From assembly GCA_964610875.1 (NCBI GenBank), contig CAZSWP010000013.1:18872-82871 (forward strand): a stretch of 64,000 nt of DNA, read 5' to 3'. This document shows positions 1-64,000 of this stretch, piece by piece; position 1 is the stretch's first letter, and each line of letters opens with the position of its first letter. Below the pieces are notes generated by a model, which was not told the DNA's origin, did no database searches, and was given only the letters and a program-made list of their open reading frames with translations. A program made the translations under genes and the position numbers. The stretch is from an uncultured archaeon. GTDB taxonomy: Archaea; Asgardarchaeota; Thorarchaeia; Thorarchaeales; Thorarchaeaceae.

Positions 1-159
1 GTCCAGAATTGTGTCAAGCTCAAGCATTGAGGTGTCCATATTAAGAATTCTGTGAATTGTATTTAGTATCCACATAGAAAACCAACGAAGACAAATATTC
101 ACTCGAAATGCTTTTGAAGAAACCGCTAAATGGCGTAAAAAACCTCAGAGAGAGTAGAG

Positions 160-507
160 ATGACAAAGATATCGGTAGTACTGAAAGCTGAACCATATAG
201 TGATGAAACTGCATACACTGGATTGAAATTTGCTAAGACAGCACTTGCAGAAGGACATGAAGTGGACATGTTCCTTTTACAAGGTGCTATATTCGTAGCA
301 CTGAAAAAACAAGACCCGAGCCATCTAGTGAATCACTACAAGCTTCTTGGTGAGATTATTGATGGTGGAGGGAGGGTTTTATGCTGTGGAAGCTGTACAA
401 AAGCTCGTGGTGTTACTAAAGAGATGCTTCATGAGGAAGTGGGAATAGGAACCATGCCAATGCTTGTAGAAATAGTGACAAATTCAGAAAGAGTGGTAAA
501 CTTTTGA
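160..507 (+). CDS. DsrE/DsrF-like family protein
   Basis: ORF; DsrE-type motifs (PY..E.A..GL.FA, F.LQGA, CGSC..ARG). Confidence 0.8.
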   Translation: MTKISVVLKAEPYSDETAYTGLKFAKTALAEGHEVDMFLLQGAIFVALKKQDPSHLVNHYKLLGEIIDGGGRVLCCGSCTKARGVTKEMLHEEVGIGTMPMLVEIVTNSERVVNF

Positions 508-563
508 GATGGGAGACTTTCTTAATATGAGACTTATACCCATACCTAGATGAGGTCAGTAAT

Positions 564-1229
564 TTGGTAGTATCAATTCGTTGGTTAGGTCATGCAAGTT
601 TTCAGATAAAGAGTAGCTCCGAAAATATCTACATAGATCCATATAGAACAAAGGAGCTTGTCAAACGAGTCCCAGATGTGTCAGAAGAAGGAACGATTAT
701 TCTAACATCACACGGTCATAATGATCATTGTCATCCATCCTCAATAGAAGAGCTAAAGGGACCAGATACAGTTCTTGTAGGTCCGAAGGTCTGTGCTGAA
801 AAGCTCGGTGATGAATTACGAGAACTTAATCCAGGAGATGAAACCAAGATACGAGATGTTGTCATTAAAGCGGTATATGCATACAATGTGAAGCGATTTA
901 GGTCTCCGGAAAATCCATTCCATCCAAAAGGAGAAGGTGTCGGGTTCATCATCAAGGTCGATGGAAAGACAATCTATCATGCAGGAGATACTGATGTAAT
1001 TCCCGAGATGAATGAATTAGAGGGGATTGATGTTGCACTCCTGCCATGTGGTGACACCTATACCATGGATAACAAAGACGCAGTGGAAGCAGCTAGCATC
1101 TTCAAACCAAATATAGTAATCCCAATGCATACCTGGGATAAAGGTGTAGATGAAATGGCAAAGGGCATCAATAATCTTGAGGGCGTAAAGTTCGTGGCAC
1201 TCAAAGAAGGGGAACATTACGAACTCTAA
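564..1229 (+). CDS. MBL-fold metallo-hydrolase
   Basis: WLGHASF, SHGHNDH, YHAGDT and IPMH motifs. Confidence 0.9.
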   Translation: MVVSIRWLGHASFQIKSSSENIYIDPYRTKELVKRVPDVSEEGTIILTSHGHNDHCHPSSIEELKGPDTVLVGPKVCAEKLGDELRELNPGDETKIRDVVIKAVYAYNVKRFRSPENPFHPKGEGVGFIIKVDGKTIYHAGDTDVIPEMNELEGIDVALLPCGDTYTMDNKDAVEAASIFKPNIVIPMHTWDKGVDEMAKGINNLEGVKFVALKEGEHYEL

Positions 1230-1265
1230 TGTGATTACCAATAGGCAGGTTTTGAAAATAGATTC

Positions 1266-1625
1266 CTACTGAGGCCATTTGATATATTCAGTCCCTGACT
1301 CATTGCCGGAGAATATGTATGTTATATTGTAGATTGTATGACCACAATCCTCACATTCGTAGGTGTTCATAGTTATGCCCATACCTTTTGCACCCATGAA
1401 TCCATGAGTCTGAGCGAATTCTTCAGGATTATCAATCTTGATCTCATTGACACCTTTCCATCTGAGGGTACCCTCGCATTTTGGGCATAATGCTGGTTCA
1501 TCAGCACGAGGATTCAACTCGAGAATGCAGGTTCTTTCATCGTTGGCTGGGAGAATCTTAGTACCTCTTGCCCTTGGCATAAGTTCTCTTCGGATATAAT
1601 CATAGGTGATACGTTTTGCCATCAT
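1266..1625 (-). CDS. Hypothetical Zn-ribbon protein
   Basis: CPKC and CEDC pairs; GGAG-like RBS upstream. Confidence 0.6.
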   Translation of the reverse strand: MMAKRITYDYIRRELMPRARGTKILPANDERTCILELNPRADEPALCPKCEGTLRWKGVNEIKIDNPEEFAQTHGFMGAKGMGITMNTYECEDCGHTIYNITYIFSGNESGTEYIKWPQ

Positions 1626-1730
1626 TAGGTCTCCAAGTGAAGCTAGAAGCAGGATGGATAGCTCACATACCCTTGTCCATCTGCAATCTATTAAAATTCG
1701 TCGATTTGTGAGTTTAAGACCATCGAATAA

Positions 1731-1748
1731 TTAGAACACGTGTTCTAA
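1731..1748. promoter_or_regulatory. Perfect 18-bp palindrome, candidate operator
   Basis: TTAGAACACGTGTTCTAA between divergent genes. Confidence 0.4.
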
Positions 1749-1900
1749 ATTTTTGCTCGACCTGAAACAAAATTTGTCCTATAAATGTCAAATCAACAGA
1801 ATTGAGAGAAATCCGATTTGAATCATCATGAAATTATAGAAAGAACCGTTATTATTACGTGTGAAAACGATAATATCACATAGTGCATTCCAATTCTTTT

Positions 1901-2884
1901 ATGGCAGGATTCCCGAAACCCATTATATATTCCAGCAAATGTCTTGGATTTTGTAATTGTTGGTGGAATGGTACGATTATTTTTTCGGAGTTTATAGAGA
2001 AAATCAAACCATTTGTAGAATTCGTCACTCATTGTCCTGAGGTAGAACTAGGACTGGGTTCACCTCGTGACTTTGTTAGGATTGTTTGGATTGATGACCG
2101 GAAACATTTCGTACAACCAGCAAATGAACGCGATTTAACTAATGAAATGAATGAATATACCAAAAAAACGGTTGGAGGACTTGGGCGAATAGATGGTTTT
2201 GTGTTGAGAGAAGGTTCTCCATCATGCAGCATAAAGGGAGTAAAGTACTACAAAGGAGTAAAACCGGGTTCCCCATACAAAGGCACGGGCCCAGGCATAT
2301 TTGGAGCAGAGGTTCTGAGTAAATTCGAGTATCATCCAATTGAAACTGATGGAAGATTAAAGAATGCAAAAATCCGTGATGATTTCTTAACAAAGATGTT
2401 TCTACTTGCAGGATTCCGAGAGTTACTTGATTCAAAAAAGATTGGTGGATTGATTGATTTCCATGCAAGAAACAAGTATCTCTTAATGGCCTTTGGTCAA
2501 AAATATGTAAGGTCGTTAGGTAAGATAGTAGGAGAACAAAAGAAAAACAGCGATGAACAAACATTCACAGAATATCATGATACATTACTTCAAACCATAA
2601 CAGCAAATCCACAAAGAAAATCGATTATTAACACGTTTATGAAGATGTTCGGTTACTTCTCGAAGCAGTTGACAAAACCAGAACGTCAACATTTTCTTGA
2701 AAGACTAGAACAATATAGAATTGGTAAAACAACACTTGCAACATTAAGAGAAATTCTACGTCTCTGGATACTTCGATTTGATGATGATTACATTAAACAA
2801 CAAACAATATTCGAGCCTTATCCAAATGAGCTGAAGATTATATGTGGGTATGAAGAGTATGAAAAAGAAATGAAAAGGGAATGA
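1901..2884 (+). CDS. DUF523 + DUF1722 (YbgA-like) protein, 2-thiouracil desulfurase family
   Basis: S.CLG..C, CPEVELGLG.PR, SPSC, LIDFHARNKYLLMA and PYP motifs; start placed at ATG 1901. Confidence 0.85.
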   Translation: MAGFPKPIIYSSKCLGFCNCWWNGTIIFSEFIEKIKPFVEFVTHCPEVELGLGSPRDFVRIVWIDDRKHFVQPANERDLTNEMNEYTKKTVGGLGRIDGFVLREGSPSCSIKGVKYYKGVKPGSPYKGTGPGIFGAEVLSKFEYHPIETDGRLKNAKIRDDFLTKMFLLAGFRELLDSKKIGGLIDFHARNKYLLMAFGQKYVRSLGKIVGEQKKNSDEQTFTEYHDTLLQTITANPQRKSIINTFMKMFGYFSKQLTKPERQHFLERLEQYRIGKTTLATLREILRLWILRFDDDYIKQQTIFEPYPNELKIICGYEEYEKEMKRE

Positions 2885-2909
2885 ATCCCTCTTCATGGCT
2901 ATGTGATTT

Positions 2910-3398
2910 CTATTCCTTTTCTGGTATTTTCTTTCTCAACTCTAAATCCATAACAGAGGGAGTATTGGTTTTCACACACAGTTCTGAAGTTCTAATGAGA
3001 AATGGTGCAGGAATGTCATACAGAGCATAGACTAGCGTATGTCCTAAATTTCGTTCAAGATAGTCTTGGATTATTCCGAGCCATTTGGGGGATAATTCAT
3101 ACTCCAAGTCCGGATGTTGGAGCAGAGTGATTTCCTTCATCTCGCCTTTTGTGTCAGTTTGCTCTCTTCTTGACAAGCTGAACTCATCAGATGTCATATG
3201 AGCTTGGCCTTCAAATTCGTTTGTATGAGTATCGAGAAGCAGACCGATTATTTGTTCCTCATTCATTATCATTTTGGATCCATGAAAGTTTCTTACTTCT
3301 CTATCCATTTTGATACCAGTTTCCTCTTCGAATTGTTCTGCGTAATTTAGTACTGTCATATTTTCATCATTCATCATTAAAATAGCGACTTGAATCAA
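2910..3398 (-). CDS. Hypothetical protein
   Basis: 162-aa ORF with no recognised motif. Confidence 0.5.
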   Translation of the reverse strand: MIQVAILMMNDENMTVLNYAEQFEEETGIKMDREVRNFHGSKMIMNEEQIIGLLLDTHTNEFEGQAHMTSDEFSLSRREQTDTKGEMKEITLLQHPDLEYELSPKWLGIIQDYLERNLGHTLVYALYDIPAPFLIRTSELCVKTNTPSVMDLELRKKIPEKE

Positions 3399-3534
3399 AA
3401 ATAATGCTCAAGAATGAAGACTCCTCCAATAGCAGAAGATCCACTCTTATTCATCTACTTGTTCTTTATTGATATAGTGAATTGAAATCTTATTTCCTTT
3501 AGTACAGTAATATTCCAATTGAATGAAATATAGG

Positions 3535-4785
3535 TCAATACATAAGCAGAAAGACACTATATACTAGAATTTGGCATATAGTCAAAGGAATACCAATCTT
3601 TGCGAATTCTGTGAAAGAAATTGTTTCATCAAATTTTTCTGCGTTCTGAATTATGATTACATTACTCGCTGCTCCTAGTATCAGTAAATTTCCAGCAATA
3701 GTACTTCCTGCAGCTAGAGTGACTAGTTGTATTGTAGATGCACTCGTACTGGTAAAGATAGGGAGGTAGAGAGCCACTAAAGGTACGTTTGATATGAACT
3801 GACTAAGAACTACGCTTAGGACCATTATTGCTGGGATTGATGTCAAATCAAGTGGAACCAAACTAATCATATCTTGAAACACGCCACTGTTCCATACGCT
3901 AGCCATAAGAACGAACATAGCTACAAAAAACACAAGCGTCTTCCAATCGATATTGCGGAGAATTTCAGTTCTACGACTACTTAGAAGTACTACAGGTGCA
4001 GCCCCAACTACAGCTATGTAGGTCATTCTGAAATCAAATCGAGGGAAGAAGAACAACAAAAGAATCTTCAGAATAATCATAATTAGAACCAGAAGCAATG
4101 CTAGCTGAACAATTTTCATTAGTTTCCGATCATATCCATCATTTGCAGTATCAGGTTGAATAGATTTTTTGAATTCGGATTTATATAATAAACGCAAGAA
4201 GAGAAAGGAAAGGCCCATGCATAGAAGTGTAGGAATAAAGAGGAATTGGATGAAGATAAGGAATGGATTCTCAATATTTCCTTCAGTGACAATAAGTAAG
4301 TTCTGAGGGTTTCCTATCGGACTGAGCACGCTTCCAGTAGTTACACCGATGGCTAGTGTCAGTAGTAGCATTCGAGGGGAAATATCGTGTGTCTTTGCAA
4401 GGCGTATAACCACGGGAGTACCAATTATTGCAATTGTATCATTCATTAGAATTGCTGACATAAACCCAGAAACTAAAAGAACTAGCAAAACAAGTTGATC
4501 TACACCTCTTGCTTTTCCAAAAATATTCCTGGAGAGTGATTGCAAATAACCACTTCTCACTGCTGCTTCCCCGATAATGAACATACCAAAGAGAAATATT
4601 ATGACATCCAAGTTTACAGAAATTACCGCATCAATGACGTTGATTTGACCTGTGATGAGAACAATCAGAGCTCCTATTACCATTGCTTGCCATATCTCAA
4701 CTCTGAAACGTCCAATCTTTCTGACTGCGATTAAAACAAAGACAAGGCTTAATACTAATAACGAAATAACTCCGATAGTCTGCAT
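3535..4785 (-). CDS. ArsB/NhaD/SLC13-type anion permease
   Basis: Multi-TM; MNDT, SPIGNPQNLLI, ISNVP and GAASN motifs. Confidence 0.9.
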   Translation of the reverse strand: MQTIGVISLLVLSLVFVLIAVRKIGRFRVEIWQAMVIGALIVLITGQINVIDAVISVNLDVIIFLFGMFIIGEAAVRSGYLQSLSRNIFGKARGVDQLVLLVLLVSGFMSAILMNDTIAIIGTPVVIRLAKTHDISPRMLLLTLAIGVTTGSVLSPIGNPQNLLIVTEGNIENPFLIFIQFLFIPTLLCMGLSFLFLRLLYKSEFKKSIQPDTANDGYDRKLMKIVQLALLLVLIMIILKILLLFFFPRFDFRMTYIAVVGAAPVVLLSSRRTEILRNIDWKTLVFFVAMFVLMASVWNSGVFQDMISLVPLDLTSIPAIMVLSVVLSQFISNVPLVALYLPIFTSTSASTIQLVTLAAGSTIAGNLLILGAASNVIIIQNAEKFDETISFTEFAKIGIPLTICQILVYSVFLLMY

Positions 4786-4827
4786 CTAAACTATGTGACC
4801 TCAATACATTTTGATATTCGATGACTT

Positions 4828-5079
4828 TTATCTTGCATCATATGACTTCATTAGGTAGATAACGATAGCAAATGTTTTCGTGTTTTGAAGACTATCGAAA
4901 TATCTTGACAAAACCCAAGGTATCTTTAGAACTGCAATAGTTGCAATCATCAGCAAACCTATTCCAAATAGCAACCCACCAAACAAGTACACAAAGAAAC
5001 CTATGAAAATTAAAACAATGCTGATGATCAATAAAACAAAGAGTGGATCCCTCTTCAATTCTTCAAATGAAGACTCCAT
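4828..5079 (-). CDS. Small membrane protein, possibly truncated
   Basis: Two hydrophobic segments. Confidence 0.4.
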   Translation of the reverse strand: MESSFEELKRDPLFVLLIISIVLIFIGFFVYLFGGLLFGIGLLMIATIAVLKIPWVLSRYFDSLQNTKTFAIVIYLMKSYDAR

Positions 5080-5176
5080 AAATCATCACAACCATATAGC
5101 ACTCTTCACTGGATTCTTAAAATTGTTCTCTTGAAAAGAGTTGAAGTGAACAAAATTTGGATTGTGTAGGTCCTGT

Positions 5177-5671
5177 TCATTGTGTACCAATTTTCTTCAT
5201 TAGGTCCAGAACATCTTCATCTACTACCTTCAGCTCAATCATTTTGTTTGATTCAATATCAAAGACTCTAATATTGTATTGAATTCCAGCGTCCTGATGG
5301 TCTTCTTTTATCTGGAGAAACTCAGTATGAGGTTTACCTTTGAATAATTCAAGAGAAATCTCTTCTTGGATTTCGCCGCTACGGACCTCTAAAAGTCGAG
5401 ATGTTGTGAGATAGTATTTTGTTCTTCTGATTTTAATGAAACTGTATACTGTGTATAGAATACCAATTAGCACAAAGAATACTAATCCAAATACGATAGA
5501 TGCACCATAAATACTCCCTGTAAAAATGATCACAAAAACAGATAGAAGGGGAAAGCATACTCCACAGAAAATGAACAAAAAGGGAGTACCGGCCCTTTGA
5601 TGCCAAACAATCTCTTCACCTGGTTTTAGTCCATACTCTGGTGGTTCAAATCGCTCCTTTTCCACATACAT
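5177..5671 (-). CDS. Hypothetical membrane protein (two TM plus bPH-like tail)
   Basis: L.PGEEI.W ... T.Y.LT..R pattern. Confidence 0.6.
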   Translation of the reverse strand: MYVEKERFEPPEYGLKPGEEIVWHQRAGTPFLFIFCGVCFPLLSVFVIIFTGSIYGASIVFGLVFFVLIGILYTVYSFIKIRRTKYYLTTSRLLEVRSGEIQEEISLELFKGKPHTEFLQIKEDHQDAGIQYNIRVFDIESNKMIELKVVDEDVLDLMKKIGTQ

Positions 5672-5815
5672 AATAGTGATACCTCCACTATGGGGAGTTA
5701 AATGAGGATTTGAATCTTCTTAACAACAAAACTCCTTCGGAAAATCGAGAACCCGTTGCTTTCATTGGAAAGCTTATTTTTCTTTCATAATACATGATGG
5801 TGGAGTTTCATATAG

Positions 5816-6283
5816 TTGTCAAAATTCAAAGACCTATCAAGACCAGTTATTGCATCTTTCATAACACTACTTGGAGTTATTTTTCTCCCATATGCCTATC
5901 AACAAACATGGGGACTGGGTTCTGCGAACCACATAATTCGATGGCCACTTTGGATTTTCCTCGATTCGTTCTATTTCTCAGGTTTCACACTAATTGAATT
6001 ACAAGAGTTTCTGAGTTTTACACCAGCGTGGATCATGAGGTTTTTACTTGTCTTTTGGGTCAGCAGATATTATTCTGGTAGATCCTCACGAAGACAGACA
6101 TTTGCAATAGGAATGATATCCGAGTTACCACCTCTGTTACTTTCGCTATCTGAAATCATTGCAAACAGCATGCAGCCCCCAACATTTTCTTCTGTACTAT
6201 TACCTATACCTGTACTTCTTGGCTTTGTGGTTCTACTTATCTTTCTCCTACCGTACGACCCATCCAAAGAACCTTGGAAGTGA
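5816..6283 (+). CDS. Hypothetical membrane protein
   Basis: Hydrophobic 155-aa ORF. Confidence 0.55.
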   Translation: MSKFKDLSRPVIASFITLLGVIFLPYAYQQTWGLGSANHIIRWPLWIFLDSFYFSGFTLIELQEFLSFTPAWIMRFLLVFWVSRYYSGRSSRRQTFAIGMISELPPLLLSLSEIIANSMQPPTFSSVLLPIPVLLGFVVLLIFLLPYDPSKEPWK

Positions 6284-6420
6284 ATATTCATCCTAGATTA
6301 TTTACTCTCATTTTAGTGGTAAACTGTTCAATATCATTAAAACGAATTATTGCACGAAGGTGTGGTCCAAAGTAACGAGTATTGGTAGAAAATCAAGACA
6401 AGTGAGAATATCGGTTTGAG

Positions 6421-6537
6421 AAAATGAGAGTTAGAAGGAAGGGTTTGCACCCATCCTTCTGAAACTATAGGTATACACTCTAGATACAGCGATGGATTAC
6501 TTCCGGTCCCGCTTCTTCGAACTCCTTGCGTGAAACC
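6421..6537 (-). repeat. Displaced actin 3'-end copy ([18 protein letters not shown]) plus terminator hairpin, distal copy
   Basis: Minus-strand translation of 6480-6536 equals the actin C-terminus; near-identical to 10201-10309. Confidence 0.95.
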
Positions 6538-6666
6538 TGAATCCTTCCAAAAAAGTGCGAAAGATGAAGAGAGAAATACCTAATTTCGAGTCACTCGAAT
6601 AATCTCAAGAGAATTATAAGCGGATGGTGCATTAACACAGTTAGTATATTCTGAGAGGGATATGAT

Positions 6667-7086
6667 ATGGATGTTGATGATGTTATCTCAAAGGTTCGTA
6701 GTTTCGTCAAGAAACAAGATAGTGTCATTGCAGCATATCTTTTTGGCTCACTTGCAAGAGGTACAGATAATCCAATGAGTGATATCGATATTGCATTACT
6801 ACTTACAGAAACAGAAAATGTTATTCCCAGAATTAAGGAGTTCACTGTCACACTCGCAAATATCATAGACACTTCAAATTTGGACCTCATCAGCCTCAAA
6901 CATGCAGACCTGGCTTTGAAATACAATGTCATTCGAGAGGGGATTCTTATCTATGAGAGTGATCCAGTTGAGAGGATTGCTTTTGAACGAAGGACAACCA
7001 CAGAGTATCTGGATATGCTTCCAGTATGGAGAGAGTATGATGAACATATGAAATCCAGACTTCAGGAGTATGCAGCAAGTGATTGA
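6667..7086 (+). CDS. mntA: MNT-family minimal nucleotidyltransferase antitoxin
   Basis: LFGS-x10-DID motif; overlaps the HEPN gene. Confidence 0.9.
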   Translation: MDVDDVISKVRSFVKKQDSVIAAYLFGSLARGTDNPMSDIDIALLLTETENVIPRIKEFTVTLANIIDTSNLDLISLKHADLALKYNVIREGILIYESDPVERIAFERRTTTEYLDMLPVWREYDEHMKSRLQEYAASD

Positions 7087-7492
7087 TAGTGATACAATAT
7101 ATTCTAGACTCTCTACTATTGAACAATGTATGAGAGTGATTGAAAGAACAAAGGAAAAGGGACTTCAACACTACCTCAAAGACTTGGACACCAGATTTCT
7201 GACTGAAAGAGCACTACACTTAGCCATTGAAGCGAGTATAGACATTGCTAATCATATCATTTCAAATCATGGGTTTCGCAGACCAAAAGACTATGCAGAT
7301 ATTTTTCAGATCCTTGGTGAGGAAAAAATCATTACTGAAGACTTAAGCGAGCGCCTAATTCATATGACAAGGTTTCGAACCAGATTAGTACATCTTTATT
7401 CAACGCTGGACAATGAGATTGTGTTCAGCATCTTAGAGAACGAAATATCTGATATTCTTGAATTTACAGCTGTTGTTTCAGAGATGTTGTGA
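7070..7492 (+). CDS. hepT: HEPN (DUF86) RNase toxin
   Basis: ER.LH.AIEA.IDI and R-x4-H-x-Y (FRTRLVHLY) motifs. Confidence 0.9.
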   Translation: MQQVIDSDTIYSRLSTIEQCMRVIERTKEKGLQHYLKDLDTRFLTERALHLAIEASIDIANHIISNHGFRRPKDYADIFQILGEEKIITEDLSERLIHMTRFRTRLVHLYSTLDNEIVFSILENEISDILEFTAVVSEML

Positions 7493-7538
7493 CTACACAG
7501 ATTTCTGGGTTTCTATTGTTTCCAATCAAAGTTAAAAT

Positions 7539-7663
7539 AAAATGAGATTTAGAAGGAAGGGCTTGCACCCATCCTTCTGAAACTATAGGTATACGCTCTA
7601 GATACACCGGTGGATGACCTCGGGGCCAGCCTCTTCGAACTCCTTGCGTGAAACCCACATCTT
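7539..7663 (-). repeat. Displaced actin 3'-end copy ([21 protein letters not shown]) plus terminator hairpin, middle copy
   Basis: Minus-strand 7598-7660 encodes the complete 20-aa actin exon 2 with different synonymous codons. Confidence 0.95.
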
Positions 7664-8573
7664 ATCCTTTCTTCTTCAATATCACAAACCCAATGATTAC
7701 TATAGCTACTATTACTATACCGATGCCAAGGATTACAATAGTATTGTCCACGAGTGGATATGCAGGGGGAACTGCAGATAGTAATTGTATCAGTTCTCCA
7801 GTCTGGGATATTGAAGCTACAAGGGTCGATTGTATTTTGACATATTCCCAATCATTTGGATTTGCTGTTGATGACACTCTTACAGTTAGATTCGCATAAG
7901 TAAGGAACTCCCAATGCGGTTCAATCAACATTGAATCTGCTTGTTGATTTGTGAAAATCGAATGAACAGGACTATTCCCATAATAGAACGAATAGCCAGT
8001 TTCGTCATATGACCATAGCACGAACTTCAGAGCTGAATAGCCTTCTGAAATTGGAACTTGGAGATTAGCTAATTCCAAATCACGTTCTTCGGTTTCATTA
8101 CACAGAGTGGAGATTGCATTCTTCAATGAGGCTACATAAGAATATTCAGTGATATTATCAATTGAAGTGATTGAAATAATGTTCATAATATTCGTTGAAT
8201 CATATGTTAAATTATATGTACATCGAATTGTGGAGTGCATATAGTGACTTTCATTCAAAGCCATAACTATGACTTGATCACCATAAGCAGTTCGATCAAT
8301 AAAAAGTAATGAATCATTATACCGACTCATCAGATTCCTTACAGTTGTATTTGATAATAGACCTGAGTGAAACTCTAACGCTTGATTCCAAACATCTTCA
8401 CCAAGAAGTAGCACTTCCTGGTCTCCAACATCTAGTATGAAATCGTTTGTACCGTCAGAAAGTATTGTACTTCCCCTGACCATAGTAAAACCTTCAAACG
8501 ATATACATCTAGGTATTGAGTAGCCAGATATCATTAGAAGTAATAGAATTCCAATAATGTATGATTTCTTCAT
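7662..8573 (-). CDS. Secreted, membrane-anchored hypothetical protein
   Basis: N-terminal signal peptide; C-terminal TM followed by KKKG; AT-rich. Confidence 0.7.
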   Translation of the reverse strand: MKKSYIIGILLLLMISGYSIPRCISFEGFTMVRGSTILSDGTNDFILDVGDQEVLLLGEDVWNQALEFHSGLLSNTTVRNLMSRYNDSLLFIDRTAYGDQVIVMALNESHYMHSTIRCTYNLTYDSTNIMNIISITSIDNITEYSYVASLKNAISTLCNETEERDLELANLQVPISEGYSALKFVLWSYDETGYSFYYGNSPVHSIFTNQQADSMLIEPHWEFLTYANLTVRVSSTANPNDWEYVKIQSTLVASISQTGELIQLLSAVPPAYPLVDNTIVILGIGIVIVAIVIIGFVILKKKG

Positions 8574-8585
8574 ATAATCATCTCC

Positions 8586-9908
8586 TCAGTAATTGTTAGG
8601 ACCATCATAGTCTGCAAAGTAATACCAATCCAAATGATAATGCAATTTTCCATTTACAGTGTTACCATCGTAAGGTCCCCAATCCCCTTTTCCATCGTCG
8701 CCACAAGAATATATTCTCAACCAATCGAATGTGACTAAATAATTGGCGGAATAGTACCATGGTGCATTGAATAAATCCATTGTTGCATCACAGTGAATCC
8801 AAGTTCCACTTACATAGGTTTCACACCAAGCGTGACTGAAAGTACCACCCAACCAATTCCCATCATATCCTATCATAAACCTACAAGGAATATTCAGAAC
8901 TCTGAGAAATGAACACATAACAACAGCAAACTCGTCACATACACCCCTCCAATTGTAGTTGTACGTAAACATATCAGCATTAGTGGTTTCATGCGTATCA
9001 CTGTTCATATAATATGTAATCAGACTATTAACAGCAGACGTTAGTACCTCACTAGAATATTCAGGATAGCTAATACAGTTATCTACTAAATACGCTGCTT
9101 GGTATATAATAGGCCATTCTGTAGGCCTAAATAATGCACGTGTGATTGGAATACCAAATCCATCTCCTGAATTACCCTCCCAATAGTAATTAGGATTTTG
9201 TGAAAGAGAACTCATATCGTCATTTGGGGGCAGTCCACCATATGTCTGAAGGTCTGATAAACCATATCGAGAAATGAATTCGTATCCCCATGTTTGACTT
9301 CTGTATACACTATCATAGCGTAGAGTTCCCGGAGCTGTTCTTAGACCATCTGGTTCAATAGAATCTGGAGTAACCCCATCATAATAATATGCTTTTCCAG
9401 ACACTGATACTTGAGCCCTTTTTAAACCGACAGTCGCGGTTGAGGGCAAATAGCAAGAGAGTGTATTTACACTACTGTAGCCAGATGCTCTTACTGACTT
9501 GGTTTTATAGACTTCTCGAATTTCCGAAGGGCCAGGACAATTGTCATAGCCTTCGAATACTAGGGTCACATCTGCGTAAATGTATCCTGAAAGATATACC
9601 GTAAATTGGACATTGAAATTCTCAGTTCTTGTCCATAAGCTGGGAATGGACGCGGATATTTGGAAACTACGTCCAAAGCTGTTAATAGCATCCCCTTCAC
9701 TATGTTGATTACTTGTTTTTTCCGAGTAGAAAAAACCATTCTGATCCTGCTTAACTTTAGGTATATGTTTAATCGAAGGAATTGATTTTCCCAACTCATT
9801 TGATTCAACAAGTGATTTAGGATTTTTCGGAGGCATAGTGATTGGTGATAATAGCAACGTACCACCTATCAACATGAAAATCAATATTGACTTAGCTCTA
9901 TTTTCCAT
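8586..9908 (-). CDS. Secreted transglutaminase-like (papain-fold) protein
   Basis: GVCDEFA...LR.L.IP.R, HAW.E and W..CDAT triad motifs; signal peptide. Confidence 0.85.
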   Translation of the reverse strand: MENRAKSILIFMLIGGTLLLSPITMPPKNPKSLVESNELGKSIPSIKHIPKVKQDQNGFFYSEKTSNQHSEGDAINSFGRSFQISASIPSLWTRTENFNVQFTVYLSGYIYADVTLVFEGYDNCPGPSEIREVYKTKSVRASGYSSVNTLSCYLPSTATVGLKRAQVSVSGKAYYYDGVTPDSIEPDGLRTAPGTLRYDSVYRSQTWGYEFISRYGLSDLQTYGGLPPNDDMSSLSQNPNYYWEGNSGDGFGIPITRALFRPTEWPIIYQAAYLVDNCISYPEYSSEVLTSAVNSLITYYMNSDTHETTNADMFTYNYNWRGVCDEFAVVMCSFLRVLNIPCRFMIGYDGNWLGGTFSHAWCETYVSGTWIHCDATMDLFNAPWYYSANYLVTFDWLRIYSCGDDGKGDWGPYDGNTVNGKLHYHLDWYYFADYDGPNNY

Positions 9909-10200
9909 TTGTTTTTTCCCACTACTACAATTCTAGACATTGTGTAGTAAGGAAAAAACTCGATTTTGGCTATTAAAGAGTTCACTCTTTCAAAATAGTC
10001 TTTTGAATGCAAATCTGTCATTCTTACGACTTACTTTTTATTCAGATTCTATTTTCTCTTATAATGTTACATCAGGAATATATGTTACTAAACATTTGGC
10101 CAGATGCTTTGTTTTACTCAGGTATGGCAATTTGAAAATCTTGCAATATATTGATTCAAGATGAATGTATGAAAAGGAAGGATTACTATTTTTTCTTAGA

Positions 10201-10309
10201 AGAAAATGAGAGTTAGAAGGAAGGGTTTGCACCCATCCTTCTGAAACTATAGGTATACGCTCTAGATACAGCGATGGATTACTTCCGGTCCCGCTTCTTC
10301 GAACTCCTT
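10201..10309 (-). repeat. Displaced actin 3'-end copy ([15 protein letters not shown]) plus terminator hairpin, proximal copy
   Basis: Minus-strand 10262-10309 encodes the last 15 actin residues. Confidence 0.95.
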
Positions 10310-10354
10310 TGATAAAATCCATTAGAAGAGATTGAATATTTCGGAAATACAATT

Positions 10355-13105
10355 TCAGTAGTATTCTTCATTTTTGATTTCCAGATATTCTCTAGTAGAA
10401 GTTGGTAGCTGAACAATATAACTGGATGGCATGTGTTCTTTTATGATTCTCATCAATTGTGAGAATTCTAAAGGATCCATTTCTTCATCAACTTTCATTT
10501 TCAAAAACTGCAATAAAGAATCCAATAACTGATCATCTATAAAAAAGGGTTCAATAGATAACATAATTTCGATTTCTTCATTTTTTGTTTTTGATGACTG
10601 TAGTTTTGAAATATATTCATCTCTTTTTGAAAGGATGGCATCTCGTACTTTTCGTGATTGATAGAGATGGGGAAAAGATACCAATTGCTTTATTGGGTTG
10701 GTATGCTTTATTGGTTTGAGAATCAAACTCTCAACATTGTCGATTACCCTCTTATCTCTACTAGCATGTTTTAAGGAACATTCAAAGGATTTGTGAATAA
10801 TCCAATCAGTGGCATCAACAACGACATTTTCAAATACGATTTTCTTGAATATTTCTCTAGAATGTCCCGAGAAATGAAATCTATGGTCTATTGTCCCTAT
10901 TACATCCAATGGGTTTTCTGAGAGTATTATTTTTTCAAAGAGTGCCTTCAGGATGGAGGGATGTTCAGTAAGAATTCTAAATTTCGAGATTGTTTCTACC
11001 ACTCGCCAAAAGTTATCCTCATCTGTAAACATAGCAATGATATCTTCTATTCTTTCTACAATAATCTCTATAAGCTCGTATTTTCTCTGAAATTTGGGAA
11101 TAAACGATATTGCATTTAAAATGGATAAATCAATATGACTGTTTTTCAAATACTTAATGAAAACCATATTTAGAAGGTTAACTGTTGTGTTATCTTTTGT
11201 TCTAACAAGATTCTCTATTTCATATGTCTTGATTCGTTCCGAATTATCTCGAAGTGAAAGAGAAATTTCAAGTAGTCTTTTGCTAATGGTAGGTTCATTT
11301 TGAGTAGTAATCAATCTTTCTGGACGGTGAGATGTATTTTTAGTTATTTCTTCCAATTGTTTAGCTATAACTTTACCAGCTTGAAGATGGTCTTTCAAAT
11401 AGTCACACGCCCTAATTTGCCGCTCAATTGAATCAAGCGTATACCTCTCTCGAATTAATTTAATTTTAGATGGGAATTGCTCAATGAAGCCATCAATGCG
11501 ATTCATTAGCCATTGGTTATCATAGAAGTCTGGTACAGAAACTACTTCTCTGATAAATGAGATGAACTCAACAATATTATCTTTATATACAACTTGCTCT
11601 TTTTTTAGTTTCAGTTTGAGAACCAATTCTCTACGAAAACATACATGGCGCATTACCTGACATATTTTGGATAATGTCCAGTACATCGGATATTTCCTGA
11701 AGGAATTAACAACCAAACTGACTACATCCTCCTTTTTTTCATTGGGAGCAACAGAATAGAGAATATTCGCATATTTTGCTAGGCCCCTCCCTTCATGATA
11801 CCTATCAATCTGGCACTTGAGTTTTTCATAACTTTTTTTTGATTCAGAAAGTATTCCTATATAATATGGGCAAGCATTTACATATTCAAGTAAAGCCTCA
11901 GGGTTGACAGAAGTTGTTATGGCTTTAAGTAACTCATCTTGAGTCAATGTTGCGGATGTGTTTCCTGGAATCAAATGAAGAGCAGTTTCAACAATCATTT
12001 GCTCGAAGCTGCTACTAGGAAGATGTCTCCTATTAGGAGAGGCTTTCGAATCTCTTTTTGTAGCATAAAAAAAGCCATCTAGGAAATTAGATAATCCAGC
12101 TGCTGTAATAACATCAGGTCCTTCGGACTGTTCTGCAACTTTCCATAGAAGCAGAATAGATGCGGCACGTCTTTGCCAGATTTTACTTTTCAGTCCATTT
12201 CTAATTCTTTGTATCATAGACGGATTCTCTATGACCATCTGAACAATCTCATGTATAGCTTCATCTGTAGGCTCATATTTTTCACTATTATCTGTAAGAT
12301 CAAATCCATACAATGTAAATTTCTTTGCAATCCATCTGAGAATTCGCCACACTGGAATGTCTATTTTATGTTTGATTGCATAGAGAATTAGTTCTGCGTG
12401 AATCTTATTCGAATTGACTATCTCGATTACTGCATTTCTGATTTTGGGACTAACATAATACTGGGCTAGATAACAAGCGCCAGCTGATATTTCTGTATCA
12501 GAGTGTTTTATGCAGCGAAGCAATTCATCTGGACTAATTGGTATCGACAGATTGTCAACCCATTTTTTCATAGCCACATTATTTCCATGGAACGGGTCTC
12601 TACAACCATATCTCATTATTTCTTCTATAGCTTTGCTAGTATTACGTTTTGATTTTAGTAAGATCACCTCTGAACACAAATCATAGTCATCACCCATATT
12701 TGACACTGAGTAGTAATCACCTGGATCCTCACCTAAGCCTTCTAAAACTGCAATGGTTCCTTCGTTCAGTCCACCCCATTCTTTGTATAGATAGTTTTGT
12801 AATTTAGGAATCACTTCTTTACCCATAGATATTATTCCATTTACAATTCTATCATCAACACAGCTGCCACAATCCCACTTTCTATGAATCCAGTACAACT
12901 CTTTCACAAGTTTGTCAAAGGCATCTAATCCTTGAAGTTGAACAATAGCTTCTATAGCAAGTTCTACCAAGTCACTATCTCCTGCCCATGGACTAACCCA
13001 ATCCAGAAGAGATAGAAAACTCTCCATTTTCGAAACGATTTCAGTTCTATTATATCTGATTGCTATTCTGACAGCAGACTCCAAAGCTTCATAGCTTGTA
13101 TCCAC
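10355..13105 (-). CDS. Large helical (HEAT-like) hypothetical protein
   Basis: 916-aa AT-rich ORF; in-frame TAA at 13109-13111 just upstream. Confidence 0.65.
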   Translation of the reverse strand: MDTSYEALESAVRIAIRYNRTEIVSKMESFLSLLDWVSPWAGDSDLVELAIEAIVQLQGLDAFDKLVKELYWIHRKWDCGSCVDDRIVNGIISMGKEVIPKLQNYLYKEWGGLNEGTIAVLEGLGEDPGDYYSVSNMGDDYDLCSEVILLKSKRNTSKAIEEIMRYGCRDPFHGNNVAMKKWVDNLSIPISPDELLRCIKHSDTEISAGACYLAQYYVSPKIRNAVIEIVNSNKIHAELILYAIKHKIDIPVWRILRWIAKKFTLYGFDLTDNSEKYEPTDEAIHEIVQMVIENPSMIQRIRNGLKSKIWQRRAASILLLWKVAEQSEGPDVITAAGLSNFLDGFFYATKRDSKASPNRRHLPSSSFEQMIVETALHLIPGNTSATLTQDELLKAITTSVNPEALLEYVNACPYYIGILSESKKSYEKLKCQIDRYHEGRGLAKYANILYSVAPNEKKEDVVSLVVNSFRKYPMYWTLSKICQVMRHVCFRRELVLKLKLKKEQVVYKDNIVEFISFIREVVSVPDFYDNQWLMNRIDGFIEQFPSKIKLIRERYTLDSIERQIRACDYLKDHLQAGKVIAKQLEEITKNTSHRPERLITTQNEPTISKRLLEISLSLRDNSERIKTYEIENLVRTKDNTTVNLLNMVFIKYLKNSHIDLSILNAISFIPKFQRKYELIEIIVERIEDIIAMFTDEDNFWRVVETISKFRILTEHPSILKALFEKIILSENPLDVIGTIDHRFHFSGHSREIFKKIVFENVVVDATDWIIHKSFECSLKHASRDKRVIDNVESLILKPIKHTNPIKQLVSFPHLYQSRKVRDAILSKRDEYISKLQSSKTKNEEIEIMLSIEPFFIDDQLLDSLLQFLKMKVDEEMDPLEFSQLMRIIKEHMPSSYIVQLPTSTREYLEIKNEEYY

Positions 13106-13541
13106 TGTTTATAGAAGTGGAATAATGTTCAAATCTGATTCAATTGTCAATTATCCAAGAAGAGAGAGTCTTGTCTTGCACCACTGAACCTACACCTTTT
13201 CTTATGGTGTGAAAAATAAAATAGAAATAATCTGAGCGATGGTTGTAGACATCACCCAGTGACCAAATATTCTGATTGCTTTTCTCTTGCTACCCCTAAC
13301 CCGTATCTGTCCTATTCCAAACACCTAACTCCATTCCACTCCCATGAGAATGGAAGACATAATCTCATATGAAATGATTGATTTCTTTGAATACAGAAAC
13401 CAGAACTCTTTTCTACTACCACTTAGCTAAACATTATTGGTTAGGAGTAAGATTCTGGTGTTCCTGGCGTAACAGGGCCACACCTTTAGTCCTTGGTAGG
13501 AGATTGCATCCCTTGCTTACTCCCAACAATAGCACAAGTGG

Positions 13542-14072
13542 GTGAGGTCTATGTCCATTGAAGGAATTGATGATAGAGGTTTACTGGTCGAGCCATTAGA
13601 GCAGAGCTGGTTCAAGAAATTCATTACAGTCTGGTCAAATCCGAGCTTTGGACAGGTCTATGTTAACAAGAATAGCATGACTGTAAACATCTATCTCGGA
13701 TTCAGGATGCTTCAGGGAAAGGTTCTCATCTGGTCCGCAAAGCGAAATATCAGATGGGTAACAAAGAAATGGTTCAAGCAAGGACATCAAATGCTTCTTT
13801 ACAAAAACAAGTCCGTTGTAAAAGCCAATCTGATAGTTGAAACTCCAGCAGGAGAGATCATTCCAGATGAGGAGTTCTACAAGATAAGTGATAGAGATTA
13901 TAGCATCCTTCGTGAGTATTTCAATAGGAAAGAGGTCAGAGATGAACTGAAAAGATTGGCTGAACAGATTGAGAGTAAGATATACCTGTTCAGGGTTGGA
14001 ATGCCAGTCGAGTTCATTCTTCCCATTATCATTCCAATCATTGTAGTGCTACTGATTATTTTATTTTATTAG
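13542..14072 (+). CDS. Hypothetical protein with C-terminal TM
   Basis: 176-aa ORF; GGTGAGG RBS-like motif near the start. Confidence 0.6.
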   Translation: MRSMSIEGIDDRGLLVEPLEQSWFKKFITVWSNPSFGQVYVNKNSMTVNIYLGFRMLQGKVLIWSAKRNIRWVTKKWFKQGHQMLLYKNKSVVKANLIVETPAGEIIPDEEFYKISDRDYSILREYFNRKEVRDELKRLAEQIESKIYLFRVGMPVEFILPIIIPIIVVLLIILFY

Positions 14073-14288
14073 TGATACACTAATATCCTGAATGCATCAA
14101 TTTGTACAAAAAGATACAAGACATTATATTGTTTCCGAGTTAATCAATGGTGAGAGGGCAATCTCGTTGGTCTTTCCATATTTTGAAACAAACCTTCCTA
14201 TGTGTTTCATCAAGGCAATATTAATTGAACATCTAGGAGTCTGGGATGGTATAGTAGAATCGAAAAAAGAGTCCATCTGACCTTTTTG

Positions 14289-14477
14289 CTACTCCACCGT
14301 AATCTGCACCGTCACACTCCCATCCTTCGACGGAATCAACACCATCCGCGTTTCAATGACCGCCCCAGTCCTCACCGCTCGCTCATGCAACGGCTTCGGC
14401 ACGGTCAGGACTTCCTGATTACCGAGCGTGAACACGCTCATCACAAAGCTCTTCGTGTTCTCCTTGTGTCGTCCCAT
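14289..14477 (-). CDS. Small protein, possibly AbrB-like fold
   Basis: 62 aa, GC-rich, GGAG RBS; 'LTVPK.L' motif reminiscent of AbrB/MazE. Confidence 0.45.
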   Translation of the reverse strand: MGRHKENTKSFVMSVFTLGNQEVLTVPKPLHERAVRTGAVIETRMVLIPSKDGSVTVQITVE

Positions 14478-14794
14478 GTTCGTCGATAGCTCCTAGACTA
14501 TACAGGAATCTCCCAGTCAGCAGTGAACCGATGTCCCTGTGCAATCAGGTTCCGTAACCACTCTAATAAGAACCGATTAAGTGTAGACTTGTTCTTGATG
14601 TCAACTGTGTCGGGCGTAGGATAGGAATCGCCAAGCTGGAGTGCCTTGGCAGACTATTTAAGCCCCACACGAATTACTAAGTAATAAAGAGGTCTCACTG
14701 CACGGTCATGTGAATCGCCAAGTTCTATGCGCTGTGTGGTGGGGCCACCTTCCAGCTATCCATAGAATACTCTTTCTTTTCAAAAAGGCAATGA

Positions 14795-14835
14795 GAAAAA
14801 TAGATTGTGAAGGTGAGCCTTGCAGCTCTACCTTC
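14795..14835 (-). terminator. Hairpin plus U-run after the actin stop
   Basis: GAAGGTAGAGC-TGCAAG-GCTCACCTTC then ...TATTTTT; homologous hairpin in each displaced copy. Confidence 0.6.
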
Positions 14836-14850
14836 TAAACTAACAACCCG

Positions 14851-16020
14851 TTAGATACATCGGTGAATTACTTCAGGTCCAGCTTCCTCAAACTCTTTCC
14901 GAGATACCCACATTTACCACGCAGCAACGGAAATCGGTGCCGCTTTTTGGAACGTTTTCAGCGAAGCTAGAATGCTTCCGCCAATCCAGACAGAGTATTG
15001 TCTCTCGGGTGGAGCGATGATGCGTACCTCGATGTTCTCTGGGACTAGTTCGGTGATCTCCTTATGGAGTCGTTCCTTGAGTCCTGGGAACATGGTTGAA
15101 CCGCCTGATAGTACAATGTTGGCGTACAGGTCACGTCGCAAGTCTACATCGCAAGCCTTGATCGACTCGACAATGTGTTCATCCAGTGGGATTGAGTCTA
15201 GACCTATTGCGCTTGGGTTGAAGAACAGCTCGGGTGCTTGGAACCTCTCTGCACCAACAGTGATTACTTCACCGTCTGGTAGCATGTAGGGTTTGTCAAC
15301 ACCAGCCTTGTCGGCCACTGTCCTCTCGCGCTCTGGGTCAAGAGCAACGTAACAGAGTTTCTCTTTTACATCACGGACAATCTCTTTCTCTGCACCGCTC
15401 ACGAATGAGTAACCTCTCTGTCTGAGAAGTCTGCGCAGGTACTCGGTGATGTCACGACCAGCAAGGTCGATTCGTTTGATTGCGTGGTTGATTGAGAAAC
15501 CTTCGTACACAGGTACAATGTGTGTGACACCGTCACCAGAGTCGATGACGAGACCTGTGGTTCTTCCGGATGCGTATAGTGATAGCACAGCCTGTGTTGC
15601 GACATAGACGGCAGGTATGCCGAAGTTGTCGAACATGACAGATGCCATGCGTTCACGATTCTCTCTTGGGTTGTATGGTGCTTCAGTGAGAAGCACGGGG
15701 TTCTCGCTGGGATCAACTTTCAAGTCGTTGTAGAAAGTGTAACTCCAGATTTTTTCGATTGCGTCCCAGTCGTCAATTACACCGTGTGTAATTGGGTAGA
15801 CGAGTCTGAGCACACCACGGAGGTTGATTGCCTCTTCACCAATGTAGTAATCCCTTGTGTAGTGATCGACGTCCGTCATAATGGACTCGTATCGTGGATA
15901 TCCAATTAGTGTAGGCCATACACTTCGTGGCTGATCTTCACCAGCGTAACCGTTCTTACTCAGGCCAGTACCATTGTCAATGACAATTGGTTTACTGCCC
16001 ATGTAATCTTCCTCAGCCAT
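14851..16020 (-). CDS. Asgard actin (Lokiactin-type), 379 aa after removal of a 30-nt intron; exons 16020-14945 and 14914-14851
   Basis: [32 protein letters not shown] and [12 protein letters not shown] motifs; the conserved tail [20 protein letters not shown] resumes in frame after the insertion. Confidence 0.95.
14915..14944 (-). other. Candidate 30-nt BHB-type intron in actin mRNA
   Basis: Contains an in-frame TAA; internal stem GCGGCA/UGCUGC; central helix CCAA/GUGG flanked by 3-nt bulges AAA and UAA; removal gives FQK-MWV. Confidence 0.8.
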
Positions 16021-16083
16021 GGTTTATCGGTCCTCGTTTTTTTTTTCTCGTTGTGCGCACTTTAGAAGAGTTCAGACTCTTAG

Positions 16084-16095
16084 TATAAAGCTTCC
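16084..16095 (-). promoter_or_regulatory. Putative BRE/TATA of actin
   Basis: GGAAGC-TTTATA about 65 nt upstream of the ATG. Confidence 0.45.
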
Positions 16096-16524
16096 AAAAC
16101 TCTGTGCTACGTCATTCGAGAGCTGCTTCCTTAATAACTATTATCAGGTTGTCAAACACATATTTGATATATATATATTATGTATTTTGGGTGGAAGAGG
16201 GCGTTAGAGTGCAGAGTGGGCGGAAAATGGCGTTTCGGGCAGCTTAGCTGCCTTTCCGTATTATGTGTATACATACTCAGACAATAGCTGGTCAGCTTTG
16301 TTATTTTGACTACAAAATATATATATGTCATATAGTTCTTAGCAAGCAGCAAGAGGTAATATTTCCCATATGAGTAAAACCCCGTACTGCACAGAAATTC
16401 TAGAGATAGTGGTATGATGCAAAATCTGCCACTTCCAGTCCCTAAACGATAGATAATTCAAGTTGAAAAATGGGTTTTGTACATAGAAATTCATCTTCGG
16501 GAAAGAAAAAACAGGTGAAACAGA

Positions 16525-17334
16525 ATGTTCAGACTAAGTACAGACGACGTGGTACGCAGAGAGATAGAGAGTGTACGAGCCCGACAGGTCATACTGGACC
16601 AATTAGAGGGAGGTCCAAAGACAGGGACTGAACTGCGAGAAGCCATTCGCAAAGATATGACGGGACAGGTCATTGAGAAGAAAGGTAGACGAGTCAAGGA
16701 TGAGAAGATTGTTGTTTCAGACCCGAAACTCTATCACAACACAAGCCATCTTGAGAAGATGGGTATCATAAAGAGTAGGAGGCAGTCAAGAGAACGCGTC
16801 TTCGAACTCACACTTCATTCATACCATCCTGTGAGACGAGCATTACGCGAGTTGGGAGTGGTTGAAGTAGAAACCCCGGTGGCTTTTGTTGTCAACATGA
16901 AGATGCCAGACGACCAGAGACCTTTCGCACTCTGGTTGAACAAGACAAAGGCTTTCAAGCCACACAGTCTGATGTTCTTCACCGAGGAACGGGGATGGAA
17001 AGGCCAGGTACTGAAGGCCTTTGACAGATATGCCACACGGCCATGGGACATTCACTGGCACAGTATACCCTTGGAGATCACTGGTGCCTATGAGGATGCA
17101 CAACATGGAAACATCCGAGCAGTCTACGAATTCATCCAGGACAGGATAGTAGAGTTGATACCTACACACGATGTGGTCATCGACCTCTCAATGGGTACAC
17201 CCTTGACCTTGCTGGCAATGGCACGTATTGCTGAAGAGTACTCACTCAGAGCAGTTCACGTAGAGAACTATGAGGTGGACAAAACCCGCATCATACAGTA
17301 CTATCCTAGAACCAGCGATACCAATGCGTGGTAA
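16525..17334 (+). CDS. Winged-helix protein with a C-terminal CARF-like Rossmann domain
   Basis: N-terminal IL..L..GPK...EL / LY.....LEK.GII wHTH; C-terminal VVIDLSMGT..L.AM motif. Confidence 0.6.
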   Translation: MFRLSTDDVVRREIESVRARQVILDQLEGGPKTGTELREAIRKDMTGQVIEKKGRRVKDEKIVVSDPKLYHNTSHLEKMGIIKSRRQSRERVFELTLHSYHPVRRALRELGVVEVETPVAFVVNMKMPDDQRPFALWLNKTKAFKPHSLMFFTEERGWKGQVLKAFDRYATRPWDIHWHSIPLEITGAYEDAQHGNIRAVYEFIQDRIVELIPTHDVVIDLSMGTPLTLLAMARIAEEYSLRAVHVENYEVDKTRIIQYYPRTSDTNAW

Positions 17335-17346
17335 GAGGAATAGACC

Positions 17347-18036
17347 ATGAGCCCTGATAGCATCCCCACACTAAAATGGGAGAGTATCGATATCAAAAAA
17401 GAACTAGAAGTGATCGTGTCTATCATAGAAGATGAGGTACAGAAGACACCAAGGCGTAACACACGAACTCTTGGTAAACTGAGAAGGTGGAAGACCGAGT
17501 GTAAACAGATTCAAGTAGGACTGCAAAAAATCAAGAAACATATCAAACCACATCTTCAGGGTCTCTTCGGACTCGACTTGGACAGGAATGGATTACTCAC
17601 TGCTGCAATGTTCCAACCTAGTACTAGGAACTTATTCCTCGAGATGCGAATCCATTACGTTGTATCAAAAGAGCGCCTCTTGGATCTTCATACAGTAGAT
17701 GAACTGGCATCATTGAGCGACTTTGCAAAAGTACTTGCACTCTTGGGAGATGCAGCAATAGACATGGCAATCTTACACCATCTCTGGCAACCAAGAGCTG
17801 TGGATGTTGGTCAACTGACCCAAGAACGTGCTCGAATCGTCAGTAATGAACATCTCGCAGAAAAATGCGACGAATGGAAACTCTATGAGAATAGAATTCA
17901 TTTCGACCCTGCTACACCATCAAAGTCAGAGATAGAACATATCAAGGGTACACTGGTGGAGGCAATCTTTGGAGTCATGTATTTAGAAGCAGGGTATAGA
18001 GAGGCACTAGAGAGTGTTGTGTATCTACTTGATTGA
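17347..18036 (+). CDS. Ribonuclease III-domain protein (divergent)
   Basis: LALLGDAAID, R..IVSN..LA and GTLVEAIFG.MYLE motifs; no dsRBD. Confidence 0.75.
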   Translation: MSPDSIPTLKWESIDIKKELEVIVSIIEDEVQKTPRRNTRTLGKLRRWKTECKQIQVGLQKIKKHIKPHLQGLFGLDLDRNGLLTAAMFQPSTRNLFLEMRIHYVVSKERLLDLHTVDELASLSDFAKVLALLGDAAIDMAILHHLWQPRAVDVGQLTQERARIVSNEHLAEKCDEWKLYENRIHFDPATPSKSEIEHIKGTLVEAIFGVMYLEAGYREALESVVYLLD

Positions 18037-18037
18037 C

Positions 18038-19546
18038 TCAGTATTCAGAGAATCCATATTCATCTTCACGATGAGAAGTATTTCTTACTACAGGAAACAT
18101 CCTCTCAAATTTCGACCTCACTCTAGATGCTGTACTCGGGTCAGAATACACACGAATTGATGGAATGGTCCTTTGTTGCTGACTAAGTACCTCTAAGAGA
18201 GGACGACCCTCTTCGGTATCACTCAATCTTACAAGATCAAAGCCATCATCACCACCAACAAGGACATCTATTTGACTCAGAAAATTCTCTCCAAGAACGG
18301 GATTGACTACATCGATAATGACTTTCCCCTCATCTTCCTCCAATTCCAATTCAGCCTCTATGAGAGCATCAATATCACTGTTCATATTTAGAATGCGTCT
18401 CTGAACATCAATGTCAAATGATGAAATAGGTCTTGAAGTTATAACTTTGAACAATCGTCGATATCGGATACGAGCCACATACTCCCTGACAAAATCAATA
18501 TCGGATTCTTCTAACCACCGATACAAATCTGCGTCAGTCATTCTCGTGAAAAAGCCGATACATTCGTTCTTTGAGAGGTCCTCTTCTCGCATCCTGAAGT
18601 AGGTCGCCTTTGAAATGAGAGCTTCAGCGACTCGTACAGCATGATGGAAATAGAGATCAGATAACATCCAACTCCTACTAAGTATCAATGCTTCAAGTGA
18701 GTGTAAAGCTTTTAGCATGAATGCACGTTTGAACATGCCATCATCATCCCTCACAACACGGTTTGTTAGAAGTACTCTCTCTGCAGGAAATACGCCAAGT
18801 TCAACCCCACTGAAATGAGCATCACGAATCAGATAGTCAGTCTTGTCAATGTCCAATGGGCTGTCAACAAATTCAGAGAGTAATCTAAGTAGAGGCTCCG
18901 AGGACCTTCGTTTCAGGATGGATACAACTGATTGGGGATCTATATTATTTCTTGAGAGGGTATCAGCCACATCACTATGTAGAATTAGAAATTCACCCAA
19001 ATCAGTATGACTGAGACCGGACCAACTATGTAGTGAGAACTCGATTGTGTGAGAAGTAGGAGGGTGTCCAATATCATGAAGAAGTGCAGCGGCACGAAAG
19101 AGTTTCTGGTGATGTTCATCCAAGAGCTGGGAAAGAGGTTTGAAACGTGCACTATCCATATCGTCACAATAATTCACAACGCGGATACTCTTCTGAGCCA
19201 AGAAATTAGTGCCTATGCAATGTTCGAATCTTGTATGAGTTGCTCCAGGATACACAATATGAGCAGGACCAAGCTGTTTTACATAACGTAGTCGAAGGAA
19301 CTCCCATCCCGAAATTAAATCCAACTCCCACGGTTCCAACATAATAGCCCCATGTATTGGGTCTTGGATTGCTTTCTGTCGAGTATGGGGTTCACCAAGT
19401 GCCAATATTCGTTTGTGTTCTATTATCCGTTCAGTTATTTTCGACCAATCAGCACCACCCTGCGCCTTTGCATCCTTTATCCGGTGTTCGCACAATCCAG
19501 TTAGTCGTATCAGATTCACAAGATCTGTATCAAACCCTTCCAGCAT
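18038..19546 (-). CDS. HD-domain phosphohydrolase (SAMHD1/dNTPase-like)
   Basis: DPIHG, RLR...QLG...VYPGA.HTRFEH, LLHDIGH and DK.DYL.RD motifs. Confidence 0.9.
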   Translation of the reverse strand: MLEGFDTDLVNLIRLTGLCEHRIKDAKAQGGADWSKITERIIEHKRILALGEPHTRQKAIQDPIHGAIMLEPWELDLISGWEFLRLRYVKQLGPAHIVYPGATHTRFEHCIGTNFLAQKSIRVVNYCDDMDSARFKPLSQLLDEHHQKLFRAAALLHDIGHPPTSHTIEFSLHSWSGLSHTDLGEFLILHSDVADTLSRNNIDPQSVVSILKRRSSEPLLRLLSEFVDSPLDIDKTDYLIRDAHFSGVELGVFPAERVLLTNRVVRDDDGMFKRAFMLKALHSLEALILSRSWMLSDLYFHHAVRVAEALISKATYFRMREEDLSKNECIGFFTRMTDADLYRWLEESDIDFVREYVARIRYRRLFKVITSRPISSFDIDVQRRILNMNSDIDALIEAELELEEDEGKVIIDVVNPVLGENFLSQIDVLVGGDDGFDLVRLSDTEEGRPLLEVLSQQQRTIPSIRVYSDPSTASRVRSKFERMFPVVRNTSHREDEYGFSEY

Positions 19547-19606
19547 GGAAAACAGCTCGAGTCCTCCATAGCTGGAACCAAGATATAAAGTGTGTAGAAA
19601 ACCAAG

Positions 19607-20140
19607 TTATCTCTGTTTATCTTGTTCGCGAGCGATACGATAGGAAGATAGTCTATCATTCTGCATATTCTTGCAATGTCGGTCAGGTTCACAAAGACCC
19701 CATTCGTTCATCCTCTTGCATCGAGGAGGTAATTTTGCTTTATAGAATAGCGGAGAGACCAGATTCACTTTTGTCAGATAATCAGTAACTGTTCGAATTT
19801 GATGCTCTTTGAATGCATTCCTGATGCATGGAGGGGCTCGTCGCACGAGTTTCCAAGTAACAAGATCAAAGAGTTTGTACCACAGCAAGCATTTTTTTGT
19901 AACATAAAGTTGGTCACATTTTCCGCATAACTTGTTCTCAATAGCAACTGTACAAATCTCGTTATTACTCTCCTGAGAGAGACCTGCATGCTTCAGAAGA
20001 TGAAACTTGACTTCTGCAAACCAAGGGGGAGTAAAAGAACCAAACTCATCAACAAACGAAGCCAATTCCTTTGCGAGAATTGAACGTGTACAATTCCAGC
20101 TCTCTTGACTGAGTTCTTTGTGGCCTTGTTCTTTGACCAT
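19607..20140 (-). CDS. Protein resembling the primase large-subunit C-terminal Fe-S domain
   Basis: PPCI and PP.C..M...GLC.PD..C cysteine pattern. Confidence 0.5.
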   Translation of the reverse strand: MVKEQGHKELSQESWNCTRSILAKELASFVDEFGSFTPPWFAEVKFHLLKHAGLSQESNNEICTVAIENKLCGKCDQLYVTKKCLLWYKLFDLVTWKLVRRAPPCIRNAFKEHQIRTVTDYLTKVNLVSPLFYKAKLPPRCKRMNEWGLCEPDRHCKNMQNDRLSSYRIAREQDKQR

Positions 20141-20287
20141 TCTACCTCATCTTCCGTTGTGTCGAATAGCACTTAAGCACATCAGTATTGCATCCATGAT
20201 GCGCGAGTCAGAACCGATAAATCTTAAATCCAGCAGGCGGTTCAACGAACAATAGAGCATTCTTCAAGTGAAAGAGGTCTTATCCCT

Positions 20288-21298
20288 ATGCCAGGTCTGG
20301 AATCTGTGACAGAGTATTCGTTCAAGGAAGCTGTAACAGGGATAGAGCTTCGTGACATAACAAAAGATGGACGAGACAATCTTATTGCTACAACAATGGC
20401 AGGAGATATTCGACTTTTTGATTTTTCTGACGATCCAGTACCAAAACTAGAGGAGATTGTACGAACTGAAGAGATGCCTCCCGTTGCATCATTTGCAATG
20501 GGAGATGTAACAGGGAATGGAATAGAAGACTTTGTTGTTGGCGGAATGGACTTCGTTCTTCGTATTCTTTCATTTGAAGAAGGGAAGATTGTAGAGAAGA
20601 CCAGTACACCCCTAGGATCCTTACCGACTTCCCTCATCAGTGCAAATGTACTGGGTAAGGATAATTGTGAGATTATTGTTGCAACAAATGACAAAGCATT
20701 ACGATGTTATGGTTGGTATGATTCGTTTCTTGACAAACTGGCCCACAAGGTTGTGGAACAACCTGTTTTTACAATGAAGACGCTCCTTAGTGACGGTATG
20801 CCCTTTCATAGATTCATATTTGGTGATGATTCAAACCTGATCTATCTGTATCAATATGCCGATGACAGACTACACGAACGTGATAGGGTTGAAACGAATG
20901 GCTCAGTCAGCCTCGTCACATCGGGACATATTACTGAGTCTCGACATGAAGAGGTCATTTCAGTAAGCGATTTTCGCCATATCTCACTCTTCGCTTTTTC
21001 CAAAAAACCAAAGCAACTACTTGCACGGATACATGCTCCCGGTGATATAACCTCAATTCGTGTCGCAAAATTATTACAGGATGCCAGATCACCCGGACAA
21101 ATATTATCATGCCAAGGAAATTCAGTCATAGCGATTTTATCCTTTGAAGGTAGACAACTGTTCCAAGAAGCCACTCTACGAGTAGCTCCTAAAGCCATCG
21201 AGTCATTAGTCTGTTGTGGGGACATTAATGGTGATGGAGCCTTAGAAATCATACAGTCTACTGGGAATACGGTACATCTTATTGCTGTAGATGAATAG
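20288..21298 (+). CDS. FG-GAP-like beta-propeller protein
   Basis: Repeated GD(V/I).G.G..(D/E) motifs. Confidence 0.7.
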   Translation: MPGLESVTEYSFKEAVTGIELRDITKDGRDNLIATTMAGDIRLFDFSDDPVPKLEEIVRTEEMPPVASFAMGDVTGNGIEDFVVGGMDFVLRILSFEEGKIVEKTSTPLGSLPTSLISANVLGKDNCEIIVATNDKALRCYGWYDSFLDKLAHKVVEQPVFTMKTLLSDGMPFHRFIFGDDSNLIYLYQYADDRLHERDRVETNGSVSLVTSGHITESRHEEVISVSDFRHISLFAFSKKPKQLLARIHAPGDITSIRVAKLLQDARSPGQILSCQGNSVIAILSFEGRQLFQEATLRVAPKAIESLVCCGDINGDGALEIIQSTGNTVHLIAVDE

Positions 21299-21306
21299 TA
21301 GATAGA

Positions 21307-21726
21307 TTAGTCTAGGTTGGGCATATACAATTCATTAGGTTGAAGAACCTTGATGGTTTTTACAGCTGTCTTCTCCTTAATTTTAGGAACGACTTCGTTT
21401 TCAGCCCATGCTTTGACTTTGGAACGGGCTTCCTCAATGGTTTCGCCTTCTGCATTGCGATCTAACCTGATGAATAGATGATAAGGTTCTCTCTCAGTCA
21501 AGTCCTTCTTGACCATTGCCCAGAACGCCTTGGAGCCCTCAGGAATGTCGATTCGGCCTACAATCTCGGACCATACTTTTCCTTCCATTCTTTTTGATAC
21601 GATTGCCAAATCTTGGAAGACAGATACTTCTTTCAATGCTGAAAGGACAAGTTCGCCGATTTTCATTACATCTGAAATCTCTTCGAACTCTGCAGTTAGA
21701 TAGTGGTCCGCTCTGAAGATAGCCAT
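21307..21726 (-). CDS. Hypothetical protein
   Basis: 139-aa ORF with GGAG RBS. Confidence 0.65.
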   Translation of the reverse strand: MAIFRADHYLTAEFEEISDVMKIGELVLSALKEVSVFQDLAIVSKRMEGKVWSEIVGRIDIPEGSKAFWAMVKKDLTEREPYHLFIRLDRNAEGETIEEARSKVKAWAENEVVPKIKEKTAVKTIKVLQPNELYMPNLD

Positions 21727-21791
21727 TTTTCTTACTCCATAGAATGATTGAGGGCGGCCAGATTGATTTGCCTCTTAAGTATAATGGTGTA

Positions 21792-22433
21792 TCAAGGTTC
21801 CTCATCTTGTATTGTAACATTGGTTTCAATCTCTTTGCAGTAATGCCAGAATCTGTAACCAGCAGTGAGAACACCAATAATTGTCACAACAACAAGTCCC
21901 CACAGTGTCCACCAAAAAAGAGAGAACACAACTAAGATGAAAAGACGTTCAGACCTTGCTCCAAGCCCTATATCCAAATCTTGCACATTTTGATTGGCCG
22001 CAATTGCACGTGTATAACTTGTTAAAATCCATCCAGTGTAACAAATCAAAGACCATATTGGAACAGGTAATGTGAGTAATGAGATTGAAGAATAAGCTAC
22101 CGCTATAGAGAGTAGGAGTAGTGCTTCTGATACTTTGTCTACAAACGAGTCGGTGAACGCTCCTTGGAGAGTCTGTTTCCCACTCAATCTAGCAACTGCA
22201 CCATCAACACCATCAAACAGACCGACTAAGAATACAAAGAAACCAAATACTGGTTCAATTCCACTTATAGTCAGAGAAAGGAATGCGATAAGTGCGAATA
22301 AGAGTGTAGTATATGTGACTGTGTTTGGGGAAATTCCCATTTTACTCAGGGGACGGGCAATTGTAAGTACTATTCCCTTGAATATCCTGCGCAATCTAAA
22401 CCTACTTGGAGACACTATCATCACTGCTCCCAT
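21792..22433 (-). CDS. CDP-alcohol phosphatidyltransferase
   Basis: PN..T and DG.DG.VAR....T..G...D...D motifs. Confidence 0.92.
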   Translation of the reverse strand: MGAVMIVSPSRFRLRRIFKGIVLTIARPLSKMGISPNTVTYTTLLFALIAFLSLTISGIEPVFGFFVFLVGLFDGVDGAVARLSGKQTLQGAFTDSFVDKVSEALLLLSIAVAYSSISLLTLPVPIWSLICYTGWILTSYTRAIAANQNVQDLDIGLGARSERLFILVVFSLFWWTLWGLVVVTIIGVLTAGYRFWHYCKEIETNVTIQDEEP

Positions 22434-23430
22434 ATACTATTCCATCATATACAACCACATTAGATAGGCTAACACCTTTAGCTAACCTTGTTTCTCCAAC
22501 GACTATTGCTTCGCTTATTTTACATTGTTCAGAAATAATACTCCCTGATAAAACTGATACATTTGGACCTAGGCATGCTTCCTGATGTATTTTGACACCC
22601 TTTTTCACTAGTACAGGCCCTATGAGGTTGACACCAGACTGGATAATTGTGCCGCCCTCAAAGACAATTGTTTCTCCAAATTCTATTTGATCTCCTTCTG
22701 GTATCAATAGACTCCAGTCACGTGCATATCTAGTGTCAATTAGATAGCGATTTGCTTCTATCAAATCATGTAACGAATCGATATCAGTCCAATAGTCATT
22801 GATGATGATGGGTTTCACCCTTTCACCTTGTAGGATGACATCATTCAATACATCCACAATACGACTGATTCCTTTACGCAAAGCAATTTTGCATTCTTCT
22901 AAGAAAGAGTTGTTTATCACCAATACCATTGCTGATGATCCATGTGGATTCGTTACATCTTGACCTTTACCTATAGATTCGATGCATCCTTGATCATCTA
23001 TGACCACTGGTGCACCAACATTGGGTCTTGAGTCTACAGCGAGATATGCTATTGCATCATCCAGATGAATTGCTTCTACTAGTGAATTGATGATATTGAT
23101 GTCAATAAGGTTGTCAACTGGGCATATTATGAACCAGTTGTTATCTAGACACTCTGCTGTACTGACAAGTGTCTGTAACGGGCCGATATTGTAATTTTCT
23201 ACGTACACGGTTCTGATGGCTTTCTCATCCCATTCCCTCAGGTGGTTCTCAAGCTTATTTCCTAACCATCCGAGTCCAACAGATACCTCCAAGAACCCAT
23301 TATCGGTCAATGTTCTCAATAGATGGATAATAAGACTTGAATCACCGCACGGCAGCATTCCTTTTGGTAATAATTGATTTATATGACCCAACCGATTACC
23401 TTTTCCGGCGGCAAGGATTATAGTATGGAT
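22402..23430 (-). CDS. Sugar-phosphate nucleotidyltransferase with left-handed beta-helix; probable ATC start
   Basis: Reading frame extends upstream to IHTIILAAGKGNRL; PKG motif; GAGGTG 5 nt before the ATC. Confidence 0.8.
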   Translation of the reverse strand: MHTIILAAGKGNRLGHINQLLPKGMLPCGDSSLIIHLLRTLTDNGFLEVSVGLGWLGNKLENHLREWDEKAIRTVYVENYNIGPLQTLVSTAECLDNNWFIICPVDNLIDINIINSLVEAIHLDDAIAYLAVDSRPNVGAPVVIDDQGCIESIGKGQDVTNPHGSSAMVLVINNSFLEECKIALRKGISRIVDVLNDVILQGERVKPIIINDYWTDIDSLHDLIEANRYLIDTRYARDWSLLIPEGDQIEFGETIVFEGGTIIQSGVNLIGPVLVKKGVKIHQEACLGPNVSVLSGSIISEQCKISEAIVVGETRLAKGVSLSNVVVYDGIVYGSSDDSVSK

Positions 23431-23507
23431 GTGAACACCTCAATAGTACATCTATCTAAAAGGTTCATATGTCTGTTTGCAAGGATAACAATTGTGGTTG
23501 TGGTTAA

Positions 23508-24209
23508 GTGACAACTAGAACGATTAGGTTTGAGGAGCCAGAGGACCTTGATTCACTAGTCAAGGAAACAGTGGATTTACTCCGTGAAGGAGGGCTTGTC
23601 GTTTATCCAACTGATACCAGCTATGGTTTAGCGTGTGACCCAATGCAGGAACACGCATTGGAGCGACTTTTCGAAGCAAAGAAACGTAGTAAAGATCTGG
23701 GTGTGCCATTAATATTTTCAGATCTTGCACAATGTGAGGCGTTTCACGAGTTTAGTGAACTTGAAAAAATACTCGCACGTCTCTTCTGGCCGGGGGCGTT
23801 GACTCTTGTTGTCACTGCTCGTGAATCAGTAGCCGTTCATCTAACTGGAGGCAGAAACTCAATTGCTATACGTGTTCCAGACCATCCCATTCCTAGAAAT
23901 ATTGCAAAAGAACTGGGTACTCCTATAGTTGGGACAAGTGCAAACATAACAGGAGGACCAAGTCCTTTTGATATTTCCACTGCGATGGCACAACTATCTG
24001 ATGATGTTGATCTATACATAGATGCAGGACCTTCAAATATTACAAATAATTCAACTATTATAGGCGTAGAAGAGGAAAATGGTGAAACATCTAACATCAA
24101 AGTGTATCGAGAAGGAGCATTATCTATTAACCGACTCACAGAAAGTCTAAGAGTAGATTCAGATGCACTCAGATTCTGGACGAATCGTGTCGTATACGCA
24201 GATATGTGA
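23508..24209 (+). CDS. tsaC: L-threonylcarbamoyladenylate synthase (TsaC/Sua5 family, short form)
   Basis: PTDT.YGL, K.R, FWPGALT, R.PDH, TSAN and STII motifs. Confidence 0.9.
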   Translation: MTTRTIRFEEPEDLDSLVKETVDLLREGGLVVYPTDTSYGLACDPMQEHALERLFEAKKRSKDLGVPLIFSDLAQCEAFHEFSELEKILARLFWPGALTLVVTARESVAVHLTGGRNSIAIRVPDHPIPRNIAKELGTPIVGTSANITGGPSPFDISTAMAQLSDDVDLYIDAGPSNITNNSTIIGVEEENGETSNIKVYREGALSINRLTESLRVDSDALRFWTNRVVYADM

Positions 24210-24754
24210 GGCGATTATTTCTGAAGGATTTTAATTTGATAGTTTCATGCCCAAGAGAGCGTGAGCGAGGAGCCCTTTCAGAGATTAGATACTTTATCGG
24301 CGATCTCTTAGAAGACCAAGACCTGAGAATCATGATGACACACGTTTCTGGATTGATAGTCTGTAAGACGAGTCTAGATCCATTTGATGTAGTAGAAAAA
24401 TTGAGAGAGTTTGCTATTGAAAACCCATATCAATTCAGATTTGCAATTAAATTCACTCCAATAATACAATCAGTTAGGTCATCTATTGATGAGATAGCCA
24501 AAGTTGCCTTAGAGATTGCAAAGAGAATTGATGACAAGGAAACGTTCCGTGTTACGGTACGACGGCGACACACCGACTTGGATCATATGGATATTATTAG
24601 TGCGGTGGCAAAAGATATCGATAACGAGGTGAACTTAGACAATCCTGATAAGACCATATTGATTGAAGTGATAGGGGAGAGCACAGGAGTCACATTGCTT
24701 GACTCAGATGATGATATACTTTCCATAATGTCTATGAGAGATGATATGTACTAG
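24206..24754 (+). CDS. THUMP-domain RNA-binding protein
   Basis: TFRVTVRRR and VNLDNPD..I.IEV motifs. Confidence 0.88.
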   Translation: MRRLFLKDFNLIVSCPRERERGALSEIRYFIGDLLEDQDLRIMMTHVSGLIVCKTSLDPFDVVEKLREFAIENPYQFRFAIKFTPIIQSVRSSIDEIAKVALEIAKRIDDKETFRVTVRRRHTDLDHMDIISAVAKDIDNEVNLDNPDKTILIEVIGESTGVTLLDSDDDILSIMSMRDDMY

Positions 24755-25332
24755 GTTTCTAAAGCAACCAAGGATACTCTTTCAGCAACACACTTTGATA
24801 GAGCTGCCTGAATTGACTCAATATCCTTTGATTTTGTCATTGTTTCAATTTCAAGATTATTGATAACGAAGTGTTGTTTTATTGCCTCTATTCGTTCTTT
24901 TGATGGATGAATGAATTCACTTGATTCCGTACCGATTAATCTAGACATTGATTTGATACATTCTTTGACTGTTTTCTTATGCTTGTCAATCACTACAATA
25001 GCAACACGTTCGTTATCATCCGTTACACCAATGCTATCAAGAGCTTTCGCAATCTGACGCTGACCTGACGCATAGAGACCTATCTCTAAGCTCAAGGACC
25101 TAGATATTGCATACCCTCCAAGCCATGCATTCAGAGCGTTTTGAGCAGCACAGATTAAGTGATGAGTATCAACGATTAAGATAGGGTTCATTAGTTGAAT
25201 TGCAGATACCTGTTCTTCAAAAGAAGCAACTGCCGACAATAATTCGTCTTTGGTCAATCTCATCTCATTCGATAGAAGAGATACACCTGTAAAGTATGCC
25301 ACATCTTTGTAGGAGATACTCTCCAATCTCAC
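24751..25332 (-). CDS. cgi121: KEOPS subunit Cgi121
   Basis: E..LYASG.RQI.KA...IG motif. Confidence 0.88.
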   Translation of the reverse strand: MRLESISYKDVAYFTGVSLLSNEMRLTKDELLSAVASFEEQVSAIQLMNPILIVDTHHLICAAQNALNAWLGGYAISRSLSLEIGLYASGQRQIAKALDSIGVTDDNERVAIVVIDKHKKTVKECIKSMSRLIGTESSEFIHPSKERIEAIKQHFVINNLEIETMTKSKDIESIQAALSKCVAERVSLVALET

Positions 25333-25356
25333 TTCTTCACCACATCCAGTTTTGAT

Positions 25357-25938
25357 TCATAGTCGTTTTAAGAAATAATCTGCAACGGTGGGATCAAATC
25401 CGACTTCGAAGACCAATTTCTTTCTCAAACTCTTGATATCCATACAGGGATCTTCTTCTTTGAATTTCTTCACTAGAGCAATTATGGACTCCCTATTTTC
25501 CCATGGGTATACAGTCCAGCTGTCAACTAATTTCATGTAGAAATCGGGAACTATTTTCGAAGATGGCTTTAGATGGAGTACTGCGCTTTTAACATTGGTT
25601 GCCCCAAGCCTCTTTATGTAGTCTAATGCATGACAGAGACTCTCTCCCGTGTCAGCAACTTCATCAACCAATAGAATGTTTTTCTCTTCGATTGGAATGG
25701 CAAGCGGTTGTGTAATCTTTGGCTCTCTACCATGAGTGCCAAGATCTGTGTAGTATTCTATCCTGACATTGAACATAGCATTTGCATAGAGAACATCGGA
25801 TAGAATTCGTGCAGGAATCCACCCCCCTCGAGCTATTCCTACAATTAAATCAGGTTTGAAACCACTATCCACAATACGTTCGGATAGACGTAATGTAAGA
25901 TTGTATACATCCTGCCAACTTAGAATCAAATACTTCAT
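25357..25938 (-). CDS. Purine phosphoribosyltransferase
   Basis: IARGGW.P, LLVDEVADTG PRPP loop and W..YPWE. Confidence 0.9.
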   Translation of the reverse strand: MKYLILSWQDVYNLTLRLSERIVDSGFKPDLIVGIARGGWIPARILSDVLYANAMFNVRIEYYTDLGTHGREPKITQPLAIPIEEKNILLVDEVADTGESLCHALDYIKRLGATNVKSAVLHLKPSSKIVPDFYMKLVDSWTVYPWENRESIIALVKKFKEEDPCMDIKSLRKKLVFEVGFDPTVADYFLKRL

Positions 25939-26040
25939 GTAATGATACGACCCGTCCGCTTTGATATTTAAGAAAATCACTTCTTAATTAATGCCTCTAC
26001 TCAACACAAGCTTAATTGGAGGAATGGTATCAGAACTGCT

Positions 26041-27315
26041 GTGGTCAACATGAAACCCGATATTCTTCTTACCAATATTGGCCAATTAGCAACACTTGAA
26101 GGAAATAGATCTCAGCCAAAGAGAGGTAGTGATATGATGGAGCTGTCCATTATTAAAAATGGTGCTATTGCAATTAAGGATGGGCTCATCAAAGCAGTAG
26201 GGACGGCTGAAGAGGTTAAGGCTGAAATCACTGCTGAACCAGGTTTTCCAGAGATTGAATTACAAGGAATGCTGACATTACCAGGTTTTATAGACAGTCA
26301 TACCCATCTTGTCTTTGCGGGTTCTCGTGAGAATGATTTCTCAATGAAATTAGCAGGTAAGAGCTATTTGGAGATACTTGAATCGGGTGGCGGAATTCTG
26401 AATACACTACGAGCAACACGTGCAGCTTCGCGAGAAGAGCTATACAGGAATGCTTTCTCATTCGCTGAGAGAATGATAGCTGAAGGGACAACAACAATTG
26501 AAGTAAAGAGTGGATATGGACTAAATACTGAAACAGAAATGAAGATGTTGCAAGCTGCTGATGACCTTAGAGAGAAGGTCCCAGCCAATATCACATCCAC
26601 ATTTCTTGGTGCACATGCAGTTCCACCTGAATACAAGGGACGTACTGACGACTATGTTGAGATTGTAGTGAATGAAATGATCCCTGCAATCGCTGAATCG
26701 CAGTTAGCTATCTTCTGTGATGTGTTTTGCGAGGAAGGTGTTTTTGATGTTGAGCAATCTCGAAGAATTCTAAAAGCTGCCGGAGAACATGGAATGAAGC
26801 TGAAGGTTCACGCAGATGAGATTGTACAACTAGGAGGAGCTGAACTAGCAGCAGAATTGGAAGCGGTTTCAGCTGACCACTTGCTCATGGCTTCAGATGA
26901 TGGTTTAGAAGCAATGAATAAATCAGGTACAATTGCGACCCTTCTTCCAGCAACAGCATTCAGCCTCAATACAGATTATGCAAGGGCTCGTGATATGATC
27001 GAGATGGGGCTTCCCGTTGCATTAGCAACAGATTTCAATCCAAATTGTGCAAATGAGTCGATGTTCTTCACATTTGCTCTATCCTGCTACAAAATGAAAA
27101 TGCACCCCCGAGAGGTGATTTCAGCGGCAACCATTAATGCAGCACATGCATTGGAATTGAGCGATGTAATTGGCTCAATAGAGGTTGGAAAAAGAGCAGA
27201 TATTGTTGTACTGGAGTGTCCAAACCCAGAATTTCTAGCATATCGATTTGGAATGAATTTGATTCATACTGTAATTGCAAATGGAGAAGTAGTACATACA
27301 CGTCTAGGTCCTTGA
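26041..27315 (+). CDS. hutI: Imidazolonepropionase
   Basis: DSHTHLVFAG.R, KSGYGL, CDVFCE, HADE and ATDFNP motifs. Confidence 0.95.
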   Translation: MVNMKPDILLTNIGQLATLEGNRSQPKRGSDMMELSIIKNGAIAIKDGLIKAVGTAEEVKAEITAEPGFPEIELQGMLTLPGFIDSHTHLVFAGSRENDFSMKLAGKSYLEILESGGGILNTLRATRAASREELYRNAFSFAERMIAEGTTTIEVKSGYGLNTETEMKMLQAADDLREKVPANITSTFLGAHAVPPEYKGRTDDYVEIVVNEMIPAIAESQLAIFCDVFCEEGVFDVEQSRRILKAAGEHGMKLKVHADEIVQLGGAELAAELEAVSADHLLMASDDGLEAMNKSGTIATLLPATAFSLNTDYARARDMIEMGLPVALATDFNPNCANESMFFTFALSCYKMKMHPREVISAATINAAHALELSDVIGSIEVGKRADIVVLECPNPEFLAYRFGMNLIHTVIANGEVVHTRLGP

Positions 27316-27324
27316 TAGTGGAGA

Positions 27325-27753
27325 TTAATTGGACTTTTGATACTTGTGAAACTGTTCTAACCACTTTGGGTCTTCAGGATATTGTTTTACCCAATTTACA
27401 AACTCAGTTATCTTCTCCACGGTTTCAGGTCTTATTATATGTTCAATCTCGCAAGCATCCTCATCAGCTATCACAGAATCAACACCAATCATCACTAGGA
27501 ACCATCTAAGAGATTCATGCGTCCTTTCCAAATTCTCAGCCATTTTCATCCCTTTTGGAGTAAGACTCACACTGCGATATCTCTTGTAATTGATCAAATC
27601 TAGAGCTTTGAGTTTTCTGAGGACATATGTGACACTTGGTGATTTCACTCCTCTTTCTTCAGCAATATCAGTGACACTGGCTGCACCCCATTTTTGCTGA
27701 AGCATGTAGATAATCTCAAGATATTGCTCCATTGATTTTGTTAGTTCTACCAT
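27325..27753 (-). CDS. DtxR/MntR-family metal-dependent regulator
   Basis: E.YLE.IY, V..PSV, LT..G...A and DAC.IEH motifs. Confidence 0.92.
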   Translation of the reverse strand: MVELTKSMEQYLEIIYMLQQKWGAASVTDIAEERGVKSPSVTYVLRKLKALDLINYKRYRSVSLTPKGMKMAENLERTHESLRWFLVMIGVDSVIADEDACEIEHIIRPETVEKITEFVNWVKQYPEDPKWLEQFHKYQKSN

Positions 27754-27777
27754 AGAATCAAGACCTGAATCTATAAT

Positions 27778-27795
27778 TCTTAGACGCCTCTAAGA
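27778..27795. promoter_or_regulatory. Inverted repeat, candidate DtxR-family autoregulatory operator
   Basis: TCTTAGA-CGCC-TCTAAGA directly upstream of the regulator gene. Confidence 0.5.
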
Positions 27796-27844
27796 TATAT
27801 AGAATTGATGTGGTTTCTACATAAAGTTTCAGTAGTAGCAAGAA

Positions 27845-29374
27845 TCATTCTTCTATCAAAGAAATGGTGGCATTTTCTATAGAACCAACAATTTCACCAG
27901 CATCCATTAGTGAAACCACGGAAATGATGTCATCATGTAAGATTCTATCTCTCTCAAGCTTGGGTACCTCAAGTCGGATTTCTTTCAAGGCATCTGCGAT
28001 GGCCAATGAGGGCTTCAGTGGTGCTAATAGATCAATCCCCTGTGCAGCACACAAGTATTCTATTGCAATGACATGTTGTACATTCTTGAAAATTGTTCTT
28101 GCTTTTCTTGCAGCAATAGTTCCCATACTTACGTGGTCTTCTTGATCTGCGCTAGTGGGAATTGAATCAACACTTGCAGGATGTGCGAGAATTTTATTCT
28201 CCGAAACAAGAGCTGCAGCAGTATACTGGGCAATCATCATTCCGGATTCCAGACCACTATTCTGAGTCAGAAATGCTGGAAGACCACTCAGATGAGGATT
28301 GACTAGGCGATTTATTCTTCTCTCCGAGATATTAGCAATCTCACATAGTGCAATTCCTAAGAAATCCATCACTAGAGCGACGGGTTGACCATGAAAATTG
28401 CCGCCGGATATAATATCACCGTTATCAAACACCAAAGGATTGTCTGTTGCAGAATTTATCTCTGTTTCAAGAACACTTCGAATATAGCGTATAGTATCAA
28501 GTGATGCACCTAACACTTGCGGAATACAACGTACTGAATATGCATCCTGAACTTTCCCACAGTCAGCATGACTCCTGTTAATCTCGCTGTCTGAGAGTAT
28601 CTCCCTTAATGCTTCGGCAACATGAATCTGTCCTTCATGTGGACGGACATCATGGATACGAAAATCATACGCAGTTCGTGTCCCACGTAGGGCTTCAACA
28701 CTCATTGAACTAGCGATTATTGCATCACGTATGAGTTGTAATGAATCATAAACTAAAAGGCAACCGATGGCAGTCATTGGTTGTGTGCCATTAATTAGAG
28801 CAACACCTTCTTTTGCCTTTAATTTTACTGGTTTCACTCCTGCTTCCTTTAGAGCATCAATGCCTTTCAGGCTTTGATTATTATAGAAAGCTTCTCCTTC
28901 TCCAATCAAAACCAGTACCATATGAGCTAATGGAGCTAGGTCGCCACTTGAACCAACAGACCCTTGTTCAGGAACTAAAGGTATGATGCCCGCATTAAGC
29001 ATGTCTAATAGGGTTTCTACAGTACTGATGCGAATACCAGAGAAACCTTTTGCTAATGCATTTGCTCTAAGTAGCATCATCGTTCGAACAACATCAGAGG
29101 GTAATGGATTGCCAACACCTACACTATGACTGCGAATCAGGTTTAATTGCAAAGTTGCTAGGTCTTTGTTACTAATAGTAGTGCTTGCCAGCTCTCCAAA
29201 TCCAGTATTCACCCCATAAACCACGCGACCTGCCTCTAGAGCATTCTCAACCACCATGCGACTAGCACGCATATTTGACTTAGCTTCATCAGATAGTTGT
29301 ACTTCCTCATGATTTCGTGCCACTGTAACTATCTCTTCAATTGTGAGAGAATTGCCATCTATTTCAACAACCAT
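27845..29374 (-). CDS. hutH: Histidine ammonia-lyase
   Basis: YGVNTGFG, GSSGDLAPL (MIO), QDAYS.RC, GGNFHG and QEDHVSM motifs. Confidence 0.96.
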   Translation of the reverse strand: MVVEIDGNSLTIEEIVTVARNHEEVQLSDEAKSNMRASRMVVENALEAGRVVYGVNTGFGELASTTISNKDLATLQLNLIRSHSVGVGNPLPSDVVRTMMLLRANALAKGFSGIRISTVETLLDMLNAGIIPLVPEQGSVGSSGDLAPLAHMVLVLIGEGEAFYNNQSLKGIDALKEAGVKPVKLKAKEGVALINGTQPMTAIGCLLVYDSLQLIRDAIIASSMSVEALRGTRTAYDFRIHDVRPHEGQIHVAEALREILSDSEINRSHADCGKVQDAYSVRCIPQVLGASLDTIRYIRSVLETEINSATDNPLVFDNGDIISGGNFHGQPVALVMDFLGIALCEIANISERRINRLVNPHLSGLPAFLTQNSGLESGMMIAQYTAAALVSENKILAHPASVDSIPTSADQEDHVSMGTIAARKARTIFKNVQHVIAIEYLCAAQGIDLLAPLKPSLAIADALKEIRLEVPKLERDRILHDDIISVVSLMDAGEIVGSIENATISLIEE

Positions 29375-29532
29375 GGATTAAACCTCGTGTCTAGGGATGT
29401 ACAGAATAACCACACATCTCACAACAAACTGCATTTACAATAAGCATGCTTTAGAAACTATCGTTACAAGTCACTATGTGAAAAAGAGTGTAAATAGAAA
29501 AATGAAAAGAGCTCCTGAAATAGTTAAACTTT

Positions 29533-29934
29533 CTAGCAAGGAGGTACTAGACATTCAAAGAGCTCATCTGAAGGATCTTTATCTATGTCGTGATATGCAG
29601 CCCAAAGGCCATCTTGACCCACTAATTCGAGCTTGAATCCTTTATCATTTAGTGTCCTTAGATATTCAAGGTGGACAATTATACCATCAAGAATTGATCT
29701 GGAAGTAACTCCATTGAATCTCTTCTCATAATCAGTATCTAATTCAAGAATGGGAGGTGTTATTTCCACGACACGTCGTTTGGGTTCATCTCTGCTTCTA
29801 GAGAGAAGTATTTGAACTCAGTCAGTCTGATGGAATATTTCGATGGACTCACCAGTTTCATCATATTCAAGCTCATCAGGCGGTTGGTTGAAGATATCTA
29901 ACAATTTCATTTTCAACAGAGATGAGCTCGTCAT
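29533..29934 (-). pseudogene. Hypothetical gene with an in-frame TGA at 29818-29820
   Basis: Frame is open from ATG 29934 apart from one TGA (…HQTD*VQILL…). Confidence 0.55.
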
Positions 29935-29966
29935 TATAGCACTTTCCAATTTCTAATCTTTCCCAA

Positions 29967-39961: not shown

Positions 39962-40796
39962 TCTTAGCACCTCCAAGTATCTCAACGATAGCGTCTTCAA
40001 GCTCGGATAACAATGTCAGGTTCTTTGATAATTGTGGGAACACTTGGTGTAAAGCTCTTGCAGCCTGAGAGAGTTCGGGCTCAGTCAAGGAACAACGTTC
40101 TATTACATCCTCATTTGTGAGTACTGATGATGTGTTCCCATCCGCTACTAGTTTCCCATCGGACATAGCAATTGTTCGAGGAAAGTATTCAATCACAAAT
40201 TCGATGTCATGCGTTATGCAAATGACTGTACAACCACTAGCATTTAGTTCCATCAAGAGCTCAGCCAGTGCTCTCTTCTGGCGTGCATCTTGACCAATTG
40301 TGGGTTCATCAAGGGCCAATATCCTAGGTTCTGAAGCTAATACAGAAGCCAAGGCAACTCGTTTTCGTTCGCCACCAGATAATGAGAATGGAGATCTTTC
40401 CGCTAAGTCACAAAGCCCTAAACGACCAAGAGTTCGTTCACATCTTATATTTGCCTCTTCCTCTGTGAATCTCATGTTTTTTAATCCAAAAGTGACTTCT
40501 TTCCGGACTGTATCGAGAAAGAGTTGATGATCCGGATTCTGCCAGACCAGACCTACATTTCTAGCAATCTCAGCAACCGACATCTTTCTAGTATTCTTGC
40601 CATCTAAAAATACATGACCACGCTGTGGGCGTATGAGACCATTCATGTGCTTGACCAAGGTTGTTTTACCAGCACCATTTGATCCAACGATTGCTACACT
40701 TTCGCCATCATCAATTTCGAGAGAAACACCATTCAATGCAGTATAGACACCATCGTAGGCATAGTACACATTATCCAGAAGTATCATTGTGTACAA
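39948..40796 (-). CDS. ecfA: ECF transporter ATPase
   Basis: GSNGAGKTT, QNPD.QLF, LSGGE and LDEPT motifs. Confidence 0.92.
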   Translation of the reverse strand: MYTMILLDNVYYAYDGVYTALNGVSLEIDDGESVAIVGSNGAGKTTLVKHMNGLIRPQRGHVFLDGKNTRKMSVAEIARNVGLVWQNPDHQLFLDTVRKEVTFGLKNMRFTEEEANIRCERTLGRLGLCDLAERSPFSLSGGERKRVALASVLASEPRILALDEPTIGQDARQKRALAELLMELNASGCTVICITHDIEFVIEYFPRTIAMSDGKLVADGNTSSVLTNEDVIERCSLTEPELSQAARALHQVFPQLSKNLTLLSELEDAIVEILGGAKSVIS

Positions 40797-41626
40797 ACTC
40801 CTTTTACTGCGATTGCCAGTTCCTCTCCGGTTAGAGGGACTGTTTTCAAATCTAGTCCTTTTTCAAGTAACCTCTTGTAAATTTGTGTTGCTTTGGGAAT
40901 ACCAACTCCAATATCCTGACACATATCCATTGAGAGAACTTCCCTGGGTGGGCCATCAGCAACAATCTTTCCCTTATCCATTAATATAACACGGGATGCG
41001 TCTCTGGCCACCAAATCAAGTCGATGTTCCACAACGACGATAGTCATCCCTTGTTTGTTCAATTGCGTCAGAATGCTTAGAATGGTTTCAGCGCTCTTAG
41101 GATCAAGATTTGAGGTAGGTTCATCAGCAACAAGAATCTTTGGTTGCATAGCTAAAGTGGCAGCAATTGCCAATCTCTGTTGTTCCCCACCACTCATCTC
41201 ATGAGGGTGTTTTTCCTTCAAATGTTCCAGGTCTAAAGCATCGATGAGAAAATCAATACGTTTGATAATCTCCTCAGGAGCTACACCTAGATTTTCGGGA
41301 CCAAAAGCGAGCTCTTTCATTACATTAAGAGTAACCAATTGATTTGAAGGATTCTGAAAGACAAGGCCTACGACTCTTGCCAGCTCAGCAACTTTATTCT
41401 CACGAGTATCTTTGTCATCAACAAAGACATGACCTGCAATATATCCTCTATGAAACTGCGGTACAAGCCCGTTTAGTGTCCTACATAGAGTGGTCTTGCC
41501 ACAACCAGACGGTCCTGTGATGACTATGAATTCACCTTCTTCTATTGTGAGATTGACTCGCTTAAGAGCAAGAGAGTCAGCTCCAAGGTATTTGAAGCTG
41601 AAATTTTCAATTCTCACAATTGGCAG
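40784..41626 (-). CDS. ecfA: ECF transporter ATPase (probable CTG start)
   Basis: GPSGCGKTT, FQNP, MSGGE, DEPTSNLD and EH motifs. Confidence 0.9.
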   Translation of the reverse strand: MPIVRIENFSFKYLGADSLALKRVNLTIEEGEFIVITGPSGCGKTTLCRTLNGLVPQFHRGYIAGHVFVDDKDTRENKVAELARVVGLVFQNPSNQLVTLNVMKELAFGPENLGVAPEEIIKRIDFLIDALDLEHLKEKHPHEMSGGEQQRLAIAATLAMQPKILVADEPTSNLDPKSAETILSILTQLNKQGMTIVVVEHRLDLVARDASRVILMDKGKIVADGPPREVLSMDMCQDIGVGIPKATQIYKRLLEKGLDLKTVPLTGEELAIAVKGVCTQ

Positions 41627-41635
41627 ATAATCACC

Positions 41636-42646
41636 TCATTGTCCAGTATCTTCCAAATTAGGAGACTCGCTATTACTTAGCAATGTGCGTATAAGTGCAA
41701 TAGCTTCTTTCAGAGCCTTTTTTCGTTTCATCGTTCCATTTGCTCCAGCAGCATTCGCATGCCCACCTCCAACGCCACCAATCAATTCACCCAAAGGTTC
41801 CATTATGTCGAGGCCCAGATTAATTTCGGTCTTTTGATGAAACTCCCGTGTACTACGTGCACTCAAACGTACTTTGTTTTTTGCAGGTTTGCCGCCTACG
41901 ATAGCCACATCAGCCCCTAGTTCGATTAGACCCCTGCAAGCACTTGCTTCAAATGCACCAATTCTAGCTGTTGCTATTACCCATTCATTGATAGTATGAA
42001 CCTTTGATCTAGATGCAGCTTTCAGTCTGGCAATTCGCTCAGACCGGTCTTGTCTGATGATTAGAGCATTGAGACATGCCTCATAGTCAGCTCCTGATTC
42101 CATTAGGAGTGTTGCTGTTGATAGTGTGTCTTTGTCTGCGTAGTAGAATCTACGAGTATCAAATAGTATCCCACAGAGAAGAAGATTAGCAACCATAGGG
42201 GATGTGCTAATGTCATTTTCTTTGAATAAGTCCACAAGCATTTCACATGTTGAGAAGCGGTCACTTCGTATGATTCTATGGTCAGCAATTTTCACTGATT
42301 CTGGGTTTTCTTCGTGATGGTCAATTATCAGAACCTTGCTTTTGTCATGGAGTAGGTCAGAAAAATCATCTCCAAGTTGAACTTGAGAATTAGTGTCTAA
42401 TACCACATAGAAATCAAATTCTTCTTCAATATTTTCATGAATTATTGTATTAGGAGCAAGTGCATCCAAGACTTTCATAGATAAACGACTGACATCATCA
42501 CATGCAAGGACAGTATTTCCATCAGGATTCAACTTGTAATATAGTTCAGCAAAAGCCCGCATTGAGCAGACAGCATCAGGATCTGCGTTATGATGGCCCA
42601 ATATCAGTATGTTCTTTACATCTGAAAGAAGGGCCTTCAAATTCAA
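41636..42646 (-). CDS. DHH/DHHA1 family phosphoesterase
   Basis: H.NADPDA, IDHH and GGGH..AAG motifs. Confidence 0.92.
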   Translation of the reverse strand: MNLKALLSDVKNILILGHHNADPDAVCSMRAFAELYYKLNPDGNTVLACDDVSRLSMKVLDALAPNTIIHENIEEEFDFYVVLDTNSQVQLGDDFSDLLHDKSKVLIIDHHEENPESVKIADHRIIRSDRFSTCEMLVDLFKENDISTSPMVANLLLCGILFDTRRFYYADKDTLSTATLLMESGADYEACLNALIIRQDRSERIARLKAASRSKVHTINEWVIATARIGAFEASACRGLIELGADVAIVGGKPAKNKVRLSARSTREFHQKTEINLGLDIMEPLGELIGGVGGGHANAAGANGTMKRKKALKEAIALIRTLLSNSESPNLEDTGQ

Positions 42647-42951
42647 TCAGATTTCATCTCCGCTAACTTGTCTTCTAACCAAGCTGAACAATATTCTACA
42701 GCATCCTCAGTAATTTGCTCCAAATCGTGTTCGGTTTCATATTTTTGGATGACTTCCACATCAATGGACACTTCTAACACTTTATCAAATTCCAAGGTAC
42801 AGACCACAGATAACTCCTCAATACTCTTGACTGGAAGGGTTTTCAGGATGTACTCTGTAACTTGTTCCTCACATGCTTCTGCAAGATTTTCAATATCTTC
42901 CTCAGACAGGTGGGGAAGACCAATATCCATCGGAGAGGTCATGTCCTTCAC
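42643..42951 (-). CDS. DUF3194-like small acidic protein
   Basis: IGLP.L.E motif and typical position after prefoldin beta. Confidence 0.65.
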   Translation of the reverse strand: MKDMTSPMDIGLPHLSEEDIENLAEACEEQVTEYILKTLPVKSIEELSVVCTLEFDKVLEVSIDVEVIQKYETEHDLEQITEDAVEYCSAWLEDKLAEMKSD

Positions 42952-43325
42952 GAGAGCCGAAGGTTATGTTTGCTAAGTTCGACTTGCAGTTTATTTTGAA
43001 GTTCTTGTAGTTTTTCTGTCAATGTTTCTATCTGTTTCTTGGTTGAAGCAAGACGCATTTCCAGAGTCTTTTTGCGATCTTCGAGTTCATCGGTAAGAGC
43101 TGGTTTTTCCACACGGAACATTACTTGACCTACAGATTTGTATGTCACAACATCATCAGGTTGTTTAGTTAGTTCTTCGAGGGTGGCTTTAATCTCGCTA
43201 AGGTCTTGTTGTATCGTTTGATTCATCATTTGTAGCGTTTCATGATTTCTTCGCATTGTGTCAAATTTTTGTAGTTCCTGCTCCAATGCCGGAGGTATTG
43301 ATTGAGCCATATTAATATTCACCAC
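42948..43325 (-). CDS. pfdB: Prefoldin beta subunit
   Basis: Coiled coil with a YKSVG hairpin; operon position. Confidence 0.9.
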   Translation of the reverse strand: MVNINMAQSIPPALEQELQKFDTMRRNHETLQMMNQTIQQDLSEIKATLEELTKQPDDVVTYKSVGQVMFRVEKPALTDELEDRKKTLEMRLASTKKQIETLTEKLQELQNKLQVELSKHNLRLS

Positions 43326-43446
43326 AGTATTCGATAAGGTGTATTCAGAGTCCGCCGCTTCAGATGTGACTTAAGACTTTTGGCTTGGATGAAAAAGATA
43401 ATCAGATTATTACATCTTAAGACAAGATTTGAAAAATCATGTTGGA

Positions 43447-43725
43447 CTAAAGAAACTTACTTGGTTGTATCGAGTCTACAGCTCTTTTACTTCCTGATAT
43501 CCAAGAGAGAAAAGAATTTGCCGCTGCACGAAGCGCAGTCAAATCGTCTGCTTGTATCTCAAGTATCAAGATGTTTTCTTTTGTATGGACTTGTGTGATT
43601 GCTCTATCAGAGGGTACATCGAGAGTTTCAGGTCTTAATGCACGACAGAGAATTTCAGCCATCTCTGAAGATTCAATCTCAATCGCTATTTGTGCAGTCC
43701 CTCTTATGTTCTGAACTTCATTCAT
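43447..43725 (-). CDS. pcc1: KEOPS subunit Pcc1
   Basis: AL.PE and A.D..ALRAA.NS.L.W motifs. Confidence 0.88.
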   Translation of the reverse strand: MNEVQNIRGTAQIAIEIESSEMAEILCRALRPETLDVPSDRAITQVHTKENILILEIQADDLTALRAAANSFLSWISGSKRAVDSIQPSKFL

Positions 43726-43726
43726 T

Positions 43727-44278
43727 CTATTGCCCCTTTAATTCATACATTCTCAATCTTGGACCGAATTCTCTTCCTGAGGAAATGGCATAGGTTGTCC
43801 ATAGAGTTCTGCCTTTCGTTACATCTTCAAACCAATGCAGAACCTTGTCTTCAGTCTTTAGTTCTGATGGGTTTTCCAAATATTTGAGGTCAGACTCCAT
43901 AATAGAAGTTATTAGTTCTGCAAGTTTCACTGTTCCAACTGAGCTCTCTTTCTTCACTGCAAATAAGATGGAACTATTAATCCGTGACGGTGAGCCATTT
44001 TGTATCTCTCGTCGAAGCAATACACTCTCTAAGCGTATTTCACAATGTGTATTCCCGTCCTTATTGATTACCTCGATACCGCCAGGATTTCCTTGATAAA
44101 GTGATACTATAAAAGCTGCATTTGCACCTGTCTGATTTATTCTCGAAACTATCTCAGCTCTACTCAAGCTTCCTCGATTAAACCGATCCGAATCCGGGAG
44201 AATATAGTGTAAATCTTTGATGAATGTTCTAACTCGATTTGATGTCCTACGAGAAGTTGTAATTAGGACGGATGCCAA
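43727..44278 (-). CDS. Brix/Imp4-domain ribosome biogenesis protein
   Basis: LITTSR..S.R.R.F.KDL, NRG and GP.L motifs. Confidence 0.88.
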   Translation of the reverse strand: MASVLITTSRRTSNRVRTFIKDLHYILPDSDRFNRGSLSRAEIVSRINQTGANAAFIVSLYQGNPGGIEVINKDGNTHCEIRLESVLLRREIQNGSPSRINSSILFAVKKESSVGTVKLAELITSIMESDLKYLENPSELKTEDKVLHWFEDVTKGRTLWTTYAISSGREFGPRLRMYELKGQ

Positions 44279-44295
44279 AATGCTTCGCCTAAAAT

Positions 44296-44727
44296 CTAAT
44301 CTTCATCGAGTTCTTCGTCATCGAGTCCTATCTCTTCCTCACCAAATTCCTCTGAATCGGGTACATCGATAGCTTCAATGACAGGTTCATCAACATTGGG
44401 CAAGAAGTCCAATGATTCAATGATTTCCTCGGCTTCATCCTCATCTCTAAGGGCAAGGAAATCGCCAGCTATTCTCTGGGCGATTGCACGTCTTGCAGCT
44501 TTACCTGCATCAGTGTATGGAACGTAAGCACCACCAGCAAAGAGAATATCACATTTCTTGCATCTCCAGAGACCAGCTGCTTCTCTCTTCAAAGCTCTTG
44601 TCGCACATGCGGGGCATCTATGGGGTTCTTTTCTCCGTCTTTCAATGTCAAGCACTCTACGACGTAGCTTGGCACCATATCTAGAACCGAATCTTCCGGT
44701 GCTGCCGACTTTTTTCGTTCTTCCCAA
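44296..44727 (-). CDS. rpl37ae: 50S ribosomal protein L37ae (eL43) with an acidic extension
   Basis: TKKVG..GRFG.RYG, CP.C, W.C..C and GGAY motifs. Confidence 0.95.
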   Translation of the reverse strand: MGRTKKVGSTGRFGSRYGAKLRRRVLDIERRRKEPHRCPACATRALKREAAGLWRCKKCDILFAGGAYVPYTDAGKAARRAIAQRIAGDFLALRDEDEAEEIIESLDFLPNVDEPVIEAIDVPDSEEFGEEEIGLDDEELDED

Positions 44728-44876
44728 TTTTCTGGTCTCCTTCTTGTTGTTTTGTCACTCCAATTGTTACATTAGAAGGGTACTGCTGGAGTGTGACAGT
44801 CGCCCTGTAATTTCCTTTATTAGCGTATCTATTTGGCGAGACTGCATGGAAGGGGCAAATGTGCCCCTTACAGTGT

Positions 44877-45704
44877 CTAATTGATTTTCGCGGCTGCCTC
44901 TTTGATGAGTGCGCGAACTTCTTTTGTTCGATCAAGTGCAATACCCATTGCACGGTCGACTTCATCAAGGGTTATTGGACCGATTCCACCGCCTTTTTGC
45001 ATAGCTGTCATGTTGTCTTCTTCATCAACAGCTATAGTCAGACGAGTGTCCTGGACCATTTCTTCCTTAATGTGTGGATCAACGAGCAAATGCTTTCCAA
45101 TCTTAGAAATTGTGCATTCTATCGCCATGTTACGAAGAGGAATCTTTCTCATCTTGTCAGTTTCAACAAGTTTACCGTCTTCCATCTTCATCTCTGGAAA
45201 TGTTGTGGTTGCCAGAGCAGCATTGACTGCTATTGAGGATGCATCTATGAGATTGCCATCGTATTCAAGAGGGTACAGGTCTGCAAAGACCATATAGACA
45301 CTCTTTCCTTCTTCAATGCACAGCTCCTTCACATCCACTGATTCAGATTCTCGCAAGCCTCTGTCTACAACACGTGCAAGTTCAATAGCATCCTCTCTGG
45401 GAGGACCAAGTTCGAACAAGGGTGATGCTAACGGAGACATCTCTGCAGTGACCATAGTCACTCCTTGATCAGGAGAATCAGGATATGGCTCACCTACAAG
45501 AACCTTGACACCAGCAACAACACTTGTATCACCAAGGCGCACTAGCGCAGAACCTTCAGCCTTTGCTGGTACGACATCAGCTTCAATCTCTATGGAACGG
45601 TATTCCTCGAAAGCACGTCCATCGACTCTCTCACCGCGATTTAGGAGGTCTAAAATGTACTCGCGATCGATTTTGCTAATGACTTCTGAACTCCAATCAC
45701 CCAT
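44877..45704 (-). CDS. rrp42: Exosome subunit Rrp42
   Basis: R.DGR...YR, AEGSA.V.LG.T, ELARVVDR..RES and DGN..DA motifs. Confidence 0.95.
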   Translation of the reverse strand: MGDWSSEVISKIDREYILDLLNRGERVDGRAFEEYRSIEIEADVVPAKAEGSALVRLGDTSVVAGVKVLVGEPYPDSPDQGVTMVTAEMSPLASPLFELGPPREDAIELARVVDRGLRESESVDVKELCIEEGKSVYMVFADLYPLEYDGNLIDASSIAVNAALATTTFPEMKMEDGKLVETDKMRKIPLRNMAIECTISKIGKHLLVDPHIKEEMVQDTRLTIAVDEEDNMTAMQKGGGIGPITLDEVDRAMGIALDRTKEVRALIKEAAAKIN

Positions 45705-45706
45705 TA

Positions 45707-46528
45707 TTAGTCATCTCCTGGAATCTCGGCTTCACCGAGGTCATGCTCAAGATCGTCGTCATAGTCATCATCGTCATCATCATCATCATCATCATCCTCT
45801 GATGGCGTTCTTGCATAAGCTATCTTCAAGGCATCCTTCTGGAGTTCATGTAGATACTTACAAGAAGTTATGCCCATCTGTAATGCTTCTGTTATCTCTT
45901 CACGAGTGAACGAACCATCTTGTTGTAGTAATACAATTTCATCCGTTGCAGGGATTGTAGCCATGGGAATGTCACCTTGACCGTACTTGTCTTCTTCATC
46001 ACCCAAGTCTACTAACATCTTACCATCAGCCTTGCCGACTGCGATTGCTGGAACCAGACTTCTCATTGGGATTCCTGCATCTGCAAGGGCTAGTGAAGCA
46101 GCGTTAATAGCTGCACATCTCGTACCTCCATCAGCTTGAATCACTGTAACAAAAACATCAATGACCGCTTTGGGAAATTCCTCCAAGAAAATCACCGGAC
46201 TCAATGCATTTGCAATGACCATTGAGATCTCTTTCTCTCTTCTAGATGGTGCAGGTCGTTTCCTATCGGGCACGGAGAAAGTTGTCATTCTGTATACAAC
46301 TCTCAGGTATGCCCTATCATTCAGTGTAAGATGACGTGGATGAAGTTCTCTTGGGCCATATACTGCTGCAATTATGTAGGTCTTTCCCTGCCTTATTGAT
46401 GCAGATCCGTCGGCTTGTTTCAAAACGCCCACTTTCATCTCTACAGGGCGCATCTCATCCAGTCGTCTTCCGTCTGATCTAAGCCCCTCGGGACTGATTA
46501 GATTTTCTGGTTTGGTTTCGGGACTCAT
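45707..46528 (-). CDS. rrp41: Exosome subunit Rrp41 with a poly-Asp tail
   Basis: R.DGR..DE.R, ADGS, VYGPRE, QADGGTR and ALADAGIPM motifs. Confidence 0.96.
   Translation of the reverse strand: MSPETKPENLISPEGLRSDGRRLDEMRPVEMKVGVLKQADGSASIRQGKTYIIAAVYGPRELHPRHLTLNDRAYLRVVYRMTTFSVPDRKRPAPSRREKEISMVIANALSPVIFLEEFPKAVIDVFVTVIQADGGTRCAAINAASLALADAGIPMRSLVPAIAVGKADGKMLVDLGDEEDKYGQGDIPMATIPATDEIVLLQQDGSFTREEITEALQMGITSCKYLHELQKDALKIAYARTPSEDDDDDDDDDDDYDDDLEHDLGEAEIPGDD
45752..45795 (-). repeat. GAY trinucleotide run encoding poly-Asp
   Basis: (TCA/TCG)n on the plus strand. Confidence 0.85.
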
Positions 46529-46529
46529 T

Positions 46530-47411
46530 CTATTCTTTCACTTCCTTATCTTTCTTCTCTGTGTCAGCGGGTTTCTCACTAACACCATTTTCTTTTTCTA
46601 CTTCTTTCGAGCTCTCTGGCTCATCTTCTTCCGTCTCATCTGAATCCTCTTTCTCATCAGATGTGTCATCTTTAGTTGGTGGTTCATCTTTCTCAGTTTC
46701 TTCAGCAGACTCTGATTCGGTTTCGTCTTCTAATTTGGCTAACTCCTCTTTGAGCATATCATGAACCCTATCTGTAAGCTTGCTAGTATGTGCCTCAGAT
46801 TCAATCATCCGAAAGGCATTGACTGCAAGTTTGATAATGACAGGGTCACGTGCACGAATCCAGATTCTGCCATTCTGCCCCACTACTGTTTGAATTCGTA
46901 GTAGGTCCTTGATCATGTTTATCATAGAACCACGCCTGCCAATCACTCGTGGTATTTTAGCAGGACTGATGTTTTGTATCATTCCTCCCTCAAGACGACG
47001 AAGACCTCTTCCTTTCATAGTCAGGAAAGGTCCACTTGTTCTGTCAAAAGCAATGACTTCTGCTACGATTACATCTCCTACATCCATGTAACGCGAGATA
47101 TCATCATCATATGGTCGTCTCAGAGCGTTGTTTGCATGTAGCGATGCTCCATAAGGACCACCAATATCAACTTTCCAGTTATTACCAGCCACTATGGTTA
47201 TCGTACCAAGTACTAAATCCCCTTCACGAGGAATGTATACACCTTGTAGTGGCACAACTTTTACTGTATTCCCTCTCAGTTCAGCTAGACCTACGACCGA
47301 TGAGAAAATTTTGTCCTCATATCCATAGGTACCCATTGAGGTTCTGTATCTACCCTCAGCAAGTAGCTGACCGGGAACCACTATTTCTCGTTTTTGAAAA
47401 TATACTGCCAA
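46530..47411 (-). CDS. rrp4: Exosome RNA-binding subunit Rrp4 with an acidic tail
   Basis: V.PG..L, YIP..GD.V.G, K.PRVIG..GSM and GQNGRIW motifs. Confidence 0.95.
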   Translation of the reverse strand: MAVYFQKREIVVPGQLLAEGRYRTSMGTYGYEDKIFSSVVGLAELRGNTVKVVPLQGVYIPREGDLVLGTITIVAGNNWKVDIGGPYGASLHANNALRRPYDDDISRYMDVGDVIVAEVIAFDRTSGPFLTMKGRGLRRLEGGMIQNISPAKIPRVIGRRGSMINMIKDLLRIQTVVGQNGRIWIRARDPVIIKLAVNAFRMIESEAHTSKLTDRVHDMLKEELAKLEDETESESAEETEKDEPPTKDDTSDEKEDSDETEEDEPESSKEVEKENGVSEKPADTEKKDKEVKE

Positions 47412-47474
47412 TTTGTTCCCTCATTCTATATTACTTGTTAATTATTGTCTTCAATTATCATCATTCGTTAATTA

Positions 47475-48203
47475 CTATCTTACAACCTCAAGTCGAATTT
47501 GACCTTTTGTTAATTTATTGAGGTCGTCATAGAGTTCTTGTCTCTTTGCTGCGGGAATCTCTACAAGTCCAGTCCAAGACCCATCTTGTTCCCAAGTATC
47601 ACTCTTAATTACGCCTGTTTTAGCTACCATATTGTAACCTTTTCCTGCATATGAGGCAGGTATGGATACTTTCAACTTTACACTTTCAAAAGATATTGGA
47701 ATTACCACACGGAGTGCCTTTACGATATTAGGAACCTGTTCATCAACACTTATGAATGGGTTCACTTTGACCTTAGCCTCCTCCATTGCTTGTCTAATCC
47801 TATCTGGAGGGTGTGGATGTCCAGTCTGGGGATTCATCGCTCTCTTGGAGATGTCATGAATTATCGCTTCGGTCTTTTCCTCGGTCATTTGGACTCGTTG
47901 TTCATGTGTAAGCTTGAATTCTCCATTCTTAATCACTTCTGGGGCAATATCAAAGACATCCGTTGAACCAAAAGCATCCTGAACAAGAATATCAGTCGCC
48001 TTCTCTCCACGCCGTGCATCTTCGTATATCTCGTAACTCATTAGAATCTCACTTAGGGGATGGTCTTCGCCACGCCTATATTCAAAAGCAAGGTCAGGAT
48101 CTACGAACAATTCCACTCGAACATGACCCTTCTGAAGTCCAACTACAACAGCATCAAGATCAATCCATTTATCCCCTGATAGTCTGCCAGATCCTCCACT
48201 CAT
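47475..48203 (-). CDS. Ribosome maturation factor SBDS/Sdo1
   Basis: DA..G.KA, FG.TD and NP.T..PHPP.RI..AM motifs. Confidence 0.93.
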   Translation of the reverse strand: MSGGSGRLSGDKWIDLDAVVVGLQKGHVRVELFVDPDLAFEYRRGEDHPLSEILMSYEIYEDARRGEKATDILVQDAFGSTDVFDIAPEVIKNGEFKLTHEQRVQMTEEKTEAIIHDISKRAMNPQTGHPHPPDRIRQAMEEAKVKVNPFISVDEQVPNIVKALRVVIPISFESVKLKVSIPASYAGKGYNMVAKTGVIKSDTWEQDGSWTGLVEIPAAKRQELYDDLNKLTKGQIRLEVVR

Positions 48204-48217
48204 TCAATGTCCAACTC

Positions 48218-48961
48218 CTATTTATTTTTGGATGACTCTCCATCATTGAGGTAGTCTTGTACTTCCTCAATTGTCAGTCTATAGAACTCTCTTGATTTGA
48301 CAGGAATTCTAGCTATCTCTACATTATCGGAAGTCAACTCTATATCGGTAGTATCTCGTAATGCATTCAGACCCAGCTTGATAGCAGCAGGGAGTTTCAG
48401 CGAATTCTTGTAATGCTTTTCCAAGTAAGCTCCAACTTCACTACTGCCTCTGCCAATTACTGCAGCCATATATCCCCAGTAGGTGCCTACAGGATCAGTC
48501 ATGAACAACCTTGGACTGTCATCATGGTCAACTGAACAAATTAACATTGCAACGCCATATGGACGGCCACCTTGTCTTGGATCTAATGAGAGTCGTGTTA
48601 CCTTCACATTACAAATATGCTCTGCAAGAGCTTCTGCAGGTACTGGTTCTTCAAATGTGAGCCAGTAAGATTGTGCTTTTATTCGAGCTTCGTAAATCAG
48701 TTGCCTTGCATCTGCCATGAAGCCCGAAGTGGCTACACCAATATGGTTGTCAATTTTGGAAACCTTCTCTACGCTGTCAGGTTCCTGAAGTGGCATTATT
48801 TTTTTCTCGGCAAGGAGAATGACTCCTTCCTTTACTTGAATGCCAATAGCTGTGGCACCCTGTTCTACCGCCTTCTTTGCGTATTCTGCGGCAAATATCC
48901 GCCCCTCAGGACTGAAAATACCTGTACTGGTATCATATCCAGCACCTGAAATCCCGAACAT
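48218..48961 (-). CDS. psmA: Proteasome alpha subunit
   Basis: GYD....IFSPEGR....EYA, G..ADAR, RPYGV and DP.G motifs; start at ATG 48961. Confidence 0.92.
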   Translation of the reverse strand: MFGISGAGYDTSTGIFSPEGRIFAAEYAKKAVEQGATAIGIQVKEGVILLAEKKIMPLQEPDSVEKVSKIDNHIGVATSGFMADARQLIYEARIKAQSYWLTFEEPVPAEALAEHICNVKVTRLSLDPRQGGRPYGVAMLICSVDHDDSPRLFMTDPVGTYWGYMAAVIGRGSSEVGAYLEKHYKNSLKLPAAIKLGLNALRDTTDIELTSDNVEIARIPVKSREFYRLTIEEVQDYLNDGESSKNK

Positions 48962-48994
48962 AGTAATTTCCTCCAAGTAATCTTCCTGCATCCT

Positions 48995-49114
48995 GTGGAA
49001 GTCAGAACCTTAGCAAGCGAGAGAAAGCTGACAATTCCAGCAAGTTGATGGTGATTACAGATAGTAATTCCCCGATGGGTTGTTTGTTCCCATTAGGTTC
49101 TGACCAGCTTCCAC
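48995..49114 (-). ncRNA. Candidate structured leader RNA upstream of the psmA operon
   Basis: GTCAGAACCT/AGGTTCTGAC perfect stem (plus GTGGAA/TTCCAC) enclosing three small hairpins; TATA-like motif at ~49126-49131. Confidence 0.45.
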
Positions 49115-49158
49115 TGGGTATACTCATAAAGCTTCTGGTGTTACCGAACCTATTCTAC

Positions 49159-49596
49159 CTAGTCCTGAATGAGGTAGATATATGCAATGAAGGCTAAACA
49201 TATCGCAAAGCTAGCTGCAGTCACCTCAAGTCCGAACATGAAGTAAGACATTATTGTGATTGCTGCAAGTAGAATGATTATTTCCATCCATCCGGCACGC
49301 ATTTGTGTAAGGTATAGCTGAAGGTTTACGACTGTCACCGTGAGGAAGAAGAATGAAAATCCCATAAACGCGACTTCAAGGATTGGGGCCATGAAGTTAT
49401 TAATATTGTTCAGTTCTGTCAGAGGGGTCGTTCCCTCAAGTGTAGACCACCACCAAAATATCACTGATAAAGCTATGAAGAGGGCTGTAAATACGGTTGT
49501 GATTATTGTTGACCGTAAAATCTCACTGCGATCAGGTATTTCATCACTCACTGTCGTTCTCACCGACCTTGATGTGGCGAAGCCAATGTTTCCCAC
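49159..49596 (-). CDS. Hypothetical membrane protein
   Basis: About four TM segments. Confidence 0.6.
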   Translation of the reverse strand: MGNIGFATSRSVRTTVSDEIPDRSEILRSTIITTVFTALFIALSVIFWWWSTLEGTTPLTELNNINNFMAPILEVAFMGFSFFFLTVTVVNLQLYLTQMRAGWMEIIILLAAITIMSYFMFGLEVTAASFAICLAFIAYIYLIQD

Positions 49597-49630
49597 TTAA
49601 AGATACCGACTTAAACAGACTTGTACTGTA

Positions 49631-50593
49631 TCAAGGAGAATGCTCATGTTTGCTATCGATGATAGGAGTTATCTTAGAGGGGGTTGTTTCTTGGATTTCT
49701 GCATCCAATTCTTCATCATCTTTCACTCTTTCCCTATATCGCTTTACCTGCATAGCAATAACATATGAGAGGGCAGCAATGATACCAGCAATTGCACTTG
49801 GAGAAGCACTGATAGTGAAGGATGCAGCTAGGCCGAGTAGTTCTGAAACTAGAGCGATTCCAAATACTGCAAGGATAACACCTTTGAGAGAGGTCAGGAG
49901 TTCATTTGCAGCTGCAGCAGGAGCAATTAGAATCGCATAGACAAGGATTGCACCTACTGCTTTTGTTGCGAATGCAATTGCTAAAGCATAGATGATAAGC
50001 ATCAAGTAATGATATGCACGTGTGTTAAGACCGTGAGCCTCAGCGCCCTCCATATCAATGCTTACATACACGAATTCGCGATGAAACAGGAATGTTATGA
50101 ATATCAGAAAAACAGCGGTTCCTGCAAGCAGAAGAATATCAAGGTTGTTTAGTAAAAGGATATCTCCAATCAGATATCCCCAGATTTGAGGAACTTGGGT
50201 GGGAGGAATATAGTACATCAAGAGAACTGCGATGCTCATGGACAAAGCAAATGATACACCTACTGCCACCTCCATTTTTTGAGCAATGCCCTTCTCGCCA
50301 GCATACCCAGTGATTACTGCTACAAAGACACTGAATAGGAGAGCACCAATTATTGGGTCGAACCATGGAGCAATACCAGAGTATTGAAGAAACAGACCAA
50401 GTGCAGCTCCACCCAGTGCGGCGTGTGCAACACCTGATGTCATAAATGAGAGACCTCGAAACACAAGAAAAGTGCCGCTTGTGGAAGCAACTACTGCAAT
50501 TAGTATTGTACCAATAAGAGCTCTTTGAACGAACGGAATAGAAAGAAAACCGATAATTGCATCAATCATGATGACGATCAACTCCTGAGTCAT
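49631..50593 (-). CDS. znuB: Zn/Mn ABC transporter permease
   Basis: G..LV.R....T.G.AHAAL.G and L.GDIL motifs. Confidence 0.9.
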   Translation of the reverse strand: MTQELIVIMIDAIIGFLSIPFVQRALIGTILIAVVASTSGTFLVFRGLSFMTSGVAHAALGGAALGLFLQYSGIAPWFDPIIGALLFSVFVAVITGYAGEKGIAQKMEVAVGVSFALSMSIAVLLMYYIPPTQVPQIWGYLIGDILLLNNLDILLLAGTAVFLIFITFLFHREFVYVSIDMEGAEAHGLNTRAYHYLMLIIYALAIAFATKAVGAILVYAILIAPAAAANELLTSLKGVILAVFGIALVSELLGLAASFTISASPSAIAGIIAALSYVIAMQVKRYRERVKDDEELDAEIQETTPSKITPIIDSKHEHSP

Positions 50594-51383
50594 GGGTCAT
50601 ACAGTATCTGTGACCACCATATTCAACAACTCGTGCAGATGGGCCGTAAACTTTTGTCAAGAGGGTGGGATCCATCATGTCACAAGGAGTTCCAATTCCA
50701 ACGAGTCTGTTCTTGAGAAGAAGAACATTGTCAACTAACACATGGATCGGATTCAAATCATGGGTCACCATTATAACGCTTAGCTCATGTTCTTTATGAT
50801 ACTCACCTAGGGTTTCCACAATCAACTGTTGACTTTTTGCGTCAGTTCCGGCCAATGGTTCATCTAGAATCATGAGAGACCCGTCTGAAGCTAAAGCTCG
50901 TGATAACAGGACACGTTGACGTTGTCCACCAGAGAGCTCATTGAATGGATGATCCCAATAATCAAGCATATTCACTCGTTCAAGCGCATTTTCTGCGAGT
51001 TTGATGTCTTTTCGTGATGTCAGTCTTGGGGGAGACTTTTTCAAAAGACGACCCATAAGAGCGATATCTTTGACCTTCATAGGTACATTGAGGTCGATTT
51101 TGTCTCGTTGTGGGACATAACGTACTCGTTTTCGAATCTCCTTCTGTTCTGAAGTACTGTCAAAGCCCAAAACGTGAATTGACCCACGAATAGGTGTTAG
51201 AAGACCCAACATTGTTTTTAGAAGCGTGCTCTTTCCCGAACCATTTGGACCAATCACAGCCGTAAAGGAAGGAGACTTTATTGAGAAATCTAACCCATGT
51301 AGTGCTAATGCACCATTTGGGTATTTCACTGACAAGTTCTTCACTTCCAGTAGCATTGAAGACGACATTCTATCCACTCCCAA
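50562..51383 (-). CDS. znuC: Zn/Mn ABC transporter ATPase
   Basis: GPNGSGKST, YVPQ, LSGGQ.QR and THDL motifs. Confidence 0.9.
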   Translation of the reverse strand: MGVDRMSSSMLLEVKNLSVKYPNGALALHGLDFSIKSPSFTAVIGPNGSGKSTLLKTMLGLLTPIRGSIHVLGFDSTSEQKEIRKRVRYVPQRDKIDLNVPMKVKDIALMGRLLKKSPPRLTSRKDIKLAENALERVNMLDYWDHPFNELSGGQRQRVLLSRALASDGSLMILDEPLAGTDAKSQQLIVETLGEYHKEHELSVIMVTHDLNPIHVLVDNVLLLKNRLVGIGTPCDMMDPTLLTKVYGPSARVVEYGGHRYCMTHDSGVDRHHD

Positions 51384-51765
51384 TCATATTCAAATACATA
51401 CGACCAACAAGTCGGCTAGTTCGAAAAGATTTTACAAAATCTTTGATAGCGTCTGCATCACCATTTACAACGAACACTTCTACACAGCTGCCATCTATAG
51501 TATGAGAGTGCATCATCGCAGAAATCAGATCAGCGTGAGTGTGCTGCACTTGTTTACAGACGCCATCCTTATCAGCCTCTTGATACATAATCGTGACCAC
51601 AACGGTAGAAGGACCTGATAAAGATTCTAACTCTGCTTGTTCGGTAAGCAATGAAGAAAGAGCGTGTCGCATAATCTCCGACCTATTCGAGAACATGCCT
51701 TTTGATTGTATTCTCTCCAATGCATCAATGTCTGAGTTTCGTAATGAGATTGCTACTACGGGCAT
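51370..51765 (-). CDS. NikR-family ribbon-helix-helix regulator
   Basis: NRSE..R.A, QH, H.H and C.E metal-binding domain. Confidence 0.85.
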   Translation of the reverse strand: MPVVAISLRNSDIDALERIQSKGMFSNRSEIMRHALSSLLTEQAELESLSGPSTVVVTIMYQEADKDGVCKQVQHTHADLISAMMHSHTIDGSCVEVFVVNGDADAIKDFVKSFRTSRLVGRMYLNMIGSG

Positions 51766-51803
51766 TTTTCAGCTGGCCTCATTTGAACCTGTTTTGATTC
51801 AAT

Positions 51804-51871
51804 GTTATTAAGTTGCAGCAAAAGATTTAATAACGTTTTAGTTATTAACATTTCAATGTAAAATTAATAAC
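51804..51871. promoter_or_regulatory. Two tandem operators GTTATTAA-N15-TTAATAAC
   Basis: Exact motif at 51804-51834 and 51841-51871 between the divergent regulator and znuA. Confidence 0.75.
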
Positions 51872-51880
51872 TCTAGTAAG

Positions 51881-52951
51881 GTGAGAGAGTTGAAACGAGA
51901 GAGTTCAGCATTAATACTAGGTATAATGATAGTAATTATGATTGCAGGGAATGTAAGTATTGCAGAAGCCCAATCTGAACCAGTACTGACAATCGCTGTA
52001 TCTGTAACTCCACTTGCAGGCATCGCTGAAAAGGTCGGCGGGGGCTATAATGCAATCACAACTATTCTTCCTGAAGGAGTTGAACCTCATGCAGCACAAC
52101 TTCCGCAGGATGCGGTAAATGCGGCAAATGATGCGGATCTCCTAATTCTCACTGGCCATTTCTCATGGGAAGACAATCTCTTGGAACAAGTCAACAAACC
52201 GTACATATCATTGGAAGACTATGAGATGTTTGGAGCAGAGCTCTCACCACTACCAGGGGAAGAACATGATTCACATGCATTAGCACAAGATGACCATGAT
52301 CATCATGAAGGAAATATTCATTCCTACTGGCTTCTCCCAAAAAATGCAATTGCTATAGCCAATGCCACCATGAACGCATTCATGGATCTAGCCCCGGGAA
52401 ATTCGGAGCATTGGCAGTTATCCTTTGATGGGTTTGTAGCAGATGTTGAGAGGTTTCTCGATCTTGTTGATGAAGCTGATGAGGAATACTCCTTTTCAGA
52501 ATTGCATGCAGTAGTTGTTTTCCCCGCAGAAGCATATGTTGCTGAGGCATTTGGTATCGAAGTTGAAGGTGTATTACAAGAAGGAGACAATGTGTTCATT
52601 TCAGGTGCTGAGCTGGTTGAAGTTCAACGTGCATTAGGTAATGGTAGTATCGATTTGATTCTAGGCTCAGATATTGCTCGACTACAGGCGGGAGGAGAGT
52701 TTGCAACTCAGTTGGCGGAAGACACGAATTCCAAAATCATATGGTTCCGAGCAATCTTCTTCTCAGGCCTCTCAGATTATCTGTCAGTTATGACTTACAA
52801 TCTAGGTAGTCTCACATCTGGATTAGAAGCACAAGCACCTGTACAGAATAACTCAGGGGTTTTGGTTGGATTTATTGGCATCATTGTAGTCTTGGGAATA
52901 ATGCTCTTAGTAGAAACAGTATTGCTAGTTAGAAAAGTACGAGAAGTATAA
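51881..52951 (+). CDS. znuA: Zn/Mn ABC substrate-binding protein
   Basis: P.G.EPH, His-rich loop and H.WL.P motifs; C-terminal TM. Confidence 0.88.
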   Translation: MRELKRESSALILGIMIVIMIAGNVSIAEAQSEPVLTIAVSVTPLAGIAEKVGGGYNAITTILPEGVEPHAAQLPQDAVNAANDADLLILTGHFSWEDNLLEQVNKPYISLEDYEMFGAELSPLPGEEHDSHALAQDDHDHHEGNIHSYWLLPKNAIAIANATMNAFMDLAPGNSEHWQLSFDGFVADVERFLDLVDEADEEYSFSELHAVVVFPAEAYVAEAFGIEVEGVLQEGDNVFISGAELVEVQRALGNGSIDLILGSDIARLQAGGEFATQLAEDTNSKIIWFRAIFFSGLSDYLSVMTYNLGSLTSGLEAQAPVQNNSGVLVGFIGIIVVLGIMLLVETVLLVRKVREV

Positions 52952-52954
52952 TAC

Positions 52955-53293
52955 TCACATCTCAACACTTGTACCAAGTCTGAGATTATATACGCGAAAC
53001 TCCAGTTGTGTTAGTTCATCTTGTAGCTTCTTGTATTTCTCTTGAAATTCTGATTCACCTATAATACCAACCTTTTTCTCACGGACAAGGTCTTTGAGAG
53101 CTTTTTGCCTTTCATGAATCATACCTTTCAGTTCTTCCCATCTCTCCCTGTTTTGAGATGTGGCGTTGTCCCAACTCTCACTAGAACTCTTTGAGGCATC
53201 AAGTTTAGACACTAAATCATCAAGAGATTTCTTTATCTCCTCGGGAGCTTTTTTTTGCTCTTCTTCATCGGCCAAGAAAGTCACCAGTAACAA
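52955..53293 (-). CDS. Coiled-coil hypothetical protein
   Basis: Charged helical 112-aa ORF. Confidence 0.6.
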   Translation of the reverse strand: MLLVTFLADEEEQKKAPEEIKKSLDDLVSKLDASKSSSESWDNATSQNRERWEELKGMIHERQKALKDLVREKKVGIIGESEFQEKYKKLQDELTQLEFRVYNLRLGTSVEM

Positions 53294-53335
53294 ATTATCA
53301 TCCAGAGTTTGTTATATGATTTGAGTTCCGTCACT

Positions 53336-54262
53336 CTACCAAATTAAGAGAGGAATGATTGGCACCACAGGTAAGAGGAGGAGCGTTCCTAGTGTGACAA
53401 TTGTCGCAGCCATTTCGGAATCCAACTCGAGCGCTGTGGCGAATATCACAGTAATCACTGCTGCAGGCATCATAGCTTGCAATACCAAGATTGCGCGTGT
53501 GACTGATGTAACTGGAATTACTAGTAGGACAAGGAACACCACAATAGGTACGATGAACTGACGAACTGCAACCGTTTCTATAGCAGTTCTAATGTGAGAC
53601 ATCGTGACCTTTGCACCTATACCTAGTCCTACTGCAAATAGGGCAAGATAGGTAGTGATAGTATTGCTAGTACCAATGACAGGTTGAATTTCAATTGGCA
53701 CAGAAAATCCAAAGATAGCAAGCAGAATCCCAATCATTGATGAGATAAAGGGAGGAAACAGTAAAGCTTTCTTGATCATAGCCAATCTGTTTGTGCCATC
53801 TCTTCCATACACTGACCCAATAAGAGTGCCTAGAGTTGCCAGAAGAATCATTTGACCGATCGAATAGAATGCAACAATCGGGACACCAATATCCCCTATG
53901 AACATAAGAATCAATGGAACGGGAATGAAGATTGCATTATTGAATGCAACACACAGTAGAATAGAACCTCTCGTAGGGGAGGGGATATCGCTATTTCGCA
54001 TTCGGAGTAACATGATGATTATACCAAGGAAATGAATCAGAATAACAAATCCAATGACAAGGGGAAATTCAGCGAGAGTCTGACTAGCTGCTGAGAGTAA
54101 TGTGTTGATTATTAATATGGGAAGTAGTATGTAAATCAGGACTTGAGTCACTACTTTGTTGAACGAATCAGCTCTTGGAGCAAATTTCATAGTAAGAAAG
54201 CCAAGCAGTATGAATACATAGAAGAGACTCAATCGTATTGCAATATCAGTGACCGTCTGCAT
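53336..54262 (-). CDS. AEC (auxin efflux carrier) family transporter
   Basis: Multi-TM; F.N..F...P and Q..MP.A motifs. Confidence 0.88.
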   Translation of the reverse strand: MQTVTDIAIRLSLFYVFILLGFLTMKFAPRADSFNKVVTQVLIYILLPILIINTLLSAASQTLAEFPLVIGFVILIHFLGIIIMLLRMRNSDIPSPTRGSILLCVAFNNAIFIPVPLILMFIGDIGVPIVAFYSIGQMILLATLGTLIGSVYGRDGTNRLAMIKKALLFPPFISSMIGILLAIFGFSVPIEIQPVIGTSNTITTYLALFAVGLGIGAKVTMSHIRTAIETVAVRQFIVPIVVFLVLLVIPVTSVTRAILVLQAMMPAAVITVIFATALELDSEMAATIVTLGTLLLLPVVPIIPLLIW

Positions 54263-54318
54263 CTACTTCACAACCCGCTTGGAAGATATCACACGAAAGA
54301 AGATATCGGTCTGTACAA

Positions 54319-56106
54319 TTATTTCTCCGCTATTTCTCTCAACCCAAGACGTTCAAGTTCGACCTCTGCAGGAATTCCAGAAATTGAATCCCATTTTCTA
54401 TATTTGTAATAATCACTCAATTGCCTATTAATGTCAGGCACAAAATCCTCAGTCACACTCTCTGGAAGTGGTTTTAGGAGGTCCTCTGGGAGGGAGTCAT
54501 ACTCTGGTGTCAGCCCGAATCTGATATTTAGTAGTCGTTTCAGGTTCACAATCCTTGCACCAATGGTCAAAATGTCACCAATAGAGTATGATGATCCAGT
54601 TGCTAGATTCAGAAGACGAACCATCAGTTCTGGTGAAACTTCAGGAAAGTGACAAAGAATCATAGAGTCATGAAATGCACGAAAGTCCTGGTTCTTCGCT
54701 GCTGTAATCCCTTTCCCCTCATCAGATAAACGATTACTCGATTCAATACCAAGGGAGTGGACATCAATACCAATATCTATAGTGTGCATATCTGATTCTG
54801 TATGACTAGCTCCACGAGCAGAAACAGCATAAGTAGTAGCCAATCCTGCATATGCTCGCGGGTCATGATTAGGAATCTCCATTCCTTTCACATGTAGAAC
54901 ATATTTTTCAAAACCATATTTCTTGGCAAATCGGAGAGACCCCTCAGCAAGTTCGTTGCCATGTCCTCGTCTGAAGGATATATCACTCACTAATTGAAAT
55001 ACAGCATCCATGTCACCCCACTCAATATCCCAATCCAAGAGTCCCTTCTCACAGAACATCATAATAAGTGCAATAGTACTTCCGCAACTAATCGTATCCA
55101 GACCGTAGAGATTACAGAGGTGGTTTGCATGAGCTACTGCTTTGATATCGGGATTAAGGATATTTGTGCCAAATGATGCAATTGTTTGAAACTCAGGACC
55201 CGCAATATCAATAGTATCATGCTCAGGAATAGATATCAATCTACCACAAGCGATAGGGCATGAATAACACGCTTTTCGACCAGTCAGAATTGACATCATG
55301 GCCTTTGCATTGAGACCAGAAACATCATACTCCGCCTGCTGAAAATATTTCACGGGTATATCACCGGCATTCATACCACGATTCACATACATTGCGGTCC
55401 CTTCTGCACCTAGAGTTCTATGCTTATCTCTAAGCTGTTTAGATAATGCAAGAACAATGTTTCTGAATGCATCAGTACTATGAACTGCTACTTTCTTACT
55501 GCCCTTGACAACAACAGCTTTCAGCTTTTTTGAACCCATGACGGCGCCTAGACCACATCTTGCTGCGACCCGTTCTTCATTTACTATACTCGAGAATCGA
55601 ACCAGATTTTCACCAGCTGGACCTATACACGCGATTCTTGATTTTCCATGTTCCTCGCATATCTTTACCTGAGTTATCTGTGTATCCAAACCCCAGAGAT
55701 GCTCTGCATTATCTAACATGCTCGTTACATTATCTATCACCAGCATCTGTGGTTTGGTTGCTTTCCCGGTGATGATAACGCCATCATAACCCGCAAACTT
55801 CAGTTCTGCGCCGAAATGACCACCAGCATTCGACTCCCCCCAAAATCCAGTCAAAGGAGAACGCCCACAAATAACATGACGACCAGTACAGGGAGCGCGT
55901 GTACCAGTCAAGGGGCCAGTCATGAATACAAGAGGGTTATCGGGTTCAAATGGTCCTGGAACTTCATCAGTCATGTCATAGATTAACTTGGATGCATAAC
56001 CACTACCGCCAACAAACAACTTTGCATGGTCATGATTGAGAGAGATGGATGTGATTGTTGCTGAAGTTAGATCAACTCTTAGTAACCTTCCCATATATCC
56101 ATGCAA
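54319..56106 (-). CDS. aor: Aldehyde:ferredoxin oxidoreductase family protein
   Basis: SPLTG..GES..GG, IGPAGEN.V, GAVMGSK.LKA, C..CPI.C and GLDTIS motifs. Confidence 0.93.
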   Translation of the reverse strand: MHGYMGRLLRVDLTSATITSISLNHDHAKLFVGGSGYASKLIYDMTDEVPGPFEPDNPLVFMTGPLTGTRAPCTGRHVICGRSPLTGFWGESNAGGHFGAELKFAGYDGVIITGKATKPQMLVIDNVTSMLDNAEHLWGLDTQITQVKICEEHGKSRIACIGPAGENLVRFSSIVNEERVAARCGLGAVMGSKKLKAVVVKGSKKVAVHSTDAFRNIVLALSKQLRDKHRTLGAEGTAMYVNRGMNAGDIPVKYFQQAEYDVSGLNAKAMMSILTGRKACYSCPIACGRLISIPEHDTIDIAGPEFQTIASFGTNILNPDIKAVAHANHLCNLYGLDTISCGSTIALIMMFCEKGLLDWDIEWGDMDAVFQLVSDISFRRGHGNELAEGSLRFAKKYGFEKYVLHVKGMEIPNHDPRAYAGLATTYAVSARGASHTESDMHTIDIGIDVHSLGIESSNRLSDEGKGITAAKNQDFRAFHDSMILCHFPEVSPELMVRLLNLATGSSYSIGDILTIGARIVNLKRLLNIRFGLTPEYDSLPEDLLKPLPESVTEDFVPDINRQLSDYYKYRKWDSISGIPAEVELERLGLREIAEK

Positions 56107-56247
56107 ACTTCAAAGGCCTCCTTTCCTGTTTAAAGCGGTCTTATATTACATAGTTGTTTATGTCACAAACCAGACTTCAATCCACACAGATACCTCGTAT
56201 TATATACAAATTATATGTTCTCATACATGTGATATACAACGAATGAA

Positions 56248-56395
56248 TCTGCTATTATAATAGAAAATGTAACCAAATGATTCAATTCATGGCCGCTGTG
56301 GATTATTTAAACCTCGAAATAAAATGGAGTGAGCTCTTCAGTCTTTTACGACCTAATGGAGCAGGAAAGACGACTCTGCTGAATGTTTTAGCTAC
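56248..56395 (+). pseudogene. 5' remnant of an ABC ATPase gene
   Basis: 56289-56395 reads AVDYLNLEIK..ELFSLLRPNGAGKTTLLNVLA (decayed Walker A). Confidence 0.65.
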
Positions 56396-56413
56396 TAAAT
56401 GCAACGCTAACAA

Positions 56414-56599
56414 CCGTTCATTGTAAGCTGGACATATCTGAACACCGGAGTCTTGTCTGTCCGGGGACGGTACTGGAACGTCACTCTGTGGGGTCAGTAC
56501 AACGATGTCAGTCGACCTGTGATAGCATTTCGTATTGAAGGATACAAGCTACTACACAGAATGTCCAGGTCTGTCTAGGTTTTTGCAGCTGTGAGCAAC
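56414..56599 (+). repeat. ~187-nt structured dispersed repeat, copy 3
   Basis: Aligns end to end with copy 1. Confidence 0.9.
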
Positions 56600-56676
56600 C
56601 CAAGGTTCTGTCCAAGTAGGCGGTTTTTATGTTGAGTTTGATGCGAACAATGCTCGAAGGATTTCCCCTTTCTGCA

Positions 56677-57996
56677 TTATTTTATTGTGCTGACATGCAC
56701 ACTACATGACACGCAAGGGTCATACGATCTAACAACGGTCTGCAGTTTTTCAGCGATTATTTTCGAGTCATTTACTCCTTGCTCTAAGAGACCCTGTGTC
56801 ATTCTCTGAAGGTCAGCTTCCATAATTGGGAGGAACATGGCAGTCGGGGTGATAATATCGGCTTCTGATATGCGGCCTCTCTTGTCAACACCTACAGTGT
56901 ATGCCAGAAGTCCACGAGGTGCTTCTGTGACTGAAACACCTGTCCCGCCATCGGATATTTTTAGTTTCTTTCGTTTTTCGTCCTTAAGAGAAGTGACAAG
57001 GTTTCGTGCAATCTCTTCGGCTCTGTGTACAAAATAGACAAGTTCTACTGCTTGAGCAAAGTTATTTGCCATGGGATTGTTGGGGTCCAACTGATTCTCA
57101 TACATCTTTGCAATATCTTTTGCCCGACCACTCATGGTGTCCTTGAAAAGTGTAAAGCGGGAGAGGGCGCCGGTCATGAATGGTTCTGAGTTATAAGAAC
57201 CATGTTTAGCAAAGGAGTGTGGAACAACAGTTTCCGAGATACGCATCTTATATGCATCCTCTTTGAACTTTCCTCCACCGGTTGAATGAATTGTTGAGCC
57301 AAGCATGCTGTATTTTCCATCATATGGTTCCAATGCAAGATGGGTGCGTTCTGCATCCACTTCTGGCCAGTGTCGGAATGACACTAGATGTTCAAGAGCT
57401 TCTTCTGATTCATTACGCAATGCACGAAGACGGTCTGAGAGTTTCTCAAGCTGTTTCTTGGTCGGCAGCTTTCCAAATCCACCCATGAGGACATTCTCTT
57501 GATGGATGTATCGTGAACCAAGTACTGTCTGAATATCAGCACCAATGTCTTTCAAGCGCATACCAGCAGAAAGCAAGTCAGGATGTTCTTTATTCATGGA
57601 GAATCCATCAGGAAATCCCAGAAAGTCTGGCAACGCTAACAAGAAGAGATGAAGTGCATGACTCTCGATAATGTCACCAATATAGAGTAATTCACGCAGA
57701 GTTACTGTCTGTTTGGATGGTTTAAGACCAATAGCATTCTCAGCAGCCTCAACGCCTGTGATTTTATGAGCGGCAGCACAAAAAGAGCAAACTCGTGGGA
57801 AGACAGCAACAGCTTCCTCAACAGGTTTTCCTAGAGTAATTGCTTCAAAATGCCGAGGTCCTTCAAAAATATTCACCTTGGCAACAGAGACCTTGTTTCC
57901 CTTCAGTACAACTTCAATTCCCGCTTTTCCTTCAATTCGGGCTATGTGGTCTACTGAAATAGGTGAGGTGATTGTTTTCTTCTTTGTTTTGGACAT
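56677..57996 (-). CDS. hydA: Group 3b [NiFe] hydrogenase large subunit
   Basis: RIEG, R.CSFC..AH, EAPRG and YDPC.SCSVH motifs. Confidence 0.93.
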   Translation of the reverse strand: MSKTKKKTITSPISVDHIARIEGKAGIEVVLKGNKVSVAKVNIFEGPRHFEAITLGKPVEEAVAVFPRVCSFCAAAHKITGVEAAENAIGLKPSKQTVTLRELLYIGDIIESHALHLFLLALPDFLGFPDGFSMNKEHPDLLSAGMRLKDIGADIQTVLGSRYIHQENVLMGGFGKLPTKKQLEKLSDRLRALRNESEEALEHLVSFRHWPEVDAERTHLALEPYDGKYSMLGSTIHSTGGGKFKEDAYKMRISETVVPHSFAKHGSYNSEPFMTGALSRFTLFKDTMSGRAKDIAKMYENQLDPNNPMANNFAQAVELVYFVHRAEEIARNLVTSLKDEKRKKLKISDGGTGVSVTEAPRGLLAYTVGVDKRGRISEADIITPTAMFLPIMEADLQRMTQGLLEQGVNDSKIIAEKLQTVVRSYDPCVSCSVHVSTIK

Positions 57997-58812
57997 TCAT
58001 TTCTTCCCTCCATAGACTCTATCAAGCATCCGTTCGATGTTTGGATCGTGCGCTCCAAAGATACGCATCCGATCTCTGACAAAATTCTCATCGAGGCCTT
58101 TTTCTTTGAAGGTCATAGCTAGAGAATCAAACCAAGCTGTATCATTGGGTACTGGACCTCTACATCCAATACAGGGGACATCGTACTTGATGCATCGTGC
58201 CTTGCAACCAGCTGTTGTTACTGGTCCCAAGCAAGGTGCACCACGTTCTATCAGGATGCAGGGATTGCCTGCAAGTCGACATTCCGCACAGACAGGATAG
58301 TCCTTAGCTTCCGGGAATGTGCCGAAGAGGAAAGTGGATATCATATACATTATCTCATCCTCTTCCGGAGGACATCCGGGTAAGAAATAGTCGACATCAA
58401 CATGGTGAGCAATCGGGGTCGCTTGTAGGGGTTTCATGTCTATTTTCCCATCACCATATACCTTGGATTGAAGCTTCTCAATGTCCATCTCATCTTCAGC
58501 CCAGCTCTGTACACCACCATTCACGGCACACGCACCAATCGCGACCAAGATACGACTGTGTTTTCGAATCTCCATGAGCTCTTCTAGATCCTTCTCTGTA
58601 GATACCGAGCCTTCTACAAATGCAATATCTACATCAGCTGGATGTTTACTAGCACTTGAAAGCATATAGAAACATTCGAAGGTCACTGCATCTGCGATGT
58701 CCATAATCTTCTGTACAGTTGCCAATTTCAGTTGACAACCATAACAGGAAGTGAGTGCAAACACACCTACTTTTGGTTTGCAGTCATCTCTGCATTCATC
58801 GATTACCGCCAT
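57997..58812 (-). CDS. hydD: Group 3b hydrogenase small subunit
   Basis: TSCYGCQ, EGSV, GACA, PGCPP and C.GCRG motifs. Confidence 0.93.
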   Translation of the reverse strand: MAVIDECRDDCKPKVGVFALTSCYGCQLKLATVQKIMDIADAVTFECFYMLSSASKHPADVDIAFVEGSVSTEKDLEELMEIRKHSRILVAIGACAVNGGVQSWAEDEMDIEKLQSKVYGDGKIDMKPLQATPIAHHVDVDYFLPGCPPEEDEIMYMISTFLFGTFPEAKDYPVCAECRLAGNPCILIERGAPCLGPVTTAGCKARCIKYDVPCIGCRGPVPNDTAWFDSLAMTFKEKGLDENFVRDRMRIFGAHDPNIERMLDRVYGGKK

Positions 58813-59676
58813 CTAAATCAACCCCGGAATGCTTGTGATTGCATAGTAATCGAACACAGGTCCATCCTTACAGGCGTATTTCCACGATGTGGCAGTGCCT
58901 ATGTTACAATGACCGCATTTCCCTACGCCACATTTCATACGCCTTTCAAGTGTTACAAAGATGTATCTTGGGTCATATCCCTTCTCAACAAGATAGTCAA
59001 ACATACCACGATACATAGCTGGAGGACCACACATTGCAACAGCACAATTCTTTGGGTCAACATTTGCTTTGTCCATGTGAGCTGTTGCTCTTCCATGCAA
59101 TCCTTTGTATTCAGGGTCTCTCGTAGCACTCTGAACGATTGCTATATTCTCTGCTGTGGCTATATCCTTCATAGCTTCGATTTCTTTCTCGAAGAGAAGT
59201 TCTTTCCCAAACTTTGCAGTGTTAATGATAGTGATATTACCGAATAGCCACCGGTTATCGATAGCATAGAGAAAAACTGAACGAAGAGGAGCCATTCCTA
59301 GACCTGCTGCAACACAGAGTAGGTCTCTACCGTGGAACTGCTCCATCGGGAATCCATTCCCATATGGTCCTCGAATACCAACCATCTCACCAGGAGATAA
59401 CTCGTGAATCTGTGAAGTGACACGACCAGCATTTCTTATACAGAGTTCAAAGAAACCCATCCTTCTTGCTGATGAGCAGATGGATATCGGTACCTCACCA
59501 AGCCCGAGAATGGACACTTCAACGAACTGTCCAGGTTTAAATCGCCAGTCTTGGGCCACATCAGGGTCTTCAAATCTGAAGAGGAAGAGGTCTTCAAGAT
59601 CTGTTAGTGGATATCTTCTGAGAAGACGACATTTGTGTGTTTCATAGATGCTTCTATCATCATGTGTATGTACCAT
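58813..59676 (-). CDS. hydG: Sulfhydrogenase gamma (FAD/NAD(P)) subunit
   Basis: PGQF, RGPYGNGF, CGPP.M and CG.GKCGHC motifs. Confidence 0.93.
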   Translation of the reverse strand: MVHTHDDRSIYETHKCRLLRRYPLTDLEDLFLFRFEDPDVAQDWRFKPGQFVEVSILGLGEVPISICSSARRMGFFELCIRNAGRVTSQIHELSPGEMVGIRGPYGNGFPMEQFHGRDLLCVAAGLGMAPLRSVFLYAIDNRWLFGNITIINTAKFGKELLFEKEIEAMKDIATAENIAIVQSATRDPEYKGLHGRATAHMDKANVDPKNCAVAMCGPPAMYRGMFDYLVEKGYDPRYIFVTLERRMKCGVGKCGHCNIGTATSWKYACKDGPVFDYYAITSIPGLI

Positions 59677-60705
59677 CTATTCTACCCCCTTATAGCCTGC
59701 AATTTCCATGAGATTGCTTCTGAATTTGATGTCAGCAGGACAGAAGTATGTACAACGTCCACAGCCAACACAATATGCGGTGGTTGTTTCAGCACAGTAT
59801 GCATTCTTGCATTGGTATCTATTGAAGAATCGACTCTTTTTTGTTGGGCGAAAATTATGGGGCCCAGCTGTTAGTCCATGAGTACGGAATTGGCAGGAGT
59901 CCCAACGACGTATTCTTGACCCTGTCCGTCCATCAATACTGGGCAGGTCAATAACATCATAACAGCGACAGGTCGGACATGTAAGGGTACAGTTCCCACA
60001 ACCCAGACACTTGTCAGCCTCTCTATCATACATTGGATGCTCCATTCGTAACTCCAAGAAATATCGGAGATTATCCCAGTTTCCTTTTACCGGAAACATA
60101 CTAGCCTTCTTTTCTTCAAATTCCTCTAAATATTTGATATCAGCATCACAGATCTCTTCGAAGAGTTCAGGATATGGATCAATTAGTTTGTGTCCAGTAA
60201 CTGTTCCTACACGAACGAGATAACCATCTGGCAGTTCATGGAAGAATAGATCGAAACCAGCATCAACAAACTCGATTCTGCGGACGTTACAGAAACAATA
60301 TTCATCAGGAAGGCAGGATAGTCCAATGATTATTCCATTCTTTCTCCTTTTCTCATAATATGGGTCAGGTAGGTCATCGAGAAACTTTGCATCCATAATT
60401 CTGAGTCCAACTATATCACATGCATGGACCCCGAATAGGATTATACGCTCATCCTTGGGTTCCATAGGATAGAGTTCGACGCGGGCGGTATCGAAGGTGA
60501 ACATTGTTTCCTCTTCGGGATAGAAAAACCTCCTTGGCGGGCGTATCGTTCTGTTATAATCAAACGAAACGTCACTTACGTCATTTACCTCACAGAAGTC
60601 ATAGAACTTTTCACTAATCTTCTGTGGCGCATATAGAGTCCCTTTTTGCTTGAGCAGGTCTAGGAATCTATACGTGTTTTCCTTGGAGATTTTAATATAC
60701 CTCAA
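59677..60705 (-). CDS. hydB: Sulfhydrogenase beta (Fe-S) subunit
   Basis: CL.CG.C...CPTC.C, WDSC and CVGCGRC...CP motifs. Confidence 0.93.
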
Positions 60706-61347
60706 ATTTCAGGCACCTCACGTTGGTGTCAAGTCTTCGACATCGTTTATCCGTATGCTATATTGTAATAAAATGCTAGGTGTGTACCTCATTTTCCCCA
60801 CAACTTGGCAACTAATAGTAGAGGACCTATGGGAAGATGTTTTCAATATGAGTTAGCTATATTGAAGCGCCAGACTCTCAATAATTAGAGTTTCATTGGA
60901 TTAAAAGACAATGCTAAGCAAAAAACAAATCCTTTCTGGGTTTTCGTAATTGCTATCCGTCGCCCCATTAAAGGAGAAGCAAATCATCCATTGTGCTATT
61001 TTGAGTATGCGGTAGTTCAAAAGTTGACCTAGTACAATAACTAGATTATGCCAAACCTAAATTATATACAATACTAAGAAAAAGGTGTAGGGTCCAGAGT
61101 AGCAACAGGTTGTGCAAACCGGTTCATTTTTTTCTGTCTCCTCACACGCACTTCTGGACCTTATTATCCTGTATGCGTGTTTCATATCAAACGGTTCACT
61201 ATAATGAAATAGAGACTATCACTACTAGATCTTAGTGTAATTTAATTTCAAGTATTCAGAGTACTCATCATAAGAAATGGTTCCATTCTAGTAATACGAT
61301 ATTATGATAAAAAGACAAACTAAATTAGACTTTTTCGGAATATTCCA

Positions 61348-62475
61348 ATGTGTGGTGGTTTCAATTTGGATTCCATGTGCAAAAAGTCAAGATTAGTAGT
61401 TGTCACAATAATATTTCTATTCAGTCTATTATTGGGTTATACAATAGTACTAGGCACTCCAACGCTTACTATAGACCGCGAACGGTCTCAAATTCTTGAT
61501 GATGAGTACACGCTAACCAACACTAATGGAGTTCAGACTCTTGAGATGCCTGATACAACATACGAGGTAGAGATAACCAGTCTCGAAACAAATGGAAGCA
61601 GTGTAGAAATTAGAGGATTCGGTGAGAACGGGACGTTCGTCATTCTAGAAAATGTATCATCCATTGATGGTCATTCCATAGTTATGACTCTTGGAAACCA
61701 AAGATGGTATGATCCAGAAGAATGGAATGTCACCATTCGTAGACAAGATGCTGATGCAATTGTATCCATAATTGCTACAATACATTACTACGATCCCATT
61801 GTGGTTGATTTTGCTCCACGACCAAACTATGGTATTTTTGGAATTATGTTTGCGGCCATTTGTCTGTATTACTTATTCATGATTGATAGAAACTGTAGAA
61901 TGAAGAATGGAGAACTCAATTGGGAAAGAAAACAAGGACCATTAGCTATCATTGCGCTAGTTATTATTGGATCATTACTCATGATGCCATATACAGTAGT
62001 AGCTGCCGCGGGAGCAGGATTGCCATTTGAAACATGGACATCCACTACGAGCAGGAACCTGCAGTATGACTTGGATTTAGATGAGCCAGTAGCTGAGATT
62101 GACTTGGAGAATCTGATTGAAAATTGTGACAATTGTATAATTCATGTTGATAGCAATATGAAAAGTGTATTGTTGATTTTCGAAAGTGAAAATGATGCGC
62201 ATAATATAGCAACTGCTTCAAATATCATCAGCGGATACAGTTTTTCACTCAATATTACACCCATACTCAACGAAATAAAAACTCTAAGGATGGAACGGAT
62301 AGATAGCAATGTCACTGTGAGCATATCCATCCAAATAACACATACTTACACTGATTTCAACTGGTTCGTCATACCATATCTTGGATTGCTAGTAATGGGA
62401 ATAATTCCTCTTTCTATGGCTGTCATTCGTGCCAGAAGAATTGACATTTTACCAAACGAAGAGAATGGCTATTGA
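61348..62475 (+). CDS. Hypothetical membrane protein with two similar extracellular domains
   Basis: TM segments; R...V..SI...I...Y motif occurs twice. Confidence 0.65.
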   Translation: MCGGFNLDSMCKKSRLVVVTIIFLFSLLLGYTIVLGTPTLTIDRERSQILDDEYTLTNTNGVQTLEMPDTTYEVEITSLETNGSSVEIRGFGENGTFVILENVSSIDGHSIVMTLGNQRWYDPEEWNVTIRRQDADAIVSIIATIHYYDPIVVDFAPRPNYGIFGIMFAAICLYYLFMIDRNCRMKNGELNWERKQGPLAIIALVIIGSLLMMPYTVVAAAGAGLPFETWTSTTSRNLQYDLDLDEPVAEIDLENLIENCDNCIIHVDSNMKSVLLIFESENDAHNIATASNIISGYSFSLNITPILNEIKTLRMERIDSNVTVSISIQITHTYTDFNWFVIPYLGLLVMGIIPLSMAVIRARRIDILPNEENGY

Positions 62476-62541
62476 CTCATATACCAATTTGGATAAACTA
62501 TATCAAAGAGTGGCCTCAATCACTAACATTGTGAGAAGAAG

Positions 62542-63435
62542 ATGCAGCTCAACCCGTTTGACCAGTTTGTGGAACTCATACGAACACTGCTAACACCATT
62601 CCAGCTTCAGGATTATGCGATAATAGTGGCAATAATTCCATTTCTCATTATCATCTATCTATTGTATTTGATAACTGTCCGTGTAGTTAAGATATCATTC
62701 AGAAGAGTAGGTATGCCTCAGGAAGCTACCACCAGTATCGTCTTCATTGTGCGTCTGGTATATTTTGGTTTAGCCTTAATTGCTGCCTTGGCTGCGACCA
62801 ACTTTATCGTTGGTGAAGGGATAATTGCTTTTGGAGCATTGATTGGAACTGCAATCGGACTCGCCTTTTCAAGGTCACTAGGAAACCTAGTGAGTGGCCT
62901 GTATCTCTTTGCATCACGACCATTTCGTGTAGGGGATTACGTTCGAATTGGCCACCATGAAGGTCTAGTCACTGATATCACCTTGAATTACACAAGAGTC
63001 GTTCTCCCAGACTTCACACGACAGTATATTCCCAATGCCAGAGTCATCGAGTCAGAATTGACAAACTTTCGTATTCGTATTGATGATTATTTGACAAACA
63101 GAGGAGAAGAATACAAACGTGAAGTTGCCAGAAAGGACCGTCTACACGATGCATATGATAAGCTCAAATTCCTGACGAAAGGAGAAGAGATCTATAGATA
63201 CACCTTTGAAATATATGTACACAAGGATTTTAATCTGGGCGGCGTCAGGGAAAAATTCGATGAACTATGTGCCAAATGGGAAGACAAATTCCTTCAACGT
63301 CCAGAGTACTTCTACTACAATAACCAAAACTTTGGGGTTGTATACAGATTCGGTGTGATCGTGCAAGACCCCAAGACGATTCTGACAGATGTTGCTGATT
63401 TCTCTGCAGAAGTCGCACAATCGTTCCAAACATGA
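62542..63435 (+). CDS. mscS: MscS-family mechanosensitive channel
   Basis: GLA....N..SG.....RPF.VGD...IG...G.V..I motif. Confidence 0.88.
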   Translation: MQLNPFDQFVELIRTLLTPFQLQDYAIIVAIIPFLIIIYLLYLITVRVVKISFRRVGMPQEATTSIVFIVRLVYFGLALIAALAATNFIVGEGIIAFGALIGTAIGLAFSRSLGNLVSGLYLFASRPFRVGDYVRIGHHEGLVTDITLNYTRVVLPDFTRQYIPNARVIESELTNFRIRIDDYLTNRGEEYKREVARKDRLHDAYDKLKFLTKGEEIYRYTFEIYVHKDFNLGGVREKFDELCAKWEDKFLQRPEYFYYNNQNFGVVYRFGVIVQDPKTILTDVADFSAEVAQSFQT

Positions 63436-63785
63436 TTCATAGCAAATTGAAGAGGACTGCAGTCTTTCGGTTGTAAATGCCACAAGCTGGTCATGAGAAG
63501 TTCTAGTGAAAGAGCTTCCATTTACAAGATATTTCCCGCGAATCTTTTCATCTTTACTTAACAATGGATAATGAATCTATCAAATACATATCATAAGTCG
63601 CACGACCACGCCTTCATGCTGTAACCAGCTGTAATACGTAACAGTCCGATAGATATGACATGATGAGAGTTGAGGGACCTACTCGTTTTAAAAAACTAGT
63701 AGATATTGCTATTAATAGGACTACAAAATTTGATAAACAATTACGCTGATTTACTAGATACCTGTTTGGATGATATAGCTAGGCT

Positions 63786-64000
63786 TTATTCAACAATAAA
63801 GTGAGGACTATAGACACCAACTCCATGCTCTATAACATCCCCACCAATCTTGGCATTGTTGCAATAGTAGAAGTCTGCGTTGACATTGTCACCTCTCAAT
63901 ACAATGCCTACTGGCATCGCAGTCCCAATTGTGATATTTGCATGTGCAATCCCAGCCGCATCATAGACATCAAGGAGTGTTGGATTGTCCACGTATCGTA
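63786..64000 (-). CDS. 3' end of a gene running in from beyond the window
   Basis: Open frame up to the window edge. Confidence 0.4.
   Translation of the reverse strand, partial: RYVDNPTLLDVYDAAGIAHANITIGTAMPVGIVLRGDNVNADFYYCNNAKIGGDVIEHGVGVYSPHFIVE

Follow-up and report, generated by a model that had tools for sequence, protein, structure and literature searches.

Copies of the actin gene end separate accessory gene cassettes downstream of actin in Thorarchaeota

Organization of the actin locus

The window, which is the whole 64,000-nt stretch of Thorarchaeaceae DNA that was analysed, carries an actin gene on the minus strand. Behind it lie three cassettes of accessory genes, set apart by repeat units that consist of the actin 3' end. 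From actin outward, the features are as follows.

14945–16020, minus strand: actin exon 1, from Met1 to the first two bases of the Lys codon in ..KTFQK (Pfam Actin, E 1.4e-122)
14915–14944, minus strand: candidate BHB micro-intron of 30 nt, with the in-frame TAA that ends the apparent actin ORF (from fold and comparison with relatives)
14796–14914, minus strand: resident unit u0, with actin exon 2 (20 residues), stop codon 14851–14853, spacer, hairpin 14809–14835, and T-run 14796–14800 (nhmmer E 3e-26)
10322–14795, both strands: cassette C, with frameshifted ORF debris 14289–14653 (minus), a 176-aa ORF 13542–14072 (plus), and a 916-aa ORF 10355–13105 (minus)
10195–10321, minus strand: displaced unit R3, with 15 tail residues, hairpin, and T-run (repeat search, nhmmer)
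7664–10194, minus strand: cassette B, with a transglutaminase-like 440-aa gene 8586–9908 (Transglut_core E 1.7e-13) and a 303-aa membrane-anchored protein 7662–8573
7519–7663, minus strand: displaced unit R2, the longest, starting at AAGATGTGG (K-M-W) (repeat search, nhmmer)
6540–7518, plus strand: cassette A, a toxin-antitoxin pair of an MNT nucleotidyltransferase 6667–7086 (Pfam Polbeta E 1.5e-19) and a HEPN/HepT RNase 7070–7492 (HepT-like E 1.9e-30)
6405–6539, minus strand: displaced unit R1, the last unit before the flank (repeat search, nhmmer, self-comparison)
3535–6283, both strands: flank past the array, with a 155-aa membrane protein 5816–6283 (plus), small membrane ORFs, and a 416-aa permease 3535–4785 (minus)

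R1, R2, and R3 are co-oriented on the minus strand. Each is a copy of the final 15–21 actin codons with the stop codon, an actin-specific hairpin, and a T-run. An earlier note made from the sequence had described three such direct repeats, and repeat search, BLAST, and nhmmer agree with it. The repeat search defines a family of three members (6414–6539, 7532–7657, and 10196–10321) with 86–87% identity to the reference copy. Translated from the minus strand, R2 gives 21 residues from K-M-W, R1 gives VSRKEFEE..., and R3 gives KEFEE... (15 residues); each tail is followed by AGTTTCAGAAGG..CCTTCT and then the T-run. Across the whole 3.75-Mb genome, BLAST and nhmmer matched only the three repeats and the resident actin end, with E values of 1e-24 to 1e-60, which excludes a chance origin of the repeats. 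The GAAGG..CCTTC hairpin is also nearly confined to these places genome-wide. R1 and R3 are 99% identical over 109 nt with exact shared stretches of ~60 nt, and R2 is distinguished from both by a 27-nt recoded patch. Silent and replacement differences from u0 number 23:0 in total within the window (R3 7:0, R2 9:0).

The window actin shares 90–96% identity with its counterparts in 24 genomes of the family. Its 30-nt insert has the anatomy of an archaeal BHB intron, as judged from its predicted fold of a helix, a 3-nt bulge (AAU), a 4-bp helix, and a second 3-nt bulge (UAA). The predicted cuts, after the second base of each bulge, would take out 30 nt and bring back the F-Q-K-M-W frame. The outer helix is imperfect. 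The central helix occurs as CCAG/CUGG, as UCAA/UUGA in the relative G022, and as CCAA/GUGG with one mismatch in the window. Five other genomes carry this insert with compensatory changes, and their congeners lack it. The stretch was found in no RNA run. Directly past the intron come the true actin tail, stop codon, hairpin, and T-run. Hence, the actin end has not been lost, and the units in the window number four rather than three, namely resident u0 and three displaced copies. The earlier note had closed the array at 14913, the apparent actin stop; its repeats stand as such, but that stop lies inside the intron at 14915–14944.

The contents of the three blocks are as previously described: MNT-HEPN, a transglutaminase-like and a 303-aa protein, and a 916-aa protein with small ORFs. 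A homologue of cassette A follows a unit in the relative G049. In cassette B, the stop codon of the 303-aa protein gene adjoins R2. None of the cassette C ORFs has a family match, and a 240-nt piece of this cassette (14283–14522) is found again at G000:C102. The 416-aa flank permease has homologues downstream of the G067 and G059 arrays.

Arrays in relatives

At least two co-oriented units are found downstream of actin in 34 of 76 loci of Thorarchaeota species representatives, one of which is a closed chromosome, and in 24 of 47 metagenome contigs. All units of these loci are downstream of actin and on the same strand as actin. The largest array among the species loci and metagenome contigs has seven units. 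The flanks on both sides are conserved, while the cargo differs between congeners. A comparison of gene content downstream of actin, proposed earlier as a check, thus found it variable, and the view of actin as a recurrent insertion hotspot is upheld by the arrays in both sets, the variable cargo, and the conserved flanks. Across relatives, the cargo includes toxin-antitoxin pairs, acetyl- and methyltransferases, a kinase, a deaminase, a peptidase, and membrane proteins. The cassette genes are on both strands, and many are convergent with actin.

Actin-tail arrays also occur in another Asgard family, f12, where a conserved 377–431-aa gene lies tail-to-tail with actin. LAGLIDADG-like motifs are the basis for assigning this gene tentatively to the LAGLIDADG type, no Pfam or PDB sequence match being found, and it has no homologue among 86 Thorarchaeota genomes. 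Pfam scans of ~45 cargo ORFs found no endonuclease in the first slot or elsewhere in the examined Thorarchaeota arrays. In the 86 family genomes, no LAGLIDADG_3 match adjoins actin, and the one weak, sub-threshold LAGLIDADG_2 match (G009) is away from actin. LAGLIDADG_1, searched in the window's own genome, gave nothing near actin.

Limits and turnover of the displaced tails

The displaced fragments share one hard left limit, AAGATGTGG, as at a cut site, and shorter stubs occur. None of 59 displaced tails extends upstream of AAGATGTGG (codons K-M-W), and four independent cassettes start exactly there. A shorter stub is a deletion product in L067 and L105, in which a peptidase gene fragment is fused to a cut-back tail; the gene is whole in L081. 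The differing 5' breakpoints (K-M-W, V-S-R, and K-E-F) had been held against a fixed att core. They are indeed ragged, but the raggedness is restricted to the region downstream of the AAGATGTGG limit. The BHB intron position, at which an intron-type homing site would be expected, is 2 nt from this limit.

Over all arrays, displaced and resident tails show 118 silent and 68 replacement differences. As the differences from a working tail are mostly silent, the displaced tails once ended a working actin. In 24 close pairs, which are not mutually independent, third-position divergence is 0.16–0.18 in the two windows of the tail, itself only 20 codons long, compared with a mean of ~0.06 over 27 windows of the actin body. 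The two tail windows are the highest of the 29, and the tail diverges ~2.7 times faster than the body. In ~40% of arrays, at most one base separates the resident tail from the first displaced one; therefore, no resistance-recoded tail is evident in those arrays. The old resident unit appears to be displaced downstream, as indicated by the hairpin of the second unit in G049, which equals that of the resident unit in the congeners G022 and G047, and by the gradient of unit scores, distal units scoring below proximal ones in nine of 12 arrays with at least three units.

Pairwise comparisons suggest host recombination at the units. In L060 and L093, a 5.2-kb segment that begins within actin and has its breakpoint within a hairpin is 99.7% identical, with flanks of only 85% identity. 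The permease cassettes of L060 and L070 are 98.6% identical, and the actins of the same pair 92.7%. Between G059 and G054, a nitroreductase cassette keeps its cargo (86% over a 1.1-kb match) with both flanking hairpins swapped.

Origin of the arrays

We consider the probable origin of the locus, at a probability of roughly 55%, to be serial 3'-end replacement in actin at a single break site, through repair by host recombination. The actin end would be replaced again and again, so that foreign genes collect behind actin. The mechanism is drawn by analogy with the yeast WHO elements, and the breaking nuclease is hypothetical. A double-strand break or an equivalent site-specific event would occur between the Gln and Lys-Met-Trp codons (..CAG|AAGATGTGG..). 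Repair would use DNA of a related archaeon carrying its own actin tail, terminator hairpin, and the genes behind. The left end would recombine within the highly conserved actin gene. The right end would be the recipient's own tail from the break, often nibbled back, which would anneal to an older copy of the tail or be attached by end joining. Actin would then retain a complete tail and terminator, with the old ones shifted downstream and the imported genes in between; repetition would give a stack in which the newest cassette adjoins actin. The units would also act as portable homology, so that ordinary recombination could carry cassettes and hairpins from one species to another.

In Torulaspora and Lachancea yeasts, the aldolase gene FBA1 is the homing target of WHO elements, which replace its 3' end; the 3' fragments left over start where the gene was cut, and the most recent lies closest to it (Coughlan et al. 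2020, PMC7282813). The actin locus resembles these elements in its highly conserved housekeeping host gene, whose 3' end would be replaced and the old one pushed downstream; in co-oriented displaced 3' fragments with about one start position that decay with distance from the gene; in an intact gene whose 3' end is far more divergent than the remainder; and in clusters that are polymorphic between strains, the duplicated 3' fragment serving as a second homology arm. It differs in that WHO clusters consist of endonuclease genes and pseudogenes, whereas the actin arrays hold ordinary accessory genes and no endonuclease gene. Moreover, the duplicated piece is ~140 nt at actin and ~400 nt in WHO, and the host is an archaeon with hypothetical cleavage instead of a yeast undergoing meiosis. 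In fungal mitochondria, there are mobile endonuclease ORFs with a duplicate of the host gene's C-terminus. They likewise insert at a conserved gene end, bring in a replacement C-terminal piece, and leave the original behind, but these are single insertions with an endonuclease ORF, not long stacks of cargo. Several observations count against serial end replacement, among them the failure to find, in this family, an endonuclease gene in the examined arrays, a LAGLIDADG match next to actin in the genomes searched, or a homologue of the f12 gene, and the near-identity of resident and first displaced tails in ~40% of arrays. Most cassettes are complete genes, often on the opposite strand, which is not expected if cassettes were random pieces of donor flank. 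The first slot next to actin holds unrelated cargo from genome to genome.

Recombination might have sufficed without any targeted break. The actin end would then have been duplicated once, long ago, and the stack would have grown and been shuffled by unequal crossing-over, loop-out circles, and Campbell-type re-insertion, and by double crossovers with actin and a unit as arms; the hotspot would arise simply from actin conservation, which enables cross-species recombination. This account agrees with the breakpoints inside units, the mosaic units, and the hairpins swapped around unchanged cargo, with the within-genome tails that are identical in many arrays, as from gene conversion, and with the failure to find a recombinase or nuclease gene. 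We think it rather unlikely, as it leaves unexplained why dozens of unrelated cargos abut units exactly, with the T-run on one side and AAGATGTGG or a position below it on the other, and why the limit of the tails and the intron site coincide. Neither shared remnants of earlier cargo nor the tandem cassette duplicates expected from unequal crossing-over were seen, and self-comparison of the genome found no such array at other equally conserved genes. An assembly artefact, in which strain variants downstream of actin were stitched at a shared repeat, is barely credible. Many contigs of relatives do end at or near a unit, Logan unitigs break at repeats, and R1 and R3 share the exact stretches given above. 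The same architecture, however, is found in more than 50 independent assemblies from various studies and assemblers, including the closed chromosome, and the units of one array are mostly different enough for long k-mers to resolve. In Logan unitigs from two runs, which are too short to prove the cassette order, all repeat/cassette junctions are covered at an even depth of ~5, and the window cassettes are all at actin's depth.

Integration at gene ends is familiar from tRNA-gene islands, tycheposon islands, e14 at icd, and the accretion of CIMEs at fda. The actin arrays could accordingly consist of small mobilisable elements with the actin end as attP and an integrase acting in trans or since lost. 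Each insert is flanked by direct repeats of the target 3' end with actin restored, a feature common to integrase-mediated 3'-end elements; identity runs from one point to the functional gene end, as for tRNA-targeting elements; the newest insert is nearest the gene; and in the window's own genome a tRNA 3' end flanks a classical insert of 4 kb. Prochlorococcus tycheposon islands similarly have scattered partial tRNA copies and cargo left behind (bioRxiv 10.1101/2020.12.28.424599). The actin arrays share with these islands the conserved gene end as seed, the scattered partial end copies, the proximal position of the newest insert, and the leftover cargo, but those islands have integrases or their fragments and tRNA or tmRNA targets, whereas the target here is protein-coding. 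That no recombinase is visible, as the earlier note remarked, holds widely: no integrase gene or remnant was found in ~45 arrays with more than 100 cassettes, PF00589 has no match within the arrays of 21 array-bearing genomes, and 12 of these 21, four of them 91–97% complete, have no match anywhere. The single PF00589 match in the window's own genome is on another contig than actin, and the sole integrase on an actin contig (G003) is 11.5 kb past the last unit among housekeeping genes. A search for viral contigs with the actin tail, also proposed earlier, found none. Tail pairs are at most 5.2 kb apart in any genome, so no full-size element is seen. Together, these results make integration of this kind improbable.

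The earlier description as an integron-like array applies to the architecture but not to IntI, attI, or co-oriented promoterless cassettes. Chromosomal integrons, with IntI, attI, and attC cassettes, are reportedly found in Archaea too. Like them, the actin arrays have cassettes of one to a few genes, repeats of ~60–140 nt with an imperfect hairpin of conserved base and variable centre, and cargo rich in toxin-antitoxin pairs and modifying enzymes. Unlike them, the actin arrays lack IntI and attI, their repeat is the coding tail and terminator of a host gene, and their cassettes are in both orientations with their own promoters instead of promoterless behind a common one. The hairpin of the actin units has a conserved GAAGG/CCTTC base and a variable centre, and no GTTRRRY/RYYYAAC pair was seen by eye. 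Serial 3'-end replacement fits this anatomy better than an integron does. Jackson et al. 2009 are said to have described C-terminal displacement arrays of Rhs/CdiA toxin loci. There too, recombination in a conserved stretch gives a new 3' end with linked genes and orphan 3' ends downstream, with no integrase; those 3' ends are different toxins that change the protein, whereas every actin tail is the same actin peptide.

It is possible, if well short of probable, that Asgard archaea have a previously undescribed way of collecting genes. Homing-like break and repair at one actin site would bring in foreign DNA with a fresh tail; in Thorarchaeota, this would proceed without an element-borne nuclease, whether it became so or always was. 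The actin end (exon 2 and terminator) would be the site at which cassettes are joined, attC-like in effect, and the same conflict would have had a second result in the BHB micro-intron, which would either shield the target site or be left over from an intron-borne nuclease.

Significance

Actin is a signature eukaryote-like gene of Asgard archaea and among their most conserved. Owing to the in-frame stop of the intron, gene calling yields a truncated actin, and assemblies break at the repeats of this locus. In roughly half of the Thorarchaeota species, the last 21 actin codons are a hotspot at which accessory and defence-type genes accumulate and cross between species, and similar actin-tail arrays are present in at least one more Asgard family. 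Through the coinciding BHB micro-intron, the gain of an intron by a protein-coding gene of archaea is linked to the same actin site. If the proposed replacement is true, archaea would join yeast nuclei and fungal mitochondria as settings of homing-type exchange of gene ends, and a homing-type process would be shown to build integron-like stacks of ordinary genes.

Displaced Actin Ends Delimit the Cassettes

Repeat finding, BLAST, and a profile of 50 units alike identified three extra copies of the actin end in the window, all on the actin strand, as the earlier note had described. Across the 3.75-Mb genome, no copy exists beyond these three displaced units (R1–R3) and the resident one. Each unit opens with a 15–21-codon tail and its stop codon; a spacer carrying the motif AGTTT leads to a GC-rich hairpin with the base GAAGG/CCTTC, and a T-run follows, after which similarity between units breaks off abruptly. 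R2 carries a 27-nt recoded patch within a unit that is otherwise of the R1/R3 type. The blocks between units (cassettes A–C, with C nearest actin) have the same gene content as first read from the sequence.

Displaced units and cassettes of the window
10195–10321, minus (actin) strand: displaced unit R3
7519–7663, minus (actin) strand: displaced unit R2
6405–6539, minus (actin) strand: displaced unit R1
Cassette C: 916-aa protein without family, 176-aa ORF, and frameshifted debris
Cassette B: transglutaminase-like protein and 303-aa membrane-anchored protein
Cassette A: MNT-HEPN toxin-antitoxin pair

A whole-genome scan for this hairpin type by regular expression and RNAfold returned six matches, four of which are the actin-end units. 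Hence, the hairpin is actin's own 3' element and not a general terminator. With 50 units aligned by MAFFT, stems of unequal length were misaligned and RNAalifold predicted zero pairs; the assessment of the hairpin rests on the listed unit sequences and the genome scan.

The debris in the first slot, which adjoins actin, has no notable Pfam family and no LAGLIDADG signal (14289–14653). A 240-nt piece of it (14283–14522) has an 87%-identical counterpart at the end of a short contig of the same genome (C102:3830–4061) and could encode a 67–76-aa peptide without family match. When two cassette proteins of the window were looked up in public assemblies, no exact match was found.

A Putative BHB Micro-Intron Interrupts the Actin Gene

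The normal actin end is encoded right after the apparent stop of ORF 14914–16020.

Actin gene and its 3' element
16020–14851, minus strand: actin gene; the apparent ORF (14914–16020) ends at an in-frame stop
14851–14853, minus strand: real actin stop
14809–14835: hairpin
14796–14800: T-run

In comparison with 29 relatives, a 30-nt insert is located between TFQ(K) and MW in the genome of the window and in G012, G023, G022, G014, and G019, that is, six genomes from six genera (the window and loci L014, L015, L016, L023, and L037). Congeners of three of the intron-bearing genomes are without it. The insert folds into a bulge-helix-bulge (BHB) motif with two 3-nt bulges, AAU and UAA. Its central 4-bp helix is CCAG/CUGG, which in the window reads CCAA/GUGG with one mismatch and in G022 reads UCAA/UUGA, a double compensatory change. 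The 9-bp inner helix is built from other bases in G019, with pairing restored by compensatory changes. A cut past the second base in both bulges would remove exactly 30 nt (14915–14944, minus strand) and return the F-Q-K-M-W frame. As this predicted excision restores the frame and the normal end follows, actin is probably intact; the in-frame stop within the intron makes gene callers truncate it. The intron could conceivably shield the site. Arrays occur in two of the six intron-bearing genomes versus ca. 45% overall, a comparison of very small numbers.

One metagenome contig encodes an actin (L081:1519–2718, plus strand) with another 30-nt in-frame insert near the N-terminus (AK-ASRTSLSAAL-PIVIDNG), which splits the gene into 111-aa and 255-aa ORFs. 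This insert suggests that some lineages may have further actin micro-introns.

Arrays Recur in Thorarchaeota and Other Asgard Families

A degenerate tail pattern detected extra tail copies in 23 of 86 family genomes. Those sharing a contig with actin always lie on the actin strand, 0.34–5.2 kb apart; some others are on short separate contigs. By the unit profile, two to four units are present at 34 of 76 species-representative loci, one of them on a closed chromosome, and two to seven on 24 of 47 metagenome contigs. Actin is thus a recurrent insertion hotspot, as had been proposed, with at least two units at each of these loci. Both flanks are kept: upstream of actin, an RNase III-like gene and a PadR-like regulator; past the array, a permease and a 211-aa membrane protein. 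The comparison of relatives found that the genes between the flanks vary even inside one genus. The cargo includes toxin-antitoxin pairs (MNT-HEPN and DUF433/PIN-like), GNAT and SAM methyltransferases, APH-type kinase, beta-lactamase-fold proteins, deaminases, a radical-SAM/HD protein, nitroreductase, prolyl oligopeptidase, and LRR, TPR, and numerous small membrane proteins. In other Asgard families, several co-oriented copies of the MWV(T/S)KKEY codon pattern occur per contig (e.g., G140, G181, G146, G133, and G176). No report of this actin locus was found in the literature searched.

In G045, the first cassette consists of another actin paralogue, strongly divergent and 373 aa long (L047:4832–5953, plus strand). 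This paralogue has almost the same last codons and hairpin as the resident actin, which would fit recombination of its own end with the displaced tail.

The genome of the window also has a second, unrelated repeat-delimited array, which spans contig C63 (whole, reverse) joined to C44:1–3600, the two contigs overlapping within a repeat (loci L118 and L119). About seven copies of a 75–146-nt structured repeat, each with a terminal T-run, are spaced 0.8–8 kb apart and enclose PIN and HicB-like toxin-antitoxin cargo. Copies occur in 15 other family genomes, and neither Rfam nor ARAGORN (tRNA) matched the repeat family. On contig C3, a tRNA gene 3' end plus 70 nt (139115–139210) has a 97%-identical second copy 4 kb further downstream (143159–143254), which by sequence looks like the classical signature of an integrated element.

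Unit Edges and Tail Divergence

On their 3' side, all units end sharply, right after the T-run. The 5' edge is ragged with a hard limit: none of 59 displaced tails goes past AAGATGTGG, which is 2 nt from the intron insertion point, and four unrelated cassettes (window R2, L043, L045, and L100) start exactly there. In L067 and L105, a peptidase gene is cut down to its first ~70 codons and fused to a tail that itself lacks the first four codons. As L081 has the same peptidase gene complete and then a unit, the shorter stub is a secondary deletion. The differing 5' breakpoints that the earlier note held against a fixed core are real in that shorter stubs exist, one being a deletion product; nonetheless, the tails share a common limit.

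Over all arrays, displaced and resident tails are set apart by 118 silent codon differences and 68 replacements; in the window, the counts are 23 silent and no replacement. The tail copies diverged as long as they terminated a working actin and decayed only later. Among 24 closely related genome pairs, defined by <10% third-position divergence across 270 codons, the tail gives third-position values of 0.158 and 0.175 in its two 10-codon windows, the highest of 29 windows, with a mean of ~0.06 for the body. The tail has been exchanged more often than the actin gene. In G049, the second unit carries exactly the hairpin that is resident in the congeners G022 and G047, and the resident hairpin of G049 is of another type; incoming DNA with a new end pushed the old end downstream. 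In nine of the 12 arrays that have at least three units, distal units score below proximal ones.

Exchanges at the units were also seen. L060 and L093 share 99.7% identity over a 5.2-kb stretch that begins within actin and breaks off within a hairpin; beyond it they are unrelated for 0.8–3.7 kb, with flanks 85% identical. The permease cassettes of L060 and L070 are 98.6% identical and their actins 92.7%. The nitroreductase cassettes of G059 and G054 keep cargo and cargo/unit junctions (86% identity over a 1.1-kb match) while the hairpins differ on both sides. Judging from these comparisons and from the recoded patch in R2, host recombination acts at the units.

Recombinase and Nuclease Searches

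No integrase, transposase, or nuclease was found among the cargo ORFs scanned, and no array of the 21 array-bearing genomes contains a match to PF00589, the tyrosine recombinase family including Xer-type enzymes, which bears out the initial impression that no recombinase is visible. Twelve of these genomes, four of them 91–97% complete, have no PF00589 match at all (G047, G048, G008, G071, G020, and seven more); the others have matches, none inside an array. The degenerate tail pattern had no match on viral contigs, where the earlier note had proposed to search for an actin 3' fragment.

Three genomes of another Asgard family (f12) have actin-tail arrays headed by a conserved 377–431-aa gene tail-to-tail with actin.

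Conserved gene at the head of f12 arrays
L204:3115–4248, minus strand
L203:4214–5422, plus strand
L202:8041–9336, plus strand

Its product combines a CxxC element with an HTH-like region and, by motif, two LAGLIDADG-like segments (LIAIMLITDG and LAMSTEGS). It has no Pfam match and no PDB sequence match by profile search, and an AlphaFold2 model from a three-sequence alignment was unusable (mean pLDDT 41). No homologue was found in the 86 Thorarchaeota genomes. Free-standing LAGLIDADG ORFs of 220–280 aa were seen. In these family genomes, LAGLIDADG_3 matches are never near actin, and LAGLIDADG_2 gave one weak sub-threshold match (G009), not adjoining actin; in the genome of the window, LAGLIDADG_1 gave nothing near actin. 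The first slot holds unrelated cargo from genome to genome. We therefore conclude that the motor is missing in Thorarchaeota.

Origin of the Array

The array is well supported (probability roughly 0.85) as serial 3'-end replacement at one site, later shuffled by homologous recombination. Yeast WHO elements, which home at the aldolase gene FBA1 and replace its 3' end, leave 3' fragments starting near the cut site, with the newest element adjoining the gene, and render the gene 3' end far more divergent than the remainder (PMC7282813). All four WHO features are found at the actin locus, including fragments with a common limit, newest-proximal order, and the divergent 3' end.

Other routes to displaced ends were considered. 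A Xer/dif-type site was rejected, as no inverted-repeat core is common across genera and many genomes lack any tyrosine recombinase. IS200/IS605-type hairpin transposition does not duplicate its target and was rejected as well. cDNA copies of the actin mRNA 3' end would match the sharp T-run end and the ragged 5' end; they were rejected as a general account because copies lie only behind actin and much cargo is antisense. Insertion with a 140-nt target-site duplication was rejected because neighbouring units often differ in hairpin, and we know of no enzyme making such a duplication.

Assembly error, a trans-acting integrase, and recombination alone are the rival readings. A relative in the same mat sample is ~35 times more abundant (depth 184), with an intron-less actin (window 14948–15024 and 6480–6537) whose tail resembles displaced R1, not the working tail of the window. 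In two runs of one microbial-mat study, Logan unitigs span every repeat/cassette junction at a depth of ~5, equal to that of actin. The genome of the window has a single PF00589 match, on another contig, and the only match on an actin contig, in G003, lies 11.5 kb past the last unit, amid housekeeping genes.

For the serial replacement of the actin end, we favour a start by a targeted break between Q and K-M-W, repaired from foreign DNA. The break in actin would fall at a candidate target centred on TTCCAGAAGATGTGGGT, and foreign DNA would serve in its repair. The left arm would be formed by recombination within actin, and the right end by annealing to an older tail or by end joining after some nibbling. 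Such a targeted break would account for tails that stop at a hard limit or, raggedly, short of it, for the silent-site pattern and the fast tail, and for the tail/hairpin junctions, the absence of an integrase, and the position of the intron.

What the first reader, a model, noticed from the sequence alone, without database searches (positions are those of the whole stretch)
14915..14944. Asgard actin gene interrupted by a 30-nt BHB-type micro-intron
Seen: the mRNA strand reads ...TTC CAA AAA [GCGGCACCGATTTCCGTTGCTGCGTGGTAA] ATG TGG GTA.... The 30-nt insert carries an in-frame stop, and the canonical tail [20 protein letters not shown] follows in frame. The region folds as helix CCAA/GUGG (3 of 4 pairs), bulge AAA, intron stem GCGGCA/UGCUGC, bulge UAA. 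Established: archaeal tRNA-splicing endonuclease cuts after the second nucleotide of each 3-nt bulge. Applying that rule (AA|A, UA|A) removes exactly 30 nt and restores FQK-MWV (379 aa). Archaeal mRNA introns are known mainly from crenarchaeal cbf5. Inference: an Asgard cytoskeletal gene depends on mRNA splicing.
Basis: partly seen in the sequence, partly recalled or inferred. Interest (0 to 1): 0.96.

Follow-up and report, generated by a model that had tools for sequence, protein, structure and literature searches.

The report
tRNA-type mini-intron splitting Thorarchaeota actin
The only actin gene of this Thorarchaeota (Asgard) archaeon is broken by a 30-base insert shaped like a tRNA intron, so full-length actin very probably needs the tRNA-splicing enzymes to cut and rejoin the mRNA, which papers I could search document for only one archaeal protein gene (cbf5).

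Summary

- **The break:** window 14915-14944 (minus strand) is a 30-nt insert with an in-frame TAA. It sits between actin residue 359 (FQK) and the conserved 20-residue tail ([20 protein letters not shown]).
- **The shape:** it forms a relaxed bulge-helix-bulge (BHB) motif. Cutting after the second nucleotide of each 3-nt bulge removes exactly these 30 nt.
- **Conservation:** the same intron sits at the same codon in six Thorarchaeota genera, with compensatory base changes. In five of them only splicing rebuilds the conserved Lys codon (AA|A).
- **Selection:** the tail downstream of the stop is under strong purifying selection.
- **More cases:** five further 30-33-nt inserts in four other Asgard genomes, at three other actin sites, obey the same cut rule; three are 31 nt long, which excludes readthrough for them. 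hutU (in this window) and a peroxiredoxin gene (same genome) carry such introns too.
- **Machinery:** the genome encodes a two-subunit EndA and RtcB.
- **What is missing:** RNA evidence for this gene. The public RNA contigs I could lay came only from relatives.
- **Distribution:** the intron is patchy among sister species, so it was lost precisely many times or it spreads.

This scan has already flagged the same phenomenon on other DNA, actin included. I found no published report.

The parts
14945..16020 (-). Actin exon 1 (Met1 to the first two bases of the Lys359 codon)
   Evidence: ORF and Pfam Actin E 1.4e-122, profile 5-390; exon end set by the BHB cut AA|A
14915..14944 (-). 30-nt BHB-type intron carrying the in-frame TAA (its last two bases plus the first base of exon 2)
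   Evidence: present in DNA contig of run X1
14851..14914 (-). Actin exon 2: third base of the Lys359 codon, [20 protein letters not shown] and the stop
   Evidence: Pfam Actin profile 390-407; 15 of 20 codon columns vary only synonymously among intron-bearing genes
14947..14950 (-). Central helix H, exon-1 strand (CCAA); followed by the 5' bulge AA|A (14946-14944)
   Evidence: pairs with 14917-14920; covaries in relatives (CCAG/CUGG, UCAA/UUGA)
14917..14920 (-). Central helix H, intron strand (GUGG); followed by the 3' bulge UA|A (14916-14914)
14921..14943 (-). Intron hairpin h' (GCGGCA/UGCUGC plus two inner pairs, 5-nt loop)
   Evidence: MFE fold; 100% of cells paired in six sequences, 4 of 8 pairs with changes on both sides; recovered by RNAalifold
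34852..34881 (+). Second intron of the same kind in the same window: 30 nt splitting the urocanate hydratase (hutU) motif YGQ|MTAGGW
   Evidence: (sequence): H ACGG/CCGC 3 of 4, bulges AC|A and AA|A, 9-bp stem, splicing restores ANYGQMTAGGW

Best explanation
[quoted passage not shown] In the transcript, the last bases of exon 1 (CCAA) pair with the 3' part of the intron (GUGG) to form the 4-position central helix. A 3-nt bulge (AA|A) separates this helix from the intron hairpin, and a second 3-nt bulge or loop (UA|A) follows on the other strand. The heterotetrameric (alpha-beta)2 splicing endonuclease EndA cuts after the second nucleotide of each bulge. RtcB then joins the exons, and probably circularises the 30-mer. 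The junction reads CAA AA|A AUG and the message encodes full-length 379-aa actin. Unspliced mRNA would give a 368-aa protein that lacks the conserved C-terminal 20 residues. Shown here: the geometry, its conservation and covariation, selection on exon 2, the presence of the enzymes, and sister cases. Inferred: the cutting and joining themselves.
For: (1) Canonical cut-site geometry falls exactly at the ORF-restoring boundaries; the chance frequency at a fixed site and length is 5.2e-4 for the window's own motif and 6.7e-6 for the motif quality of four of the five relatives (H 4/4, stem of 9 or more; G019's uninterrupted stem run is 6).
(2) The same 30-nt intron sits at the same codon in 6 of 86 genomes of the family, in six genera.
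(3) In five of them the unspliced reading is FQN, and only AA|A splicing restores the invariant Lys.
(4) Covariation: 93.8% of cells are paired against 31-44% when partners are slid; 6 pairs change on both sides against 1.3 +/- 1.0 in shuffles (0 of 500); H changes CCAG/CUGG to UCAA/UUGA. RNAalifold finds the same H, 5' bulge and stem unaided.
(5) Exon 2 after the stop shows 148 synonymous against 5 nonsynonymous pairwise codon differences.
(6) Independent introns obey the same rule at other actin sites in another Asgard family (30, 31, 31 and 33 nt) and in a further species (30 nt). hutU in this window and a peroxiredoxin gene in this genome carry them as well.
(7) The genome has an EndA catalytic subunit (TIGR00324, 100 bits) and a beta-like subunit. 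The catalytic subunit aligns without gaps to solved chains 3p1z_B and 3ajv_B (E 1.7e-44). RtcB is present. Asgard EndA is reported as (alpha-beta)2 with the L1 loop that gives broad specificity (PMC5829648).
(8) Twenty of 35 tRNA calls carry introns, many of 30-36 nt.
(9) This is the only actin match in the genome.
Against: There is no RNA-level evidence for this gene: all RNA contigs laid differed from the window by 5% or more, and those crossing the junction read like intronless relatives. The window's own motif is the weakest of the six (A.G in H, one G.U in the stem). The exon-exon helix h is poor in the canonical register (1 of 5 pairs), so RNAalifold places the 3' cut site in a 7-nt loop. 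The local fold is no more stable than shuffled sequence (z = 0.16). A genome-wide enrichment test had no power.
Confidence: 0.88

Rival explanations
1. Translational recoding rather than RNA splicing. The ribosome reads through the stop (giving a 10-residue insertion), hops over the insert (T4 gene 60 type bypass), or terminates and restarts at the adjacent ATG to make the 20-residue tail as a separate peptide.
For: The insert is a multiple of 3. A stop is directly followed by ATG. A hairpin follows the last sense codon, as in bypass systems. Sec recoding of UGA exists in Thorarchaeia (PMC9723677).
Against: The stop here is UAA, not UGA or UAG. Stop type and position vary among the six genes (TAA, TGA, one codon earlier in G022). 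Unspliced reading replaces the invariant Lys by Asn in five of six. Changes inside the insert follow RNA pairing, not peptide conservation. No matching take-off and landing codons restore the MWV frame (sequence). Sister actin introns of 31 nt, and exon 2 starts without ATG (UAC, UUC), cannot be read through or reinitiated.
Confidence: 0.04
2. The gene is decaying or makes only a truncated 368-aa actin. The downstream tail is a relic and nothing removes the insert.
For: The ORF as called ends at 368 aa. The window's own motif is the weakest of the six. No spliced RNA was seen.
Against: The tail keeps its amino-acid sequence through saturated synonymous divergence across six genera. The body of the gene is also under purifying selection (116-169 synonymous against 11-31 nonsynonymous differences). 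It is the only actin match in a 95% complete genome.
Confidence: 0.03
3. A DNA-level insertion: a miniature mobile element or a scar of element integration at the actin 3' end. It is tolerated or removed by some mechanism other than EndA.
For: The actin 3' end is an integration hot spot: two degenerate copies of the tail lie 4.5 and 8.4 kb downstream and start 6-8 nt after the 3' splice site. The insert is flanked by AA/AA. Its distribution among sister species is patchy.
Against: The tail copies contain no intron sequence. Pairing between exon 1 and the insert covaries, which points to an RNA-level constraint. The same architecture occurs at unrelated sites in actin, hutU and peroxiredoxin without shared sequence. 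Thirty nucleotides is far too small for a group I or II intron.
Confidence: 0.04
4. Assembly or sequencing artefact.
For: The source is a metagenome-assembled genome with 5.8% estimated contamination.
Against: Logan's independent contig of run X1 carries the insert with 0 differences. Five other assemblies from other studies carry homologous inserts, as does one JGI metagenome contig (L090).
Confidence: 0.01

Closest known systems
BHB intron of the cbf5 (pseudouridine synthase) pre-mRNA in Crenarchaeota (Watanabe 2002; Yokobori et al. 2009, PMC2738675)
   Same: A small intron inside a protein-coding sequence with an unconventional (relaxed) BHB. Predicted cuts fall between the second and third bulge residues and coincide with the coding junction. 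Cleavage is by a hetero-oligomeric endonuclease. The distribution among related species is patchy and interpreted as gain and loss.
   Different: A different gene (actin, a eukaryotic signature protein) and a different phylum (Thorarchaeota, Asgard). The size class is a uniform ~30 nt. There are several independent sites in actin across Asgard families and several genes per genome. cbf5 splicing has cDNA and in vitro support; this intron has none yet.
Archaeal tRNA BHB introns, including the intron-rich tRNA genes of Asgard archaea (PMC5829648; bioRxiv 10.64898/2026.10.13.758758)
   Same: The same motif (two 3-nt bulges around a 4-bp helix), the same presumed enzymes (EndA, RtcB) and the same size class as many tRNA introns of this genome (30-36 nt).
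   Different: The host RNA is an mRNA, so the exon half of the motif must be built from coding sequence. There is no tRNA body to help recognition. The exon-exon helix h is weak (HBh' type).
BHB intron in the 5' UTR of Haloferax volcanii HVO_1309 (Schwarz et al. 2020, PMC7714728)
   Same: An EndA substrate within an mRNA, found as a circular RNA and cut in vitro.
   Different: It lies in the untranslated leader (46 nt) and does not interrupt the reading frame. The host is a euryarchaeon with a homodimeric enzyme.

Membership tests
Archaeal BHB (splicing-endonuclease) intron | [quoted passage not shown] | tested here: met
   Relatives have 4 of 4 pairs with 3-nt bulges; this window has 3 of 4 plus A.G (relaxed form)
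Archaeal BHB (splicing-endonuclease) intron | Flanking helices h' (intron) and h (exon-exon) | tested here: inconclusive
   h' is present: 6-9 bp, 100% paired, covarying. h in the canonical register has only 1-2 of 5 pairs. RNAalifold places an exon-exon helix 4 nt further out. This makes it an HBh' relaxed type, a class reported as cleavable by (alpha-beta)2 enzymes (PMC5829648).
Archaeal BHB (splicing-endonuclease) intron | Cutting after the second nucleotide of each bulge yields the functional product | tested here: met
   The rule removes exactly 30 nt and restores FQK|MWV. It holds in all 11 cases examined, including 31- and 33-nt introns, and in the further 30-nt intron of L298.
Archaeal BHB (splicing-endonuclease) intron | Host encodes a splicing endonuclease able to cut relaxed motifs, and an RNA ligase | tested here: met
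   EndA catalytic (191 aa) and beta-like (207 aa) subunits and RtcB are present. The catalytic subunit aligns without gaps to 3p1z_B, including the N-terminal loop region. That this loop is the L1/CSL loop is my reading from PMC5829648 and from memory.
Archaeal BHB (splicing-endonuclease) intron | Spliced RNA, circular intron, or in vitro cleavage observed | not testable with these tools
Group I / group II self-splicing intron | Catalytic RNA core of hundreds of nucleotides | tested here: not met
   The insert is 30 nt.
Stop-codon recoding (Sec/Pyl) or programmed bypass | A defined recoded stop (UGA or UAG) or matched take-off and landing codons, with a conserved inserted peptide | tested here: not met
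   The stop is UAA here and varies in relatives. Lys is replaced by Asn in the unspliced reading. The 31-nt sister introns break the frame.
Lokiactin / Asgard actin (host gene) | Full-length match to the Actin family with the conserved C-terminal helix | tested here: met
   Pfam PF00022 E 1.4e-122 plus the tail at profile 390-407; 90-96% identity to Thorarchaeota actins.

The most novel reading that the evidence does not exclude
These micro-introns are still mobile. The actin intron moves between lineages, or is re-inserted at the same site, by reversal of the EndA/RtcB reaction or by recombination of short patches. On this reading its presence in one of two sister species in three genera, and unpaired positions that diverge at half the silent-site rate, reflect recent spread rather than a dozen or more precise losses. 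That would be an active process of intron gain in protein-coding genes in the closest archaeal relatives of eukaryotes.
Probability: 0.2. Interest if true: 0.9.

Novelty: new member of a known kind. Interest (0 to 1): 0.8.

Why it matters
In the literature I could search, splicing of an archaeal coding sequence by the tRNA-splicing enzymes is documented for one gene, cbf5 in Crenarchaeota. Here the sole actin gene of an Asgard archaeon appears to depend on it. Actin is the emblematic eukaryote-like cytoskeletal protein.

The same kind of intron sits at four different sites in Asgard actins and in at least two other genes of this genome. If RNA data confirm this, mRNA splicing is a routine step of gene expression in the archaeal lineage nearest to eukaryotes, carried out by enzymes unrelated to the spliceosome.

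There is also a practical consequence. Gene callers truncate or split such genes: the ORF as called here is 368 aa instead of 379. This affects inventories of eukaryotic signature proteins. The gain-or-loss pattern among sister species offers a tractable system for studying how introns spread or disappear.

Tried and rejected
- **RNA evidence:** No part of the window's own actin mRNA was covered, so nothing can be said about splicing.
- **Metagenome pattern scan:** After filtering, only one true actin hit remained (L090), with an intron identical to G014's.
- **Genome-wide test:** I asked whether BHB-predicted cut sites restore ORFs more often than cut sites shifted by 1-2 nt. With 60-80 chance candidates per length class at every offset the test has no power, so it gives no estimate of how many introns the genome holds.
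- **Pattern for the DWTA|MEK site in genome contigs:** only a chance hit in Marinobacter. The G371 genome seems not to be in that collection.
- **Single-sequence folding:** z = 0.16, uninformative for so small a motif.
- **Lower-scoring actin matches in G268, G303 and G304:** these are divergent paralogues, not interrupted genes. G074 and G077 are cut by contig ends.
- **Point stops in G260 and G139 actins:** single-codon substitutions, not introns.
- **Gain versus loss:** not resolved.
- **Integrase search:** Pfam found no integrase between the actin-tail repeats.

Full report
**Observation**

The minus strand of window 14851-16020 carries an actin gene. A 368-aa ORF (14914-16020) ends in ...[15 protein letters not shown] 20-codon ORF for [20 protein letters not shown] follows it directly in frame. 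Pfam Actin matches residues 10-360 to profile positions 5-390 (E 1.4e-122), and the small ORF continues at profile 390-407. Exactly 30 nt are therefore extra. The spliced product would be 359 + 20 = 379 aa. The insert is in the DNA: an independently assembled contig of DNA run X1 covers 14700-14947 with no difference. It is the only actin-family match in the 95% complete genome. Record titles of near-identical genes place the organism in Thorarchaeota.

**Geometry**

In the canonical archaeal motif, the last six bases of exon 1 are four bases of the central helix H plus two bulge bases. The last six bases of the intron are the other strand of H plus two bulge bases. Here H is CCAA/GUGG (three pairs and A.G). 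The bulges are AA|A and UA|A. The intron hairpin GCGGCA/UGCUGC, plus two inner pairs, starts right after the 5' bulge. Across this genome, geometry of at least this quality at a fixed position and length of 30 occurs at a frequency of 5.2e-4. The quality seen in four of the five relatives (H 4 of 4, stem of 9 or more) occurs at 6.7e-6; G019 has H 4 of 4 with an uninterrupted stem run of 6. The exon-exon helix h is weak in the canonical register. RNAalifold places it a few bases further out, which leaves the 3' cut site in a looser loop. This is a relaxed HBh'-type motif.

**Conservation in Thorarchaeota**

A pattern search of all 86 genomes of the family found the 30-nt insert at the same codon in six genomes of six genera: G000, G012, G014, G019, G022 and G023. 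One JGI metagenome contig carries it as well.

- In five of the six, the unspliced reading is FQN. Only joining AA to the A that follows the 3' cut rebuilds the invariant Lys codon.
- On the six-sequence alignment, 93.8% of cells pair, against 31-44% when partners are slid.
- Six pairs change on both sides, against 1.3 +/- 1.0 in shuffles (0 of 500).
- H itself changes from CCAG/CUGG to UCAA/UUGA, and the intron stem is 100% paired.
- RNAalifold recovers H, the 5' bulge and the stem without my structure.

**Selection on exon 2**

Among the six intron-bearing genes, 15 of the 20 tail codon columns vary only synonymously and one changes an amino acid. Pairwise, that is 148 synonymous against 5 nonsynonymous codon differences. 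Four-fold sites are near saturation at 0.41-0.63. The part of the gene behind the in-frame stop is therefore translated in frame.

**Sister cases**

A phylum-wide actin profile search and inspection found further inserts in another Asgard family.

| Genome / locus | Site | Length | Central helix H |
|---|---|---|---|
| G371 | DWTA\|MEK | 30 nt | GGCU/AGCU |
| G244 | RRE\|YKE | 31 nt | CGUG/CUCG |
| G256 | RRE\|YKE | 33 nt | CGCG/CGCG |
| L298 | RRE\|YKE | 30 nt | CGCG/CACG |
| G256 (second intron) | QV\|IHR | 31 nt | AAGU/GCUU |

In every case, cutting after the second base of each 3-nt bulge gives exactly the intron that restores the conserved protein. The three 31-nt inserts (G244, and the second insert of G256) break the frame, so readthrough cannot rescue those genes.

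Following leads from earlier notes of this scan, I verified two more in this genome. One is a 30-nt intron in hutU at window 34852-34881 that splits YGQ|MTAGGW. The other is a 33-nt intron that splits the peroxiredoxin FTPVCT|TEF motif on contig C10, with a perfect H ATGC/GCAT.

**Machinery**

The genome encodes a 191-aa EndA catalytic subunit (TIGR00324, 100 bits against a cut-off of 59.6) and a 207-aa paralogue that matches the structural half and the beta-subunit models. It also encodes RtcB. The catalytic subunit aligns end to end without gaps with solved chains 3p1z_B and 3ajv_B (E 1.7e-44). I recall these as the Aeropyrum pernix heterotetramer, but the tool output does not name the organism. 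PMC5829648 reports that Asgard archaea have the (alpha-beta)2 enzyme with the L1 loop associated with broad substrate specificity. Twenty of 35 tRNA calls in this genome carry introns, many of 30-36 nt. This fits the preprint on heavily interrupted Asgard tRNA genes.

**RNA evidence**

There is none for this gene. The RNA runs hold only relatives' actin transcripts (5% or more divergent). Contigs that cross the junction read CA(A/G)AAGATGTGG, the same as intronless relatives that are also present as DNA. They cannot tell splicing from an intronless gene.

**Distribution**

The actin tree follows the genus labels. G023 (intron) is sister to G008 (none) and G019 (intron) to G004 (none), both at 100/99 support; G022 pairs with G007. 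A single clade of intron bearers is rejected (AU p = 1.5e-15). The gene is therefore inherited vertically, and the intron was either lost precisely many times or moves between lineages. Unpaired intron positions differ at 26% against 56% at four-fold sites in five lineages, while G019's intron is as diverged as silent sites. With ten sites and dependent pairs this is only a hint, and I leave it open.

**Rivals**

- **Recoding:** the stop is UAA here and varies in type and position among relatives. Lys becomes Asn in the unspliced reading. Changes inside the insert follow base pairing rather than peptide conservation. No take-off and landing codons restore the frame.
- **Decay:** contradicted by selection on exon 2 and by the gene being the only actin.
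- **Integration scar:** considered because two degenerate copies of the actin tail lie at 10263-10306 and 6481-6524 and begin 6-8 nt after the 3' splice site. They hold no intron sequence.
- **Artefact:** excluded by independent assemblies.

**Novelty**

PMC7714728 (2020) states that cbf5 is the one reported BHB intron in an archaeal mRNA, and adds a 5' UTR intron in Haloferax. PMC2738675 says splicing was not confirmed for genes other than cbf5, only predicted. Five searches of the held library found no report of introns in Asgard actin or other Asgard protein genes.

Earlier notes of this same scan do describe the phenomenon on other DNA, including actin genes of Odin-, Hermod-, Loki- and Thor-type genomes. 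Some other genes there have RNA support. I used those notes as leads and tested what I cite.

I file the finding as a new member of a known kind: an EndA-type pre-mRNA intron. It has high interest because of the gene, the lineage and the apparent generality.

Noticed in passing
window 34852-34881 (+): A 30-nt BHB intron with an in-frame stop splits the urocanate hydratase (hutU) motif YGQ|MTAGGW. H is ACGG/CCGC (3 of 4), the bulges are AC|A and AA|A, and the stem has 9 bp. It shares no sequence with the actin intron.
   Followed up: yes
G000 contig C10, + strand, about 8466-8498 (outside the window): The peroxiredoxin catalytic motif FTPVCT|TEF is split by a 33-nt insert with an in-frame TGA, a perfect central helix ATGC/GCAT and bulges AC|T and AA|A. 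Splicing restores the motif.
   Followed up: yes
window 6481-6524 and 10263-10306 (-): Two degenerate direct copies (84% over the core 44 nt; similarity extends on both sides) of the last part of actin exon 2 plus about 30 nt beyond the stop. They resemble each other more than the working tail. They bracket small islands holding an MNT/HepT toxin-antitoxin pair (6667-7492), a transglutaminase-like gene (8586-9908) and a 916-aa ORF with no Pfam match (10355-13105). No integrase was found. The pattern looks like repeated element integration into the actin 3' end, and the repeat begins 6-8 nt downstream of the 3' splice site.
   Followed up: partly
L013 (G020:C56), + strand, second hit of VIHRCI: An intronless relative also has a second partial copy of the actin 3' end (...LEEVGHEVIHRCI*) near its actin gene. 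The actin tail therefore seems to be a recurrent integration site in Thorarchaeota.
   Followed up: no
L197 (G256:C5), + strand, last 200 nt of actin: One actin gene of another Asgard family carries two BHB micro-introns (33 and 31 nt) only 24 nt apart, which leaves a 24-nt micro-exon (YKEMGPQV).
   Followed up: yes
L204 (G260:C96) and L191 (G139:C275): Two otherwise intact actin genes have a single in-frame stop in place of a conserved residue (TGA for Gly in QLK*VLK; TAG for Tyr in PAL*ISMQ) with no insert. Possible explanations are sequencing error, pseudogene or recoding; I did not examine them.
   Followed up: no
alignment A1 columns 18-23 with 66-71 (window about 14904-14909 with 14952-14957): RNAalifold predicts a 6-bp exon-exon helix (AGACCU/GGGUCU in relatives) a few bases outside the BHB core. 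It might substitute for the missing canonical helix h. The pairs lie in coding sequence and hardly vary.
   Followed up: no

Follow-up and report, generated by a model that had tools for sequence, protein, structure and literature searches.

The window analyzed here is a stretch of 64,000 nucleotides from the genome of an uncultured archaeon of the Thorarchaeota (G000), in which the actin gene is interrupted close to its 3′ end. The gene is organized as follows:

14851-16020, minus strand: actin gene, split by a 30-nt insert at 14915-14944
14945-16020, minus strand: actin exon 1, 3′ end TTC CAA AA (Pfam Actin, E=1.4e-122)
14915-14944, minus strand: 30-nt insert with an in-frame TAA, very likely a BHB intron by its comparative fold; site occupied in six genomes
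14851-14914, minus strand: predicted actin exon 2 (A plus the last 20 residues), the active tail; codon use atypical for the gene
14809-14835, minus strand: 3′ UTR hairpin and T-rich tail of the active copy, terminator-like by its fold

The open reading frame at 14914-16020 (minus strand) encodes an actin (Pfam Actin, E=1.4e-122), and the exon 1 protein is 90-97% identical to 75 Thorarchaeota actins. The actin frame runs through KTFQK into nine unrelated codons (AAPISVAAW) and a TAA, directly followed by ATG TGG GTA. From this ATG the sequence encodes the 20-residue actin C-terminus, which in ~70 related actins continues uninterrupted after the K. The insert lies 63 nt from the actin stop codon, and the span singled out in an initial annotation of this DNA (14851-14975) runs from exon 2 through the intron into the end of exon 1. 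The hairpin in the 3′ UTR of the active copy is kept across the family, with stems that vary. The region at 16525-19546, divergent from actin, holds a PadR/wHTH-like gene, an RNase III-domain gene and a converging HD-domain gene (Pfam).

Comparison with relatives indicates that the insert is very likely a BHB intron. In G000, CCAA of exon 1 pairs with GUGG at the intron 3′ end, and relatives pair CCAG with CUGG, forming a 4-bp central helix. A first bulge of 3 nt (AAA or AAU) is followed by an intron hairpin of 6-9 bp, and a second bulge (UAA, UGA or AAA) directly precedes exon 2. Given an alignment of the six intron-bearing sequences, RNAalifold recovered the central helix, the 3-nt bulge and the insert hairpin unprompted – and also predicted an outer exon-exon helix. 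The helix (columns 26-29/56-59) and the bulge (columns 30-32) are present in all six sequences. Within this small set of six, 96.7% of cells pair, four pairs are altered on both sides, and none of 500 shuffles matched the observed pairing; sliding the partners by 1-3 columns left pairing at only 28-47%. Among the compensatory differences, G022 has UCAA/UUGA where others have CCAG/CUGG, and one hairpin pair is G-U in G000 and U-A in the others. The central helix of G000 itself consists of three pairs and an A.G mismatch, and only one U-A pair closes its 3′ bulge, where RNAalifold draws a 7-nt loop. As modeled, the G000 motif is a relaxed, HBh′-like form and not a textbook BHB.

The geometry of the insert predicts where it would be removed. 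In pre-tRNAs the first two anticodon bases (34-35) lie in the central helix and the cut falls at 37/38, so that cleavage follows the second bulge base (PMC4090602). Applied to the actin insert, this rule takes out exactly 30 nt. The archaeal splicing endonuclease would cut after the second base of each bulge and RtcB would ligate the exons, giving CAA AAA AUG UGG (CAR AAA AUG UGG across relatives), a predicted junction that equals the intronless alleles at the protein level (Q-K-M-W). An mRNA left unspliced would yield an actin without its last 20 residues. The genome encodes the corresponding machinery, with two matches to the splicing endonuclease domain PF01974 (E=3e-29 and 3e-19) and one to RtcB (E=1e-176). 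Two EndA paralogues have been taken as the two-subunit form (2026 preprint, 10.64898/2026.10.13.758758), and two-subunit and epsilon EndA forms cut non-canonical motifs (PMC5829648); the pair in this genome suggests a broad-specificity two-subunit enzyme. We infer from these features that the actin insert is spliced. Two DNA and two RNA public runs were assembled at the locus, the best-matching run being a microbial-mat metagenome. The RNA contigs came from relatives only (93-95% identical), and their junction is the intronless AAG ATG TGG; no joint spanning the intron appeared in these runs.

We observed a second insert of this type in the window, at 34852-34881 on the plus strand, where 30 nt with an in-frame TAA split the YGQ|MTAG of a hutU-like gene (hutU encodes urocanate hydratase). 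Its geometry is the same as that of the actin intron – a helix ACGG/CCGC with three of four pairs formed, bulges ACA and AAA, and a 7-9-bp hairpin – and we found no repeat or displaced copy nearby. A loose-rule BHB scan returned 40 hits in 83 kb that were mostly noise and failed to recover either true case. Under stricter settings (length 30 nt, stem ≥6 bp) the scan returned 16 hits against 5 in a reversed control, and the only convincing hits of the strict scan genome-wide were actin and hutU. One candidate at ~58828 was rejected as the boundary of two abutting operon genes: at 56677-60705 on the minus strand four ORFs abut in a single frame, each stop directly followed by the next start, and this arrangement explains the false positive. 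When metagenomes were scanned with a degenerate pattern for the intron-to-exon-2 junction, 94 stretches matched and one alone was an actin; it is G014-type and shows no displaced tail in its 6.6 kb. A phylum-wide actin search found an internal stop in six Thor genomes only, among the matches listed, and five weaker matches were discarded as genes cut by contig ends.

Downstream of actin, the window contains three displaced copies of the actin 3′ end, separated by gene cassettes. The 5′ limits of the tails are counted from the ATG of exon 2:

10311-14850, no strand assigned: cassette 1 (newest), 916-aa ORF and small ORFs
10355-13105, minus strand: 916-aa ORF of cassette 1
13542-14072, plus strand: orphan 176-aa ORF of cassette 1
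14289-14477, minus strand: G+C-rich 62-aa ORF of cassette 1, no family hit
about 10196-10310, minus strand: displaced actin tail A (proximal), 5′ limit +14
7664-10195, no strand assigned: cassette 2, transglutaminase-like 440-aa ORF and 303-aa membrane or secreted ORF
about 7532-7663, minus strand: displaced actin tail B (middle), 5′ limit -3 (AAG ATG TGG)
6538-7531, no strand assigned: cassette 3, MNT (6667-7086) and HEPN/HepT (7070-7492) toxin-antitoxin pair
about 6414-6537, minus strand: displaced actin tail C (distal), 5′ limit +5, adjoining conserved host flank

The tails were detected as direct repeats of 114-126 nt at 10196-10321, 7532-7657 and 6414-6539 that are 86-91% identical (find_repeats family D1: 86-87% identity over 126 nt), and a search of the genome against itself recovers them at E=1e-38 to 1e-60. 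Each repeat comprises the last 15-20 actin codons, a stop codon, and a hairpin with a T-rich tail. The initial annotation had described this arrangement from the sequence, and its description holds: the middle copy starts at the intron position and is fused to the stop codon of a cassette gene (its AAG overlaps the TAA, 7662-7664, of the ORF at 7662-8573), the other two begin about 2 and 5 codons into exon 2 (distal +5, proximal +14), and a hairpin with a T-rich tract lies 3′ of each copy.

The cassettes differ in how much can be said of their cargo. The 440-aa ORF of cassette 2 matches Pfam Transglut_core (E=1.7e-13), and the cassette 3 pair matches Polbeta (MNT, E=1.5e-19) and HepT-like (HEPN, E=1.9e-30). 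The ORFs of cassette 1 have no Pfam, PHROG, PADLOC or PDB match, and the 176-aa ORF has no homologue among 5.8 billion proteins. A G+C-rich patch at 14280-14500, which encodes the 62-aa ORF within the otherwise AT-rich cassette 1, looks compositionally foreign. A syntenic transporter gene (3535-4785), found 3-7.5 kb from the start of actin in 10 other genomes, is 11.2 kb away in the window, a shift that corresponds to the inserted length.

The active exon 2 differs in codon use from the rest of the gene. Its GC3 is 0.35 against 0.51 for exon 1, and it uses TTT and CGG, neither of which occurs among the 359 codons of exon 1 (TTT in 0 of 10 Phe codons, CGG in 0 of 24 Arg codons). The contrast drawn in the initial annotation between the active tail (AAA, TTT, ATT) and the displaced tails (AAG, TTC, ATC) is likewise borne out, and codon use along the gene makes the active exon 2 look imported. 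Variants are linked along each tail of G000, in the coding part and the UTR alike. This linkage and the foreign-looking active exon 2 favor a reading in which the tail is replaced from the junction onward at each insertion; a crossover between the coding part and the UTR was rejected on the same linkage. The earlier suggestion that the intron-bearing end came with the latest element is supported in that the active exon 2 looks imported, and fails for the intron. The newest cassette did not deliver the intron, because its junction (+14, where the proximal tail begins) lies downstream of it; four intron-bearing relatives, moreover, lack a displaced coding tail within 15 kb. Everything upstream of the +14 junction, the intron included, was already present or is a later arrival.

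We compared actin and up to 15 kb downstream of it in 76 Thorarchaeota genomes and observed 33 displaced tails in 23 genomes, together with 30 complete cassettes of 0.3-5.2 kb. We have little doubt that the actin 3′ end is a cassette hotspot. The cargo includes TPR, beta-lactamase-fold, methyltransferase, nitroreductase, deaminase and radical-SAM/HD proteins, two GNATs, and MNT-HEPN pairs. Homologues of the MNT-HEPN pair lie inside the actin arrays of G049 and G101; the cassettes concerned (window 6667-7492, L035 2279-3101, L111 418-1246) share 50-74% protein identity and belong to three genera, which implies that the cargo travels with the actin-tail repeat. The actin contigs of five genomes (L058, L077, L101, L047 and L090, from G077, G074, G004, G059 and G101) end inside or just after exon 2. 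Repeated tails would break short-read assemblies at this point, so arrays are probably under-counted in short-read MAGs.

The 5′ limits of the 33 tails span -4 to +30, and +11 is the commonest value (seven tails). Thirty begin 1-30 nt inside exon 2, that is, 3′ of the intron site, and three begin at -3 or -4 (G049 distal, -4; G047 distal, -3; G000 middle, -3), with none further upstream. The only tail reaching further upstream belongs to an actin paralogue that forms part of the cargo in G045. About 80% alike, the three -3/-4 tails carry lineage-typical residues and come from different species. Because the adjoining cargo differs, each seems to record a separate event at a single point, 2-3 nt from the predicted splice site. 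By a post hoc estimate, the chance that a random site in a gene of 1140 nt lands no more than 3 nt from that edge is <1%.

Several loci depart from the simple arrangement. The G045 cassette (L089, 2128-3249) encodes a 373-aa actin paralogue that is 41% identical to actin and whose final 19 codons reproduce the tail of the main actin almost perfectly, which suggests recombination between paralogous gene ends. In G022 a small cassette is followed by only the 3′ half of a terminator, which places the insertion limit beyond the stop codon. In G049 it is the middle copy that has the native-looking hairpin of the genus, and neither simple crossover model fits the arrangement; the order of events is obscured by gene conversion between tails. 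A match of the G049 distal tail flank (TTTCAAAG) to the exon-1 end of G022 was set aside as 1 nt out of register and too short.

We found no sign of an integrase or nuclease carried by the cassettes. A search with PF00589 detected no integrase inside or near any array examined (G000, G047, G049, G068, G045, G086); G000 has a single match, on contig C52, and G047 has none. No LAGLIDADG, HNH, GIY-YIG, other nuclease or integrase was detected in ~35 cassette ORFs (Pfam, PHROGs, PADLOC, PDB), nor did the neighbors of five other intron-bearing actins contain a nuclease or integrase match. A nuclease that escaped recognition could be among the orphan ORFs of cassette 1. Four repeat units contain no attC-like fold; their only structure is the terminator hairpin (z = -0.5 to -3.2), and the unit ends are unpaired. 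DNA methyltransferase genes directly follow two intron-bearing actins (L102 1305-3731 in G019 and L043 13466-14695 in G012), and near the methyltransferase G019 also encodes a 469-aa protein with a C-terminal winged helix, with which it may form a restriction-modification pair.

The same intron occupies the same site in six of the 76 Thorarchaeota actins (G000, G012, G014, G019, G022, G023), which belong to six genera. The exon-1 tree follows genera and places intron-bearing actins beside intronless ones (G023 with G008, G022 with G049, and G019 with G004 and G041). Short stretches around the intron depart from this pattern. G023 differs from its congener G008 at 15 of the final 48 exon 1 positions and at 4 of the first 18 nt of exon 2, compared with 4.4% elsewhere; from G014 it shows no difference between -20 and +20, against 18% in the gene body. 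The mosaic in G023 indicates that the intron moved between lineages with short co-converted exon flanks. Lateral transfer of this kind also probably occurred in G022, which is 3.5% divergent from G049 in exon 1, yet has 4 differences in the last 10 nt of that exon and is 16% divergent in exon 2. Flank divergence among G012, G014, G019 and G023 is about half of body divergence; across all 15 intron pairs the flank-to-body divergence ratio (0.84 vs 0.94, p=0.34) is not significant.

Intron presence and cassette presence, whose correlation had been put forward as a check on a protective role, showed no association. Counting as evaluable the genomes with at least 3 kb of flank or with a tail seen, displaced tails are present in 22 of the 57 genomes without the intron and in 1 of the 5 with it (Fisher p=0.64); with five intron-bearing genomes and relatives that are not independent, the missing association is weak evidence. 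Of the five intron-bearing genomes other than G000, four are free of displaced coding tails within 15 kb, and the fifth has too short a contig to judge.

With moderate confidence, we favor an explanation in which a BHB intron and a separate cassette hotspot meet in the last 66 bases of the Thorarchaeota actin gene. Cassettes would insert one after another at the actin 3′ end throughout the family, each supplying a replacement actin tail and terminator hairpin and pushing the older tail downstream; the window would hold three successive cassettes of this kind, in an order that we infer. The scattered insertion points and the absence of an element-borne integrase argue against a single site-specific enzyme, and recombination would be homology-driven or otherwise trans-acting. 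The intron would form the upstream edge of the recombination-prone zone and would itself have moved by short-patch recombination. Its coincidence with the -3 breakpoint would then reflect a shared recombination-prone site rather than a demonstrated protective function.

The initial annotation had proposed that the intron disrupts the integration target and blocks further insertion. In a form resembling collaborative homing, a site-specific nuclease or recombinase would act at the intronless K|M junction, and an incoming intron and tail would split its recognition site, preventing re-cutting. Such a process would account for the three apparently independent tails at -3/-4 with none further upstream, for lateral intron movement with co-converted flanks like that of homing introns, and for the foreign look of the active exon 2. 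We nonetheless consider it unlikely: G047 and G049 have -3/-4 tails and yet intronless active genes, four intron-bearing genomes lack a displaced coding tail, the intron would pose no obstacle to the 30 insertions downstream of it, the now intron-bearing G000 allele received a cassette at +14, and neither the ~35 cassette ORFs nor the surroundings of the other intron-bearing actins yielded a nuclease or integrase. Comparison with 75 related genomes, a small sample, gives no sign that the intron protects actin from insertions; the present data do not favor a target-site shield, and we regard it as doubtful. That the 30-nt intron is a DNA-level mobile element homing into the actin K|M junction and immunizing the allele against an unrecognized nuclease or recombinase likewise seems improbable. 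A related scenario gives the intron no protective role: it would have formed the 5′ end of the arm with which the middle element, the one that displaced tail B at -3, joined the G000 gene, and the newest cassette would have arrived later at +14; elsewhere, cassettes would have been lost by recombination between tails, leaving the intron behind. Tail B does begin exactly at -3 and is intronless, the active segment from -3 to +14 contains the CGG never used in exon 1, G022 keeps a small cassette with a terminator remnant, and the patchy distribution, intronless congeners and mosaic patches fit lateral arrival. The G023 patch is, however, short (about -48 to +18) and its UTR matches that of the intronless G008, which points to short-patch conversion rather than a cassette as the source of that intron; nor are the exons 2 of intron-bearing alleles mutually closer than expected, as the ratio given above shows. 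We judge this route quite improbable.

Two further alternatives concern the RNA. Were the 30 nt a scar or recoding site and not an intron, the gene would produce a truncated actin, or readthrough or a hop over the insert. An insert frame that stays open until the stop in six of six genomes and encodes a similar peptide would suit this, but exon 2 is intact and under purifying selection in all six, changes within the insert preserve RNA pairing rather than the peptide, and the geometry predicts the exact junction, so such an outcome is very unlikely. A translational hop from AAA to AAA was rejected, as it lands out of frame. It is more unlikely still that the displaced tails serve as alternative 3′ exons joined to exon 1 at the RNA level. 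All tails do encode the same 15-20 residues, but a hairpin and T-tract follow every copy, tails A and C start without the first 2-5 codons and offer no matching BHB partner sequence, and stops or substitutions occur in several of the displaced tails of other genomes. Capture of a tail from cleaved 3′ exon RNA was ruled out, as the AAG found in the -3 tails is the sequence of intronless alleles.

BHB introns in protein-coding genes are a textbook rarity, and our literature search found only that of cbf5 in Crenarchaeota; it yielded no publication on such an intron in protein genes of Asgard archaea, nor any on insertion at the actin 3′ end or on the actin tail as a landing pad. The intron of the crenarchaeal cbf5 pre-mRNA (Yokobori et al. 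2009, PMC2738675) resembles that of actin in being a short BHB intron in an archaeal protein gene with a patchy distribution among relatives that implies gain and loss. The cbf5 intron is removed by the tRNA splicing endonuclease and a ligase, as would be expected for the actin intron. The latter differs in its host gene (an Asgard, thorarchaeotal actin), its length of only 30 nt and its position so close to the stop codon, in the mosaic flanks that indicate DNA-level lateral transfer, and in being accompanied by a second intron of the same size in hutU.

The cassette arrays share features with several known systems. As in integrative elements at the 3′ ends of tRNA and protein genes (attL/attR), an element-borne tail restores the gene, and partial copies persist as direct repeats in tandem arrays. 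The actin cassettes differ in having no integrase inside or nearby, in junctions that spread over >30 nt with no single crossover site, and in their tiny size (0.3-5 kb) and cargo-only content. Integron cassette arrays, Archaea included, carry cargo cassettes of one or two genes, an IntI gene, and attC sites that fold end to end. The actin arrays likewise consist of one- or two-gene cassettes split by a recurring ~120-nt element, with GNATs, toxin-antitoxin pairs, methyltransferases and unknowns as cargo. In contrast to integrons, however, their recurring element is a copy of the host gene end, has no end-to-end hairpin and has no adjacent IntI. With collaborative homing and the mobile ORFs of fungal mitochondria they share a replacement 3′ end, a displaced old end, an intron at the insertion point and co-converted flanks; they differ in that the actin loci examined contain no endonuclease gene and most cassettes carry ordinary cargo. 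Randau and Soll reportedly proposed in 2008 that archaeal tRNA introns protect against integrating elements, a proposal that the 2026 preprint cites. The actin intron resembles that case in lying at or next to an integration target; it differs in interrupting a protein gene, and the small comparative test shows no depletion of insertions in intron-bearing alleles.

These results place a very likely BHB intron in actin, the hallmark eukaryote-like gene of the Asgard archaea. Relatives of this lineage are already known to have numerous tRNA introns of unexplained origin. How tRNA introns arrived in Asgard archaea is a central open question (2026 preprint, 10.64898/2026.10.13.758758), and the mosaic exon flanks described here are sequence-level evidence for such an intron moving between genomes as DNA. 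Should the intron be mobile, this would open a route for tRNA-type introns to spread through Asgard protein genes, and an immunizing mobile intron would be the first protein-gene example of an intron acting as a shield against integration. The conserved actin tail, for its part, receives accessory genes in over one-third of the evaluable Thorarchaeota species, serving as their landing pad. Displaced actin tails may also exist beyond the Thorarchaeota: in another Asgard family, the last 43 actin residues stand alone at G109:C27:26619-26747, 65% identical, on a contig without the gene.
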